From assembly GCF_036321535.1 (NCBI RefSeq), contig NC_087472.1, positions 2,108,001-2,172,000 of the forward strand: 64,000 nucleotides of DNA, written 5' to 3'. Positions 1-64,000 of this stretch are shown one piece after another (position 1 is the first letter of the stretch; the number at the start of each line of letters is the position of its first letter). Made by a program: the position numbers and the translations under genes. The stretch is from Camelus dromedarius (lineage: Eukaryota). The notes beneath the pieces were generated by a model that was not told the origin of the DNA, did not search any database, and was given only the letters and a program-made list of their open reading frames with translations.

Positions 1-249
1 ACTACACATCTCCTCTCCTCCAGTTTCCATCCTTTCCATTGCCTGGAATCTTCCCTTTCTGGTCTGTCTAGCCTTTAAATGCACAAACAACATGACCTTC
101 TCTTGCTGCTGTTGCTTCTCCATGCATAACTGCACTCATCAAAACAAATGAGCCACCTTCAGAAGATTTGACAGGGACACAATTGTACAGAGCTAACTGA
201 TATTTTAACAATTATCTTTAAAAGAACCAAAGGCATAATTTGCCACGTT

Positions 250-1700
250 CATCTTCTAGGAAGACCTCTGAAGCAGCCTTCCCATCTACCTGTTGGTGAC
301 CTGTGTACATTCACTGAACACTTTGGAACATTTTCTCACCCCAACTCCTGCCCATATTCCCTGGTATCTCAGTTCCTTTAATGTCGTCTTTTAAAAACTG
401 CTCCTGCATTACTCCATTCAAAGTCCATCAACTTCTAGGGCTACGCTTGGAAGTGGCTCCATCTTCCAAACCCTTCCTTCAGATATCCTGCACTTGAACC
501 ACGACCTCCTATCCTTCCAGCTCACTTTTAGACTGGTTGTCCCCACTGTAACCATTTGCCAGCCTCATCAGAAGTTCCACTCCACTGCCCTTTTTCCTTT
601 TCCTCTATCGAAGGGCCCCTCCTGTCTTCTCATGAGTAAAAGTCTAGCATCTCAGTCAGCCCCTTCTCTATAACTTCCTGGGCTTTTGCTGCATTTGTTG
701 GGTAAAATCCAATTTCTCTGAAAACGCAGCTCTCTCTTCCTTTGCTGGCTCCTGCCACGGTGCAGAGAAGTGCCTAATATGGTCAACGTGTACCACAGTG
801 GATTGACGATTTACAGCCTCAACTAGGCCCTCAAATTGCCCCCAAGTTATCCCATTTCCATGTGGTCAACCCACTCTCTCCACTTGCCATTTTCAACCTT
901 TTCCACTCTGCTCCACATTTAATCCTTCTCCCTCCCTTCACAAATCCTCCGCCATGCTCGGCCACTCACTCAACCTATTTTTCTGAGCAAACAATTCAGA
1001 CAGAAACCCTAGAGACTTCTGCTATCAAACCTGTCCCACAGAGGAGAGAGGGCCCTGCCCCTGTGTTCTAGGTCCCATGGCCTCCTGTCTTCCAGGAACC
1101 TCATCCAATATTTCATCCATAATTTCTCTCCGTCCTCTGTCTTGGGCCTCTCTTTCTCTTTTCCACCCGTCCCATGAACATTTGCACATACTCAAATCTC
1201 CTTCAACTCAAATGAATGTCCCTGGGCCCTACACCCAACCAATCTACCTCCCCCGTCCTCCTCCTCCTAGCAGTCCAAGGTCTACCAAGACTTGTCTGTG
1301 CTTGTTACCTCAATTTTCTCACCTCCCAGGTGTTCTCTAACATACTGTAAGCCAATGTGGGCCCTCACATCTCTTAAAATGGCCCTCACCCAAAAGTCAC
1401 CAAATGCCTACATGTGGCTAAATCAAATGAATATTCTCTGGTCTTCATCTCACTCAATTCACAGCAGCATTCAATACTGTGGACTACTCCCTTGGTTTTC
1501 TTTCCCCTCCTTCTATCTTCTTTTGGCTTCCACAACTACACATTCTTCTGTTACCTCTTGTCCTTCTGGTCACTTCTCAGTATCTTCAGTAGGTCTGCCC
1601 CCTCCAGTGGGAAATTATATGGCAGAGCTCCCCAGGACTTGGTTTTACTCGGTTCCCTTCTTGATTCATGCTCTTTCTCTTAGCGTTTCCATATATGCCC
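250..1700 (+). mobile_element. Degraded LINE-2 fragments
   Basis: Pyrimidine-rich sequence with L2 ORF2-like motifs, e.g. gtggctaaatcaaatgaatattctctggtcttcatctcact...cagcagcattcaatactgtggactactccc at ~1415-1490. Recognised from memory of the L2 consensus; boundaries approximate. Confidence 0.5.
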
Positions 1701-1726
1701 GCCCAGGGGACAACTGCCAGTTACAT

Positions 1727-1915
1727 CAGAGTTTCTCAAGGTGTGGTTCGTGGGCCAGCCTGCATCAGGATCATAGGACAGAGGGCATGCTGAAGTCCAT
1801 ATTCCTTAGCACTATCCAAGGCCTATAGAATCAACTCTGTGGGTGGGCACTGGGAATCTCCATTTTAAACTAATTCTCCAGGTTGCTCTCAACCCCACTG
1901 AAGTGGGAACCACTG
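1727..1915 (+). mobile_element. MER5A-like hAT DNA transposon fossil
   Basis: Starts cagagtttctcaaggtgtggt, has internal gaatcaactctgtgggtgggcactgggaatctccattttaa, ends gggaaccactg. Length ~190 bp, like MER5A. Confidence 0.65.
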
Positions 1916-4010
1916 TATTTGTCAAGGAATGACAGCCTGGCTGATATCAACAGACGCAGCTCAACATCTCCATCTACTGGCTTCCTGACACTAGTGTCTT
2001 GGTTTCACAAATGTAGTCCATGGATGTTAAGAAAGGACCAAAAATGTGAAAAAGAGAAAAAAATCATGAAAAAAAAGAACAAAGGGTAAGAATGGAGTAT
2101 CTGCCTGACGAATAATCAAGATTGAATTATATCATCTTTTGACTTTTCTAGCACTGAGCTAGAGCCTTCAGTATCAAAGTTTTAAGGGTAAATTAAACTG
2201 GTGCCTTTCACTTCTCATCCAACTACAGAAAACACTTGCATCGGATGACTCCTATCTATAGATCATTATAGCAAGTTTCTTATTTCTTATAATGTACCAA
2301 GGACATTTAATGAATTTTTAAGGTTAGCCTTCCAGAAGTTGGCTAATGAAAAGCATTCTACTTTCCACTAGTAATCTAATAGGAGGCACTCTGATTTAAA
2401 CGAACTTCTACCTTTAAGTCTTTGTCCCAATTACTAAAATAATAAATGAATCTTCAGTGTAAAAACTTTCATGAAAAATATAATTTAAGAAGGGAATGGA
2501 ATTCCCACATAATTCCACTACTCAGACATAATGTACCACTTTCAGTTGGGGGTACCAGTTCCTTTCATCCTTCTCTCTCTACTCAGGTAGATAGATAGAT
2601 GACAGATAAGTAGACGGCTGCCTGGATAGAGATGCAGATATAGATATAAAGATATACTTATAGAGATCTGGTTAGAAATAGAGATATAGACTCTCCCTAC
2701 ATCATTGTAACTTTTCTACCTACCTTGGTTCACTGCCTGCTCTGCAATTTTTATTTCTGTTTCTAATCATACATTTTCCGTCTTTTATCTAAGGTTGACA
2801 AACAAAGTCTTCAAGATTTTATTGACTCTAATCATGCTTTCACACTGCCTGGTTTAAGTACCAGGATGCCATTTACTATTTATTTGCTTTGAATAATTAT
2901 CCTCCGTATGCCTTCAGCATTCCATTGACTCGTGTAAAAACACCAGTGTCTTGGGTGAGGAATGGCTAACTCCCAGATTCCTTCCTGTACTACAAAACCA
3001 CCCATTCTATCATCATAGAGTTGCATCTTGACTTCCTGCAGTGACCTTCACTGAAGAGTATCATTTCACTTCCTTATTCTTGGTAAACTTTTCCTAAGGT
3101 TGCTCTCCATCATCTTGGCATTTCACTATTGGAAATGAAAGATTGGAGTGGGGAAAGGGTGGGCCGTGTTGAGCATTAGTCCGGATAAGATATCTGTCTC
3201 CCATGCCTCCTTTTTTTTTGTCTCTAGGCAGATTGTGTTAGATTTCTCCCTTGCAATCCAGGTATATCTCAGTGTCTGAGAGTGAATTTTGGAGAGACAT
3301 GGGTGGACATTCTGGCCCTGCCACTTAATAATTGTGAGACATGGGCAAGACACTTGGGTAGTTAGACTCAAGTACCCTCAGTGGCATTGGAAAGGATAAA
3401 ATGAGACTTTGAACATGAAGGGGTTTTCGTGTGGAATGACACACTTAATAATAACACATGACTGCTATAAGGACAAGTGGGAGCAGGGAGAAATTAGGAT
3501 GTCAGAGAGCCCCCTTCAACCCCCTTAACAACTTCCAGAGCTCTGTACTCCAGACCTCACCCCTTTAACAGATTATATTTCAGGGTGTAACATCACTGAT
3601 GCTACTGGCCTCTTTCTACCATCCTGAACCTCTCACCTTCACTAACCTCTAGCCTTTGCCTTAAAATCTTGCTCAGAGCTCCACTAAACTCCACTAAAAA
3701 CCAAACCAAACAGAAACAAACAGCTTCCTTCAGCCTTTTTGTCCCCTCAAATAAACATCCTTTATTCTTCTAAAAGCATTTACGAGTACTCTCCTGCCAA
3801 ATCTGCACTAGGCCCAGGTATGCAGGCAGAAAAGGTGTAGCAGCCTCTACTTTCAGATAGTCCACTGGGACCAACACACATAAAGAAAATGCTGTGCAAC
3901 TGTGTTATTACTGCTAGAGGCATGGAAACTTATGGGAGAATGGAGCAGGGGCTCCCAACCTAGTGGACAATGAGAGCCTGTGAGTCGTACTAACTGTTGT
4001 GTCCCCAGCC

Positions 4011-5064
4011 TGAGACAGAGCAGAACCCTGCGCCCCCCCCCCCACCCCGCCAACCCCTGCCTATTGTTTATAGAAAAGCGGAAGTCTTCCAGGCCTCCCG
4101 GAGTCATGAAATAGCAAGCCCAAGCAGTTGATGATACAGACAATAGAGTCACAGGCTCACTGTCTGATGCACATTCCTGAGTCCTTTTACAGATACTGTA
4201 ACTGTCACCAGCAGGAAAGGGCTGACTGCATGATGATCAGAAGTCTTCCCTGGCCTCCCCTTCAGTAATCTCATGAACAAACCATGTGAACAAGATAGCA
4301 TCTAGGGAAAATTCACAAGGAGTTGACAAGCCTACACAACAAGCCTGCACACAGTGGAGGGTGGTGATGACCCCGATGCCCTATCTCAATGATTAACTGA
4401 GATTACTCCCCCCTTTCCTTTTGAAGCCTTCATGACAGGGTGGAATCTAGGGAGACGGTCTTTGGGGGACTTGAGTTCACCATCTCCTCATGTTAATGAG
4501 GCTGTTGCCCCCAAGATCATACCCTTGCCCCTCCCTCAATTAAAAACCAATTACCTTTATCTAAGTCTCAGGAGAAAGCTGTAAAGAGAAGAAACAAGAA
4601 CTAGCTGGAACCAATATTGCCCAAGATGGTGGAGAATTCAACTTCTAGTAGACCTTAAGCTTCATTGAACACCCAATGTAATGCATTAGCATGTTGAATG
4701 ACACACCGACCAGCACCATGACAGTTGACCAGTGCCATCACAACAGCCAACAAAGCCATAATAGGACAGGGAAAAAAAGGAGATTGGCTCCAGCACTCCC
4801 AGAATGAGGATATGATGGCAGAAGCTTCCCAGATAAAGCCCTACATGGCCCAATCCGGAGCTGCAGCTGTCTCGATCCGCCATCTTGGCTGATGGCTCCC
4901 TACTTGAGCAATTTCTCTCCCTTTCCCTCTTTTGACCAATAAAGGAACCTTTCACTTTGTCCCTCTGCCTCTGCTGAGAATTCATTCTTTCTCAATCATC
5001 AGGCAAGGACCCACACATTTGGTACCAAGTCTTTCCAATTTGGGGATCTCTCTTTCTGCTAACG
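4011..5064 (+). mobile_element. ERV1-class solo LTR with 4-bp target-site duplication
   Basis: Begins TGAGACAGAGCAG and ends CTAACG (CA mutated). Flanked by AGCC at 4007-4010 and 5065-5068. Internal AATAAA at ~4937. Confidence 0.65.
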
Positions 5065-5329
5065 AGCCTAGCTCAGGGGCCAGCACACACAGTACATGAG
5101 CATTAAATCATGAATGTACACTCAATGAAGAACAATATCTTAACTGAATTGTAACAAATGTTTGAGACCTTGGGAGGGGAGGGTGTGAAGAAGGAAAGAA
5201 ACAGAATAGAGGAAAGAAGAGAATTTTAAGAGTCTGGGATTTACTTTAAAAATATATCCACAAAGAAAAATGAAATTTAAAAAAACCCAGTATCTTAATC
5301 ATTGTTAAATGGGAATTCACTGTGCTCTT

Positions 5330-5830
5330 CTCCTGAGTTTTTTGTGTTTTTGAAAATTTTCATTAAAACTTTTGTTGAAGAAATAGACATATATTGAGAT
5401 TATCACAGTATTTCTATTTTTGGTCCTGCTGATGTGATGAATCACACTGATTTTCCAATGGTGGGCCAACTTACATTCCTGGAGAAGACCCAACTTCTTC
5501 ATCAAGGGTGGGTTCTTCAGGAACTCACTGGACAGGGAATGTGAGTGCTGCGTTTAGGATGTTCCTGGTGGAGATTGGTCTGTGGTTTTCTTTCTTAAGA
5601 TACCTGAGCCAGGCTTTATTGGCGACATTCTGTTGACCACCTGGGATGAGTCAGACAGCATTCTCCTTCTTTTTCTGTTCTTTGAGGAGGTTGTGTGATA
5701 TTGGTGCTATTTCTTCTTTAAATGTTTTCTCCCGAGTACGAATTATACTTTACTTTAGAATCCTTGATCTGATAGTCATGATTTGTATACTTTTTGGTAT
5801 GTTTTATAATAATTTTAAGATACACATTTT
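5330..5830 (-). mobile_element. Old L1 fragment (antisense)
   Basis: T-rich sequence resembling reverse-complement L1 ORF2 (gtgatgaatcacactgatttt...ccaacttacattcctgg; gatattggtgctatttcttctttaaatgttt). Confidence 0.5.
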
Positions 5831-5959
5831 TTGAGAAAGAGTAGGCAAAAATCAATTTTTAACTTAGAAAACATTTCATTTGCTAGCTAAGGGAAATGCA
5901 CTCACCTGACCCTAGTAACTGGACTAGAAATACCACCCTGGCATAGATAACAACTCTTT

Positions 5960-6200
5960 ACATAAACTTTCCTTGTCATTATCATCGTCATTGACATTTA
6001 CTGGGCAGGACTATAGGCCAGGCACCGTGCTGGATGTGTTACTCATGTCATTTACTTTAATCATCACCCTAAGCCTATGTGGTAGGTGCCAGCATTCATT
6101 CCCAGCATTCCAAAGAGAAAGCTGAAGCATAACAATGTCCAGGATCCAGGACTCGAATTACGTGCAGATTATGTTGTGTTCATCTAACCACAGAAATGTG
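5960..6200 (-). mobile_element. MIR SINE
   Basis: Matches the reverse MIR core (catttactgggcaggactataggccaggcaccgtgctgg...ttaatcatcaccctaagcctatgtggtagg). Confidence 0.6.
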
Positions 6201-7278
6201 CATTACACCCAAACAGTCATTTCTCCAAAGTCTTTCTACTATAAATTCTTCACTTCTACCATGATGCCCATATGGCCTGAACATTGACCATGATTTGTAA
6301 TTATATAGACTTTTTTCTTCCTTGAGTTATTGTCCTTTCCCCCTATAGCCTGCAAGAACCACTGGAGCGGGCATTCACTGTGGAACCCCCAGCAATTGGT
6401 GCAAGGCGTGGTCCAGAGGAGGCTCTGGATGAAAGGGGAGAGTAGTATCAGTGACAAGGTAGAAAATGCTTGATGTACATACTTACTAGAGGGCAGACCA
6501 TGGTGCCTCTGTGTAGGTGGCTGGGGGAAGGTGGGACAAGTTCATGTAGGAATGAAATCTGAGTGTTTCTCTGTCCCACTGTGAAGTCCTCTGCCTTCCC
6601 TCTGGAGCATTCCCCTCCCCTGGCCCCACTGCCAGCCCCAAGTCACCCAAGTCACTAGGCTGAGGGCTACAGCAAAGGCAGAGAGACTGGAGAGAAGGAA
6701 GAGGACTGGGTCCTGCATGCAGAGCAAGGGTCTTGGAGGAAGGGGTGAGCCCAACACAGCTGGAGACAAAGAAGCGAAAGAAGAGAAACCTGGTTCTGCC
6801 AGCCTGGGGAAGGAGGGCGGGCTCTTCCTATGAGTGGCAGGGCCCAGCTGGCTTCTCTGAGGCCTTAGGGAGAGGCCCTGCCCCCACTGCCCAATGACCC
6901 CTGCACTCCTGAGCCCCCACAACAGAGGGGACACTTGGGCCCTCTATGGGGCGAAGGCAACATGAAAGGGGAGCCTCGGCTCTGGTCAAGGTGGGCTGGA
7001 CAGACAGTGCCTCTGAGCTAAGGCAGTGCGGATGCTGTCCCCACCCCTTTGTACTTGAATAACAGAGGAATGGAAGACCGCCCTGCTCCACAGGCACGCA
7101 CACAGACGTCAGTGGGGAGAGGGTGGGCACCAAGTTTGGCCTGGAGACAGCCACCAAGAACTTAAGGTCCCTCGGGAAATCTTTGAGAGACAGGGACAGG
7201 GCCTGAGACACAGGCCCAGCTGGGAGCTGTGCCACTAGAGCCCCAGGAGAGGGAGGAGCTGTCCCAGAGCCACCAAGG

Positions 7279-8254
7279 ATGCAGATACACATGCCGATGG
7301 GAGGCTGTGGGGGAGCTGCCCTGGGGGCTGTGCCCAGCAAGGCTGAGGGCCTCCAAGGACAGGCCATGCGCTTGGCTTCGGGTCAAGGAGGCACAGTCCT
7401 GGGAACACCAAGTGCAGCCTCGGGGGACAGGACCTCCTCGTTTCAAACCACACGGGTGCTGCAGGCTGAGGGGCAGCGGCCCACACCCCTTGGCAGGGGC
7501 CAAGGGGTCTGGAGCCCACGTGTGGGCAGCGGCTCTGCCTTGCTCACCCCAGGCCCTGCTGCAGATCTGGCGCCTTTCCCAGGCCTCCCCCAGAACCAGT
7601 TCCTGCCCCAGGAAGGACCCCGCAGGCTCTGGAATGAGATGGTCAAAGGCGTCCCTCAGTCAAGCTCAGCCCCACCCCAGCCCCACAGGGGGATCTCCAC
7701 ATCCCTGCACAGCCTCATCCTGCCCCCCACCACTTGTCCTGGCACCCCTCCGACTACAAGACTGTGCCAGGCCCCTTCAGTCTGCTCCATGGCCTCCACT
7801 GTGGGGCCTGACTCCCAAGAAGGGTGGGGGAGGGGTGGGGCCCAGGTCTTCCCTGAACTGTGCCTCACATCCACACCCCCAAATCCGCCCTGCTCTGGGT
7901 GTCCCACCTCACCCCTGGCCTCCCTCCACAGGGCCCTGGCACTGGTCTCCTCATCTCGTGGCCTGAGGGCAGCTGCAGCACCAGACGGCAGGCCGAGGAG
8001 GGCACGGGGTCCCCCAGGGTTGGGAGCGGGGGTCAGAGCCCACATCTGCTGGCCCCGGTCTGGCATCAAGTGTGCTTTCCAGGACAGGGGCTCAGTAAGG
8101 TGAGCCCAATGGCCTGTTTCGTTTCCGCCTTAGCCCTTAACCCTCTTTCGCTGTCTTCCTTCCCATTTTCAGGAGGAGGGAGGACCTGGCCACCCCGGCT
8201 GGTCCTCACACTTGGACGAGGGAGCCTTGGGTGAAACAAGCTGGCGCTGCCTGA
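7279..8254 (+). CDS. Candidate uncharacterised two-exon ORF (7279-8099 + 8173-8254, ~300 aa)
   Basis: A 274-codon ATG ORF stops exactly inside an AAG|GTGAGC donor. A 73-nt intron follows, with CCTTAAC branch site, pyrimidine tract and CAG acceptor. No homology recognised; the GC-rich context makes a chance ORF possible. Confidence 0.25.
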
Positions 8255-8539
8255 GAGCCAGCTGGGCCGTCTGCAGAGACAATGACGCACAAGGAGATAC
8301 CCAGCGGGGCCCTGAGGACCAGGAAAGGGTGACAGCCCAGGAGACGCCAGAGAGACACCCCAACACCTGCCCCAGCAGAGGGTGGGCAACAGGCCGTGCC
8401 TGGGAGCAGGTGGCAGCGGAAGACCAGGGCCACCACCCCGTTGTCACCATTCGCAGTCTGCCTTGCATCCCCCAGCTGTGTTTCCGGGTCTGTCACTGCT
8501 AACCACGCGTCTCCAGCCAGGCTCACAGCTGTGTTTCCA

Positions 8540-8760
8540 GGGCCTGAACTGTGGTGTCTGCCAGCCTGGTCTGGATCCCAGGGCCTCCACTGAGGAGCTG
8601 GGGGACCTGGGCAAGACTCTGAACCTTCCTGTGCCCAGTGTTCTCAACTGGAGAGGAGGGGGCATAACGGTGCTCCTGTGAGGACTCAGAATGCAGTGGA
8701 GTTGAGTGTAGGCCCAGCGGCTCAGCCCAGTGCCTGGTACATAATAAGAATTCATGTTTC
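8540..8760 (+). mobile_element. MIR SINE
   Basis: MIR-like core: ctgggggacctgggcaagactctgaaccttcctgtgcccagtgttctc...cagtgcctggtacataataag. Confidence 0.6.
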
Positions 8761-8779
8761 TTTTAGCTGTTTTTCATAG

Positions 8780-9780
8780 TTAAGGTTATGCTATATATGT
8801 GCCTAATTTCATGTTTTGGATTTTTCCCCTGGATTCTTCAACTCTTTATTCTTGCATGATTGATATATTCTATCATATGCTATCATATCATATCTAGCAC
8901 AATTTAATGCTTTTGTAACATTTTGATTAAGTATTTTTACATGAATATTTATTTGCATTTCAGATGATCTCAGAAATATCATTACTACAGGGTCAGAGAA
9001 TGTGAACATCTTTAAGACTATTGATCTTCTGTAGCAGGACTTTTGGCAGACAATACCAATTTGCTTTCTTACTGTCAGCAAATGAAAGTGCTCCTTTGTT
9101 TTCACTCAAATTACCATTTTAATTGCTCTTTTATGAATGGGAAAAGCTATCGTCTCTTTATTTGCATTTCTTTTGTGACTAATTACAGCAGGACTTAATG
9201 GCTATTTGTATTTTTCCTTTAGTGAATTGCCCTTACCTATCAATTACCCACTTAGCTGTTGGAGGCTTAGTACTTTTATTCTCACATTTTAAGACCAATT
9301 CATATATTAACCTTTTGTCCATTACATTTGTTTCAGATGTTTTGCTCCACCCACCACTTACATTGTTGTGCTTATGATGCCTGATGTAAAGATTTTTCTT
9401 TAATTTTATATTGTTGAATTTATTGAGATTTTTGCTCTGTAACTTCTTTCATTGCTTTTAAGCTCAGAATATTCTTTCCTATCCAGAAGGATGTAAGTAT
9501 TCACTGGTATTTTATTTTAATATTTTTCTTTATATTTAGCCTTTAATCCTTTTGATAGATATTTCAGAGTATGGCATGTGTTCAGGATCTTCACTGATTC
9601 TTCCTCCAAATAGCTAAATATTCTAATATCATCTTTTGATCATCCTCCCATAGTTAGGATTGCTGTTCCCTTTATTTATAGTGCACATACACGTGTGTGT
9701 GATTCCCACACATAGTCTCTTTCGGATCCACTCATTTGTTCAATCTGATGCCACAGTGACATGGTTGCTCTGCAGTCTAG
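8780..9780 (-). mobile_element. Degraded L1 (L1ME-like, antisense)
   Basis: T-rich block with L1 3' motifs (tttatttgcatttc, cagaatattcttttcctatccagaagg, atatttctaatatcatcttttga). Confidence 0.45.
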
Positions 9781-11149
9781 AGTTCTATCTTGTAGCCCCT
9801 GTAGAAATGTAGAATTCTGACATCAAGGGAATGAGCCATGGGCAGAAGTATATGAAAAATAATTTTTAAATATCAAGTTTGTTATGAAGATAACCTAAGT
9901 TTGCATCATTACTACCCAGGTACTAATTGGCTTTAATGTAGTAAGCAAGCATGTACCGAATGATACTAAGGCTTTAAGATGAAAAATCTGCTTTGGGAAC
10001 AATTATTCAGGTGAAAGAGCGGAGTGGGCTGGATTTACCGCAGAAGCAGTCGTGGAAGAGAAGAGACTTGAGTAAGCAGTAGGAGGGAATGGCCGGAACC
10101 ACATCACCACAGCTAGAAAGAGCAGGAGGCTTGTGCTCCACACAGGCAGTCAAGACTGCTGCCTATAAAAAGGGAGTCAGAGACCAGAGTGGGCTGGCTC
10201 TGGGAGTACAGGCAAATGCATGGAAGTGGGACAACTCCCAGACAGGAGACAGGAGGGGCCTCTTTGGCTGTGCTTGAGCCCCCAGCAATCATGGTGCAGA
10301 AAAGCCCTTCCCAGGTTGTGAGCCAATGACGCTCCCACTGAACCCTCAGAGGTTGAGGGACACCTCCCAGGTCACCCAGCTGGGAGGCAGACAAGTGGAG
10401 AGAAACATCAAGACTCTCTCTGCTGCCACACCTGCCCGTGTTCTCTGAGGTCAGTGAGACTGGCTGTTCCCTGGGCTTTACTCCCAACAGTTAGCATCTC
10501 TACACAGACTCACAGCAAAGTGCTTCTGTGCGTCTTCCTCCACGTGGTCAACATCAGTTGGGTGCTGTGCTCTGCACAGGGCCCCGTGCTGGCAGTCAAG
10601 GGGGCCAAGCCAAAAGACCCTGGAGGCTGAACCAAGCACAATGGCTTGGCACAATTACAATTCCTTCACCTGTGCCAGGGAGACCAGCCGCCCATGGGGC
10701 CGCGGTGGGGGTGGGGTGGTGGAGAAGGGAGGAAGGGGGCAGAGTGTGTGCCTATCTGGGTGTTACACAGGACTCTCACATGCGAGCATGGCCACAAGAA
10801 CTCATCCCCACCCTGTCATCCCCTTCTCAACACCTTCTCTCCCATAAGGCAAGAGAAAAGGCAACTGCTGTCTCATTCCTCATGTCAGAGAAGGGCCCTC
10901 TCGTCCCCAGGTCCACACACAAGTGGGAAATCTGGAACCCTGCTTGAACTTTACCTGGGCCTTCTCCCTCTCTGGCCTGAACTGCTGCAGAAGCCCTCTC
11001 TGCTCCAGGCTCCCCTCCCTGCCATCCGGTTTACCACACTAGATCCATTCCTCACCATCACCTTGCTTCAAACCCATCGGAGCTCCCTGCAGCCCTTGGG
11101 GTAAAGGTCCTAGGTAGATGGGACCAGGTTGACGGATTCAGGTGCTTGC

Positions 11150-12900
11150 TAGAAAGGAGGCACCGAGGGCCTCCTGTGGGCCAGGCTCTGTTCTAGGCAC
11201 TACAGATGCCAGGGTGAGAAGCATCAGCCAAGCTCCTTCTCCTGGCGGGGTGGGGTTTGCCATCGGAGGGGAGAAGGGAGGCCCTGAGCCCAAAAGCAAA
11301 AGCCCAAACTAGCATCTATCAGATGATGACACATAAATCAACTCTGCTCTCATGAATATGAGTGGAGGGTGCTCCGGGGCCCGCTCCTGATATGGGTAAC
11401 CAGTCAGAGGAGGCCTCCAAGAGTGGGGGGACGTTTCAGCTAAGACCTGAGTGAGGAGGAGGAGGCCACTGTAGGAAGTACTTGGGGCAGGTTGTCCCAC
11501 ACAGAGGAGGAGGAACGACAAAGGCCACAGATGGGAACGAGCTGGGCGTTCTCCGGGGCCAAGCAAGCTGGCCAGTGCAGCAGGAGTCTGGTGAGAGGGG
11601 CTGGGAGTGGGTGGCGTGGGAAGAAGAGCATAGAAGGAGGCCAACCCCAGGGGGGACGGGCTGTTGGCCAGGAGGGGGACTATGGGGTTTACTCTAAGGA
11701 GATGGGGAGCTACAGGGAGGATCTGCCACCAGGGAGTGCAGTCTGGTAGTGTTGCAGAGAGTCGGCCCTAGCAGTCACATGGGTGGGAGTGAAGTAGAGA
11801 AAGGGGAGTGAAGGCAGGGAGAGGAGGAGACAGGGCTAAGGACCATGGAGATGTGGAGAGGGGTAGCAGTCACCGACTAGAGTAGATAAAATCAGATGAT
11901 GGGTTAGACTGGGGGCGAGGAGCAAAGGAGAGAGGAGAAAGGATCCTGGCTTCTTTGCTTCAGCAGCCAGGTAGAAGGCAGAGCCCTTAGGGGAAACCTG
12001 GGGAAGAAGCCAGCATACTGAGAGGGATGAAGTGCTCCGGTTTGGACACCTTCATTCTGGAGTTCCCCGTGGGCATCCAAGTGGGCAGTTGAGTGAGCAC
12101 ACATGAAGCTCAGGGAAGAGGTCCCACCCAGAGACAGACCATTTGCAGCCATCGGCAGGCAGACAATCCCCTGGATGAGAGTGGTGTCAGAGGTGCCAAG
12201 GGTCCAGCAGCTGAGACTGGGAATTCGCCTCCAGCATGCTGAACTCTAAGTAGTGGAGGAGGCTGTTGCAGGGATCTCAGGCTGGCTGAGAGGGAGGAGG
12301 TCAGCCTGAAGGTGGAGGGTGTGACAGAGGCTGGGAAAAGAAAGGCTTTTGAGAAGGAAGGAGGGTCAACTGTGCTGGGAGGCAGAGTCAAAGGAAAGCT
12401 GAGAGGTGACAAAGGAAAGGCGGTGGAGACATCACAGCCCACCCTAGCAGAGAGAGGAAAGAGTGCCCTGAGGCAGAGCCCGAGAGTCCTGGACTTGGAG
12501 TCAGCCCCCCTATGGAAGGAAGGAGAGCAGGAAGAGACACAGCTGGGAAGAGGGGACACGAGTTGAGAGTCTTCCTGAAGAGCAGCTGGCCAGTTGGTGA
12601 CATGGGTCCCACATATGTTCCTAGGGGAACACCCTCTCTGAGGAAGGATCACAGACAGATCATGTTGGAAACCAAGAAAGAGGACAATGTGGGGGTGCAG
12701 GCCATGACAGGACTAATGCCGGGATTCGGCAGACAGAAGTTCTCGAGGCCAGTGATAACAGGAGCAGTTTGCCTGGCTGAGAACAGGCAGGCTTGGCACT
12801 CAAGGGTGGGAAAGGGAGGGAGCCATGCACAAGACCAACTGGGAAAGCTGGTTTGGGACAGAACCCCCATGTTTCTTCATTTACCCAGCATTTAGCACCT
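11150..12900 (-). mobile_element. Degraded LINE-2 fragments (antisense)
   Basis: Purine-rich strand with L2 hallmarks: ccaggctctgttctaggcactacagatgccagggtgagaag (~11180) and gtgggcatccaagtgggcagttgagtgagcacacatgaagctcagggaagagg (~12070). Confidence 0.5.
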
Positions 12901-14559
12901 AGGAGGTAGGAAAGCTGGGAGAGTGAGCGCATATGGCCAAGCTAAGATCCAACTATAAGGCCAGCTCCAATGTAGCCTGCTTCCGGGCAATGGGTTAGTG
13001 TAAAAAGAAATGAGAGTGCCTTCAGCCTTGATGCTAGGAACCTTCTAGAAACAGGCCAACAACGCTTCTCAGTGTTGGGGAGGAACTAAGCAAAGGAGAT
13101 TCATAGAAGAGGACCCGGGAATGGCTGGCGAACTTCTGAGATGATGCCCGACCTCACCGCGGACCAGGGGAATGCAGGGCATACAGTAACGAGGCAGTGC
13201 TTCTCCCTGTGGGGTAGGCCAATGCTCAAGGCTGGACAAGGCCAAAGGCTGCTGAGGCTGTGGGGTACACAGGACCAGACGGCTCCCATGCCGCTGGCAG
13301 GAGTGAACATGGATTCAGCCACTCATGAGAGGTAGCAGATTAGCAATTCCTGGTCATGGGCACAACCACAGAATACACAGTCCCAGCAAAACCACTTCTG
13401 AGCTGGCAAGTGGCCCTGACAGGCATGTGCAGGCTGCTAGTGGCAGCAGCGTCTGTAACCACCAAAGACTATGAACCATCTAAATGCCCATCCTTGGGGT
13501 CATAGACAAATAAACTGGGGCTGTGATTCAACCAGGAGCATGAGTGAGCTGGATGCTTGGGGAAGCCTCGACCAGTAAACCTTGAGTAGGAAAAATAAGT
13601 CTCAGAAGAGGATGTCTGGCTGGATGCCAGGCAAGGAAAGAGAATGGGGGCAGGGGCAGCAACAACACCCAGACGTGTGACCCTGAGAGAACCCGTGTGC
13701 CGCCTGATGGGTGGAGACATTGTCCACATGGCCCCAGACTCCCATAAAGGTGCAGGGTGGTGAGACCCACAGGGACTGGAGGCTCTCTTTCCAGCCCAGC
13801 CAGCACTGTCTGGTGCACTCTCTAGCCTAGGTGCCAATGGAAAAGGGGAAGGACCTATGGAAGATGGGAGACCAGGGGCAAGCCAGCAAGAGGTCTCTGA
13901 GGAGGCCCAACACCCATGCTGCCTTCAGAGACCAAGAGAGACTGATGTCTCAGAGTCTATTAGGCTGGTAAGGGCACAGGGGGCAGGGAACACACTGAGC
14001 GCCCAACTCCCAACAGACCAGCTCTCCCGTACACACCATCAGGCAGAGACCCCAATTCTGTCCTTTTGCTAAGCTAAGGCCTGGAGAAGGGGCAAGGACT
14101 TGCCAAGGACACAGAGTAAGACACAGGCCCTGGGGTTGAGCTCTAAGTAGCAGAAGCCCACGCTTGAGATTTGGACTTAGAGTGAGCAAAACCTGGCACC
14201 CTCCTTGGGGCTGGCTACCTGGGCAGCGAAGCTCCTTTGCCGGTCAAGCACCCACAGCGGTGGTGCCTGCGGTTCCAGGCCCCCCAGGCGAGCTGGGAGG
14301 GCAACGTGGGGACGGTGGACCCTCCACTGGGGTGGTGTGTGTGAACACGCGTGCACCTATGGGACATCTGCTCTGGGGAATCACACCTGGACGAGGTGCT
14401 CCTCACCTAGCCTTGGGACAGGACAGGACCCGTCCTGGGTGGGGAGGGGGAGGGGAAGAGCAGGTAAAAAAGGCCCAGAGGGATACTCCACTCCACTGCT
14501 CCCCACCCCCGGTATGAACGCACCTCCTGGCGCCCAGCTGCTCTCTGGTGGTGGGAACC

Positions 14560-15300
14560 CTGGCGAATGCACCCCTCGACATGCTGGCTCCCTGAGGACA
14601 CGTTCTGGGAGGGGCAGGAGACAGGGCCGGGTCCTGGGCCCCGGGGGTCCCCACCTGTGCCCGCACCCCCTCGGGGGCGGGGGAAGGCACAGGTGACATC
14701 ACCCGCGGTTCCAAGGGCGTCTGCGGCGGTGGCGGCAGCCGGGCAGCGTGACCTGCGCACTCCAATGGCCCTGCGGTCTCCAGGGCGACGCGGAGGGTCC
14801 GCGCTCCGCTGCCACTGCGCCCCCGCCCTGGGTCCCCACTGCAGTGAGCGGTGGCGAGCAGGCGCTGGAGCGCTGGTCCACGTGCGGCGGGGAGACAGGG
14901 GCCGGGAGCGGGAGACAGCGGGGGAAAGTGGGGCGCCGGACCCTGTGGGCACTCAGAGCTGCCCCGGGCCCCTCCTGCTGGGACCTCGGCCAGGAAGGAG
15001 CCCGACCGAGACGAAGGTACCAGACCCCGGGAGGGTGCGCTTGGCCCCGGGAGACCCCCACCGCCCTCCGCCAGCCTCGGCGGGACTGCCACAGCCTGCG
15101 GGGACGGGGACGGGGACGGGGACGGCGTGGGGAGGGGCTGTGGTCCCCGAGGGGCAGGCGGAGAGCGGGGCGGGGGCGTCTACCCTGGACCGCAGAGGCG
15201 CGGTGGGGGGAGGAGGGGCAGCACCGGGTGGGGGCGGGGGCGGGGGCGGGGGCGGGGCGGCCTTAACCTCGCTCTTGTCCGGTTCGCATTCACAGGCTGT
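14560..15300 (+). promoter_or_regulatory. CpG island, non-coding exon 1 and intron of PNMA3 relic
   Basis: Dense CpG and GC boxes. Donor AAG|GTACCA at 15017. (GGGGAC)n at ~15100-15125 and (GGGGC)n at ~15228-15260. Branch CCTTAAC at 15261. Acceptor CACAG|GCTGTGG at 15295/15296. Confidence 0.7.
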
Positions 15301-15403
15301 GGAGTCCTGGGCCATCTGCTGTTGCTCTGGGAGTTGGCCCAGATTTATGTGCATCACACACCGATGATTCTCCCCTAAATTAGACTCCGCAGAGTTAGGA
15401 AAC

Positions 15404-16760
15404 ATGCCTTTGAGCCTGTTGCAGGACTGGTGTCGGGGCGGGGTGGGGGGGGGGACATCTGAACACCTGGAGGTCCATACTCATTCTGGGGATTCCTGAG
15501 GCCTGTGGTGAGGATGAGTTTGAGGACACTCTTCAGGACACTTTCAGGCACCTGGGCAGGTGTAGGGTCATTGGCAGGATATTTAGGAGGGAGGAGAATG
15601 ACCAAGGGTTTCTCCTAGAGCTTAGCCAAGATACCGACTATGCTTTGAACCCCAGGGAAATACCAGGAAAGGGAGGGCCCTAGAAAGTGGTTGCAAAACC
15701 TTGTAGCTCAGATGGCGACTTTCTCAATAGACTGAACCGCTTCTTAGAGGAGGAGAGGTGGACAATGTCAGACATGAACAGAGTCCTTGGATCAGACACC
15801 AGTTGTCCTGCTCCGAGAGTGGCCATGTCACCTGATTTCTGGACCTGGGCCCAGGCCCCGGGGACAGCCGCACAGCCTCTGCTAGAACAAAGGTACCGAG
15901 AACTGAGAGTATTTTCTGGGAACACCATGTACATCCCAGGGGTGATGGTATTTTAAGCCTGGTTCGAACACACCACTGAGGTGCTACAGGGTGCCTGAAG
16001 GGGAGAAGAGGCGTTGGCTGATGGAGTGCTTGCGGGGCCCTGCCCTCCAGGTGGTCAGTGGGCTCCAGGCCCACAATGCTGCCCTAACTGTGGAGGAGTG
16101 CCTGGCAACACTGTGGCAGGCGTTTGGACCTGTGGAGAGCCGTAAAATTGCCCATGTGAAATTTTGTAAGGCATATCAGGAGGCAGGTGAGAAAGTCTCT
16201 ATCTTTGTGTTACGTTTGGAACACCTGCTCCAGAGAGCTGAAGGAGAAAAAACACTCTTACGAAGGAATGAAAATCAGGGTGGGGCCACCCTTACTGACA
16301 AACTTCAAAACAGGCTGATGAAACAACAAAGGAAGCCTCCTAGGTTCCTGGCACTGGTGAGGCTCCTGCATGTGGAGGAGGACTGGGAGACCACTTTCAG
16401 GCCAGAGAGAGGCTGGAGTGGCCAGAAGCAGGCATAAGTTCATCTGCCAGAGCCAGCGGTTCCAGGGCAGTGTCCTTCCCTGTCCCTGGATGTGCCCAGC
16501 AGGCCAGGCCTTCCCAAGGTTCCTGACGCAGAGGGGGCAGAGGCCACCACTGAAAGGAGGTTGTGCCAAGGGCCAGCACTCCAGGCTCAGGAAAACAGAA
16601 ACACCACATGTCCTGCAATAGCCGTGGAGAAGACGGCCACATGAGGGCACGGTGCAGCAACCCGGCAAGCCTGCTCTTGGCAAAGCAGGAGAGACAAACT
16701 GCCATTCAGTCGGGAAATGAGAGCTGGGTCTGGGACAAGACCCATCCCAAGCTAAGGTGA
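15404..16760 (+). pseudogene. PNMA3: PNMA3 (paraneoplastic antigen Ma3, Ty3/gypsy Gag-derived) pseudogene
   Basis: Pieces translate to PNMA3-like peptides from ATG 15404 (MPLSLLQDWCRG) through DGDFLNRLNRFLEEER and EGEKRRWLMECLRGPALQVVSGL to SGNESWVWDKTHPK. Lesions: frameshift in a G-run at ~15440-15455, TAG 15681, TAA 15954, frameshifting deletion ~15990, frameshift ~16405, TGA 16524 and 16551, second zinc-knuckle Cys changed to Arg. Confidence 0.93.
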
Positions 16761-18189
16761 AGTAGGCTCAGGAGAACAAGGCAAGGTTTCTTACTGTGGG
16801 CCCAGGAGACAAAATAGTTATTGGAAGAAGGGGAAGGGGCAGTCCACACAAACAGCATGGGGCTTGAGCGAGGCAGAGGGGCAGGGAAGCCAAGCCCAGG
16901 TCAAGCCTCCTTGTCCTCTGCCAGCTGAAAGGGACTCCATCAACCAAGCCACAAGCAGCTCAGTGAAGGCCAAGCACGGGGCTCTGAGGAGGTGCTGGTG
17001 ACCCAAACAGGGGGCCACCATATTTAGCACACGGGCTGCCCGAGCCTTAGAGACCCCAACGCAGCAGACGCTGAAAGGGTGTGGCCAGGTGTGTGATTTG
17101 ATAAAGCCGCCCATGAAACTCGACATATCAAATTAGCCTAATTATATGTAGCACCTCTGTTTTTATAAAGTGAAATCTCTTTTGTGATTTTCCAGGATCC
17201 CTCTTGGAAAACACAAATAAAACTTGAGACCAAGGATATATCACTAAGGATTTGAGTGTGGAAGGTAAAATTAAGAAGTTGTCAGAAGCTTTGAATATTT
17301 CTTTAAATAAGATGATAGCTCAGCGAGAAACACTACTTGTCTATCTACTTTACCAAAGTGACAAAATATTTTAAAAGTAAATAGAGGAGGCAACGCAATT
17401 ATAAAGAACCTTAGTTCTTTCAAAAGTGAGACTTGGTTCTCAAGTAATTAAGGCTATAATAAAGTGAACATAAAGCAAAGAAAATTATTCTGGTAAGAAA
17501 GAATCCTTGCTTTCTAGGCAGATTACTCAAGAAGCAAAGAAAAGCTTTTCATTAACTCTTATTGAGAGCACACCAATAATCTAAGAAACATGTCACCTTA
17601 TTAACAGAGAAAACGAAATTCTAGTTTTGCATCAGTGTGCTATTTGATATTATAGCTCATCTTTAAAACCTTATAAATAAAGCCATTGAACTTTAACTAC
17701 CATTGACCACAAGAAATAAAATCCCTTTTCTGAGAACCACATCCATCCAGGTTTTGTCCTACACATTCATCTTTCTCATTCTGGAACAACCAGTCATTTT
17801 ACTTTCGGACAAAATTATTCTTTTTCTTTAACAAAAACGCATTCTGCATACCTTCTATACTTTATTTAGTCTAAATCTAAGGTTTATTTTTTCTCAAAGT
17901 CTAAGGTTTTCAGTTACCAAAAGATCTTGGAAAGTATCTTTAAGGCTGATGTACTACACATGGAATATAATTACTATTGAAATAAAGTTTTGTGAGAATG
18001 AGTTCCCTTTCATTAATTTCTGAGAATTTTGAGTATTCAATTTATAAAAGCACTTAATTATCTCTAAACCAATAATAATGGAGCTCCTTGGGGTGATTTT
18101 ATAATCTCATTTGGTAATACCATCAGGGGTAGGAAATGTTACGTACACATATGGGCACACAAAAACATGCATATAAAATAAATAAAAGT

Positions 18190-18410
18190 CCCGGGGAAGT
18201 AATAGACAGCATGGACACTATACTTAATAATAGTGTACTATATTGTATATTTGGAAGTTGTTGAGAGAGGAGATTTTAAAAATTCTCATCGCAAGGGAAA
18301 AAAAAAACTATGTGTGGCGATAGATGTCAAATAGACTTATTACGGTGGTTATTTTGCAACATATACAAATATCATTAAGTTGTACACTTGAAACCAATAT
18401 ATGTTTTTAG
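18190..18410 (+). mobile_element. L1 3' end fragment (L1MA-like)
   Basis: acagcatggacactatacttaataatagtgtactatattgtatatttggaagttgttgagagaggagattttaaaaattctcatc...gttgtacacttgaaaccaatata is a typical L1MA 3' tail. Confidence 0.6.
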
Positions 18411-18899
18411 AGGTGTTTCTTAACCTCCACTTTTCTAGGATCACAGTCAGAACACGTCTTCCCATGGTATCACCCTCTGTGACAGCTCGTGATACCTGTA
18501 ATGCCAGGGGGCTGAGTGGGGGCTTGTGAGAGTCCTCAGGTAAAAGTAGGTAGGGTAGGTAGACCCCTACTTGGGGTCTGCGACTTTCTGGCAGCAGCAG
18601 GTAAGCGCTTTTGCTTGGCACAGGAACCGGAGTGATTAACCGGCCTCTCAATAGTTCCTTCTAATTAAGGAAGGCGTATTCAGGTCTGTGCTTCCCTTCC
18701 CAGACGTAGCGCGTATCTGTGCTCAAAGGGGAGTCTGCAGATATCTTGCTTAGTAATCTTTAATTTAAAATTTGGTTTGCTTTTCATATTTTTATGAAGA
18801 CTTTACCAAAAAGCCTCTTCTTTTGTGTCCCAAATAAAGCAAAAGAAATTTATTCTGTCACCAAAGTCCCACAGCTTGAAAAGTGACTACAGGCTTCGG

Positions 18900-19065
18900 A
18901 GCCGTGATGCTCAAAGCGTCCGTCAAGGATTCGCCGCATCAGTCATCACGCTTTCGAGAAACGCAGAATCTCAGTCCCGCCCCAGCCCTCCCGACTCAGA
19001 GCTTGGCTTCTTATCGAGATCTCCCGGGGACTGTGCATGCCTTCCAGGGCACTAAACTGAGATTC
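18900..19065 (+). mobile_element. MER5A1-like fossil, unusually CpG-rich
   Basis: gagaaacgcagaatctcagtcccgccccagccctcccgactcagagcttggcttcttatcgagatctcccggggactgtgcatgc follows the MER5A1 consensus layout. Confidence 0.45.
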
Positions 19066-19589
19066 ACCCACGCCCTTATCCGGAGCAGCGCATTAGTGTC
19101 TCGCGGGCCCCTGGGCAAACATTGCAGCCGTCCTTTTGTGGAAGAAATCGCCTCTGGAAAAGGGCGGGAAGCAGTTTGGGTACTAGATGGGTAATGCTTG
19201 GTCGTGAAGTCGAGAGTATAATGGGAGAGTGAACTCCTTTGATAGTTTTCTACCTTTTGGTGAACCCTGCAAATTTTCATGCTTTTGTGTTTCACAGAAA
19301 GCAGCTGTATTCTTTTACCTAGAAAACAGCCTGATAAACTGGGATCTGGATTTCCTTTAGTGAGCACCCGCTAGGGCTTTACTTTTGCACTCAGCTCTGT
19401 GCAGACTGCGTGGAGTATTCAAATAGGGACAGCGGCTGGTGACTGTCACGCCACAGATCCCGTCCAATGGGGAACAGACACGAGGAACAGGAACTGCAAG
19501 GACTGCTAGGCCTGGTACAGCACGTGGCAGGCCTGGCGGGCTTCTTCGAGCTAATCCAAGTCTGGACTCGGCCCAGCTCGGTAACGTAA

Positions 19590-19880
19590 GGCGCCCCCAG
19601 CTTGATTCCCACTCCCTGTCGCCCGGGGGAAAAGCAGGGACAGGGGCGCAGGGCGGGGCACGGAGTTCCCCCTTCGAGAGGGTGGTGGGTGACACGCTGC
19701 TAGGGCGCAGCCGCGAGCGGGCTGTGTGCAGTCCCGGGGCGGGGGGGGGGAGTCTGTCACCTCACAACCTCTTCCCGCCACCAGCTCCTGGCCCAGCCTG
19801 CACCGCGGCAGCGGAGGCGACAGGCGCAGGGTGGTTGCGGTGCTGCGGCACTCTGGTCTGGAGGCATCTCCAGCAGGTAT
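19590..19880 (+). promoter_or_regulatory. Putative PNMA5 promoter and first exon
   Basis: CpG/GC-rich patch ending in donor CAG|GTATGA (GT 19877). Further candidate 5' UTR splice sites: acceptor 20939, donor GG|GTAAGG 21252, final acceptor TTGCAG|GCTGTGG 22060/22061. Confidence 0.5.
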
Positions 19881-20179
19881 GAGTTGTGGCCCGGGGCACA
19901 GAGAGCAACCCAAACCGCATGGGATTCCTCCCAGTGATCCTCGCCATCTTGCTTGGCATCCCAGGGGCTAGGGGCTGGAAGTAGGATCCCGCTGGGTCAG
20001 GCATGGCACCCCACCAGCTCCCTGCCATTTCCACACCTAACCCCGCCCAGAGCCACTGCGGTCAGGACAAGTGGCTCTGAGCCTTACCCTGGAGGGAAAG
20101 TGTCTTCAGTCCCACCCCTCTCCTGGCCTCCACCAGCTTCTACTGACCAGATGTATTCCTGCAATGGAATAGGGGGTGT

Positions 20180-20870
20180 TTGAGGTAGGGGGTGTGTGGA
20201 GGGGTGGGGTGACTTAGGAAGGTGGGCTTAGGTGTGTGTGCGGAGCGCAGGGGAATAAGGGTGGGAGGCTTCGGGACAGGAGTTGGACTCGGGTGTGGGC
20301 AGGGCTTGGGGCAGGGAAAGGCCTTAAAAAGAGGCCCCGACATAGCTTGGGTGGGGGCAGGGCTTCTTTAGGGATTTGTGGCGGGGTTTGAGACTTGGGC
20401 ATAGGTGGAGGTAGGGCTTAGGAGGGGGATGGGACTTGGCTGGGGCAGGGATCCAGCTTCCGTGTGGGTGGCGCTTGGTGGCAGAAGTTGGGCTAGGGTG
20501 GGGGTGGGGCTTGGGGAGGGGTCGAACTTCTGTGGGGGTGGGGCTTGGGAGGGGATGGGACTTGGGAAGGGGTGGGCCTTGGTAGCGGCAGAGATCGAGC
20601 TTCCATGCGGGTGGGGCTTGGCGTCAGGGGTTGGGCTCAGGGGAGTGGGGCTTGGGAAGGGGTGGGACTTGGCGGGGGCAGGGATGGAGCTTCTGTGGGG
20701 GTGGGGCTTGGCCTCAAGGGGTTGGGCTCCGGAGGGGTGGGACTTAAGACAGAGGTTGAGCTTCAGTGAGGGCGGGACTCGGTGGCAGGGATAGGGCTTG
20801 GGGAGGGGTGGAACTTGACAGTGGGGGCAAGGTTTGCGGGCGGCGGTGGACCTGAGGGTGGGGCAGTAAT
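20180..20870. repeat. Degenerate G-rich tandem repeat (GGGGTGGGGCTTGG-like)
   Basis: Many GGG(G)TGGG(G/A)CTTGG units with a recurring GAGCTTC(T/C)GTG spacer motif, e.g. ~20458, 20526, 20598, 20688, 20758. Confidence 0.8.
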
Positions 20871-22175
20871 CTTACTGTAAGGTCCCTTCTGTTCTAATAC
20901 CGATTGCCAGTTGAGCCGTTTCTTGGCTCCTTATACCAGGGTACTTGTGGGCACCTCTGTAGACTCAGAATTGGCGCGGCCTGAGCAGGGGTGTCTGTGG
21001 CAGAATCATAGTGAAATACTTCTACCTTGCCTTGGACAGATCCAATGAAGCAGTACCCAGCACCCCGGGACCAGGAACTGCCTGACTGTGGTCAGAGCTA
21101 GAGGGCAGGCGTACTGTTGAGTGTGTGGGTGGAATCCCCGCAGCTGTCAGGGGGGCCCTAAGCAGCAGGTGAGCAGCTGTGAAGTGGACCTATGTTGGGA
21201 GGGGCCTCTGTAAAACTGACAAAAAGCAGGAGGGGAGGGGTGGTCTGCAGGGTAAGGTCACACCTAGGGTGAGAGTTGTCTGTTTCCTGCAGTGTGGTCC
21301 TGGAGACCCTTTTGGGGTCCCTTTTCGGCCCCTGATTCTAGTGTCTACACAATTTGAAACCATAAGCTCTTGTGTTTTTCAGCACTTGGTCCTTGCTGCC
21401 CACCCTCCAGCTCCCCTCCCCCCACAACAACAAAAGACACTTCTTTGGTCGGAGGCTGGTGACATCACCTGTTGCTCCCTGACCTGAATCTCCTCTGTGA
21501 CGGAAACTCGGGGTCCCCGCTGTTTTTCGTATCCATGGCAACACTGCCGCTTGTCACACCTTCTCCACACCCACCAGTTTCGTTGCATGGTGCAGAACTC
21601 CAGCCATCTTTCTCATTTGTCAGGCATTTTCTGAGAAAGGAGGGAACGCCACGTCTCCATCCTCCGACCTTCGCCCCAGTGAAGAGGGTATCAGGTGCCC
21701 TGGGCCTGCAGAGCCCTGAGCCAGGGAGTGGGACAGCCACCTGTTCACTCCTGCTTGGAGGGCTTTGGCAGTGTTCCTCGGCATCTGGCCCCACCTCTTG
21801 ACTCTAGCCTTTCCACCACAGGCACCTCCAGTACACACAGCAGAGTTCTCGGACTTTGAGGAGGAACCCACAGCAAGAGGAGGTCAGCAGGGAGGGGATG
21901 AGTTGGGGGTAACTTGGCCTGAAGAGACCCCTCCACCAAATGATTGGGGAAGCCCTGAGAAGCAGGGATCCCTGTGAGTGGAAGTGGGGGAAGAGGAGGG
22001 GCTTTTGGTGGGGGTGGGAGGGTGGGCATTAATGATGCTCTCATCCCGTTTGCATTGCAGGCTGTGGAAACCTGGGACGATTCTGCCTTCATACTTGGCA
22101 CTGGCTCAGGATTTTTTGAGTCCTGGTCCAACACTGTGAGCTGATTCCTGCCCCCGGTGTTAGATCGGTCCATAG

Positions 22176-24103
<1,928 letters not shown>

Positions 24104-24332
24104 GGGCAGGAGACCCAGCGGCCCCAGGGACCAAGCACCGGCCTACAGGCAGTCTCCTCCCCCTGCCCCCAGGAAGGGCCGTGGGGGCAAGGAGCACCAA
24201 GACTGTAAGGAGAAGATGCGCAGACAAGAGCTGCAGCTCAGCTTGGCAGGCAGGGCTCCTGGGTACCTGGTGGGCCAGTACCCCACAACAGGCTTTGGTG
24301 TGAGTGGGTGTGCAGGGAAACTTGTTCCAAAG

Positions 24333-24480
24333 CAGGAGGAGGAGGAGGAGAGGAGGAAGGGGAGGAGGAGGGAGAGTAGGAGACAGAGGAGGAGCAGGAG
24401 GAAGACGAGGAGGAGACAGGCGGAGGTGAAGGTGGAGAAGGAGGAGGAGGTAGTGGTGGAGAAGCAGGAGGGTGGAGGAT
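24333..24480. repeat. Polypurine (GGA/GAG)n low-complexity tract
   Basis: About 150 nt of almost pure G/A (gcaggaggaggaggaggagaggaggaagggg...). Confidence 0.85.
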
Positions 24481-25613
24481 TCGTTGGTGGGAGGGAGGGG
24501 TGTTTCGTTCTTGTGTTTGTGTATGGCCACTGGAGACGTGCAGAGAACAGGCAAGGCGACCTGGGACTGACCTGGCCAACCACAGCTCACCAGCTGCCAA
24601 TGCCAAGGCCACCGCCAGACCCTGCCAACTCGGGCGGCCGTCCTCGGAGCACCCCTGAGAGCCCAGCCCCGGCCTTGGTGAGGGCCACCTGAAGACGTCT
24701 GCCCCCACACTGCCCTGGGAGATGTCAGGGGCCATGTCAAGGTGCCTGGGCCTCCGAGAGGGGCCCCTAGTCACCGTCCCCTGGGGCAGGCTGCTCCCTG
24801 TACTAGGAAGCCCATAGGAAGCCTGTGTCTCTGTGGCCCCATAGTGATCTCCTCACCACCCCCACACCAGCCCCCGTTCCCGTGCAGAGCCCTGAGGTGC
24901 CCGTGGACCCAGGCCGGGTGTCCCTCCTACCCGGGCCGCCACCTCTGGGCCCGGCCACGTGCCCTGAGCTCAGGGCACCAAGGCTCTGCTCGCTCTGGCC
25001 CAGTGTCGTGAGCTCCACGTCCGCTGTGTCGGAGTAGATTTAGGCCAACCGCTGCTTGTTCTTGTGGAGATGTGTGTGTGTTCTTCTCTGAGCAGTACCC
25101 CCAGCCCAGCCCGGAGACCCCAGCCCGGTCCCAGGAGACGGCGGGAAGGACAGATGGACGACGCCCACGTGGTGGCCTCGGGAAGGAAGAACTGGGCCGG
25201 GGAAGGTCGGGGGCTGCGGAGGGTCCTCGGGGACCGTGCTGTGATCTGCCATCGCTGCTCCTCGTGACCCCTTGTCCTGGGCTTGGGGGAGCGTTCCCCG
25301 CCGTGTTCTCCAGTGTCCTGTGGGGGCCAGAGGGCAGGGCCAGGCCCCAGCACGTGGGCCAGAGGTGGAGGGGTGCCCTGGGGGCAGCGGTCATTGCTGG
25401 GGTCCACCGTCCTGGCCAGAGGCTGACCGTGGGGCCCTCAGGAAGGGAGACTACGCGGGGAGGGCCACAGCATGGTGGGAGGCAGCTGAGACACCTGGTG
25501 AGGGACCCCGGGAGGAGGAGGGGGCTGAGATCTGTGGGCTTTAGTGGCCGTTAGAAGTTCCTGTCTGTGTGGTCATTCCCTCTCTTCAGTAGTTTCTGTC
25601 AATGTTTCTCTTT

Positions 25614-25619
25614 AATAAA
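25614..25619 (+). terminator. Probable PNMA5 polyadenylation signal
   Basis: AATAAA at the end of the GC-rich 3' region, followed by a U/GU-rich stretch. Confidence 0.6.
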
Positions 25620-26289
25620 TTTCGTTGAAAGTTTCAGCTGAGTCTGGCCTCTGCTGTGGGCGTTTGAAGGAAGGGTCTACTGGGGATGGGGGTAGGGGGA
25701 GGTGACAGTGGCCTGGGACCTCGAGTCAGCACTGGAGTATGGTTAGAGCAGGGTCCAAGAGGGTCTGTGTGGTACCCTGGGCTGGACGGAGCCAGGTGAC
25801 AGGACTTGTGGGCATGCCCAGTGGTTGGCTGGGTCCCAGGAAACTGGGGGAGCCCCCAGGAATAAGTGGTTGCACGTTGGTTGGGGGGGACCGCAGGCAG
25901 GACCCGAAGCCACAGGATCCCTGGTAGCACTGTGTGTTTTCCTTCAGGGAGGTCACGTGTGCAGTCCCAAGGACCAGCCGGCCACAGAAGGGTCCAGGCG
26001 TGAGGTCAGAAGCCCCTGCCAGGACCTCAGTGCAGGACTGCGGGGTGGGGGGGTTTGTCAACCTGCCTGTGATCAGTCCACCTCTGCTTGACAACAAATG
26101 ACCAGCCCTCTCTGTGCACGTGCACAAATCAGGTGGCTCCCAGGTCTCTTTGGGGTACAGGGACCTAGAGCCCATCTCTGGGTAATAAATTGCCAAGTCT
26201 GATTCCCTTTTTCTCAGTAATTCCTGCTTGCTTTCATCTCTCTCTCCTTGAATTTTACTCTAAGCAACAGTGAGGATCCAAGCCACATC

Positions 26290-26600
26290 ACTCAGAAATC
26301 TCTTCTGCTAAATGTCCAATCGTATTGCTTGAAAATTCTCTTTCCAGGAAACACTGGGCCACAATTCGACTAAGTTTTTTGCCCCTTTATAACAAACATC
26401 TCCTTTCCTTTAGTACTCAATAACTTCTTCCTCCTTTTGGTCTGAGAAATCACCAGAATGACCTTTACCATCCATATTTCTGCCAACATTTTATCATGAT
26501 TATTTATGTATTCCCAAAGAAGATATTTGCTTTCTCTCCCGCTCTCCTTTTTCATTGTGAACCCTCACCAGAATCACCTTTAGCGTCCATATTTCTATGA
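26290..26600. mobile_element. MaLR (MLT1/MST-like) LTR fragment
   Basis: gacctttaccatccatatttctgccaacatttt and ccctcaccagaatcacctttagcgtccatatttcta are MLT1-type motifs. Confidence 0.5.
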
Positions 26601-26619
26601 CCATTCATAGGTGGGCCCC

Positions 26620-28462
26620 CATGGAAATGTAATATTTACCTCCGCCCAGGTTCCCACAGTGAATATCTGAGAAAAATCCCTTTGCTTTTCTGGCAGGGGT
26701 AGGGCAAAAGGAATACTTTTCAAATAGCCAGAGCGCTCTGCTCTTCTTAACAAGCCCATTCCTCATCTGCTGGTGTATTATGAGAGTCTATCTGACCTAG
26801 AGGGAAAGGAAATACCCAAGTCCAGCCCACTCTAGCCATTCTGTCTCACTGAAAGGGGAAAAATATTACCTGATAAGCACTGAAGTTCACAGTGCAGATG
26901 CACAGGTTTGCTAAAAGACTGAGACCTAATCATAGGACTGTAGAATACTTCCCTTCCCCTCACACCTCACCACCATATTAGTAAAGGCCTGTTTAGAATA
27001 GTTCCTTTTACCCAGTACATCATGCCTCGATATCCAGAAAAATTTACAAGACATACCNNNNNNNNNNNNNNNNNNNNNNNNNNNNNNNNNNNNNNNNNNN
27101 NNNNNNNNNNNNNNNNNNNNNNNNNNNNNNNNNNNNNNNNNNNNNNNNNNNNNNNNNNNNNNNNNNNNNNNNNNNNNNNNNNNNNNNNNNNAAGTAGACA
27201 GCATGCAGTTCAGATAGGCAATGTGAGCAGAGAGGTGGAAATTTTGAGAAAGAATCAAAAAGAAATGCTGGAAATGAAAAACACTGTAAAAAAATTAAGA
27301 CTGCCTTTGATGGGATTACTAGTAGACAGGACACTGTTGAGAAAAGAATCTCTGAGCTTGAGACTATCTCAGTAGAAACTCACAAACTGGTAGCCAACAG
27401 GAAAAAGATTTTTAAAGACCCAGAATATTCAGGAACTGTGGCATGACTACAAAAGGCGTAACATATACCTAATGGGAATACCAGAAGGAGAAGAAAAAGA
27501 AGAAGGAATAGAAGAAAGCTTTGAAAAACTAATGACCAAGAATTTTTCCAGATTGATGTCAAGGCACCAAACCACAGATCCAGGAAACTCATAGAACATC
27601 AAGCAGGATAAAGGTAAAACAAACAAACAAAACAAAACCACACCTAGGCATATCATTTTTAAATTACCTGAAATCAAATATGAAGACACAATTCTGAAAG
27701 AAGCCAGAGGAAAAAGAACACTTAATCCACAGAAGAGGAAACGTAAGAATCACATCTCACTTTTCCTCAGAAACCATGCATGCAAGAAGACAGTGGAGTG
27801 AAATTAAATAAAGTGTTGAGATAAAGAAATTCCATCAACCTAGAATTCTGTACCCTATCCAGTTCTCTTTCAAAAGTGAAGGAGAAATAAAGACTCTCTC
27901 TCTCAAACAAAAATTGAGGGAATTTGTTCCCAGTAGACCTGCCTTGAAGAGATGTTAAATAAAGTTATTTACAGAGAAGGAAAATGGGTTAAACACTTGG
28001 AGCTAAACTAAAAAGCACTGGAGCATAAAGACCACTGGGGAAAGAATACGTGAAAGTAAAATTTTAAAACCTAAAATTTTCTTATTCTTAATTTATCTAA
28101 CAGATAACAGTTTGTTCAAAATAATAATAGCAGCAAAGTATTTGATTATACATATGTGCTTATGTATAAGTGAAAAGATTTGTCAGCTACGATACAGGAT
28201 GGAGGAAGTAAGATTATTTTGTTGTTATAAGCTACTCATGCTACCCATAGTGATTTAGTGTAATTAGAAAGTGGACTTGGATTAGTTGCAAATGTGTATT
28301 AAAAACTGCAGGGCTACCATTTAAAAAAAGTTTTTTAAAAGTATAAATGATATTCTAAGAAAGGAGAGAAAACTGAATGATATAAAGGAAACAATTAAAA
28401 CCACAATAAGAAGAAAAGAGTAGGAGACAGAAACAGGAACAAAGAACAAAGGCAAGAAATAG

Positions 28463-28501
<39 letters not shown>

Positions 28502-29022
28502 TAGATATTAATCCAACCATGTCAGTAATCACTTTGAACATCAAAGGTCTAAATCCACCTATTGAAAGACAGAGATAGTCAGAGTGGACAAAAAGAAGAC
28601 CCAAGTATATGTTGTCTACAAGAAATTCACTTTAAATGTAAAGACACATATAGATTAAAGGTAAATGGATAGAGAATGATAAACCATACTAACATTTAAT
28701 CAAAGGAAAGCAAGACCGGCTTTATTAACTTCAGACGGTGGAGACTTCAGATCAAAGAAAGCTATTAGGGATGAAGAAAGGCGTCACATAAAGATAAAGG
28801 CATTAATTCTCCATGAAGGGATAACAATCCTTAATGTGTATGCACCTAACAAAAGGGCATCAAACTATGTGGGACAAAAACTAATAGAATAGCAAGGAAA
28901 AATAGATGAATCCACTATTATGTTCATAGCAGCATTATTTACAGTTGCCAAGATACGGAAATAACCTAAGAGTCCATAAATAAATGAATGGATAAAGAAG
29001 AAGTGGTATACACACACACACA

Positions 29023-29056
<34 letters not shown>

Positions 29057-30975
29057 GGAATACTACTCAGCTACAAAAAAGAATGAAATTTTGCCATTTT
29101 CAGCAACATGATTGGACTTGGAGGGCATTATGCTAAGCGATATAAGCCAGAGAGAGAAAGACAAATACTGTACAATGTGACATATGTGCAATTTTAAAAA
29201 TACAACAAACAACTGAATATAATAAAAAAAAAAAAGCAGACTCACAGATATACAGAACAAAGTAGTGGTTACCAGTGGGGAGAGGGAAGAGAGAAGGGAT
29301 AACATAGGGGTGAGGATTAAGATGTACAAAACTATTATGTATAAAATAAGCTATAAGTATATACTATACAACACAGGGAATATAGCAAATATTTTATAGT
29401 AACTATAAATGGAGTATAAACTTTAAAAATCGTGAATCACTACATTGTACATCTGTAACTTATACAATATTATACATCAGCTATGCTTCAATTAAAAAAT
29501 TAATTAATGTAATTCATCTCATTAATAGGCTAAAAAACATCACAAGATCATATCAACGCAGAATAAACATTTGAAAAACCCAACACCCACGCATGATAAA
29601 AATTCTGAGTAAAGGAGGACCAGAGTCGACCATCCTCAACTTGATTAAAAAACTCTACAAAAAACCTACAGCTAAAATCATATTTAATGGTGAGAAAATT
29701 GAAGCTTTCCTACCAAGATCAGGAACAAAGGAAGGATGTTCCCTCTCAAGACTCCTTGAAAACATAGTATGGAAGTTCTGGCTAATGTAATAAGACTAGA
29801 AAAGGAAATAAAAGGTATAAAGACTGGGAAGAAAGAAATAAAATTGTCTTTATTCATAGAAGACACGTTTGTCTATGTAGATAATATGAAAGAATCAACA
29901 ATTTAAAAACTCCTGGAACTAGTAAGCAATTATAAGAAGGTTGTAGGTTACAAAGTTAATATACAAATGTAAACAATTCCCTTAGATAACAACAATAAAC
30001 AAGTAAAATTTAAAATTAAGACACAATGCAATTTACATTAGCACTCTATAAAAAATGAAATACTTGGGTATAAATCTAACAAAATATACACATGATATAT
30101 ATAGGAAGCTACAAAGCTCTGATGAACAAACTCAAAAAGCTAAATGGAGAAATATTCTACATCTATGGATAACATGACTCAACATTGTCTTCCAAAGTGT
30201 TTGGAAGGTTTCCTACAAAACTACACATACTCCTACAATACAACCCAACAATCACAGTCTTTGCATTTACCCAAAGGAGCTGAAGACTAAAATCACAAAA
30301 ATCTGCAAATGGATGGTTATTGTGGCCTTATTCATAATTGCCCAAACTTGGAAGTAACAAAGATGTTCTTTAGTGAGTGAACGCATACATAAACTGTGGT
30401 ACATCCAGTCAATAGAATATTATTCAGGACTGAAAAGAAATGAGCCACTGAGCCATGAAGTGACATGGAGGAAACTTCCATGCATATTATTAAGTAAAAG
30501 AAGCCAATCTGAAGAGGCTACATACTGTATGATTCCAATTATATGACATTTTGGAAAAGCTAAAACTATGGAGTCTTTGGGAAAAAAAAAATCAGTGCTG
30601 TCGGGAGTTGAGGCAGGGTTGGGGGGCAGATGAATAGGCTGAGCAGAGAGAACTTTTAGGGCAGTGAAAGTGCTCTGTGTGATACAATAATGATGGGTAC
30701 ATGTCATACATTTGCCCAAACCCACAGAATATACAACATCAGAGTGAACCTGAATGTCAACCATTACCTTTGACTCTTTATGAGGTTTCAGTATAGGTTG
30801 ATCAGTTGTAGCAAATGTACCACTCTGGTGTGGGATGTTGATATTGGGGAAGGCTATGCGTGTGTGGGAGCTGGGGCTACATGGGAAACCTCCGTACTTT
30901 CCTCTTAATTTTGATGTGAACCTAAAATTTCTGTTTAAGCAATGCCTTAATAAAAATAAATAAATGAATAAATAA
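26620..30975 (+). mobile_element. Old L1 (L1MB/MC-like) with 5' region, ORF1 and ORF2 remnants and 3' tail; internally deleted
   Basis: ORF1-like peptides (VSREVEILRKNQKEMLEMKNTVK), endonuclease start at ~28500 (INPTMSVITLNIKGLN), RT-like IFNGEKIEAFLPRSGTKEGC at ~29680, A-rich tail at ~30950. Confidence 0.85.
28921..29497 (+). mobile_element. Younger L1 3' end nested in the older L1, containing a (CA)n microsatellite at ~29008-29053
   Basis: Abrupt switch from endonuclease-region sequence to L1 3' UTR, ending atgcttcaattaaaaaa, after which the host ORF2 resumes. Confidence 0.75.
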
Positions 30976-30999
30976 AAATAATAATTTAACTCACTTTAG

Positions 31000-33600
31000 T
31001 TTTTGTACGTATGTTGAAAAAAGTCTAATAACTAAATAATAGTGATAGCTTCAACTTGTCACAAACTTAAGCAATACATACAAAGCTATATAAAACCATC
31101 TGTGTGATACAGCCCAAGTGATACTCAGAGGGAAATACATAGAATTAGAAGGTAAGAAATAATGAATATAAATGCAGAAATAGTGAAATGGAAAACAGTA
31201 GAGCTGAATAACAAAAGCCAGTTCTTTCAAAATACTCATGAAGTAGAATTTTTTTTGCAAATATGCCCAATTATTAATGAAAAAAGCAAACAATATAAGT
31301 TAAATAAATTGTACAAAATACAAATGCAGAGGAGATTTAAATATTGTAAGCAAACACTACAAATATGTGATACCTTTCCCTCAGTATAACCAAATGGTGG
31401 ATGTGGTCAAGGAAAAGTTTCTACATACAGAAGTTTTTCAGCTAATAAACAAAGCAAGAAAGAAAGAGAGAATGAGAGCATTGCCATTCAGCAACGCCAT
31501 AATGGATTTGTGGGTAAAGGTGATGATCATCAATGACTGCCAGCATCAGCACAGAGAGAGACAACCAGACACTATTGTCCCTCCTACTGGAAGTACACAG
31601 CATCACCTATGCAGTGGTCTTGTAAAACAGCAACAATAAAACAAACACACAGCACCTCAGTCCGATCAAGCTTATACCTATAATCACTACTTTAACGAAA
31701 TACAAGAGGCTGGAAGACATGTTAAAGGGCACCGAAATGTTACTTTCACTAAGATCTGCACTATGAGGTACTGGACAGAACACGAGACCTGTTTTTTCCC
31801 CTACCAAAAAAAATTTAAGGAAAAAGACGTGACGTGAAAGGAATTCACAGATTTTTAAGACTTGAGGAACATAATGAATAACCACAAGGTGTGGACCATA
31901 TTTGGACACCAATTCAAGTTTCTGAAAACGTATAAGGCTCTCAGGTAAATGTGAAAAAAACTGGACATCTGATGATATGAATGACATTTAATTTTTTGAA
32001 GTGGTAATTGTATTGGGTTTATGGTTTATTAAAAAGAAGTCCTTATCTTTTAGAAATGCATATTGAAATATTTAGACATAAAATGATGTGATGTCTTGGG
32101 TCTGTGTCCCATTATTCCAGAGACTGAGATGTGGGCTAGGTGGGGAAATAACTGGAGCCAGGTTGCCACGTATTTAAGGTTTTTCATGCTCAGTGATAGG
32201 TATATTGGGTTTATTTTGTATTCTCTCTACTATTGTATATGTTTTAATCTTTCTGTAAGAAAACATTTCCTTATAACTATCATGTAATTAAACTTGAAAT
32301 CCTAAGTCATCACTCTTTAGGAAAAAAAGTGACCAAGTTACCCATACAGTAATAGAAAACCTTAACCCCAAAATACAAACTGAAACTGTATTTAAAGCTC
32401 AAGTCACCATCAAATGTTCCAGGACAGGTACTTTTTGGAGACCAGTTCTACCAAATGGTCAGGGCACACTCATCACCATCTTATGCCAACTCTTCCAAAC
32501 ACGTGAAAAGACGCACAATTATTCAACTCTTTCTCCCAGGCTAGCTATCATTCAAAAATATATATGTGTGTGTGTATATATACATATGCATATATATGCA
32601 TGACTGGGGCATTATGCTGTACATCAGAAATTGACATATTGTAACTGACTGTACTTCAATAAAAATAATTTAAAAAAACTAGATGTGAGCATGCCACAAG
32701 AAGAATGCATGCGCCAAGTTCATTCAAACAGCAAATATCCTAAATAAATAGCACATTCAACAAGTCAGTGAATTAAACCAACAGTCTGTGTCTGAGGAAT
32801 GAAAATATGATTTAATATTTGAAAATATCTTCAATGGTAATTCCTAACAGGTCAGAGGAAATTTTTAAAAATTTGATCACATCAATGGGTTAAGAAAGTC
32901 TTTTAAAGGAATTCAGGACGAGTTCAAACTAAGATGAGAAAGAACTTCCATTTCCTAAAATAGACAATAAACACATACTTACATGTGAACTATTAGAAGC
33001 ATTCCCGTTAGTCAAGAACTACACAGAGATAAATATTCTCACTTCTACCATTCACAACTGTACTGGAACACAAAGCCAGAGCTGTGGATGTCACATGAAT
33101 AAGATGTATAAATATTGAAAAGAGACAGTGTTGGCTAACAATCTGGTCATCTATTTTAAAAACTCAAAGCAGTAGGCACATTGGATACTCAAGTGAATGA
33201 GACTTCACCTAGTGTAAGGAAGATCATTATAGCAAAATACAGAGTTCTGTCACACAACTAATACTAACTAATTAGAACATGTAACAGAAAATACCTCATT
33301 CAAAACAGCAACAAGATCCAAAAATTACCTATGAAGCAGCCTGATGAAAACGAGCAAGATCCATGTAACTATACATAAAATTGTATAACGATGTATAATA
33401 ACGTGTATTATATATATATATAGGATCCAGATAATATATGGCTACATAGTTTTATATAGCTATATAAATACATATCAGAATACAAGTAAACTATGCAAGT
33501 TTACTGATGGATTCAGGTAGCAGAAGTCCCAAATAAATGGAGCAGTGTATCATACTCATCGATGGGGACCAGAATACACCAGTTCTGCTTAAGTGATATA
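31000..33600 (+). mobile_element. Highly degraded L1 fragments, including a short L1 tail at ~32570-32680
   Basis: A-rich L1-like sequence. The tail atgactggggcattatgctgtacatcagaaattgacatattgtaactgactgtacttcaataaaaa resembles camelid L1 ends (recollection, tentative). Confidence 0.5.
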
Positions 33601-35785
33601 CAGATTTAGTGCCTTCTCTGTAGCTACCAAGATGACAGTCAAGCTCAGACTGCTGACTTCTGCTCCCCAAATTAAACCTGGAAAACTATAGGAAAAAGCA
33701 GGGGGGAAAAACCAACAACAAAATCTAAACAACAAAGCATGAGAAAGCCCTAGGGGAGACTGCTGACTGTGGGGAGCTGGTTCTTGTGTTTGTGGTGGGG
33801 GAGCGGGGAGCAGCAGGGAAGTGGGGGGTTGCTGTGGGCTGCACAGATGCAGATGGCAGGACGGGTAGGGGAAATGCTTCAGCTTCTTTCCTGCTTCACC
33901 GCACACATCTGAGCCAGGCTCTCACACCACACATGCCAGTAGCCCTGGGGAAATATCAGACAGCAGGAAAGATGGTGCTGACTGAGGCATACGATTCTGG
34001 AATCTGTGCTATCTACAGCCATCTGAAACTACCTTTAGTGGGTGAGGACAGGTCAGCCAAAAATTATTAGAGAATGTACAGAATGGATGAAAAATAGAAT
34101 GACGAGGGACCCACAGACAGTAAGGGCAGGTATTCTTTCATGAAATTACCTATATATACACACACATACACAAATATATATTCTAAAAATAGGCTTGGGA
34201 GAGATATAAAATGTATTGTTTACTAGAAATAAGGGTTCAGAAAACAAAAACTATTGCGCTAGACAATGTAAAGTTAGATAAACTCAAAACAGCAGGGCCT
34301 CCCCAAATCCCACTGCTCAGCTTCCTCCAGGTAGAGAAGAAACCTGGCAGAACAGACCGTCTCCGAAGTCAGGCTGGCTGGCCAGGAGCCCCCGACACAA
34401 TGTGTGTTGCAATCTGCTCCCCGACGGTCACGGACACGGGCTGGCAGCTGCCCTCCAGGATCTTTGCTGGGACTGCAGCCTCTGTCTGAGAAGGGTGGGT
34501 GAGGACTATCCTGGGTGAGGACAGAGGGTCCAACCACCCCAGGACGGAGGGTCCCTGCGAATGAAACTAGGCCCCGAGGACGAATCCTGGGGGACCCCGG
34601 GAGGGGCTATGAGGCTGAGCACAACCCCGCCCCCACCTCCTCTGCAAACTCGGAGAGTCAAAGGGTTGGTATCAGGGGCTAAGTCTCCGGTGGACTCAGG
34701 GCGGCTCCCAGGTCTTGTCAAGAGTCAAGGTGAGTACACAGGAGACTGAGGTCGCCTGGAATCCACCTCCGGACCCTCCCGACAGCCCTGGGAGACAGCC
34801 GGGCACGGGGTCCGGATGTGACAGACAATGATGACCCCTCCCTGGGGGGTGAGAGAGGTGAGGGCCTGGGTGAGGGAGGCCGGCTTCAGGTCTGCACAGG
34901 GAAGGAGCCCAGCGCTGCCAGGAGTCAAGGTAGAACCGTGTGGAGGGACTCGGGTTGCAGGGAATCCAGGTCGGTTCTGCTGTCAGCCCTGGGAGACCGC
35001 AGGCAGGGTTGCGGGGATCAGTGCCCCAACCCCCACCCCCGCTTCCCTCTCGGGGGTCCTGGCTGTGGAGGGGCCTGGGTCCAAGGGGAGCAAACTGAGG
35101 TGGGCAGAGGGAGGGGCCCAGGCCCAGCCTGGAGCCCAGGTGAGGAGCAGAGGGAAGGCTGAGGGAACCCCAGGGAATCCATCTCAGCGCCTGGCGTCCA
35201 CAGTCCTGGGAAGCCCTGGGCTTGGTGGCCTGCTGTGAGTCCACAGACGCCCCTGGGGGTCTCTGGGCAGTGAGGGCCTTGGTGTGAAGGTGTGGGCTCG
35301 GCTCAACAAGGGGGCGTCCCAGGACCCGCCGGGGCTCAAGGTGAGGACCCTGACGGAGGACAGCATGGGCCCCACAGATCCCCGCCCCTGCTGTCAGCCC
35401 TGGGAGGGCCTGGGTGGGATGAGCACTCGTGGGGCCCTGACTTCCTCACACCCGGGTCTCCGAGGGACGGGGGTCCTGCGATGAGGGGCGGGGCCTCGGG
35501 TGGCCAGAGGCTAGACGACACGACGCCTAAGTGACGACCCTGAGGGAAAACTGAGGGGACCCCGAACCCGGAAAAGAGGCCATCCCACAGAAAGGGGCCC
35601 TTGCTATCAGCTGTCCGGAGGCCCGAGGGCAGGACAGGCCCCCGTGTTGTGTCGTGACTGCGGCACCCTGGTCTCACAGAGACCGGGGACTTCGTGTGAG
35701 ATGAGGGGGGGACCCTCAGATCTGCAGAGGAGAGAATCCCAGGTCCCACTGGGAGTGAAGGTGACGACCGCGAGCGAGCAGTGAG

Positions 35786-36515
35786 GGACCCTGGACCCCA
35801 AAACACAGTCGGTCCTGGGAGGCCATAGGTCGGAATAAGCACCGGCGGCATTTCCCGCCATCCGGGTCTCGGAGGGACTGGGGTCCTGGGATGAGGGGCG
35901 GGGCTTCGGGGGCTCCAAGGGGAGGCTACATGCCGCCTGAGTCAAAGTGAGGACCCCGAGGGAGAACGGAGGGATCCTGGACCCCAAGACACTGTTGGAC
36001 CTTGGAGGCCTAGGGGCAGGGTGACCACCTGCGGCGTTTCCTGCCATCCGGGTCTCGGAGGGAGTGGGGTCCTGGGATGAGGGGCGGGGCTTCGGGGGTT
36101 CCAAGGGGAGGCTACATGCCGCCTGAGTCAAAGTGAGGACCCCGAGGGAGAACGGAGGGATCCTGGACCCCAAAACAGTGTTGGACCTTGGAGGCCTAGG
36201 GGCAGGGTGACCACCAGTGGCATTTCCCGACATCCGGGTCTCAGAGGGACTGGGGTCCTGGGATGAGGGGCGGGGATTGGGGTGGCCAGAGGGGAGACCA
36301 CATGCTGCCTGAGTCAAGGTGAGGACCCCGAGGGAGAACGGACGGATCTTGCACCCCGGGACAGTGTTGGACCTTGGAGGCCTTGGGGCAGGGTGACCAC
36401 CTGCGGCGTTTCCTGCCATCCGGGTCTCAGAGGGACTGGGGTCATGGGATGAGGGGCGGGGCCTCGGTGGCTCCAAGGGGAGGCTACATGCCGCCTGAGT
36501 CAAAGTGAGGACCCT
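35786..36515 (+). repeat. 186-bp VNTR of promoter/first-exon modules, unit 1 (4 copies)
   Basis: ATGAGGGGC anchors at 35891, 36077, 36263, 36449. Confidence 0.9.
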
Positions 36516-37517
36516 CAAGCAGGAAGGAGGGGCCCCTGAACCCAGAAAAGTGGCCATCCCACAGAGAGTCACCCTTGCTTTCAGCTGTCCGGCGGCCCGA
36601 GGGGACGACAGGCCCACGTGGTTTGTCCTGACTTCCGCATTCGAGTCTCAGACAGACTGGAGACATAGTGAAAGGGAGGGGGCCTCAGGTCTGCGGAGGA
36701 GAGAATCTCAGGGCCGCCTGGGAGTGAAGGTGACAACCGCGAGTTTGCATTCAGGGACCCTGGACCCCAGAACAGAGTCAGTCCTGGGAGGCCATGGGGC
36801 GGGAGGACCTCGGGCAGCAGTTCCTGAAATGCGGGTCTCAGAGGGACTGGGGTCTTGGTATGACGGGCGGGGCCTCAGGTGGGCTGAGAGGGGAATCCCA
36901 GGTCCTGCCAGGAGTCAAGGTGACCCCGAGGGAGGAGTGAGGGACCCGAGATCCCAGAACAGAGGGGACGCAACCGATCCTGCCCCTGCTGTCAGCCCTG
37001 GGAGGCCTCAATGCGGGATGAGCACACGTGGTGTGTCCTGACTTCGGCATCCAGGGCTCAGAGAGACCAGGGACCTATTATCAGGATGGGGCCCTCAGGT
37101 GGTTGCAGAGCAGAATCCCAGGTCCCGCTTGGAGTCCCGGTGAGGACCCTGAGTTAGCGCGGACAGGACCTCCCACCCTAGAAGAGTGGGAACCTGCCAG
37201 AGCCCAGGCCTCCTGCCAGCACGCGGGTCCAGGGCTGTGCCACAGTGTAGATCCGAGGTCTCCCCTCCTTTCTCTCCCAGGGGCTCCAGACACCGGGAAG
37301 GCCTAGGTCTGAGACACGTGTTCTCGGGTCACAGAGCACAGGAGGCTGGCAGTGCCAGGACTGAAGGTGAGGTGTGGGCCCTGAGTGTGTACCCGGGGGC
37401 TCCCGGAACAGAGGGGACCCCGCGAGGCCAACGTCCACTCCACACACCCCGTGTTGCCCCCAGAACCTCGGGCTGTGCCGGCTGCACCCTGAGGAGCCGC
37501 CTCACTTCCCCCGTCAG

Positions 37518-37586
37518 GTTCACAGACGACCGTCCACCAGGAGGAGAGCCCCTGTGAGGCCGAGGGCACCCCTGAAGAGGAGACCT
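37518..37586 (+). other. MAGE-A non-coding penultimate exon (equivalents 44782-44850, 52237-52305, 59134-59202)
   Basis: TCAG|GTTCAC acceptor and ACCT|GTAAGTAG donor, then a 74-nt intron to acceptor CCCCAG|GCCCGTGGGT at 37660/37661. Same layout as human MAGE-A genes. Confidence 0.85.
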
Positions 37587-37738
37587 GTAAGTAGCCTTTG
37601 TCAGAGCCCCCCACGGTGGGTTTCTCAGCCCGGGCCACTGACACTCCCTTTCTTCCCCAGGCCCGTGGGTCCCCATCTGTCACCCCTGCCCTCGCTGCTC
37701 TCAGCTGCCCGACACCACTCACCGTGCCTCCCGTTCAG

Positions 37739-38737
37739 ATGCGTGACCTCCACCACACTGAAGCCGACTTTCACGACCCAAGAGAGGCTGAGGATTCCGA
37801 GGATGAGCAGGACATTTGGGTTGAGGAGGAGGAGGGCGCATCCCCGTTGTCTCCCTCCTCCTCCTCCTCCTCCTCCTCCTTCTCCTCCTCGTCTTCCTAC
37901 TCAGTCCTGTTCCTGGGCAGTGGCGAGGAGGTGGCTGATTCTGGGACACCCAGTCCCGCGCAGAGCCCTCAGGGTGTCTGCCCCTCTCCCACAGCCGTGG
38001 CAGCCCCTCCCTGGAGCCAGTCGGAAGACAATGGCCTCAGAAGCCAAGGTGAGGAGGGGCCCAGCACCGGGCAGGACCCGGCAGATGCCGAGTCCCGGCT
38101 CCACGATGCATTACATTTGATGATGGTTGACCTGATGGGCTTCCTGCTCCACAAGTACCGCACAAAGCAGCCGACCTCAAAAGAGGAAATGCTGAATGCG
38201 GTCCTCAGAGATGACCGGGACCACTTCCCTGCGGTCTTGAGCCAAGCCTCTGAGTGTCTGCAGCTGGTCTTTGGGGTGGATGTGAAGGAGGTGGACCCCA
38301 GGGAGCACTTGTATGTCCTGGTCCCCACCCTGGGCCTCACCTACGATGGCATGCAGGACGATGGGCAGAGCATTCCCAAGACTGGCCTCCTGCTGATACT
38401 TCTGGGTGTGATTGTCCTGGAGGGCGACTTTGCTCCTGAGGAGGCAGTCTGGGGAGCACTTAGCAAGATGGGGCTGTGTGCTGGGAGGGAGCACTTCATC
38501 TATGGGGAGCCCAGGGAGCTCATCACCAACGTGTGGGTGCGGGAGGGGTACGTGGAGTACCGGCAGGTGGCCAACAGCGATCCCGCTCGCCACGAGTTCC
38601 TGTGGGGTCCCCGGGCCTACACGGAGACCAGCAAGCTGCAAGTCCTGGAACATTTCCTCAGGATCAATAGAAGGGGTCCCAGTTCTTTCCCGTCCCTGTC
38701 TGAAGAGCGAGTGAGTGATGAGGAAGAGGGGGCCTGA
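37739..38737 (+). CDS. MAGE-A family protein (MAGEA10-like, poly-Ser), copy 1, 332 aa from ATG (337 aa from GTG 37724)
   Basis: MAGE homology domain (LMGFLLHKY...LVFGVDVKEVDP...PKTGLLLILLGVI...EHFIYGEPRELIT...EFLWGPRAYTETSK) ending DEEEGA. Poly-Ser tract as in MAGEA10. Confidence 0.93.
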   Translation: MRDLHHTEADFHDPREAEDSEDEQDIWVEEEEGASPLSPSSSSSSSSFSSSSSYSVLFLGSGEEVADSGTPSPAQSPQGVCPSPTAVAAPPWSQSEDNGLRSQGEEGPSTGQDPADAESRLHDALHLMMVDLMGFLLHKYRTKQPTSKEEMLNAVLRDDRDHFPAVLSQASECLQLVFGVDVKEVDPREHLYVLVPTLGLTYDGMQDDGQSIPKTGLLLILLGVIVLEGDFAPEEAVWGALSKMGLCAGREHFIYGEPRELITNVWVREGYVEYRQVANSDPARHEFLWGPRAYTETSKLQVLEHFLRINRRGPSSFPSLSEERVSDEEEGA

Positions 38738-38975
38738 GCCAGACTTGCAGCTGGGCTCCTTCTAGGCCCCTGTCCGGCAGCTTCTCCTGCCGGGCAGGAA
38801 GTGAGGCTGACTCTTCACTGTGTGTCTGAGGAGCAAGGAGTCAGCATCCTAAGTAGTGAGGGCCCGGGCCAGTGGGGGGGACACGGTGTACAGCATCTCT
38901 GGGCTCCTGTTCTCTACAATGATATGGAAGTTCATCTTCATTTCCTTTAGTGATGTTTCAGATGTTATTCGTTTT

Positions 38976-38981
38976 AATAAA
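38976..38981 (+). terminator. AATAAA immediately before the L1 insertion (equivalents 46240, 53695, 60592)
   Basis: The hexamer is followed by T-rich sequence from the antisense L1 tail. Confidence 0.5.
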
Positions 38982-38989
38982 TATCAATA

Positions 38990-40904
38990 TACTTTATTTT
39001 ATTATACAGTCTTTTTAAAGATTACATTTTATTTACAGTTATGAGAAAATATTGGTTATATACGCCTTGTTCTGCAATACATTCTTGAACCTTCCTTACA
39101 CCCAATAGTTTGTACTTCCCACTCCCTCACCCCTGTATTGCCCCTTGCCCCTCACCCCTCCCCACTGGTAATCACTAGTTTGTTCTCTATGAGCCTGCTT
39201 CTTCTTTGTTATACTCACTAGTTTGTTGTATTTTTTAGAGTCCACATATAAATTGATATCATACAGTATTTGTCTTTCTCTGTCTGATTTATTTCACTTA
39301 GCATAATGTCCTCCAAGTCCATCCATCTTGCTGNNNNNNNNNNNNNNNNNNNNNNNNNNNNNNNNNNNNNNNNNNNNNNNNNNNNNNNNNNNNNNNNNNN
39401 NNNNNNNNNNNNNNNNNNNNNNNNNNNNNNNNNNNNNNNNNNNNNNNNNNNNNNNNNNNNNNNNNNNTAGATAACGCTGCTATGAATATTGGGTGCGTGT
39501 ATCTTTTCAAATTAGTATCTGGTTTTTTTTTTGTTTTTTTTTTTTTTTGAGATGTATACCCAGGAATGGAATTGCTGGGTCACTTGGTAGTTCTAGTTTT
39601 AGTTTTTTGAGAAACGGCATACTGTTTTCCAGAGTGGTCACACCAATTTACATCCCCACCAACAGTGTAGGAGGGATCCCTTCTCTCCACATCTTCACCA
39701 ACATTTGCTATTTGCNNNNNNNNNNNNNNNNNNNNNNNNNNNNNNNNNNNNNNNNNNNNNNNNNNNNNNNNNNNNNNNNNNNNNNNNNNNNNNNNNNNNN
39801 NNNNNNNNNNNNNNNNNNNNNNNNNNNNNNNNNNNNNNNNNNNCTTTGGACAAATGTCTATTGTGTTGTTCTGCCCGTTTTTAGTTGGGTCATTTGTTTT
39901 TTTGATGTTGAATTGTATGAGCTGTTTATATATGGTGGTTATTGCTCCCTTGTCAGTTGTAACGTTTGCAAATATTTTCTCCCCTTCAGTAGGTTGTTGT
40001 TTTAATTTAGTCAGTGGGTTCCCTTGCTGTGCAGAAGCTTTTAAGTATAATTAGGTCCCCGCTGTTTATTTTTCCTTTTATTTCCTTTGTTTTTGGACAT
40101 GGATCCAAAAAGTTATTGCTGTAATTTATGTCAGAGAGTGTTCTGCCTATGTTTTCCTCTAGGAGTATTATAGTATCCAGTCTTAAATGTAGATCTTTAA
40201 TCTATTTTGAGTTTATTTTTGTATATGGTGTTAGAGAATGTTCTAAGTTCATTGTTTGACAGGTAGCTGTCCAGTTTTCCCAGAGCCACTTATTGAAGAG
40301 ACTGTCTTTTCTCCATTCAATATCCTTGCTTCCTTTGTCGTACATTAATTGACGGTAAGTGTGTGGGTTTACTTCTCGCCTCTCTATCCTGTTCCATTGA
40401 TCTGTGTGTCTGTTTGGGGGCCAGAACCGCACTGTTTTGATTACTACAGCTTTGTAGTATAGTCCAATGTCAGGGAGCATGATTTCTCCAGCTCTGTTCT
40501 TCATTCCCAAGATTGTTTTAGCTATTGGGGTTCTTTTCTTTTTCCAGACACTTTTTTAAATTATTTGTTCTGGTTCTGAGAAAAATGCCATTGTTATTTT
40601 GACAGGGATTGCTTTGAATCTGTAGATTGCCTTGGGTAGTATGGTCACTGGGTTGTTTGGTCAACAACACTGATTCTTCCAATCCAAGAACACGGTATAT
40701 CTTTCCATCTGTTGGTGTCATCTTCAGCTTCTTGCATCAGTGTCTTGTAGTTATTGGAGTACAGGTCTTTGGTCTCCTTAGCTAGGTTTATTACTAGATT
40801 ATTTATTCTCTTTGATGTGATGGTAAATGGGATTGTTTCCTTAATTTCTCTTTCTGATACTCCTTTGTTAGTGTATAAGATGCAACAGATTTCTGTATAT
40901 TAAT
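38990..40904 (-). mobile_element. 5'-truncated L1 (~1.9 kb, antisense) in MAGE 3' UTR, copy 1
   Basis: Reverse-strand L1 ORF2 C-terminal peptides ([16 protein letters not shown]...QWNRIE...[12 protein letters not shown]) plus L1 3' UTR. Confidence 0.92.
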
Positions 40905-43050
40905 AATAATATTAAATAAGCTTCAGTATCTTAGTTTGTGAATGATATTGATTATACACGTACTGGTACTTAGGCAGCCCAAGACTGAGTTTTGCTATTT
41001 TGTAAAACAAATTGGGAAAGTTTCCATCATACTGTGTCATGCCAAAGTAGGTAACACCGCATCGGAATAGAAATTTACTTGGAAATGTGAGAGTGATCAG
41101 CACTAAAATCGGTGGGGTCAAGAAAGAGAGAAGTAAAAGTAAACGATAGGTAATTATTGGCTCCTTATCCCTTTTCTTCTGTCAGTCTATAAAATTATAA
41201 TTATGTGTGTATAACCTGGATTTGTCTGGCTTAGTTAAGAAAGTAGGAGAAAATCAACCTGGATCAGTAGGATCCCTGCTCACCATCTCAGTTCATCCGC
41301 AGACGTTCACCGAGCCTCTCCTCTCTGGAGGGCTCGGTGTTAGCAGTGGGGACACTCGGAAAAGCAGGACAGCCCACACCTAGGATAGTCTAGGAGCCGC
41401 AGTCACATCGGGAAGTTGGTGAAAGGTCTCCTAAGTCCCATAGGGCAAATAAAAATAGGGCGAGGGGGTGGGGGTCCGGGAGAGAGCACCCAAGTGTAAG
41501 TGCCCAGCGCCAGGGCAGTTCGGGGCTTTGGGAAGCTGGGGGGGAGGTCCTTCTGTGCGAGGTGATGGTAATGAAGCTGGGTGGTGGCGGCAGGCAGACG
41601 TGCAGACGGCGCTTGTTAGTGGTGAGAGGAACGTGTCAGGTGGGAGATTGCTCTGAGAAGTCCCTCTGGGATCGTGGATACATCTCCTGGGCGAGGGGGG
41701 AAGGTGTACTTTGTTCAGGGATGCTTAGAGACCTGGTTATCCTGCCTGAGCTGCTAGGACACTCAGAATGCTCCAACTGCAGGGAGGAGTGGCGTTTGAC
41801 GTGGCTCACAGTGTACTCCGTCCTGGCATATATAGTTGAAGAGGTTTGGTAACCGCCCCAAACTTGGGGTAGGATTTACTGGGGTGTGTTCTTGGAAACG
41901 GTCTGCTGGACACTTACACTGATGGGTCAGCTCCCCTCGATGGTCAGAATCCAAAGCCATAGATGAGGAATGGTCCTGGACATCGCAGGGAGGAAACACC
42001 CACCGAGGCTGAATTCCAAACAGGGAATCCACCTCCGGCCCTCACGACAGCCCTGGGAGACCCCCGGGCACGGGGTCCGGATGTGACGGGCGCTGATGCC
42101 CCCTCCCTGGGGGGTGAGAGAGGTGAGGGCCTGGGTGAGGGAGGCCGGCTTCAGGTCTGCACAGGGAAGGAGCCCAGCGCTGCCAGGAGTCAAGGTAGAA
42201 CCGTGTGGAGGGACTCGGGTTGCAGGGAATCCAGGTCGGTTCTGCTGTCAGCCCTGGGAGACCGCAGGCAGGGTTGCGGGGATCAGTGCCCCAACCCCCA
42301 CCCCCGCTTCCCTCTCGGGGGTCCTGGCTGTGGAGGGGCCTGGGTCCAAGGGGAGCAAACTGAGGTGGGCAGAGGGAGGGGCCCAGGCCCAGCCTGGAGC
42401 CCAGGTGAGGAGCAGAGGGAAGGCTGAGGGACCCCCGGGGAATCCATCTCAGCACCTGGCGTCCACAGTCCTGGGAAGCCCTGGGCTTGGTGGCCTGCTG
42501 TGAGTCCACAGACGCCCCTGGGGGTCTCTGGGCAGTGAGGGCCTTGGTGTGAAGGTGTGGGCTCGGCTCAACAAGGGGGCGTCCCAGGACCCGCCGGGGC
42601 TCAAGGTGAGGACCCTGACGGAGGACAGCATGGGCCCCACAGATTCCCGCCCCTGCTGTCAGCCCTGGGAGGGCCTGGGTGGGATGAGCACTCGTGGGGC
42701 CCTGACTTCCTCACACCCGGGTCTCCGAGGGACGGGGGTCCTGCGATGAGGGGCGGGGCCTCGGGTGGCCAGAGGCTAGACGACACGACGCCTAAGTGAC
42801 GACCCTGAGGGAAAACTGAGGGGACCCCGAACCCGGAAAAGAGGCCATCCCACAGAAAGGGGCCCTTGCTATCAGCTGTCCGGAGGCCCGAGGGCAGGAC
42901 AGGCCCCCGTGTTGTGTCGTGACTGCGGCACCCTGGTCTCACAGAGACCGGGGACTTCGTGTGAGATGAGGGGGGGACCCTCAGATCTGCAGAGGAGAGA
43001 ATCCCAGGTCCCACTGGGAGTGAAGGTGACGACCGCGAGCGAGCAGTGAG

Positions 43051-43780
43051 GGACCCTGGACCCCAAAACACAGTCGGTCCTGGGAGGCCATAGGTCGGAA
43101 TAAGCACCGGCGGCATTTCCCGCCATCCGGGTCTAGGAGGGACTGGGGTCCTAGGATGAGGGGCGGGGCTTCGGGGGTTCAAAGGGGAGGCTACATGCCG
43201 CCTGAGTCAAAGTGAGGACCCCGAGGGAGAACGGAGGGATCCTGGACCCCAAGACAGTGTTGGACCTTGGAGGCCTAGGGGCAGGGTGACCACCGGTGGC
43301 ATTTCCCGCCATCCGGGTCTCAGAGGGACTGGGGTCCTGGGATGAGGGGCGGGGCTTCGGGGGTTCCAAGGGGAGGCTACATGCCGCCTGAGTCAAAGTG
43401 AGGACCCCGAGGGAGAACAGAGGGATCCTGGACCCCAAGACAGTGTTGGATCTTGGAGGCCTTGGGGCAGGGTGACCACCTGCGGCGTTTCCTGCCATCC
43501 GGGTCTCGGAGGGACTGGGGTCCTGGGATGAGGGGCTGGGCCTCGGGGGCTCCAAGGGGAGGCTATCTGCTGCCTGAGTCAAAGTGAGGAACCCGAGGGA
43601 GAACGGAGGGATCCTGGACCCCAAGACACTGTTGGATCTTGGAGGCCTTGGGGCAGGGTGACCACCTGCGGCGTTTCCTGCCATCCGGGTCTCGGAGGGA
43701 CTGGGGTCATGGGATGAGGGGCGGGGCCTCGGGGGCTCCAAGGGGAGGCTACATGCCGCCTGAGTCAAAGTGAGGACCCT
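43051..43780 (+). repeat. 186-bp VNTR, unit 2 (4 copies)
   Basis: Anchors at ~43155, 43341, 43527, 43713. Confidence 0.9.
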
Positions 43781-45002
43781 CAAGCAGGAAGGAGGGGCCC
43801 CTGAACCCAGAAAAGTGGCCATCCCACAGAGAGTCGCCCTTGCTTTCAGCTGTCCGGCGGCCCGAGGGGACGACAGCCCACGTGGTTTGTCCTGACTTCC
43901 GCATCCGAGTCTCAGACAGACCTGGGACATAGTGAAAGGGCGGGGGCCTCAGGTCTGCGGAGGAGAGAATCTCAGGGCCGCCTGGGAGTGAAGGTGACGA
44001 CCGCGAGTTAGCATTCAGGGACCCTGGACCCCAAAACAGAGTCAGTCCTGGGAGGCCATGGGGCGGGAGGACCTCGGGCAGCAGTTCCTGAAATGCGGGT
44101 CTCAGAGGGACTGGGGTCTTGGTATGACGGGCGGGGCCTCAGGTGGGCTGAGAGGGGAATCCCAGGTCCTGCCAGGAGTCAAGGTGACCCCGAGGGAGGA
44201 GTGAGGGACCCGAGATCCCAGAACAGAGGGGACGCAACCGATCCTGCCCCTGCTGTCAGCCCTGGGAGGCCTCAATGCGGGATGAGCACACGTGGTGTGT
44301 CCTGACTTCGGCATCCAGGGCTCAGAGAGACCGGGGACCTACTATCAGGATGGGGCCCTCAGGTGGTTGCAGAGCAGAATCCCAGGTCCCGCTTGGAGTC
44401 CCGGTGAGGACCCTGAGTTAGCGCGGACAGGACCTCCCACCCTAGAAGAGTGGGAACCTGCCAGAGCCCAGGCCTCCTGCCAGCACGCGGGTCCAGGGCT
44501 GTGCCACAGTGTAGATCCGAGGTCTCCCCTCCTTTCTCTCCCAGGGGCTCCAGACACCGGGAAGGCCTAGGTCTGAGACACGTGTTCTCGGGTCACAGAG
44601 CACAGGAGGCTGGCAGTGCCAGGACTGAAGGTGAGGTGTGGGCCCTGAGTGTGTACCCGGGGGCTCCCGGAACAGAGGGGACCCCGCGAGGCCAACGTCC
44701 ACTCCACACACCCCGTGTTGCCCCCAGAACCTCGGGCTGTGCCGGCTGCACCCTGAGGAGCCGCCTCACTTCCCCCATCAGGTTCACAGACGACCGTCCA
44801 CCAGGAGGAGAGCCCCTGTGAGGCCGAGGGCACCCCTGAAGAGGAGACCTGTAAGTAGCCTTTGTCAGAGCCCCCCACGGTGGGTTTCTCAGCCCGGGCC
44901 ACTGACACTCCCTTTCTTCCCCAGGCCCGTGGGTCCCCATCTGTCACCCCTGCCCTCGCTGCTCTCAGCTGCCCGACACCACTCACCGTGCCTCCCGTTC
45001 AG

Positions 45003-46001
45003 ATGCGTGACCTCCACCACACTGAAGCCGACTTTCACGACCCAAGAGAGGCTGAGGATTCCGAGGATGAGCAGGACATTTGGGTTGAGGAGGAGGAGGG
45101 CGCATCCCCGTTGTCTCCCTCCTCCTCCTCCTCCTCCTCCTCCTTCTCCTCCTCGTCTTCCTACTCAGTCCTGTTCCTGGGCAGTGGCGAGGAGGTGGCT
45201 GATTCTGGGACACCCAGTCCCGCGCAGAGCCCTCAGGGTGTCTGCCCCTCTCCCACAGCCGTGGCAGCCCCTCCCTGGAGCCAGTCGGAAGACAATGGCC
45301 TCAGAAGCCAAGGTGAGGAGGGGCCCAGCACCGGGCAGGACCCGGCAGATGCCGAGTCCCGGCTCCACGATGCATTACATTTGATGATGGTTGACCTGAT
45401 GGGCTTCCTGCTCCACAAGTACCGCACAAAGCAGCCGACCTCAAAAGAGGAAATGCTGAATGCGGTCCTCAGAGATGACCGGGACCACTTCCCTGCGGTC
45501 TTGAGCCAAGCCTCTGAGTGTCTGCAGCTGGTCTTTGGGGTGGATGTGAAGGAGGTGGACCCCAGGGAGCACTTGTATGTCCTGGTCCCCACCCTGGGCC
45601 TCACCTACGATGGCATGCAGGACGATGGGCAGAGCATTCCCAAGACTGGCCTCCTGCTGATACTTCTGGGTGTGATTGTCCTGGAGGGCGACTTTGCTCC
45701 TGAGGAGGCAGTCTGGGGAGCACTTAGCAAGATGGGGCTGTGTGCTGGGAGGGAGCACTTCATCTATGGGGAGCCCAGGGAGCTCATCACCAACGTGTGG
45801 GTGCGGGAGGGGTACGTGGAGTACCGGCAGGTGGCCAACAGCGATCCCGCTCGCCACGAGTTCCTGTGGGGTCCCCGGGCCTACACGGAGACCAGCAAGC
45901 TGCAAGTCCTGGAACATTTCCTCAGGATCAATAGAAGGGGTCCCAGTTCTTTCCCGTCCCTGTCTGAAGAGCGAGTGAGTGATGAGGAAGAGGGGGCCTG
46001 A
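45003..46001 (+). CDS. MAGE-A family protein, copy 2
   Basis: Protein identical to copy 1. Confidence 0.93.
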   Translation: MRDLHHTEADFHDPREAEDSEDEQDIWVEEEEGASPLSPSSSSSSSSFSSSSSYSVLFLGSGEEVADSGTPSPAQSPQGVCPSPTAVAAPPWSQSEDNGLRSQGEEGPSTGQDPADAESRLHDALHLMMVDLMGFLLHKYRTKQPTSKEEMLNAVLRDDRDHFPAVLSQASECLQLVFGVDVKEVDPREHLYVLVPTLGLTYDGMQDDGQSIPKTGLLLILLGVIVLEGDFAPEEAVWGALSKMGLCAGREHFIYGEPRELITNVWVREGYVEYRQVANSDPARHEFLWGPRAYTETSKLQVLEHFLRINRRGPSSFPSLSEERVSDEEEGA

Positions 46002-46253
46002 GCCAGACTTGCAGCTGGGCTCCTTCTAGGCCCCTGTCCGGCAGCTTCTCCTGCTGGGCAGGAAGTGAGGCTGACTCTTCACTGTGTGTCTGAGGAGCAA
46101 GGAGTCAGCATCCTAAGTAGTGAGGGCCCGGGCCAGTGGGGGGGACACGGTGTACAGCATCTCTGGGCTCCTGTTCTCTACAATGATATGGAAGTTCATC
46201 TTCATTTCCTTTAGTGATGTTTCAGATGTTATTCGTTTTAATAAATATCAATA

Positions 46254-48173
46254 TACTTTATTTTATTATACAGTCTTTTTAAAGATTACATTTTATTTAC
46301 AGTTATGAGAAAATATTGGTTATATACGCCTTGTTCTGCAATACATTCTTGAACCTTCCTTACACCCAATAGTTTGTACTTCCCACTCCCTCACCCCTGT
46401 ATTGCCCCTTGCCCCTCACCCCTCCCCACTGGTAATCACTAGTTTGTTCTCTATGAGCCTGCTTCTTCTTTGTTATACTCACTAGTTTGTTGTATTTTTT
46501 AGAGTCCACATATAAATTGATATCATACAGTATTTGTCTTTCTCTGTCTGATTTATTTCACTTAGCATAATGTCCTCCAAGTCCATCCATCTTGCTGNNN
46601 NNNNNNNNNNNNNNNNNNNNNNNNNNNNNNNNNNNNNNNNNNNNNNNNNNNNNNNNNNNNNNNNNNNNNNNNNNNNNNNNNNNNNNNNNNNNNNNNNNNN
46701 NNNNNNNNNNNNNNNNNNNNNNNNNNNNNNNNNNNTAGATAACGCTGCTATGAATATTGGGTGCGTGTATCTTTTCAAATTAGTATCTGGTTTTTTTTTT
46801 TGTTTTTTTTTTTTTTTGAGATGTATACCCAGGAATGGAATTGCTGGGTCACTTGGTAGTTCTAGTTTTAGTTTTTTGAGAAACGGCATACTGTTTTCCA
46901 GAGTGGTCACACCAATTTACATCCCCACCAACAGTGTAGGAGGGATCCCTTCTCTCCACATCTTCACCAACATTTGCTATTTGCNNNNNNNNNNNNNNNN
47001 NNNNNNNNNNNNNNNNNNNNNNNNNNNNNNNNNNNNNNNNNNNNNNNNNNNNNNNNNNNNNNNNNNNNNNNNNNNNNNNNNNNNNNNNNNNNNNNNNNNN
47101 NNNNNNNNNNNNCTTTGGACAAATGTCTATTGTGTTGTTCTGCCCGTTTTTAGTTGGGTCATTTGTTTTTTTGATGTTGAATTGTATGAGCTGTTTATAT
47201 ATGGTGGTTATTGCTCCCTTGTCAGTTGTAACGTTTGCAAATATTTTCTCCCCTTCAGTAGGTTGTTGTTTTAATTTAGTCAGTGGGTTCCCTTGCTGTG
47301 CAGAAGCTTTTAAGTATAATTAGGTCCCCGCTGTTTATTTTTCCTTTTATTTCCTTTGTTTTTGGACATGGATCCAAAAAGTTATTGCTGTAATTTATGT
47401 CAGAGAGTGTTCTGCCTATGTTTTCCTCTAGGAGTATTATAGTATCCAGTCTTAAATGTAGATCTTTAATCTATTTTGAGTTTATTTTTGTATATGGTGT
47501 TAGAGAATGTTCTAAGTTCATTGTTTGACAGGTAGCTGTCCAGTTTTCCCAGAGCCACTTATTGAAGAGACTGTCTTTTCTCCATTCAATATCCTTGCTT
47601 CCTTTGTCGTACATTAATTGACGGTAAGTGTGTGGGTTTACTTCTCGCCTCTCTATCCTGTTCCATTGATCTGTGTGTCTGTTTGGGGGCCAGAACCGCA
47701 CTGTTTTGATTACTACAGCTTTGTAGTATAGTCCAATGTCAGGGAGCATGATTTCTCCAGCTCTGTTCTTCATTCCCAAGATTGTTTTAGCTATTGGGGT
47801 TCTTTTCTTTTTCCAGACACTTTTTTAAATTATTTGTTCTGGTTCTGAGAAAAATGCCATTGTTATTTTGACAGGGATTGCTTTGAATCTGTAGATTGCC
47901 TTGGGTAGTATGGTCACTGGGTTGTTTGGTCAACAACACTGATTCTTCCAATCCAAGAACACGGTATATCTTTCCATCTGTTGGTGTCATCTTCAGCTTC
48001 TTGCATCAGTGTCTTGTAGTTATTGGAGTACAGGTCTTTGGTCTCCTTAGCTAGGTTTATTACTAGATTATTTATTCTCTTTGATGTGATGGTAAATGGG
48101 ATTGTTTCCTTAATTTCTCTTTCTGATACTCCTTTGTTAGTGTATAAGATGCAACAGATTTCTGTATATTAAT
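46254..48173 (-). mobile_element. 5'-truncated antisense L1, copy 2
   Basis: Duplicate of 38990-40904. Confidence 0.92.
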
Positions 48174-50319
48174 AATAATATTAAATAAGCTTCAGTATCT
48201 TAGTTTGTGAATGATATTGATTATACACGTACTGGTACTTAGGCAGCCCAAGACTGAGTTTTGCTATTTTGTAAAACAAATTGGGAAAGTTTCCATCATA
48301 CTGTGTCATGCCAAAGTAGGTAACACCGCATCGGAATAGAAATTTACTTGGAAATGTGAGAGTGATCAGCACTAAAATCGGTGGGGTCAAGAAAGAGAGA
48401 AGTAAAAGTAAACGATAGGTAATTATTGGCTCCTTATCCCTTTTCTTCTGTCAGTCTATAAAATTATAATTATGTGTGTATAACCTGGATTTGTCTGGCT
48501 TAGTTAAGAAAGTAGGAGAAAATCAACCTGGATCAGTAGGATCCCTGCTCACCATCTCAGTTCATCCGCAGACGTTCACCGAGCCTCTCCTCTCTGGAGG
48601 GCTCGGTGTTAGCAGTGGGGACACTCGGAAAAGCAGGACAGCCCACACCTAGGATAGTCTAGGAGCCGCAGTCACATCGGGAAGTTGGTGAAAGGTCTCC
48701 TAAGTCCCATAGGGCAAATAAAAATAGGGCGAGGGGGTGGGGGTCCGGGAGAGAGCACCCAAGTGTAAGTGCCCAGCGCCAGGGCAGTTCGGGGCTTTGG
48801 GAAGCTGGGGGGGAGGTCCTTCTGTGGGAGGTGATGGTAATGAAGCTGGGTGGTGGCGGCAGGCAGACGTGCAGACGGCGCTTGTTAGTGGTGAGAGGAA
48901 CGTGTCAGGTGGGAGATTGCTCTGAGAAGTCCCTCTGGGATCGTGGATACATCTCCTGGGCGAGGGGGGAAGGTGTACTTTGTTCAGGGATGCTTAGAGA
49001 CCTGGTTATCCTGCCTGAGCTGCTAGGACACTCAGAATGCTCCAACTGCAGGGAGGAGTGGCGTTTGACGTGGCTCACAGTGTACTCCGTCCTGGCATAT
49101 ATAGTTGAAGAGGTTTGGTAACCGCCCCAAACTTGGGGTAGGATTTACTGGGGTGTGTTCTTGGAAACGGTCTGCTGGACACTTACACTGATGGGTCAGC
49201 TCCCCTCGATGGTCAGAATCCAAAGCCATAGATGAGGAATGGTCCTGGACATCGCAGGGAGGAAACACCCACCGAGGCTGAATTCCAAACAGGGAATCCA
49301 CCTCCGGCCCTCCCGACAGCCCTGGGAGACCCCCGGGCACGGGGTCCGGATGTGACGGGCGCTGATGCCCCCTCCCTGGGGGGTGAGAGAGGTGAGGGCC
49401 TGGGTGAGGGAGGCCGGCTTCAGGTCTGCACAGGGAAGGAGCCCAGCGCTGCCAGGAGTCAAGGTAGAACCGTGTGGAGGGACTCGGGTTGCAGGGAATC
49501 CAGGTCGGTTCTGCTGTCAGCCTGGGAGACCGCAGGCAGGGTTGCGGGACGCAGCGCTCGACTGTCCCACCCCCGCTTCCCTCTCGGGGGTCCTGGCTGT
49601 GGAGGGGCCTGGGTCCAAGGGGAGCAAACTGAGGTGGGCAGAGGGAGGGGCCCAGGCCCAGCCTGGAGCCCAGGTGAGGAGCAGAGGGAAGGCTGAGGGA
49701 CCCCCGGGGAATCCATCTCAGCGCCTGGCGTCCACAGTCCTGGGAAGCCCTGGGCTTGGTGGCCTGCTGTGAGTCCACAGACGCCCCTGGGGGTCTCTGG
49801 GCAGTGAGGGCCTTGGTGTGAAGGTGTGGGCTCGGCTCAACAAGGGGGCGTCCCAGGACCCGCCGGGGCTCAAGGTGAGGACCCTGACGGAGGACAGCAT
49901 GGGCCCCACAGATCCCCGCCCCTGCTGTCAGCCCTGGGAGGGCCTGGGTGGGATGAGCACTCGTGGGGCCCTGACTTCCTCACACCCGGGTCTCCGAGGG
50001 ACGGGGGTCCTGCGATGAGGGGCGGGGCCTCGGGTGGCCAGAGGCTAGACGACACGACGCCTAAGTGACGACCCTGAGGGAAAACTGAGGGGACCCCGAA
50101 CCCGGAAAAGAGGCCATCCCACAGAAAGGGGCCCTTGCTATCAGCTGTCCGGAGGCCCGAGGGCAGGACAGGCCCCCGTGTTGTGTCGTGACTGCGGCAC
50201 CCTGGTCTCACAGAGACCGGGGACTTCGTGTGAGATGAGGGGGGGACCCTCAGATCTGCAGAGGAGAGAATCCCAGGTCCCACTGGGAGTGAAGGTGACG
50301 ACCGCGAGCGAGCAGTGAG

Positions 50320-51235
50320 GGACCCTGGACCCCAAAACACAGTCGGTCCTGGGAGGCCATAGGTCGGAATAAGCACCGGCGGCATTTCCCGCCATCCGGG
50401 TCTCGGAGGGACTGGGGTCCTGGGATGAGGGGCGGGGCTTCGGGGGTTCCAAGGGGAGGCTACATGCCGCCTGAGTCAAAGTGAGGACCCCGAGGGAGAA
50501 CGGAGGGACCCTGGACCCCAAAACACAGTCGGTCCTGGGAGGCCATAGGTCGGAATAAGCACCGGCGGCATTTCCCGCCATCCGGGTCTCGGAGGGACTG
50601 GGGTCCTGGGATGAGGGGCGGGGCTTCGGGGGTTCCAAGGGGAGGCTACATGCCGCCTGAGTCAAAGTGAGGACCCCGAGGGAGAACGGAGGGACCCTGG
50701 ACCCCAAAACACAGTCGGTCCTGGGAGGCCATAGGTCGGAATAAGCACCGGCGGCATTTCCCGCCATCCGGGTCTCGGAGGGACTGGGGTCCTGGGATGA
50801 GGGGCGGGGCTTCGGGGGTTCCAAGGGGAGGCTACATGCCGCCTGAGTCAAAGTGAGGACCCCGAGGGAGAACAGAGGGATCCTGGACCCCAAGACAGTG
50901 TTGGATCTTGGAGGCCTTGGGGCAGGGTGACCACCTGCGGCGTTTCCTGCCATCCGGGTCTCGGAGGGACTGGGGTCCTGGGATGAGGGGCGGGGCCTCG
51001 GGGGCTCCAAGGGGAGGCTATCTGCCGCCTGAGTCAAAGTGAGGACCCCGAGGGAGAACGGAGGGATCCTGGACCCCAAGACACTGTTGGATCTTGGAGG
51101 CCTTGGGGCAGGGTGACCACCTGCGGCGTTTCCTGCCATCCGGGTCTCGGAGGGACTGGGGTCATGGGATGAGGGGCGGGGCCTCGGGGGCTCCAAGGGG
51201 AGGCTACATGCCGCCTGAGTCAAAGTGAGGACCCT
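50320..51235 (+). repeat. 186-bp VNTR, unit 3 (5 copies)
   Basis: Anchors at 50425, 50611, 50797, 50983, 51169. Confidence 0.9.
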
Positions 51236-52457
51236 CAAGCAGGAAGGAGGGGCCCCTGAACCCAGAAAAGTGGCCATCCCACAGAGAGTCGCCCTTGCTT
51301 TCAGCTGTCCGGCGGCCCGAGGGGACGACAGCCCACGTGGTTTGTCCTGACTTCCGCATCCGAGTCTCAGACAGACCTGGGACATAGTGAAAGGGCGGGG
51401 GCCTCAGGTCTGCGGAGGAGAGAATCTCAGGGCCGCCTGGGAGTGAAGGTGACGACCGCGAGTTAGCATTCAGGGACCCTGGACCCCAAAACAGAGTCAG
51501 TCCTGGGAGGCCATGGGGCGGGAGGACCTCGGGCAGCAGTTCCTGAAATGCGGGTCTCAGAGGGACTGGGGTCTTGGTATGACGGGCGGGGCCTCAGGTG
51601 GGCTGAGAGGGGAATCCCAGGTCCTGCCAGGAGTCAAGGTGACCCCGAGGGAGGAGTGAGGGACCCGAGATCCCAGAACAGAGGGGACGCAACCGATCCT
51701 GCCCCTGCTGTCAGCCCTGGGAGGCCTCAATGCGGGATGAGCACACGTGGTGTGTCCTGACTTCGGCATCCAGGGCTCAGAGAGACCGGGGACCTACTAT
51801 CAGGATGGGGCCCTCAGGTGGTTGCAGAGCAGAATCCCAGGTCCCGCTTGGAGTCCCGGTGAGGACCCTGAGTTAGCGCGGACAGGACCTCCCACCCTAG
51901 AAGAGTGGGAACCTGCCAGAGCCCAGGCCTCCTGCCAGCACGCGGGTCCAGGGCTGTGCCACAGTGTAGATCCGAGGTCTCCCCTCCTTTCTCTCCCAGG
52001 GGCTCCAGACACCGGGAAGGCCTAGGTCTGAGACACGTGTTCTCGGGTCACAGAGCACAGGAGGCTGGCAGTGCCAGGACTGAAGGTGAGGTGTGGGCCC
52101 TGAGTGTGTACCCGGGGGCTCCCGGAACAGAGGGGACCCCGCGAGGCCAACGTCCACTCCACACACCCCGTGTTGCCCCCAGAACCTCGGGCTGTGCCGG
52201 CTGCACCCTGAGGAGCCGCCTCACTTCCCCCGTCAGGTTCACAGACGACCGTCCACCAGGAGGAGAGCCCCTGTGAGGCCGAGGGCACCCCTGAAGAGGA
52301 GACCTGTAAGTAGCCTTTGTCAGAGCCCCCCACGGTGGGTTTCTCAGCCCGGGCCACTGACACTCCCTTTCTTCCCCAGGCCCGTGGGTCCCCATCTGTC
52401 ACCCCTGCCCTCGCTGCTCTCAGCTGCCCGACACCACTCACCGTGCCTCCCGTTCAG

Positions 52458-53456
52458 ATGCGTGACCTCCACCACACTGAAGCCGACTTTCACGACCCAA
52501 GAGAGGCTGAGGATTCCGAGGATGAGCAGGACATTTGGGTTGAGGAGGAGGAGGGCGCATCCCCGTTGTCTCCCTCCTCCTCCTCCTCCTCCTCCTCCTT
52601 CTCCTCCTCGTCTTCCTACTCAGTCCTGTTCCTGGGCAGTGGCGAGGAGGTGGCTGATTCTGGGACACCCAGTCCCGCGCAGAGCCCTCAGGGTGTCTGC
52701 CCCTCCCCCACAGCCGTGGCAGCCCCTCCCTGGAGCCAGTCGGAAGACAATGGCCTCAGAAGCCAAGGTGAGGAGGGGCCCAGCACCGGGCAGGACCCGG
52801 CAGATGCCGAGTCCCGGCTCCACGATGCATTACATTTGATGATGGTTGACCTGATGGGCTTCCTGCTCCACAAGTACCGCACAAAGCAGCCGACCTCAAA
52901 AGAGGAAATGCTGAATGCGGTCCTCAGAGATGACCAGGACCACTTCCCTGCGGTCTTGAGCCAAGCCTCTGAGTGTCTGCAGCTGGTCTTTGGGGTGGAT
53001 GTGAAGGAGGTGGACCCCAGGGAGCACTTGTATGTCCTGGTCCCCACCCTGGGCCTCACCTACGATGGCATGCAGGACGATGGGCAGAGCATTCCCAAGA
53101 CTGGCCTCCTGCTGATACTTCTGGGTGTGATTGTCCTGGAGGGCGACTTTGCTCCTGAGGAGGCAGTCTGGGGAGCACTTAGCAAGATGGGGCTGTGTGC
53201 TGGGAGGGAGCACTTCATCTATGGGGAGCCCAGGGAGCTCATCACCAACGTGTGGGTGCGGGAGGGGTACGTGGAGTACCGGCAGGTGGCCAACAGCGAT
53301 CCCGCTCGCCACGAGTTCCTGTGGGGTCCCCGGGCCTACACGGAGACCAGCAAGCTGCAAGTCCTGGAACATTTCCTCAGGATCAATAGAAGGGGTCCCA
53401 GTTCTTTCCCGTCCCTGTCTGAAGAGCGAGTGAGTGATGAGGAAGAGGGGGCCTGA
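52458..53456 (+). CDS. MAGE-A family protein, copy 3 (one R to Q change)
   Basis: Identical to copy 1 except LRDDRDH to LRDDQDH. Confidence 0.93.
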   Translation: MRDLHHTEADFHDPREAEDSEDEQDIWVEEEEGASPLSPSSSSSSSSFSSSSSYSVLFLGSGEEVADSGTPSPAQSPQGVCPSPTAVAAPPWSQSEDNGLRSQGEEGPSTGQDPADAESRLHDALHLMMVDLMGFLLHKYRTKQPTSKEEMLNAVLRDDQDHFPAVLSQASECLQLVFGVDVKEVDPREHLYVLVPTLGLTYDGMQDDGQSIPKTGLLLILLGVIVLEGDFAPEEAVWGALSKMGLCAGREHFIYGEPRELITNVWVREGYVEYRQVANSDPARHEFLWGPRAYTETSKLQVLEHFLRINRRGPSSFPSLSEERVSDEEEGA

Positions 53457-53708
53457 GCCAGACTTGCAGCTGGGCTCCTTCTAGGCCCCTGTCCGGCAGC
53501 TTCTCCTGCCGGGCAGGAAGTGAGGCTGACTCTTCACTGTGTGTCTGAGGAGCAAGGAGTCAGCATCCTAAGTAGTGAGGGCCCGGGCCAGTGGGGGGGA
53601 CACGGTGTACAGCATCTCTGGGCTCCTGTTCTCTACAATGATATGGAAGTTCATCTTCATTTCCTTTAGTGATGTTTCAGATGTTATTCGTTTTAATAAA
53701 TATCAATA

Positions 53709-55628
53709 TACTTTATTTTATTATACAGTCTTTTTAAAGATTACATTTTATTTACAGTTATGAGAAAATATTGGTTATATACGCCTTGTTCTGCAATACA
53801 TTCTTGAACCTTCCTTACACCCAATAGTTTGTACTTCCCACTCCCTCACCCCTGTATTGCCCCTTGCCCCTCACCCCTCCCCACTGGTAATCACTAGTTT
53901 GTTCTCTATGAGCCTGCTTCTTCTTTGTTATACTCACTAGTTTGTTGTATTTTTTAGAGTCCACATATAAATTGATATCATACAGTATTTGTCTTTCTCT
54001 GTCTGATTTATTTCACTTAGCATAATGTCCTCCAAGTCCATCCATCTTGCTGNNNNNNNNNNNNNNNNNNNNNNNNNNNNNNNNNNNNNNNNNNNNNNNN
54101 NNNNNNNNNNNNNNNNNNNNNNNNNNNNNNNNNNNNNNNNNNNNNNNNNNNNNNNNNNNNNNNNNNNNNNNNNNNNNNNNNNNNNNNNNNTAGATAACGC
54201 TGCTATGAATATTGGGTGCGTGTATCTTTTCAAATTAGTATCTGGTTTTTTTTTTGTTTTGTTTTTTTTTTTGAGATGTATACCCAGGAATGGAATTGCT
54301 GGGTCACTTGGTAGTTCTAGTTTTAGTTTTTTGAGAAACGGCATACTGTTTTCCAGAGTGGTCACACCAATTTACATCCCCACCAACAGTGTAGGAGGGA
54401 TCCCTTCTCTCCACATCTTCGCCAACATTTGCTATTTGCNNNNNNNNNNNNNNNNNNNNNNNNNNNNNNNNNNNNNNNNNNNNNNNNNNNNNNNNNNNNN
54501 NNNNNNNNNNNNNNNNNNNNNNNNNNNNNNNNNNNNNNNNNNNNNNNNNNNNNNNNNNNNNNNNNNNCTTTGGACAAATGTCTATTGTGTTGTTCTGCCC
54601 GTTTTTAGTTGGGTCATTTGTTTTTTTGATGTTGAATTGTATGAGCTGTTTATATATGGTGGTTATTGCTCCCTTGTCAGTTGTAACGTTTGCAAATATT
54701 TTCTCCCCTTCAGTAGGTTGTTGTTTTAATTTAGTCAGTGGGTTCCCTTGCTGTGCAGAAGCTTTTAAGTATAATTAGGTCCCCGCTGTTTATTTTTCCT
54801 TTTATTTCCTTTGTTTTTGGACATGGATCCAAAAAGTTATTGCTGTAATTTATGTCAGAGAGTGTTCTGCCTATGTTTTCCTCTAGGAGTATTATAGTAT
54901 CCAGTCTTAAATGTAGATCTTTAATCTATTTTGAGTTTATTTTTGTATATGGTGTTAGAGAATGTTCTAAGTTCATTGTTTGACAGGTAGCTGTCCAGTT
55001 TTCCCAGAGCCACTTATTGAAGAGACTGTCTTTTCTCCATTCAATATCCTTGCTTCCTTTGTCGTACATTAATTGACGGTAAGTGTGTGGGTTTACTTCT
55101 CGCCTCTCTATCCTGTTCCATTGATCTGTGTGTCTGTTTGGGGGCCAGAACCGCACTGTTTTGATTACTACAGCTTTGTAGTATAGTCCAATGTCAGGGA
55201 GCATGATTTCTCCAGCTCTGTTCTTCATTCCCAAGATTGTTTTAGCTATTGGGGTTCTTTTCTTTTTCCAGACACTTTTTTAAATTATTTGTTCTGGTTC
55301 TGAGAAAAATGCCATTGTTATTTTGACAGGGATTGCTTTGAATCTGTAGATTGCCTTGGGTAGTATGGTCACTGGGTTGTTTGGTCAACAACACTGATTC
55401 TTCCAATCCAAGAACACGGTATATCTTTCCATCTGTTGGTGTCATCTTCAGCTTCTTGCATCAGTGTCTTGTAGTTATTGGAGTACAGGTCTTTGGTCTC
55501 CTTAGCTAGGTTTATTACTAGATTATTTATTCTCTTTGATGTGATGGTAAATGGGATTGTTTCCTTAATTTCTCTTTCTGATACTCCTTTGTTAGTGTAT
55601 AAGATGCAACAGATTTCTGTATATTAAT
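53709..55628 (-). mobile_element. 5'-truncated antisense L1, copy 3
   Basis: Duplicate of 38990-40904. Confidence 0.92.
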
Positions 55629-57774
55629 AATAATATTAAATAAGCTTCAGTATCTTAGTTTGTGAATGATATTGATTATACACGTACTGGTACTTAGGCA
55701 GCCCAAGACTGAGTTTTGCTATTTTGTAAAACAAATTGGGAAAGTTTCCATCATACTGTGTCATGCCAAAGTAGGTAACACCGCATCGGAATAGAAATTT
55801 ACTTGGAAATGTGAGAGTGATCAGCACTAAAATCGGTGGGGTCAAGAAAGAGAGAAGTAAAAGTAAACGATAGGTAATTATTGGCTCCTTATCCCTTTTC
55901 TTCTGTCAGTCTATAAAATTATAATTATGTGTGTATAACCTGGATTTGTCTGGCTTAGTTAAGAAAGTAGGAGAAAATCAACCTGGATCAGTAGGATCCC
56001 TGCTCACCATCTCAGTTCATCCGCAGACGTTCACCGAGCCTCTCCTCTCTGGAGGGCTCGGTGTTAGCAGTGGGGACACTCGGAAAAGCAGGACAGCCCA
56101 CACCTAGGATAGTCTAGGAGCCGCAGTCACATCGGGAAGTTGGTGAAAGGTCTCCTAAGTCCCATAGGGCAAATAAAAATAGGGCGAGGGGGTGGGGGTC
56201 CGGGAGAGAGCACCCAAGTGTAAGTGCCCAGCGCCAGGGCAGTTCGGGGCTTTGGGAAGCTGGGGGGGAGGTCCTTCTGTGGGAGGTGATGGTAATGAAG
56301 CTGGGTGGTGGCGGCAGGCAGACGTGCAGACGGCGCTTGTTAGTGGTGAGAGGAACGTGTCAGGTGGGAGATTGCTCTGAGAAGTCCCTCTGGGATCGTG
56401 GATACATCTCCTGGGCGAGGGGGGAAGGTGTACTTTGTTCAGGGATGCTTAGAGACCTGGTTATCCTGCCTGAGCTGCTAGGACACTCAGAATGCTCCAA
56501 CTGCAGGGAGGAGTGGCGTTTGACGTGGCTCACAGTGTACTCCGTCCTGGCATATATAGTTGAAGAGGTTTGGTAACCGCCCCAAACTTGGGGTAGGATT
56601 TACTGGGGTGTGTTCTTGGAAACGGTCTGCTGGACACTTACACTGATGGGTCAGCTCCCCTCGATGGTCAGAATCCAAAGCCATAGATGAGGAATGGTCC
56701 TGGACATCGCAGGGAGGAAACACCCACCGAGGCTGAATTCCAAACAGGGAATCCACCTCCGGCCCTCCCGACAGCCCTGGGAGACCCCCGGGCACGGGGT
56801 CCGGATGTGACGGGCGCTGATGCCCCCTCCCTGGGGGGTGAGAGAGGTGAGGGCCTGGGTGAGGGAGGCCGGCTTCAGGTCTGCACAGGGAAGGAGCCCA
56901 GCGCTGCCAGGAGTCAAGGTAGAACCGTGTGGAGGGACTCGGGTTGCAGGGAATCCAGGTCGGTTCTGCTGTCAGCCCTGGGAGACCGCAGGCAGGGTTG
57001 CGGGGATCAGTGCCCCAACCCCCACCCCCGCTTCCCTCTCGGGGGTCCTGGCTGTGGAGGGGCCTGGGTCCAAGGGGAGCAAACTGAGGTGGGCAGAGGG
57101 AGGGGCCCAGGCCCAGCCTGGAGCCCAGGTGAGGAGCAGAGGGAAGGCTGAGGGACCCCCGGGGAATCCATCTCAGCGCCTGGCGTCCACAGTCCTGGGA
57201 AGCCCTGGGCTTGGTGGCCTGCTGTGAGTCCACAGACGCCCCTGGGGGTCTCTGGGCAGTGAGGGCCTTGGTGTGAAGGTGTGGGCTCGGCTCAACAAGG
57301 GGGCGTCCCAGGACCCGCCGGGGCTCAAGGTGAGGACCCTGACGGAGGACAGCATGGGCCCCACAGATCCCCGCCCCTGCTGTCAGCCCTGGGAGGGCCT
57401 GGGTGGGATGAGCACTCGTGGGGCCCTGACTTCCTCACACCCGGGTCTCCGAGGGACGGGGGTCCTGCGATGAGGGGCGGGGCCTCGGGTGGCCAGAGGC
57501 TAGACGACACGACGCCTAAGTGACGACCCTGAGGGAAAACTGAGGGGACCCCGAACCCGGAAAAGAGGCCATCCCACAGAAAGGGGCCCTTGCTATCAGC
57601 TGTCCGGAGGCCCGAGGGCAGGACAGGCCCCCGTGTTGTGTCGTGACTGCGGCACCCTGGTCTCACAGAGACCGGGGACTTCGTGTGAGATGAGGGGGGG
57701 ACCCTCAGATCTGCAGAGGAGAGAATCCCAGGTCCCACTGGGAGTGAAGGTGACGACCGCGAGCGAGCAGTGAG

Positions 57775-58132
57775 GGACCCTGGACCCCAAAACACAGTCG
57801 GTCCTGGGAGGCCATAGGTCGGAATAAGCACCGGCGGCATTTCCCGCCATCCGGGTCTCGGAGGGACTGGGGTCCTGGGATGAGGGGCGGGGCTTCGGGG
57901 GTTCCAAGGGGAGGCTACATGCCGCCTGAGTCAAAGTGAGGACCCCGAGGGAGAACGGACGGATCTTGCACCCCGGGACAGTGTTGGACCTTGGAGGCCT
58001 TGGGGCAGGGTGACCACCTGCGGCGTTTCCTGCCATCCGGGTCTCGGAGGGACTGGGGTCATGGGATGAGGGGCGGGGCCTCGGGGGCTCCAAGGGGAGG
58101 CTACATGCCGCCTGAGTCAAAGTGAGGACCCT
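57775..58132 (+). repeat. 186-bp VNTR, unit 4 (2 copies)
   Basis: Anchors at 57880 and 58066. Unit 4 is 555 bp shorter than unit 3, about 3 x 186. Confidence 0.9.
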
Positions 58133-59354
58133 CAAGCAGGAAGGAGGGGCCCCTGAACCCAGAAAAGTGGCCATCCCACAGAGAGTCGCCCTTGCTTTCA
58201 GCTGTCCGGCGGCCCGAGGGGACGACAGCCCACGTGGTTTGTCCTGACTTCCGCATCCGAGTCTCAGACAGACCTGGGACATAGTGAAAGGGCGGGGGCC
58301 TCAGGTCTGCGGAGGAGAGAATCTCAGGGCCGCCTGGGAGTGAAGGTGACGACCGCGAGTTAGCATTCAGGGACCCTGGACCCCAAAACAGAGTCAGTCC
58401 TGGGAGGCCATGGGGCGGGAGGACCTCGGGCAGCAGTTCCTGAAATGCGGGTCTCAGAGGGACTGGGGTCTTGGTATGACGGGCGGGGCCTCAGGTGGGC
58501 TGAGAGGGGAATCCCAGGTCCTGCCAGGAGTCAAGGTGACCCCGAGGGAGGAGTGAGGGACCCGAGATCCCAGAACAGAGGGGACGCAACCGATCCTGCC
58601 CCTGCTGTCAGCCCTGGGAGGCCTCAATGCGGGATGAGCACACGTGGTGTGTCCTGACTTCGGCATCCAGGGCTCAGAGAGACCGGGGACCTACTATCAG
58701 GATGGGGCCCTCAGGTGGTTGCAGAGCAGAATCCCAGGTCCCGCTTGGAGTCCCGGTGAGGACCCTGAGTTAGCGCGGACAGGACCTCCCACCCTAGAAG
58801 AGTGGGAACCTGCCAGAGCCCAGGCCTCCTGCCAGCACGCGGGTCCAGGGCTGTGCCACAGTGTAGATCCGAGGTCTCCCCTCCTTTCTCTCCCAGGGGC
58901 TCCAGACACCGGGAAGGCCTAGGTCTGAGACACGTGTTCTCGGGTCACAGAGCACAGGAGGCTGGCAGTGCCAGGACTGAAGGTGAGGTGTGGGCCCTGA
59001 GTGTGTACCCGGGGGCTCCCGGAACAGAGGGGACCCCGCGAGGCCAACGTCCACTCCACACACCCCGTGTTGCCCCCAGAACCTCGGGCTGTGCCGGCTG
59101 CACCCTGAGGAGCCGCCTCACTTCCCCCGTCAGGTTCACAGACGACCGTCCACCAGGAGGAGAGCCCCTGTGAGGCCGAGGGCACCCCTGAAGAGGAGAC
59201 CTGTAAGTAGCCTTTGTCAGAGCCCCCCACGGTGGGTTTCTCAGCCCGGGCCACTGACACTCCCTTTCTTCCCCAGGCCCGTGGGTCCCCATCTGTCACC
59301 CCTGCCCTCGCTGCTCTCAGCTGCCCGACACCACTCACCGTGCCTCCCGTTCAG

Positions 59355-60353
59355 ATGCGTGACCTCCACCACACTGAAGCCGACTTTCACGACCCAAGAG
59401 AGGCTGAGGATTCCGAGGATGAGCAGGACATTTGGGTTGAGGAGGAGGAGGGCGCATCCCCGTTGTCTCCCTCCTCCTCCTCCTCCTCCTCCTCCTTCTC
59501 CTCCTCGTCTTCCTACTCAGTCCTGTTCCTGGGCAGTGGCGAGGAGGTGGCTGATTCTGGGACACCCAGTCCCGCGCAGAGCCCTCAGGGTGTCTGCCCC
59601 TCCCCCACAGCCGTGGCAGCCCCTCCCTGGAGCCAGTCGGAAGACAATGGCCTCAGAAGCCAAGGTGAGGAGGGGCCCAGCACCGGGCAGGACCCGGCAG
59701 ATGCCGAGTCCCGGCTCCACGATGCATTACATTTGATGATGGTTGACCTGATGGGCTTCCTGCTCCACAAGTACCGCACAAAGCAGCCGACCTCAAAAGA
59801 GGAAATGCTGAATGCGGTCCTCAGAGATGACCGGGACCACTTCCCTGCGGTCTTGAGCCAAGCCTCTGAGTGTCTGCAGCTGGTCTTTGGGGTGGATGTG
59901 AAGGAGGTGGACCCCAGGGAGCACTTGTATGTCCTGGTCCCCACCCTGGGCCTCACCTACGATGGCATGCAGGACGATGGGCAGAGCATTCCCAAGACTG
60001 GCCTCCTGCTGATACTTCTGGGTGTGATTGTCCTGGAGGGCGACTTTGCTCCTGAGGAGGCAGTCTGGGGAGCACTTAGCAAGATGGGGCTGTGTGCTGG
60101 GAGGGAGCACTTCATCTATGGGGAGCCCAGGGAGCTCATCACCAACGTGTGGGTGCGGGAGGGGTACGTGGAGTACCGGCAGGTGGCCAACAGCGATCCC
60201 GCTCGCCACGAGTTCCTGTGGGGTCCCCGGGCCTACACGGAGACCAGCAAGCTGCAAGTCCTGGAACATTTCCTCAGGATCAATAGAAGGGGTCCCAGTT
60301 CTTTCCCGTCCCTGTCTGAAGAGCGAGTGAGTGATGAGGAAGAGGGGGCCTGA
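59355..60353 (+). CDS. MAGE-A family protein, copy 4
   Basis: Protein identical to copy 1. Confidence 0.93.
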   Translation: MRDLHHTEADFHDPREAEDSEDEQDIWVEEEEGASPLSPSSSSSSSSFSSSSSYSVLFLGSGEEVADSGTPSPAQSPQGVCPSPTAVAAPPWSQSEDNGLRSQGEEGPSTGQDPADAESRLHDALHLMMVDLMGFLLHKYRTKQPTSKEEMLNAVLRDDRDHFPAVLSQASECLQLVFGVDVKEVDPREHLYVLVPTLGLTYDGMQDDGQSIPKTGLLLILLGVIVLEGDFAPEEAVWGALSKMGLCAGREHFIYGEPRELITNVWVREGYVEYRQVANSDPARHEFLWGPRAYTETSKLQVLEHFLRINRRGPSSFPSLSEERVSDEEEGA

Positions 60354-60605
60354 GCCAGACTTGCAGCTGGGCTCCTTCTAGGCCCCTGTCCGGCAGCTTC
60401 TCCTGCCGGGCAGGAAGTGAGGCTGACTCTTCACTGTGTGTCTGAGGAGCAAGGAGTCAGCACCCTAAGTAGTGAGGGCCCGGGCCAGTGGGGGGGACAC
60501 GGTGTACAGCATCTCTGGGCTCCTGTTCTCTACAATGATATGGAAGTTCATCTTCATTTCCTTTAGTGATGTTTCAGATGTTATTCGTTTTAATAAATAT
60601 CAATA

Positions 60606-62528
60606 TACTTTATTTTATTATACAGTCTTTTTAAAGATTACATTTTATTTACAGTTATGAGAAAATATTGGTTATATACGCCTTGTTCTGCAATACATTC
60701 TTGAACCTTCCTTACACCCAATAGTTTGTACTTCCCACTCCCTCACCCCTGTATTGCCCCTTGCCCCTCACCCCTCCCCACTGGTAATCACTAGTTTGTT
60801 CTCTATGAGCCTGCTTCTTCTTTGTTATACTCACTAGTTTGTTGTATTTTTTAGAGTCCACATATAAATTGATATCATACAGTATTTGTCTTTCTCTGTC
60901 TGATTTATTTCACTTAGCATAATGTCCTCCAAGTCCATCCATCTTGCTGNNNNNNNNNNNNNNNNNNNNNNNNNNNNNNNNNNNNNNNNNNNNNNNNNNN
61001 NNNNNNNNNNNNNNNNNNNNNNNNNNNNNNNNNNNNNNNNNNNNNNNNNNNNNNNNNNNNNNNNNNNNNNNNNNNNNNNNNNNNNNNNNTAGATAACGCT
61101 GCTATGAATATTGGGTGCGTGTATCTTTTCAAATTAGTATCTGGTTTTTTTTTTTGTTTTTTTTTTTTTTTTGAGATGTATACCCAGGAATGGAATTGCT
61201 GGGTCACTTGGTAGTTCTAGTTTTAGTTTTTTGAGAAACGGCATACTGTTTTCCAGAGTGGTCACACCAATTTACATCCCCACCAACAGTGTAGGAGGGA
61301 TCCCTTCTCTCCACATCTTCGCCAACATTTGCTATTTGCNNNNNNNNNNNNNNNNNNNNNNNNNNNNNNNNNNNNNNNNNNNNNNNNNNNNNNNNNNNNN
61401 NNNNNNNNNNNNNNNNNNNNNNNNNNNNNNNNNNNNNNNNNNNNNNNNNNNNNNNNNNNNNNNNNNNCTTTGGACAAATGTCTATTGTGTTGTTCTGCCC
61501 GTTTTTAGTTGGGTCATTTGTTTTTTTGATGTTGAATTGTATGAGCTGTTTATATATGGTGGTTATTGCTCCCTTGTCAGTTGTAACGTTTGCAAATATT
61601 TTCTCCCCTTCAGTAGGTTGTTGTTTTAATTTAGTCAGTGGGTTCCCTTGCTGTGCAGAAGCTTTTAAGTATAATTAGGTCCCCGCTGTTTATTTTTCCT
61701 TTTATTTCCTTTGTTTTTGGACATGGATCCAAAAAGTTATTGCTGTAATTTATGTCAGAGAGTGTTCTGCCTATGTTTTCCTCTAGGAGTATTATAGTAT
61801 CCAGTCTTAAATGTAGATCTTTAATCTATTTTGAGTTTATTTTTGTATATAGTGTTAGAGAATGTTCTAAGTTCATTGTTTGACAGGTAGCTGTCCAGTT
61901 TTCCCAGAGCCACTTATTGAAGAGACTGTCTTTTCTCCATTCAATATCCTTGCTTCCTTTGTCGTACATTAATTGACGGTAAGTGTGTGGGTTTACTTCT
62001 CGCCTCTCTATCCTGTTCCATTGATCTGTGTGTCTGTTTGGGGGCCAGAACCGCACTGTTTTGATTACTACAGCTTTGTAGTATAGTCCAATGTCAGGGA
62101 GCATGATTTCTCCAGCTCTGTTCTTCATTCCCAAGATTGTTTTAGCTATTGGGGTTCTTTTCTTTTTCCAGACACTTTTTTAAATTATTTGTTCTGGTTC
62201 TGAGAAAAATGCCATTGTTATTTTGACAGGGATTGCTTTGAATCTGTAGATTGCCTTGGGTAGTATGGTCACTGGGTTGTTTGGTCAACAACACTGATTC
62301 TTCCAATCCAAGAACACGGTATATCTTTCCATCTGTTGGTGTCATCTTCAGCTTCTTGCATCAGTGTCTTGTAGTTATTGGAGTACAGGTCTTTGGTCTC
62401 CTTAGCTAGGTTTATTACTAGATTATTTATTCTCTTTGATGTGATGGTAAATGGGATTGTTTCCTTAATTTCTCTTTCTGATACTCCTTTGTTAGTGTAT
62501 AAGATGCAACAGATTTCTGTATATTAAT
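60606..62528 (-). mobile_element. 5'-truncated antisense L1, copy 4
   Basis: Duplicate of 38990-40904. Confidence 0.92.
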
Positions 62529-64000
62529 AATAATATTAAATAAGCTTCAGTATCTTAGTTTGTGAATGATATTGATTATACACGTACTGGTACTTAGGCA
62601 GCCCAAGACTGAGTTTTGCTATTTTGTAAAACAAATTGGGAAAGTTTCCATCATACTGTGTCATGCCAAAGTAGGTAACACCGCATCGGAATAGAAATTT
62701 ACTTGGAAATGTGAGAGTGATCAGCACTAAAATCGGTGGGGTCAAGAAAGAGAGAAGTAAAAGTAAACGATAGGTAATTATTGGCTCCTTATCCCTTTTC
62801 TTCTGTCAGTCTATAAAATTATAATTATGTGTGTATAACCTGGATTTGTCTGGCTTAGTTAAGAAAGTAGGAGAAAATCAACCTGGATCAGTAGGATCCC
62901 TGCTCACCATCTCAGTTCATCCGCAGACGTTCACCGAGCCTCTCCTCTCTGGAGGGCTCGGTGTTAGCAGTGGGGACACTCGGAAAAGCAGGACAGCCCA
63001 CACCTAGGATAGTCTAGGAGCCGCAGTCACATCGGGAAGTTGGTGAAAGGTCTCCTAAGTCCCATAGGGCAAATAAAAATAGGGCGAGGGGGTGGGGGTC
63101 CGGGAGAGAGCACCCAAGTGTAAGTGCCCAGCGCCAGGGCAGTTCGGGGCTTTGGGAAGCTGGGGGGGAGGTCCTTCTGTGGGAGGTGATGGTAATGAAG
63201 CTGGGTGGTGGCGGCAGGCAGACGTGCAGACGGCGCTTGTTAGTGGTGAGAGGAACGTGTCAGGTGGGAGATTGCTCTGAGAAGTCCCTCTGGGATCGTG
63301 GATACATCTCCTGGGCGAGGGGGGAAGGTGTACTTTGTTCAGGGATGCTTAGAGACCTGGTTATCCTGCCTGAGCTGCTAGGACACTCAGAATGCTCCAA
63401 CTGCAGGGAGGAGTGGCGTTTGACGTGGCTCACAGTGTACTCCGTCCTGGCATATATAGTTGAAGAGGTTTGGTAACCGCCCCAAACTTGGGGTAGGATT
63501 TACTGGGGTGTGTTCTTGGAAACGGTCTGCTGGACACTTACACTGATGGGTCAGCTCCCCTCGATGGTCAGAATCCAAAGCCATAGATGAGGAATGGTCC
63601 TGGACATCGCAGGGAGGAAACACCCACCGAGGCTGAATTCCAAACAGGGAATCCACCTCCGGCCCTCCCGACAGCCCTGGGAGACCCCCGGGCACGGGGT
63701 CCGGATGTGACGGGCGCTGATGCCCCCTCCCTGGGGGGTGAGAGAGGTGAGGGCCTGGGTGAGGGAGGCCGGCTTCAGGTCTGCACAGGGAAGGAGCCCA
63801 GCGCTGCCAGGAGTCAAGGTAGAACCGTGTGGAGGGACTCGGGTTGCAGGGAATCCAGGTCGGTTCTGCTGTCAGCCCTGGGAGACCGCAGGCAGGGTTG
63901 CGGGGATCAGTGCCCCAACCCCCACCCCCGCTTCCCTCTCGGGGGTCCTGGCTGTGGAGGGGCCTGGGTCCAAGGGGAGCAAACTGAGGTGGGCAGAGGG

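What the first reader, a model, noticed from the sequence alone, without database searches (positions are those of the whole stretch)
16825..17090. The PNMA3 3' UTR preserves a homologue of the PNMA5 -1 ORF, with frame-preserving indels
Seen: from 16837 the sequence reads [42 protein letters not shown]...RRCW*PKQGATIFSTRAARA. PNMA5 (from 23594) reads [42 protein letters not shown]...[19 protein letters not shown]. The first two internal indels are 3 and 24 nt; a stop and frameshifts appear further on. Inference: the transframe peptide predates the PNMA3/PNMA5 split and was under coding constraint, which supports a conserved two-product Gag / Gag-extension system.
Basis: partly seen in the sequence, partly recalled or inferred. 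Interest (0 to 1): 0.7.

Follow-up and report, generated by a model that had tools for sequence, protein, structure and literature searches.

The report
Decayed PNMA3 frameshift tail in camel
The stretch is the broken front half of the known "second reading frame" tail of a dead camelid PNMA3 gene, and it resembles the tail of the neighbouring live PNMA5 gene mostly because the two tails have been copied onto each other during evolution.

Summary
Window 16837-17087 translates as quoted and matches the PNMA5 -1 ORF (blastn E 6e-45), with the 3- and 24-nt indels, then a stop and frameshifts.

It is not the 3' UTR of a working gene. PNMA3 here is a unitary pseudogene shared with alpaca. ORF1 is broken, the pseudoknot is damaged, and the tail is out of frame with the slip site. 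The tail carries a TGA and 4- and 1-nt deletions and has lost its 3' half.

The Gag / Gag-extension system by -1 frameshifting in PNMA3 and PNMA5 is already published. In ten intact genes from eight mammals the tail (RF2) stays open: 0 stops, against 79 and 62 in the other frames. All ten end at a homologous stop after a conserved C-terminal motif. Amino-acid constraint sits in the C-terminal part. The part kept here has dN/dS near 1.

The new point is concerted evolution. Just past the pseudoknot the PNMA3/PNMA5 distinction vanishes, and RF2 groups by lineage (anteater, lemurs, probably camelids). Similarity within one genome therefore reflects gene conversion and cannot show constraint since the split. 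The two in-frame indels are deletions in live PNMA5.

The parts
15404..16765 (+). PNMA3 ORF1 remnant (unitary pseudogene)
   Evidence: tblastn with otter PNMA3 gives 58-75% aa identity, against 45% for PNMA5. The match is split over frames 2, 3, 1 and 3. There is an in-frame TAG at 15681-15683. No long ORF is present. In the ORF1 tree it sits inside the PNMA3 clade at 100/100. Alpaca shares it at 98% identity.
16712..16718 (+). Slippery heptamer remnant GGGAAAT
   Evidence: It aligns with G GGA AAC of the intact genes. Otter PNMA3 also has GGGAAAT.
16725..16769 (+). Decayed H-type pseudoknot (stem 1 16725-16735 with 16745-16754; stem 2 loop with 16765-16769)
   Evidence: In 10 intact genes the two stems pair in 89.7% of cells, against 56% or less when the partners are slid. 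The pseudogene is the only row with a stem-2 mismatch. It also has a 1-nt deletion plus substitutions in stem 1.
16751..16752 (+). 1-nt deletion between these bases; it puts the downstream tail out of the -1 frame
   Evidence: Only the two camelid pseudogene rows have this gap.
16837..17089 (+).
   Evidence: Identity is 83% to same-genome PNMA5 RF2, 74% to otter PNMA3 RF2, and 72-76% to zebra, warthog and whale PNMA5.
16999..17001 (+). In-frame TGA inside the RF2 remnant
   Evidence: Alpaca shares it.
17047..17048 (+). 4-nt deletion between these bases (frame-breaking)
   Evidence: Seen only in the camelid pseudogene rows.
17075..17076 (+). 1-nt deletion (frame-breaking)
   Evidence: Seen only in the camelid pseudogene rows.
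17089..17094 (.). Breakpoint: RF2 homology ends; the 3' ~55% of RF2, including the conserved C-terminal motif, is missing
   Evidence: From 17094 on, the sequence matches DNA lying ~5 kb upstream of PNMA5 in zebra (L004:4947), right whale (L011:2546) and warthog. It does not match DNA downstream of intact PNMA3 genes. No other RF2 3' half is found in the window.
22188..23522 (+). PNMA5 ORF1, intact (444 aa)
   Evidence: Pfam PNMA_N and PNMA domains. 98% identical to alpaca PNMA5.
23477..23483 (+). PNMA5 slippery heptamer G GGA AAC, in the right phase of ORF1
   Evidence: Phase checked.
23490..23535 (+). PNMA5 H-type pseudoknot (stem 1 23490-23500 with 23510-23520; stem 2 23504-23508 with 23531-23535)
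23477..24103 (+). PNMA5 RF2: -1 ORF of 208 codons from the slip site
   Evidence: It has 0 stops, against 8 and 6 in the other frames, and 0 stops occurs in 0.25% of shuffles.
23697..23698 (+). Site of the 3-nt in-frame deletion in camelid PNMA5 RF2
   Evidence: Only the camel and alpaca PNMA5 rows lack these 3 nt.
23717..23718 (+). Site of the 24-nt in-frame deletion in camelid PNMA5 RF2
   Evidence: The segment is present in all PNMA3 copies and in warthog, mouse-lemur and anteater PNMA5. It is absent from camelid and zebra PNMA5.
24020..24100 (+). Conserved C-terminal motif of RF2 (last 27 codons)
   Evidence: It aligns with the C-termini of all intact PNMA3 and PNMA5 RF2s and with the C-terminus of the 618-aa mouse PNMA5 protein. 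dN/dS is 0.19-0.57 in most pairs, against more than 1 in the off-frames.

Best explanation
Window 16837-17089 is the decayed N-terminal part of RF2 (ORF2), the reading frame that intact PNMA3 genes reach by -1 programmed ribosomal frameshifting at G GGA AAC plus an H-type pseudoknot. In camelids PNMA3 is a unitary pseudogene. ORF1 carries a stop and frame changes. The pseudoknot is damaged. A 1-nt deletion uncouples the tail from the slip site. The tail has a TGA and 4- and 1-nt deletions and has lost its 3' half. The neighbouring PNMA5 keeps the whole cassette, so it can make Gag and, inferred from the literature, a minor Gag-RF2 product.

The stretch resembles PNMA5 RF2 so closely (83%, against about 58% in ORF1) for two reasons. 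Both tails descend from one ancestral gag-pol junction. In addition, RF2, and only RF2, evolves in concert between the two paralogues by gene conversion. The 5' boundary lies just past the pseudoknot, near 16795-16860 here.

Across mammals RF2 is kept open. It behaves as a fast-evolving disordered spacer that leads to a constrained C-terminal region.

Shown: the homology, the lesions, the open frames, the phylogenetic incongruence and the dN/dS pattern. Inferred: that frameshifting occurs in camel PNMA5, and that the C-terminal motif is the functional payload.
For: - Identity of the locus: PNMA3 orthology and broken frames; ORF1 tree, PNMA3 and PNMA5 clades at 100/100.
- Cassette: slip phase; RF2 of 204-338 codons in 10 intact genes; pseudoknot pairing 89.7%; the pseudogene alone breaks stem 2.
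- Lesions shared with alpaca.
- Truncation.
- Open frame: (0 stops in RF2, against 79 and 62 summed in the other frames; P(0 stops) is 0.0045 or less in 9 of 10 shuffle sets).
- Constraint gradient.
- Mouse PNMA5 (618 aa) carries the RF2 C-terminus fused in frame.
- Concerted evolution, identities. Within-lineage paralogues are 82.5-99% identical in RF2 and 58-62% in ORF1. Orthologues are 56-82% identical in RF2.
- Concerted evolution, trees. Anteater P3+P5 and lemur P3+P5 group at 100/100. The AU test rejects PNMA3 monophyly at p = 5.6e-6 and 7e-76.
- Fixed paralogue differences: (128 in 1265 columns before the slip, 6 in 78 around it, 0 in 465 after).
- Camelid case. The pseudogene matches otter PNMA3 rather than camel PNMA5 at 376 v 61 sites in ORF1 but 20 v 41 in RF2 (Fisher p = 1e-17). 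The max-chi-square breakpoint is 16853/16861, reached by 0 of 2000 permutations. The pseudogene shares more with camel PNMA5 than with zebra, warthog or whale PNMA5 (38:13, 36:19, 33:14).
- Rate control. No other sequence shows that bias, so slow evolution of camel PNMA5 does not explain it.
- Literature: PMC5009743 and PMC11299033 (frameshifting in PNMA3/PNMA5 shown in vitro; RF2 disordered).
- AlphaFold2 model of RF2: mean pLDDT 48.5.
Against: - For camelids the pseudogene + PNMA5 clade has only 57/91 support. The AU test does not reject placing the pseudogene with otter and flying-fox PNMA3 (p = 0.115). Only 5 exclusive shared states were found.
- Only about 250 columns are available for the camelid test.
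- Sampling is thin: 8 species and 10 intact genes.
- dN/dS was computed pairwise by NG86. Gene conversion blurs which pairs are orthologous.
- No frameshifting or translation data exist for any camelid.
- The right-whale RF2 is riddled with frame changes although its ORF1, slip site and pseudoknot are intact. RF2 is therefore dispensable in some lineages, or that assembly has errors.
Confidence: 0.82

Rival explanations
1. The similarity is vertical conservation of a transframe peptide under continuous coding constraint since the ancient PNMA3/PNMA5 split, with no exchange between the paralogues.
For: Both paralogues have the cassette in all sampled lineages. RF2 is kept open. The AU test for camelids alone is not significant.
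Against: In RF2, orthologues are no more alike than paralogues from different species (65-76% against 68-74%), while paralogues from the same lineage reach 82.5-99%. PNMA3 monophyly is rejected. The part in question has dN/dS near 1. RF2 diverges as fast as or faster than flanking non-coding DNA: camel-zebra identity is 76-80% in RF2 and 82.5% for 17094-17677.
Confidence: 0.1
2. The RF2-like DNA of the pseudogene is retained because it now serves a non-coding role, for example as part of a transcribed pseudogene RNA or as a regulatory element upstream of PNMA5.
For: Contigs of eight RNA-seq runs from two studies of reproductive tissue hold 88-93% of the sampled words of 16000-17300. Camel and alpaca are 98% identical here.
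Against: The 98% identity equals that of the flanks, which are 98.6% for 17060-17700, so there is no extra conservation. The lesions accumulate as expected for neutral decay.
Confidence: 0.06
3. Chance or compositional resemblance between two G+C-rich, low-complexity stretches.
For: RF2 is G+C-rich (59-71%) and Gly/Pro/Ala/Ser-rich. Weak spurious RF2-like hits occur elsewhere in the window.
Against: blastn E is 5.8e-45. The match is collinear with the slip site and pseudoknot. The same stretch aligns across 13 sequences.
Confidence: 0.01

Closest known systems
Mammalian PNMA3 (Ma3) / PNMA5 (Ma5) -1 programmed ribosomal frameshift cassette (Wills et al. 2006 as cited in PMC5009743; Forni et al. 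2024, PMC11299033)
   Same: The same genes, the same GGGAAAC-type heptamer and the same H-type pseudoknot. RF2 is a disordered ~210-residue extension with no similarity to Pol. PNMA5 in this window has every sequence feature of the cassette.
   Different: The PNMA3 copy here is dead and its RF2 is truncated. The published analyses treated each gene's RF2 separately in primates (dN/dS 1.04 and 1.13). In the text I could read they do not mention exchange between the two RF2s or the constrained C-terminal motif.
PEG10 gag-pol -1 frameshift
   Same: A domesticated Ty3/gypsy-type gene with a G GGA AAC slip site and pseudoknot that gives Gag and Gag-extension products.
   Different: PEG10 RF2 encodes a folded, strongly constrained protease (dN/dS 0.067 in PMC11299033). 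PNMA RF2 has no recognisable domain and is predicted to be disordered.
RTL3/ZCCHC5 frameshift, lost in simian primates (PMC11011659)
   Same: Lineage-specific decay of the frameshift-accessed frame of a domesticated gag gene.
   Different: In the camelid case the whole gene (ORF1 as well) is a pseudogene. The right-whale PNMA5 (ORF1 intact, RF2 scrambled) is the closer parallel.
Recurrent duplication or gene conversion proposed for PNMA6E/F (PMC11011659)
   Same: Members of the X-linked PNMA cluster group by lineage rather than by orthology.
   Different: Here the exchange is confined to RF2, with a sharp 5' boundary just past the pseudoknot. ORF1 of the same two genes stays cleanly separated at 100/100.

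Membership tests
PNMA3/PNMA5-type -1 PRF cassette: the PNMA5 copy (22188-24103) | Slippery heptamer X XXY YYZ in the zero-frame phase near the end of ORF1 | tested here: met
   G GGA AAC at 23477-23483, phase 2 relative to the ORF1 start.
PNMA3/PNMA5-type -1 PRF cassette: the PNMA5 copy (22188-24103) | H-type pseudoknot 6 nt downstream of the heptamer | tested here: met
   The stems pair in register (89.7% of cells, against 56% or less when slid). Stem 2 is invariant in all intact genes. The structure was derived from these sequences, so the test leans towards it.
PNMA3/PNMA5-type -1 PRF cassette: the PNMA5 copy (22188-24103) | Long -1 ORF overlapping the end of ORF1 | tested here: met
   208 codons with a 46-nt overlap. 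0 stops occurs in 0.25% of shuffles.
PNMA3/PNMA5-type -1 PRF cassette: the PNMA5 copy (22188-24103) | Measured frameshifting, or a detected Gag-RF2 protein | not testable with these tools
   Known only for the human genes in vitro and from ribosome footprints (PMC11299033).
PNMA3/PNMA5-type -1 PRF cassette: the PNMA3 copy (15404-17089) | Intact ORF1 that delivers ribosomes to the slip site | tested here: not met
   There are at least 3 frame changes and an in-frame TAG at 15681-15683.
PNMA3/PNMA5-type -1 PRF cassette: the PNMA3 copy (15404-17089) | Pseudoknot and an open -1 ORF in phase with the heptamer | tested here: not met
   Stem 1 has a 1-nt deletion and substitutions, and stem 2 has a mismatch. 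The tail is in frame 1 while the -1 frame is frame 2. It also has a TGA at 16999, 4- and 1-nt deletions and a lost 3' half.
Unitary pseudogene | An orthologue is intact in other mammals, the disabling lesions are shared by related species, and the copy lies in the expected gene cluster | tested here: met
   PNMA3 is intact in otter, flying fox, sifaka and anteater. Alpaca shares the RF2 lesions and has extra ORF1 frame changes. The copy lies 5 kb upstream of PNMA5.
Concerted evolution / gene conversion between paralogues | Paralogues within a lineage are more alike than orthologues between lineages, in one segment only, with a phylogeny incongruent with the adjacent segment | tested here: met
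   Anteater and lemurs: (100/100 support; AU p = 5.6e-6 and 7e-76).
Concerted evolution / gene conversion between paralogues | The same pattern for the camelid pair in this window | tested here: inconclusive
   For: 83% identity against 72-76%; a mosaic breakpoint with p < 1/2000; triplet excess of 38:13, 36:19 and 33:14 with a clean rate control. Against: clade support of 57/91 and AU p = 0.115 for the alternative.

The most novel reading that the evidence does not exclude
The frameshift-accessed tails of PNMA3 and PNMA5 are a shared, repeatedly homogenised module. Gene conversion with a fixed 5' boundary just downstream of the pseudoknot has overwritten RF2 independently in Xenarthra, lemurs and camelids, while the Gag parts diverged freely. 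RF2 works as a disordered spacer whose only strongly constrained payload is a ~30-residue C-terminal motif. In warthog PNMA5 that motif reads [28 protein letters not shown], and in mouse it is fused constitutively to Gag. If so, published dN/dS > 1 and 'positive selection' signals in RF2 may partly be conversion artefacts, and the motif is the place to look for the long isoform's function.
Probability: 0.55. Interest if true: 0.5.

Novelty: already known. Interest (0 to 1): 0.33.

Why it matters
Here it rests on a pseudogene remnant.

Three results from this follow-up are useful to people working on these genes.
1. RF2 of the two paralogues is not independent data, because it evolves in concert. 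Selection analyses of RF2 done gene by gene need recombination-aware and paralogue-aware trees.
2. Constraint in RF2 is concentrated in the C-terminal third. That gives a concrete target for testing what the long isoform does.
3. Natural losses exist. Camelid PNMA3 is wholly lost, and the right-whale PNMA5 tail may be lost alone. The tail is therefore dispensable in some lineages.

Tried and rejected
Transcription of the pseudogene therefore rests only on word shares in RNA-seq contigs and is unverified.
- Two encoding-contig look-ups (elephant and armadillo PNMA5) returned no DNA. One look-up timed out and was repeated.
- Pfam found no family for the 229-aa -1 ORF.
- AlphaFold2 on an 8-row alignment gave pLDDT 48.5 and no fold, so no fold search was run.
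- The Wills et al. 2006 paper is not held. It is cited through PMC5009743 and PMC11299033.
- A full-text search for 'PNMA5' plus 'gene conversion' found only the PNMA6E/F remark in PMC11011659.
- The earlier-findings search by words gave nothing relevant.
- A transposon insertion splitting RF2 was considered. It was rejected because no RF2 3' half lies anywhere else in the window.
- Slow evolution of camel PNMA5 as the cause of the 83% identity was rejected by the relative-rate control.
- The count of exclusive shared states (5 for pseudogene and camel PNMA5, against a background of 0-3) was too weak to use alone.

Full report
**What is in the window.**
The best protein match shows a camelid X-linked PNMA cluster. 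The 444-aa ORF at 22188-23522 is 98% identical to alpaca PNMA5. A Camelus ferus hypothetical protein matches the PNMA5 -1 ORF at 99%. PNMA5 has the Pfam PNMA_N and PNMA domains.

About 5 kb upstream, 15404-16765 is the orthologue of PNMA3. It matches otter PNMA3 at 58-75% amino-acid identity, against 45% for PNMA5. The match is spread over frames 2, 3, 1 and 3. It contains an in-frame TAG at 15681-15683, and no long ORF survives. In a tree of ORF1 it sits inside a PNMA3 clade with 100/100 support. Alpaca carries the same copy at 98% identity, with further frame changes of its own.

**Check of the observation.**
The two quoted translations are exact. The DNA match of 16708-17087 to 23473-23822 has E 5.8e-45. 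The indels are 1, 9, 3 and 24 nt and then 4, 1 and 4 nt.

Two corrections apply. First, the quoted frame is not the -1 frame of the slippery site at 16712-16718, because a 1-nt deletion at 16751/16752 lies between them. Second, homology stops near 17089. From 17094 the sequence matches DNA that lies about 5 kb upstream of PNMA5 in zebra, right whale and warthog. It does not match DNA downstream of intact PNMA3 genes. No other copy of the RF2 3' half exists in the window. About 55% of the tail, including its best-conserved part, is therefore lost.

**What the stretch is.**
I fetched genomic loci for:
- PNMA5 of alpaca, warthog, zebra, anteater, right whale and mouse lemur;
- PNMA3 of otter, flying fox, sifaka and anteater.

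Every gene has G GGA AAC (GGGAAAT in otter) in the correct phase. In ten of the eleven the -1 frame (RF2) runs 204-338 codons to a homologous stop. Six nucleotides after the heptamer lies an H-type pseudoknot. Its pairs hold in 89.7% of cells, against 56% or less when the partners are slid. Stem 2 is invariant in all intact genes.

This is the published Ma3/Ma5 frameshift cassette (PMC5009743; PMC11299033).

In the camelid pseudogene, stem 1 carries the 1-nt deletion and substitutions, and stem 2 carries a mismatch. The tail has a TGA (16999-17001), a 4-nt deletion (17047/48) and a 1-nt deletion (17075/76). Alpaca shares all of these lesions.

**Is RF2 under coding constraint?**
Three tests bear on this.
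- Stops. Across the ten intact genes the RF2 frame has no stop, while the other two frames hold 79 and 62 stops in total. Shuffles of each sequence give zero stops in 0-0.45% of trials for nine genes and 2% for the tenth.
- Length and frame. The genes differ in length through many indels, including a 121-codon in-frame insert in anteater PNMA5. All still end at the homologous stop.
- Fusion in mouse. The 618-aa mouse PNMA5 protein carries the RF2 C-terminus fused in frame to Gag.

The frame is therefore maintained. Amino-acid constraint is uneven (pairwise NG86, with the two off-frames as controls):
- N-terminal part, the only part left in the camel pseudogene: dN/dS 0.54-1.55 (median near 0.9), indistinguishable from the off-frames.
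- Middle part: 0.37-0.80.
- Last 35 codons: mostly 0.19-0.57, while the off-frames are mostly above 1.

AlphaFold2 gives no fold (pLDDT 48.5) and Pfam gives no family. Both agree with the published view that RF2 is disordered.

The right-whale PNMA5 keeps ORF1, the heptamer and the pseudoknot, but its RF2 is spread over five or more frame changes. This is either lineage-specific loss or assembly error. A gray-whale protein model is contiguous over much of the same region.

**Why the two tails look so alike here.**
Identities by segment are as follows.

| Segment | Paralogues (P3 v P5) | Orthologues |
|---|---|---|
| ORF1 | 58-62% in every comparison | 77-86% |
| RF2 | 68-74% between lineages | 56-82% |
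| RF2, within one lineage | 87 and 99% (anteater), 86 and 90% (lemurs), 82.5% (camel) | not applicable |

In RF2, orthologues and paralogues from different lineages are about equally alike, and paralogues within a lineage are much closer.

RF2 trees pair anteater P3 with P5, and lemur P3 with P5, at 100/100. The AU test rejects PNMA3 monophyly at p = 5.6e-6 for the N-part and 7e-76 for the C-part.

Fixed PNMA3/PNMA5 differences number 128 in 1265 columns before the heptamer, 6 in 78 from the heptamer to about 40 nt past the PNMA5 stop, and 0 in 465 beyond. The last one lies at 16793 / 23559. The paralogue-specific differences around the slip site show that the cassette itself was inherited vertically in each gene since the split. 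RF2 has been homogenised repeatedly.

**The camelid pair.**
- The pseudogene agrees with otter PNMA3 rather than camel PNMA5 at 376 v 61 sites in ORF1, but at 20 v 41 sites in the RF2 stretch (Fisher p = 1e-17).
- The max-chi-square breakpoint lies at 16853/16861 and was reached by 0 of 2000 permutations.
- The pseudogene shares more states with camel PNMA5 than with zebra, warthog or whale PNMA5: 38:13, 36:19 and 33:14.
- No other reference sequence shows such a bias, so slow evolution of camel PNMA5 is not the cause.
- The ML tree makes the pair sisters, but with support of only 57/91. The AU test does not reject the alternative (p = 0.115).

I rate conversion in the camelid stem lineage at about 0.75-0.8.

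**The indels.**
- The 9-nt difference is a PNMA3-type feature lying 5' of the conversion boundary.
- The 3-nt gap is a deletion private to camelid PNMA5.
- The 24-nt gap is a deletion in camelid PNMA5, also seen in zebra PNMA5. The segment is present in all PNMA3 copies and in warthog, mouse-lemur and anteater PNMA5.

The frame-preserving indels are thus events in the living gene. All indels private to the pseudogene are 1 or 4 nt. That pattern fits constraint on the frame of PNMA5 RF2. Two events alone are weak evidence, and the cross-species data carry the argument.

**Expression.**
Nothing could be laid, and those places were not sent to any search tool afterwards. Transcription is suggested but not shown.

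**Verdict.**
The inferred two-product system is real but already published. Here it is seen through the wreck of a pseudogene. Its within-genome similarity mainly reflects gene conversion and does not show long-held constraint.

The modestly new points are the concerted evolution confined to RF2 and the constrained C-terminal motif. I found no report of either in the held literature.

Noticed in passing
L003:18284-20535 (warthog, 7-9 kb downstream of PNMA5): A PNMA6-like gene ends with an in-phase G GGA AAC at 20131. It is followed by a GGGGCT/AGCCCC stem, a TAGGCTCAG element and an ~80-codon open -1 frame with weak similarity to RF2 (E 7e-5). The frameshift cassette may be older than the PNMA3/5/6 splits, or a vestige may survive in PNMA6-type genes.
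   Followed up: partly
L011:11290-11990 (right whale PNMA5): ORF1, the heptamer and the pseudoknot are intact. RF2 is scattered over at least 5 frame changes plus a stop. A gray-whale protein model (P0131) is contiguous over much of the same region. This is either recent loss of the tail alone or assembly error at G/C runs.
   Followed up: partly
P0127 (zebra protein named 'PNMA8B isoform X2'): The model joins the first 48 residues of PNMA3 directly to a PNMA3-type RF2 peptide. No PNMA3 body lies within 10 kb upstream of zebra PNMA5. Zebra PNMA3 may be internally deleted, or RF2 may be reached by splicing there. A cheetah PNMA3 isoform X2 (P0096) also ends in the RF2 region, read in another frame.
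   Followed up: no
L001 and L002 (alpaca, 286 kb apart on one chromosome): The whole pseudo-PNMA3 plus PNMA5 block is present twice with identical PNMA5 protein. This is either a segmental duplication in alpaca or an assembly duplication.
   Followed up: no
L010:5287-6303 (anteater PNMA5 RF2): An in-frame internal insert of 121 codons duplicates part of RF2 and adds a Pro/Gly/Leu-rich repeat. The frame stays open for 338 codons.
   Followed up: no
window 17094-17700: This DNA abuts the truncated RF2. It matches DNA ~5 kb upstream of PNMA5 in zebra, whale and warthog, and a second inverted copy in the zebra locus (L004:15884-15301, 73%). It is probably an old interspersed repeat. An AATAAA lies at 17216-17221.
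   Followed up: partly
window 37850-38095, 45114-45359, 52569-52814, 59466-59711: Four equally spaced weak tblastn hits (E 0.009) to RF2. They mark a tandem array with a period of about 7.0-7.5 kb, whose units also contain masked N runs. The resemblance to RF2 is probably compositional.
   Followed up: no
P0075 (mouse PNMA5, 618 aa), P0076 (Nannospalax): In these rodents the ORF1 stop is gone and RF2, with its conserved C-terminus, is read in the zero frame. The tail that other mammals reach by frameshifting is constitutive there.
   Followed up: partly
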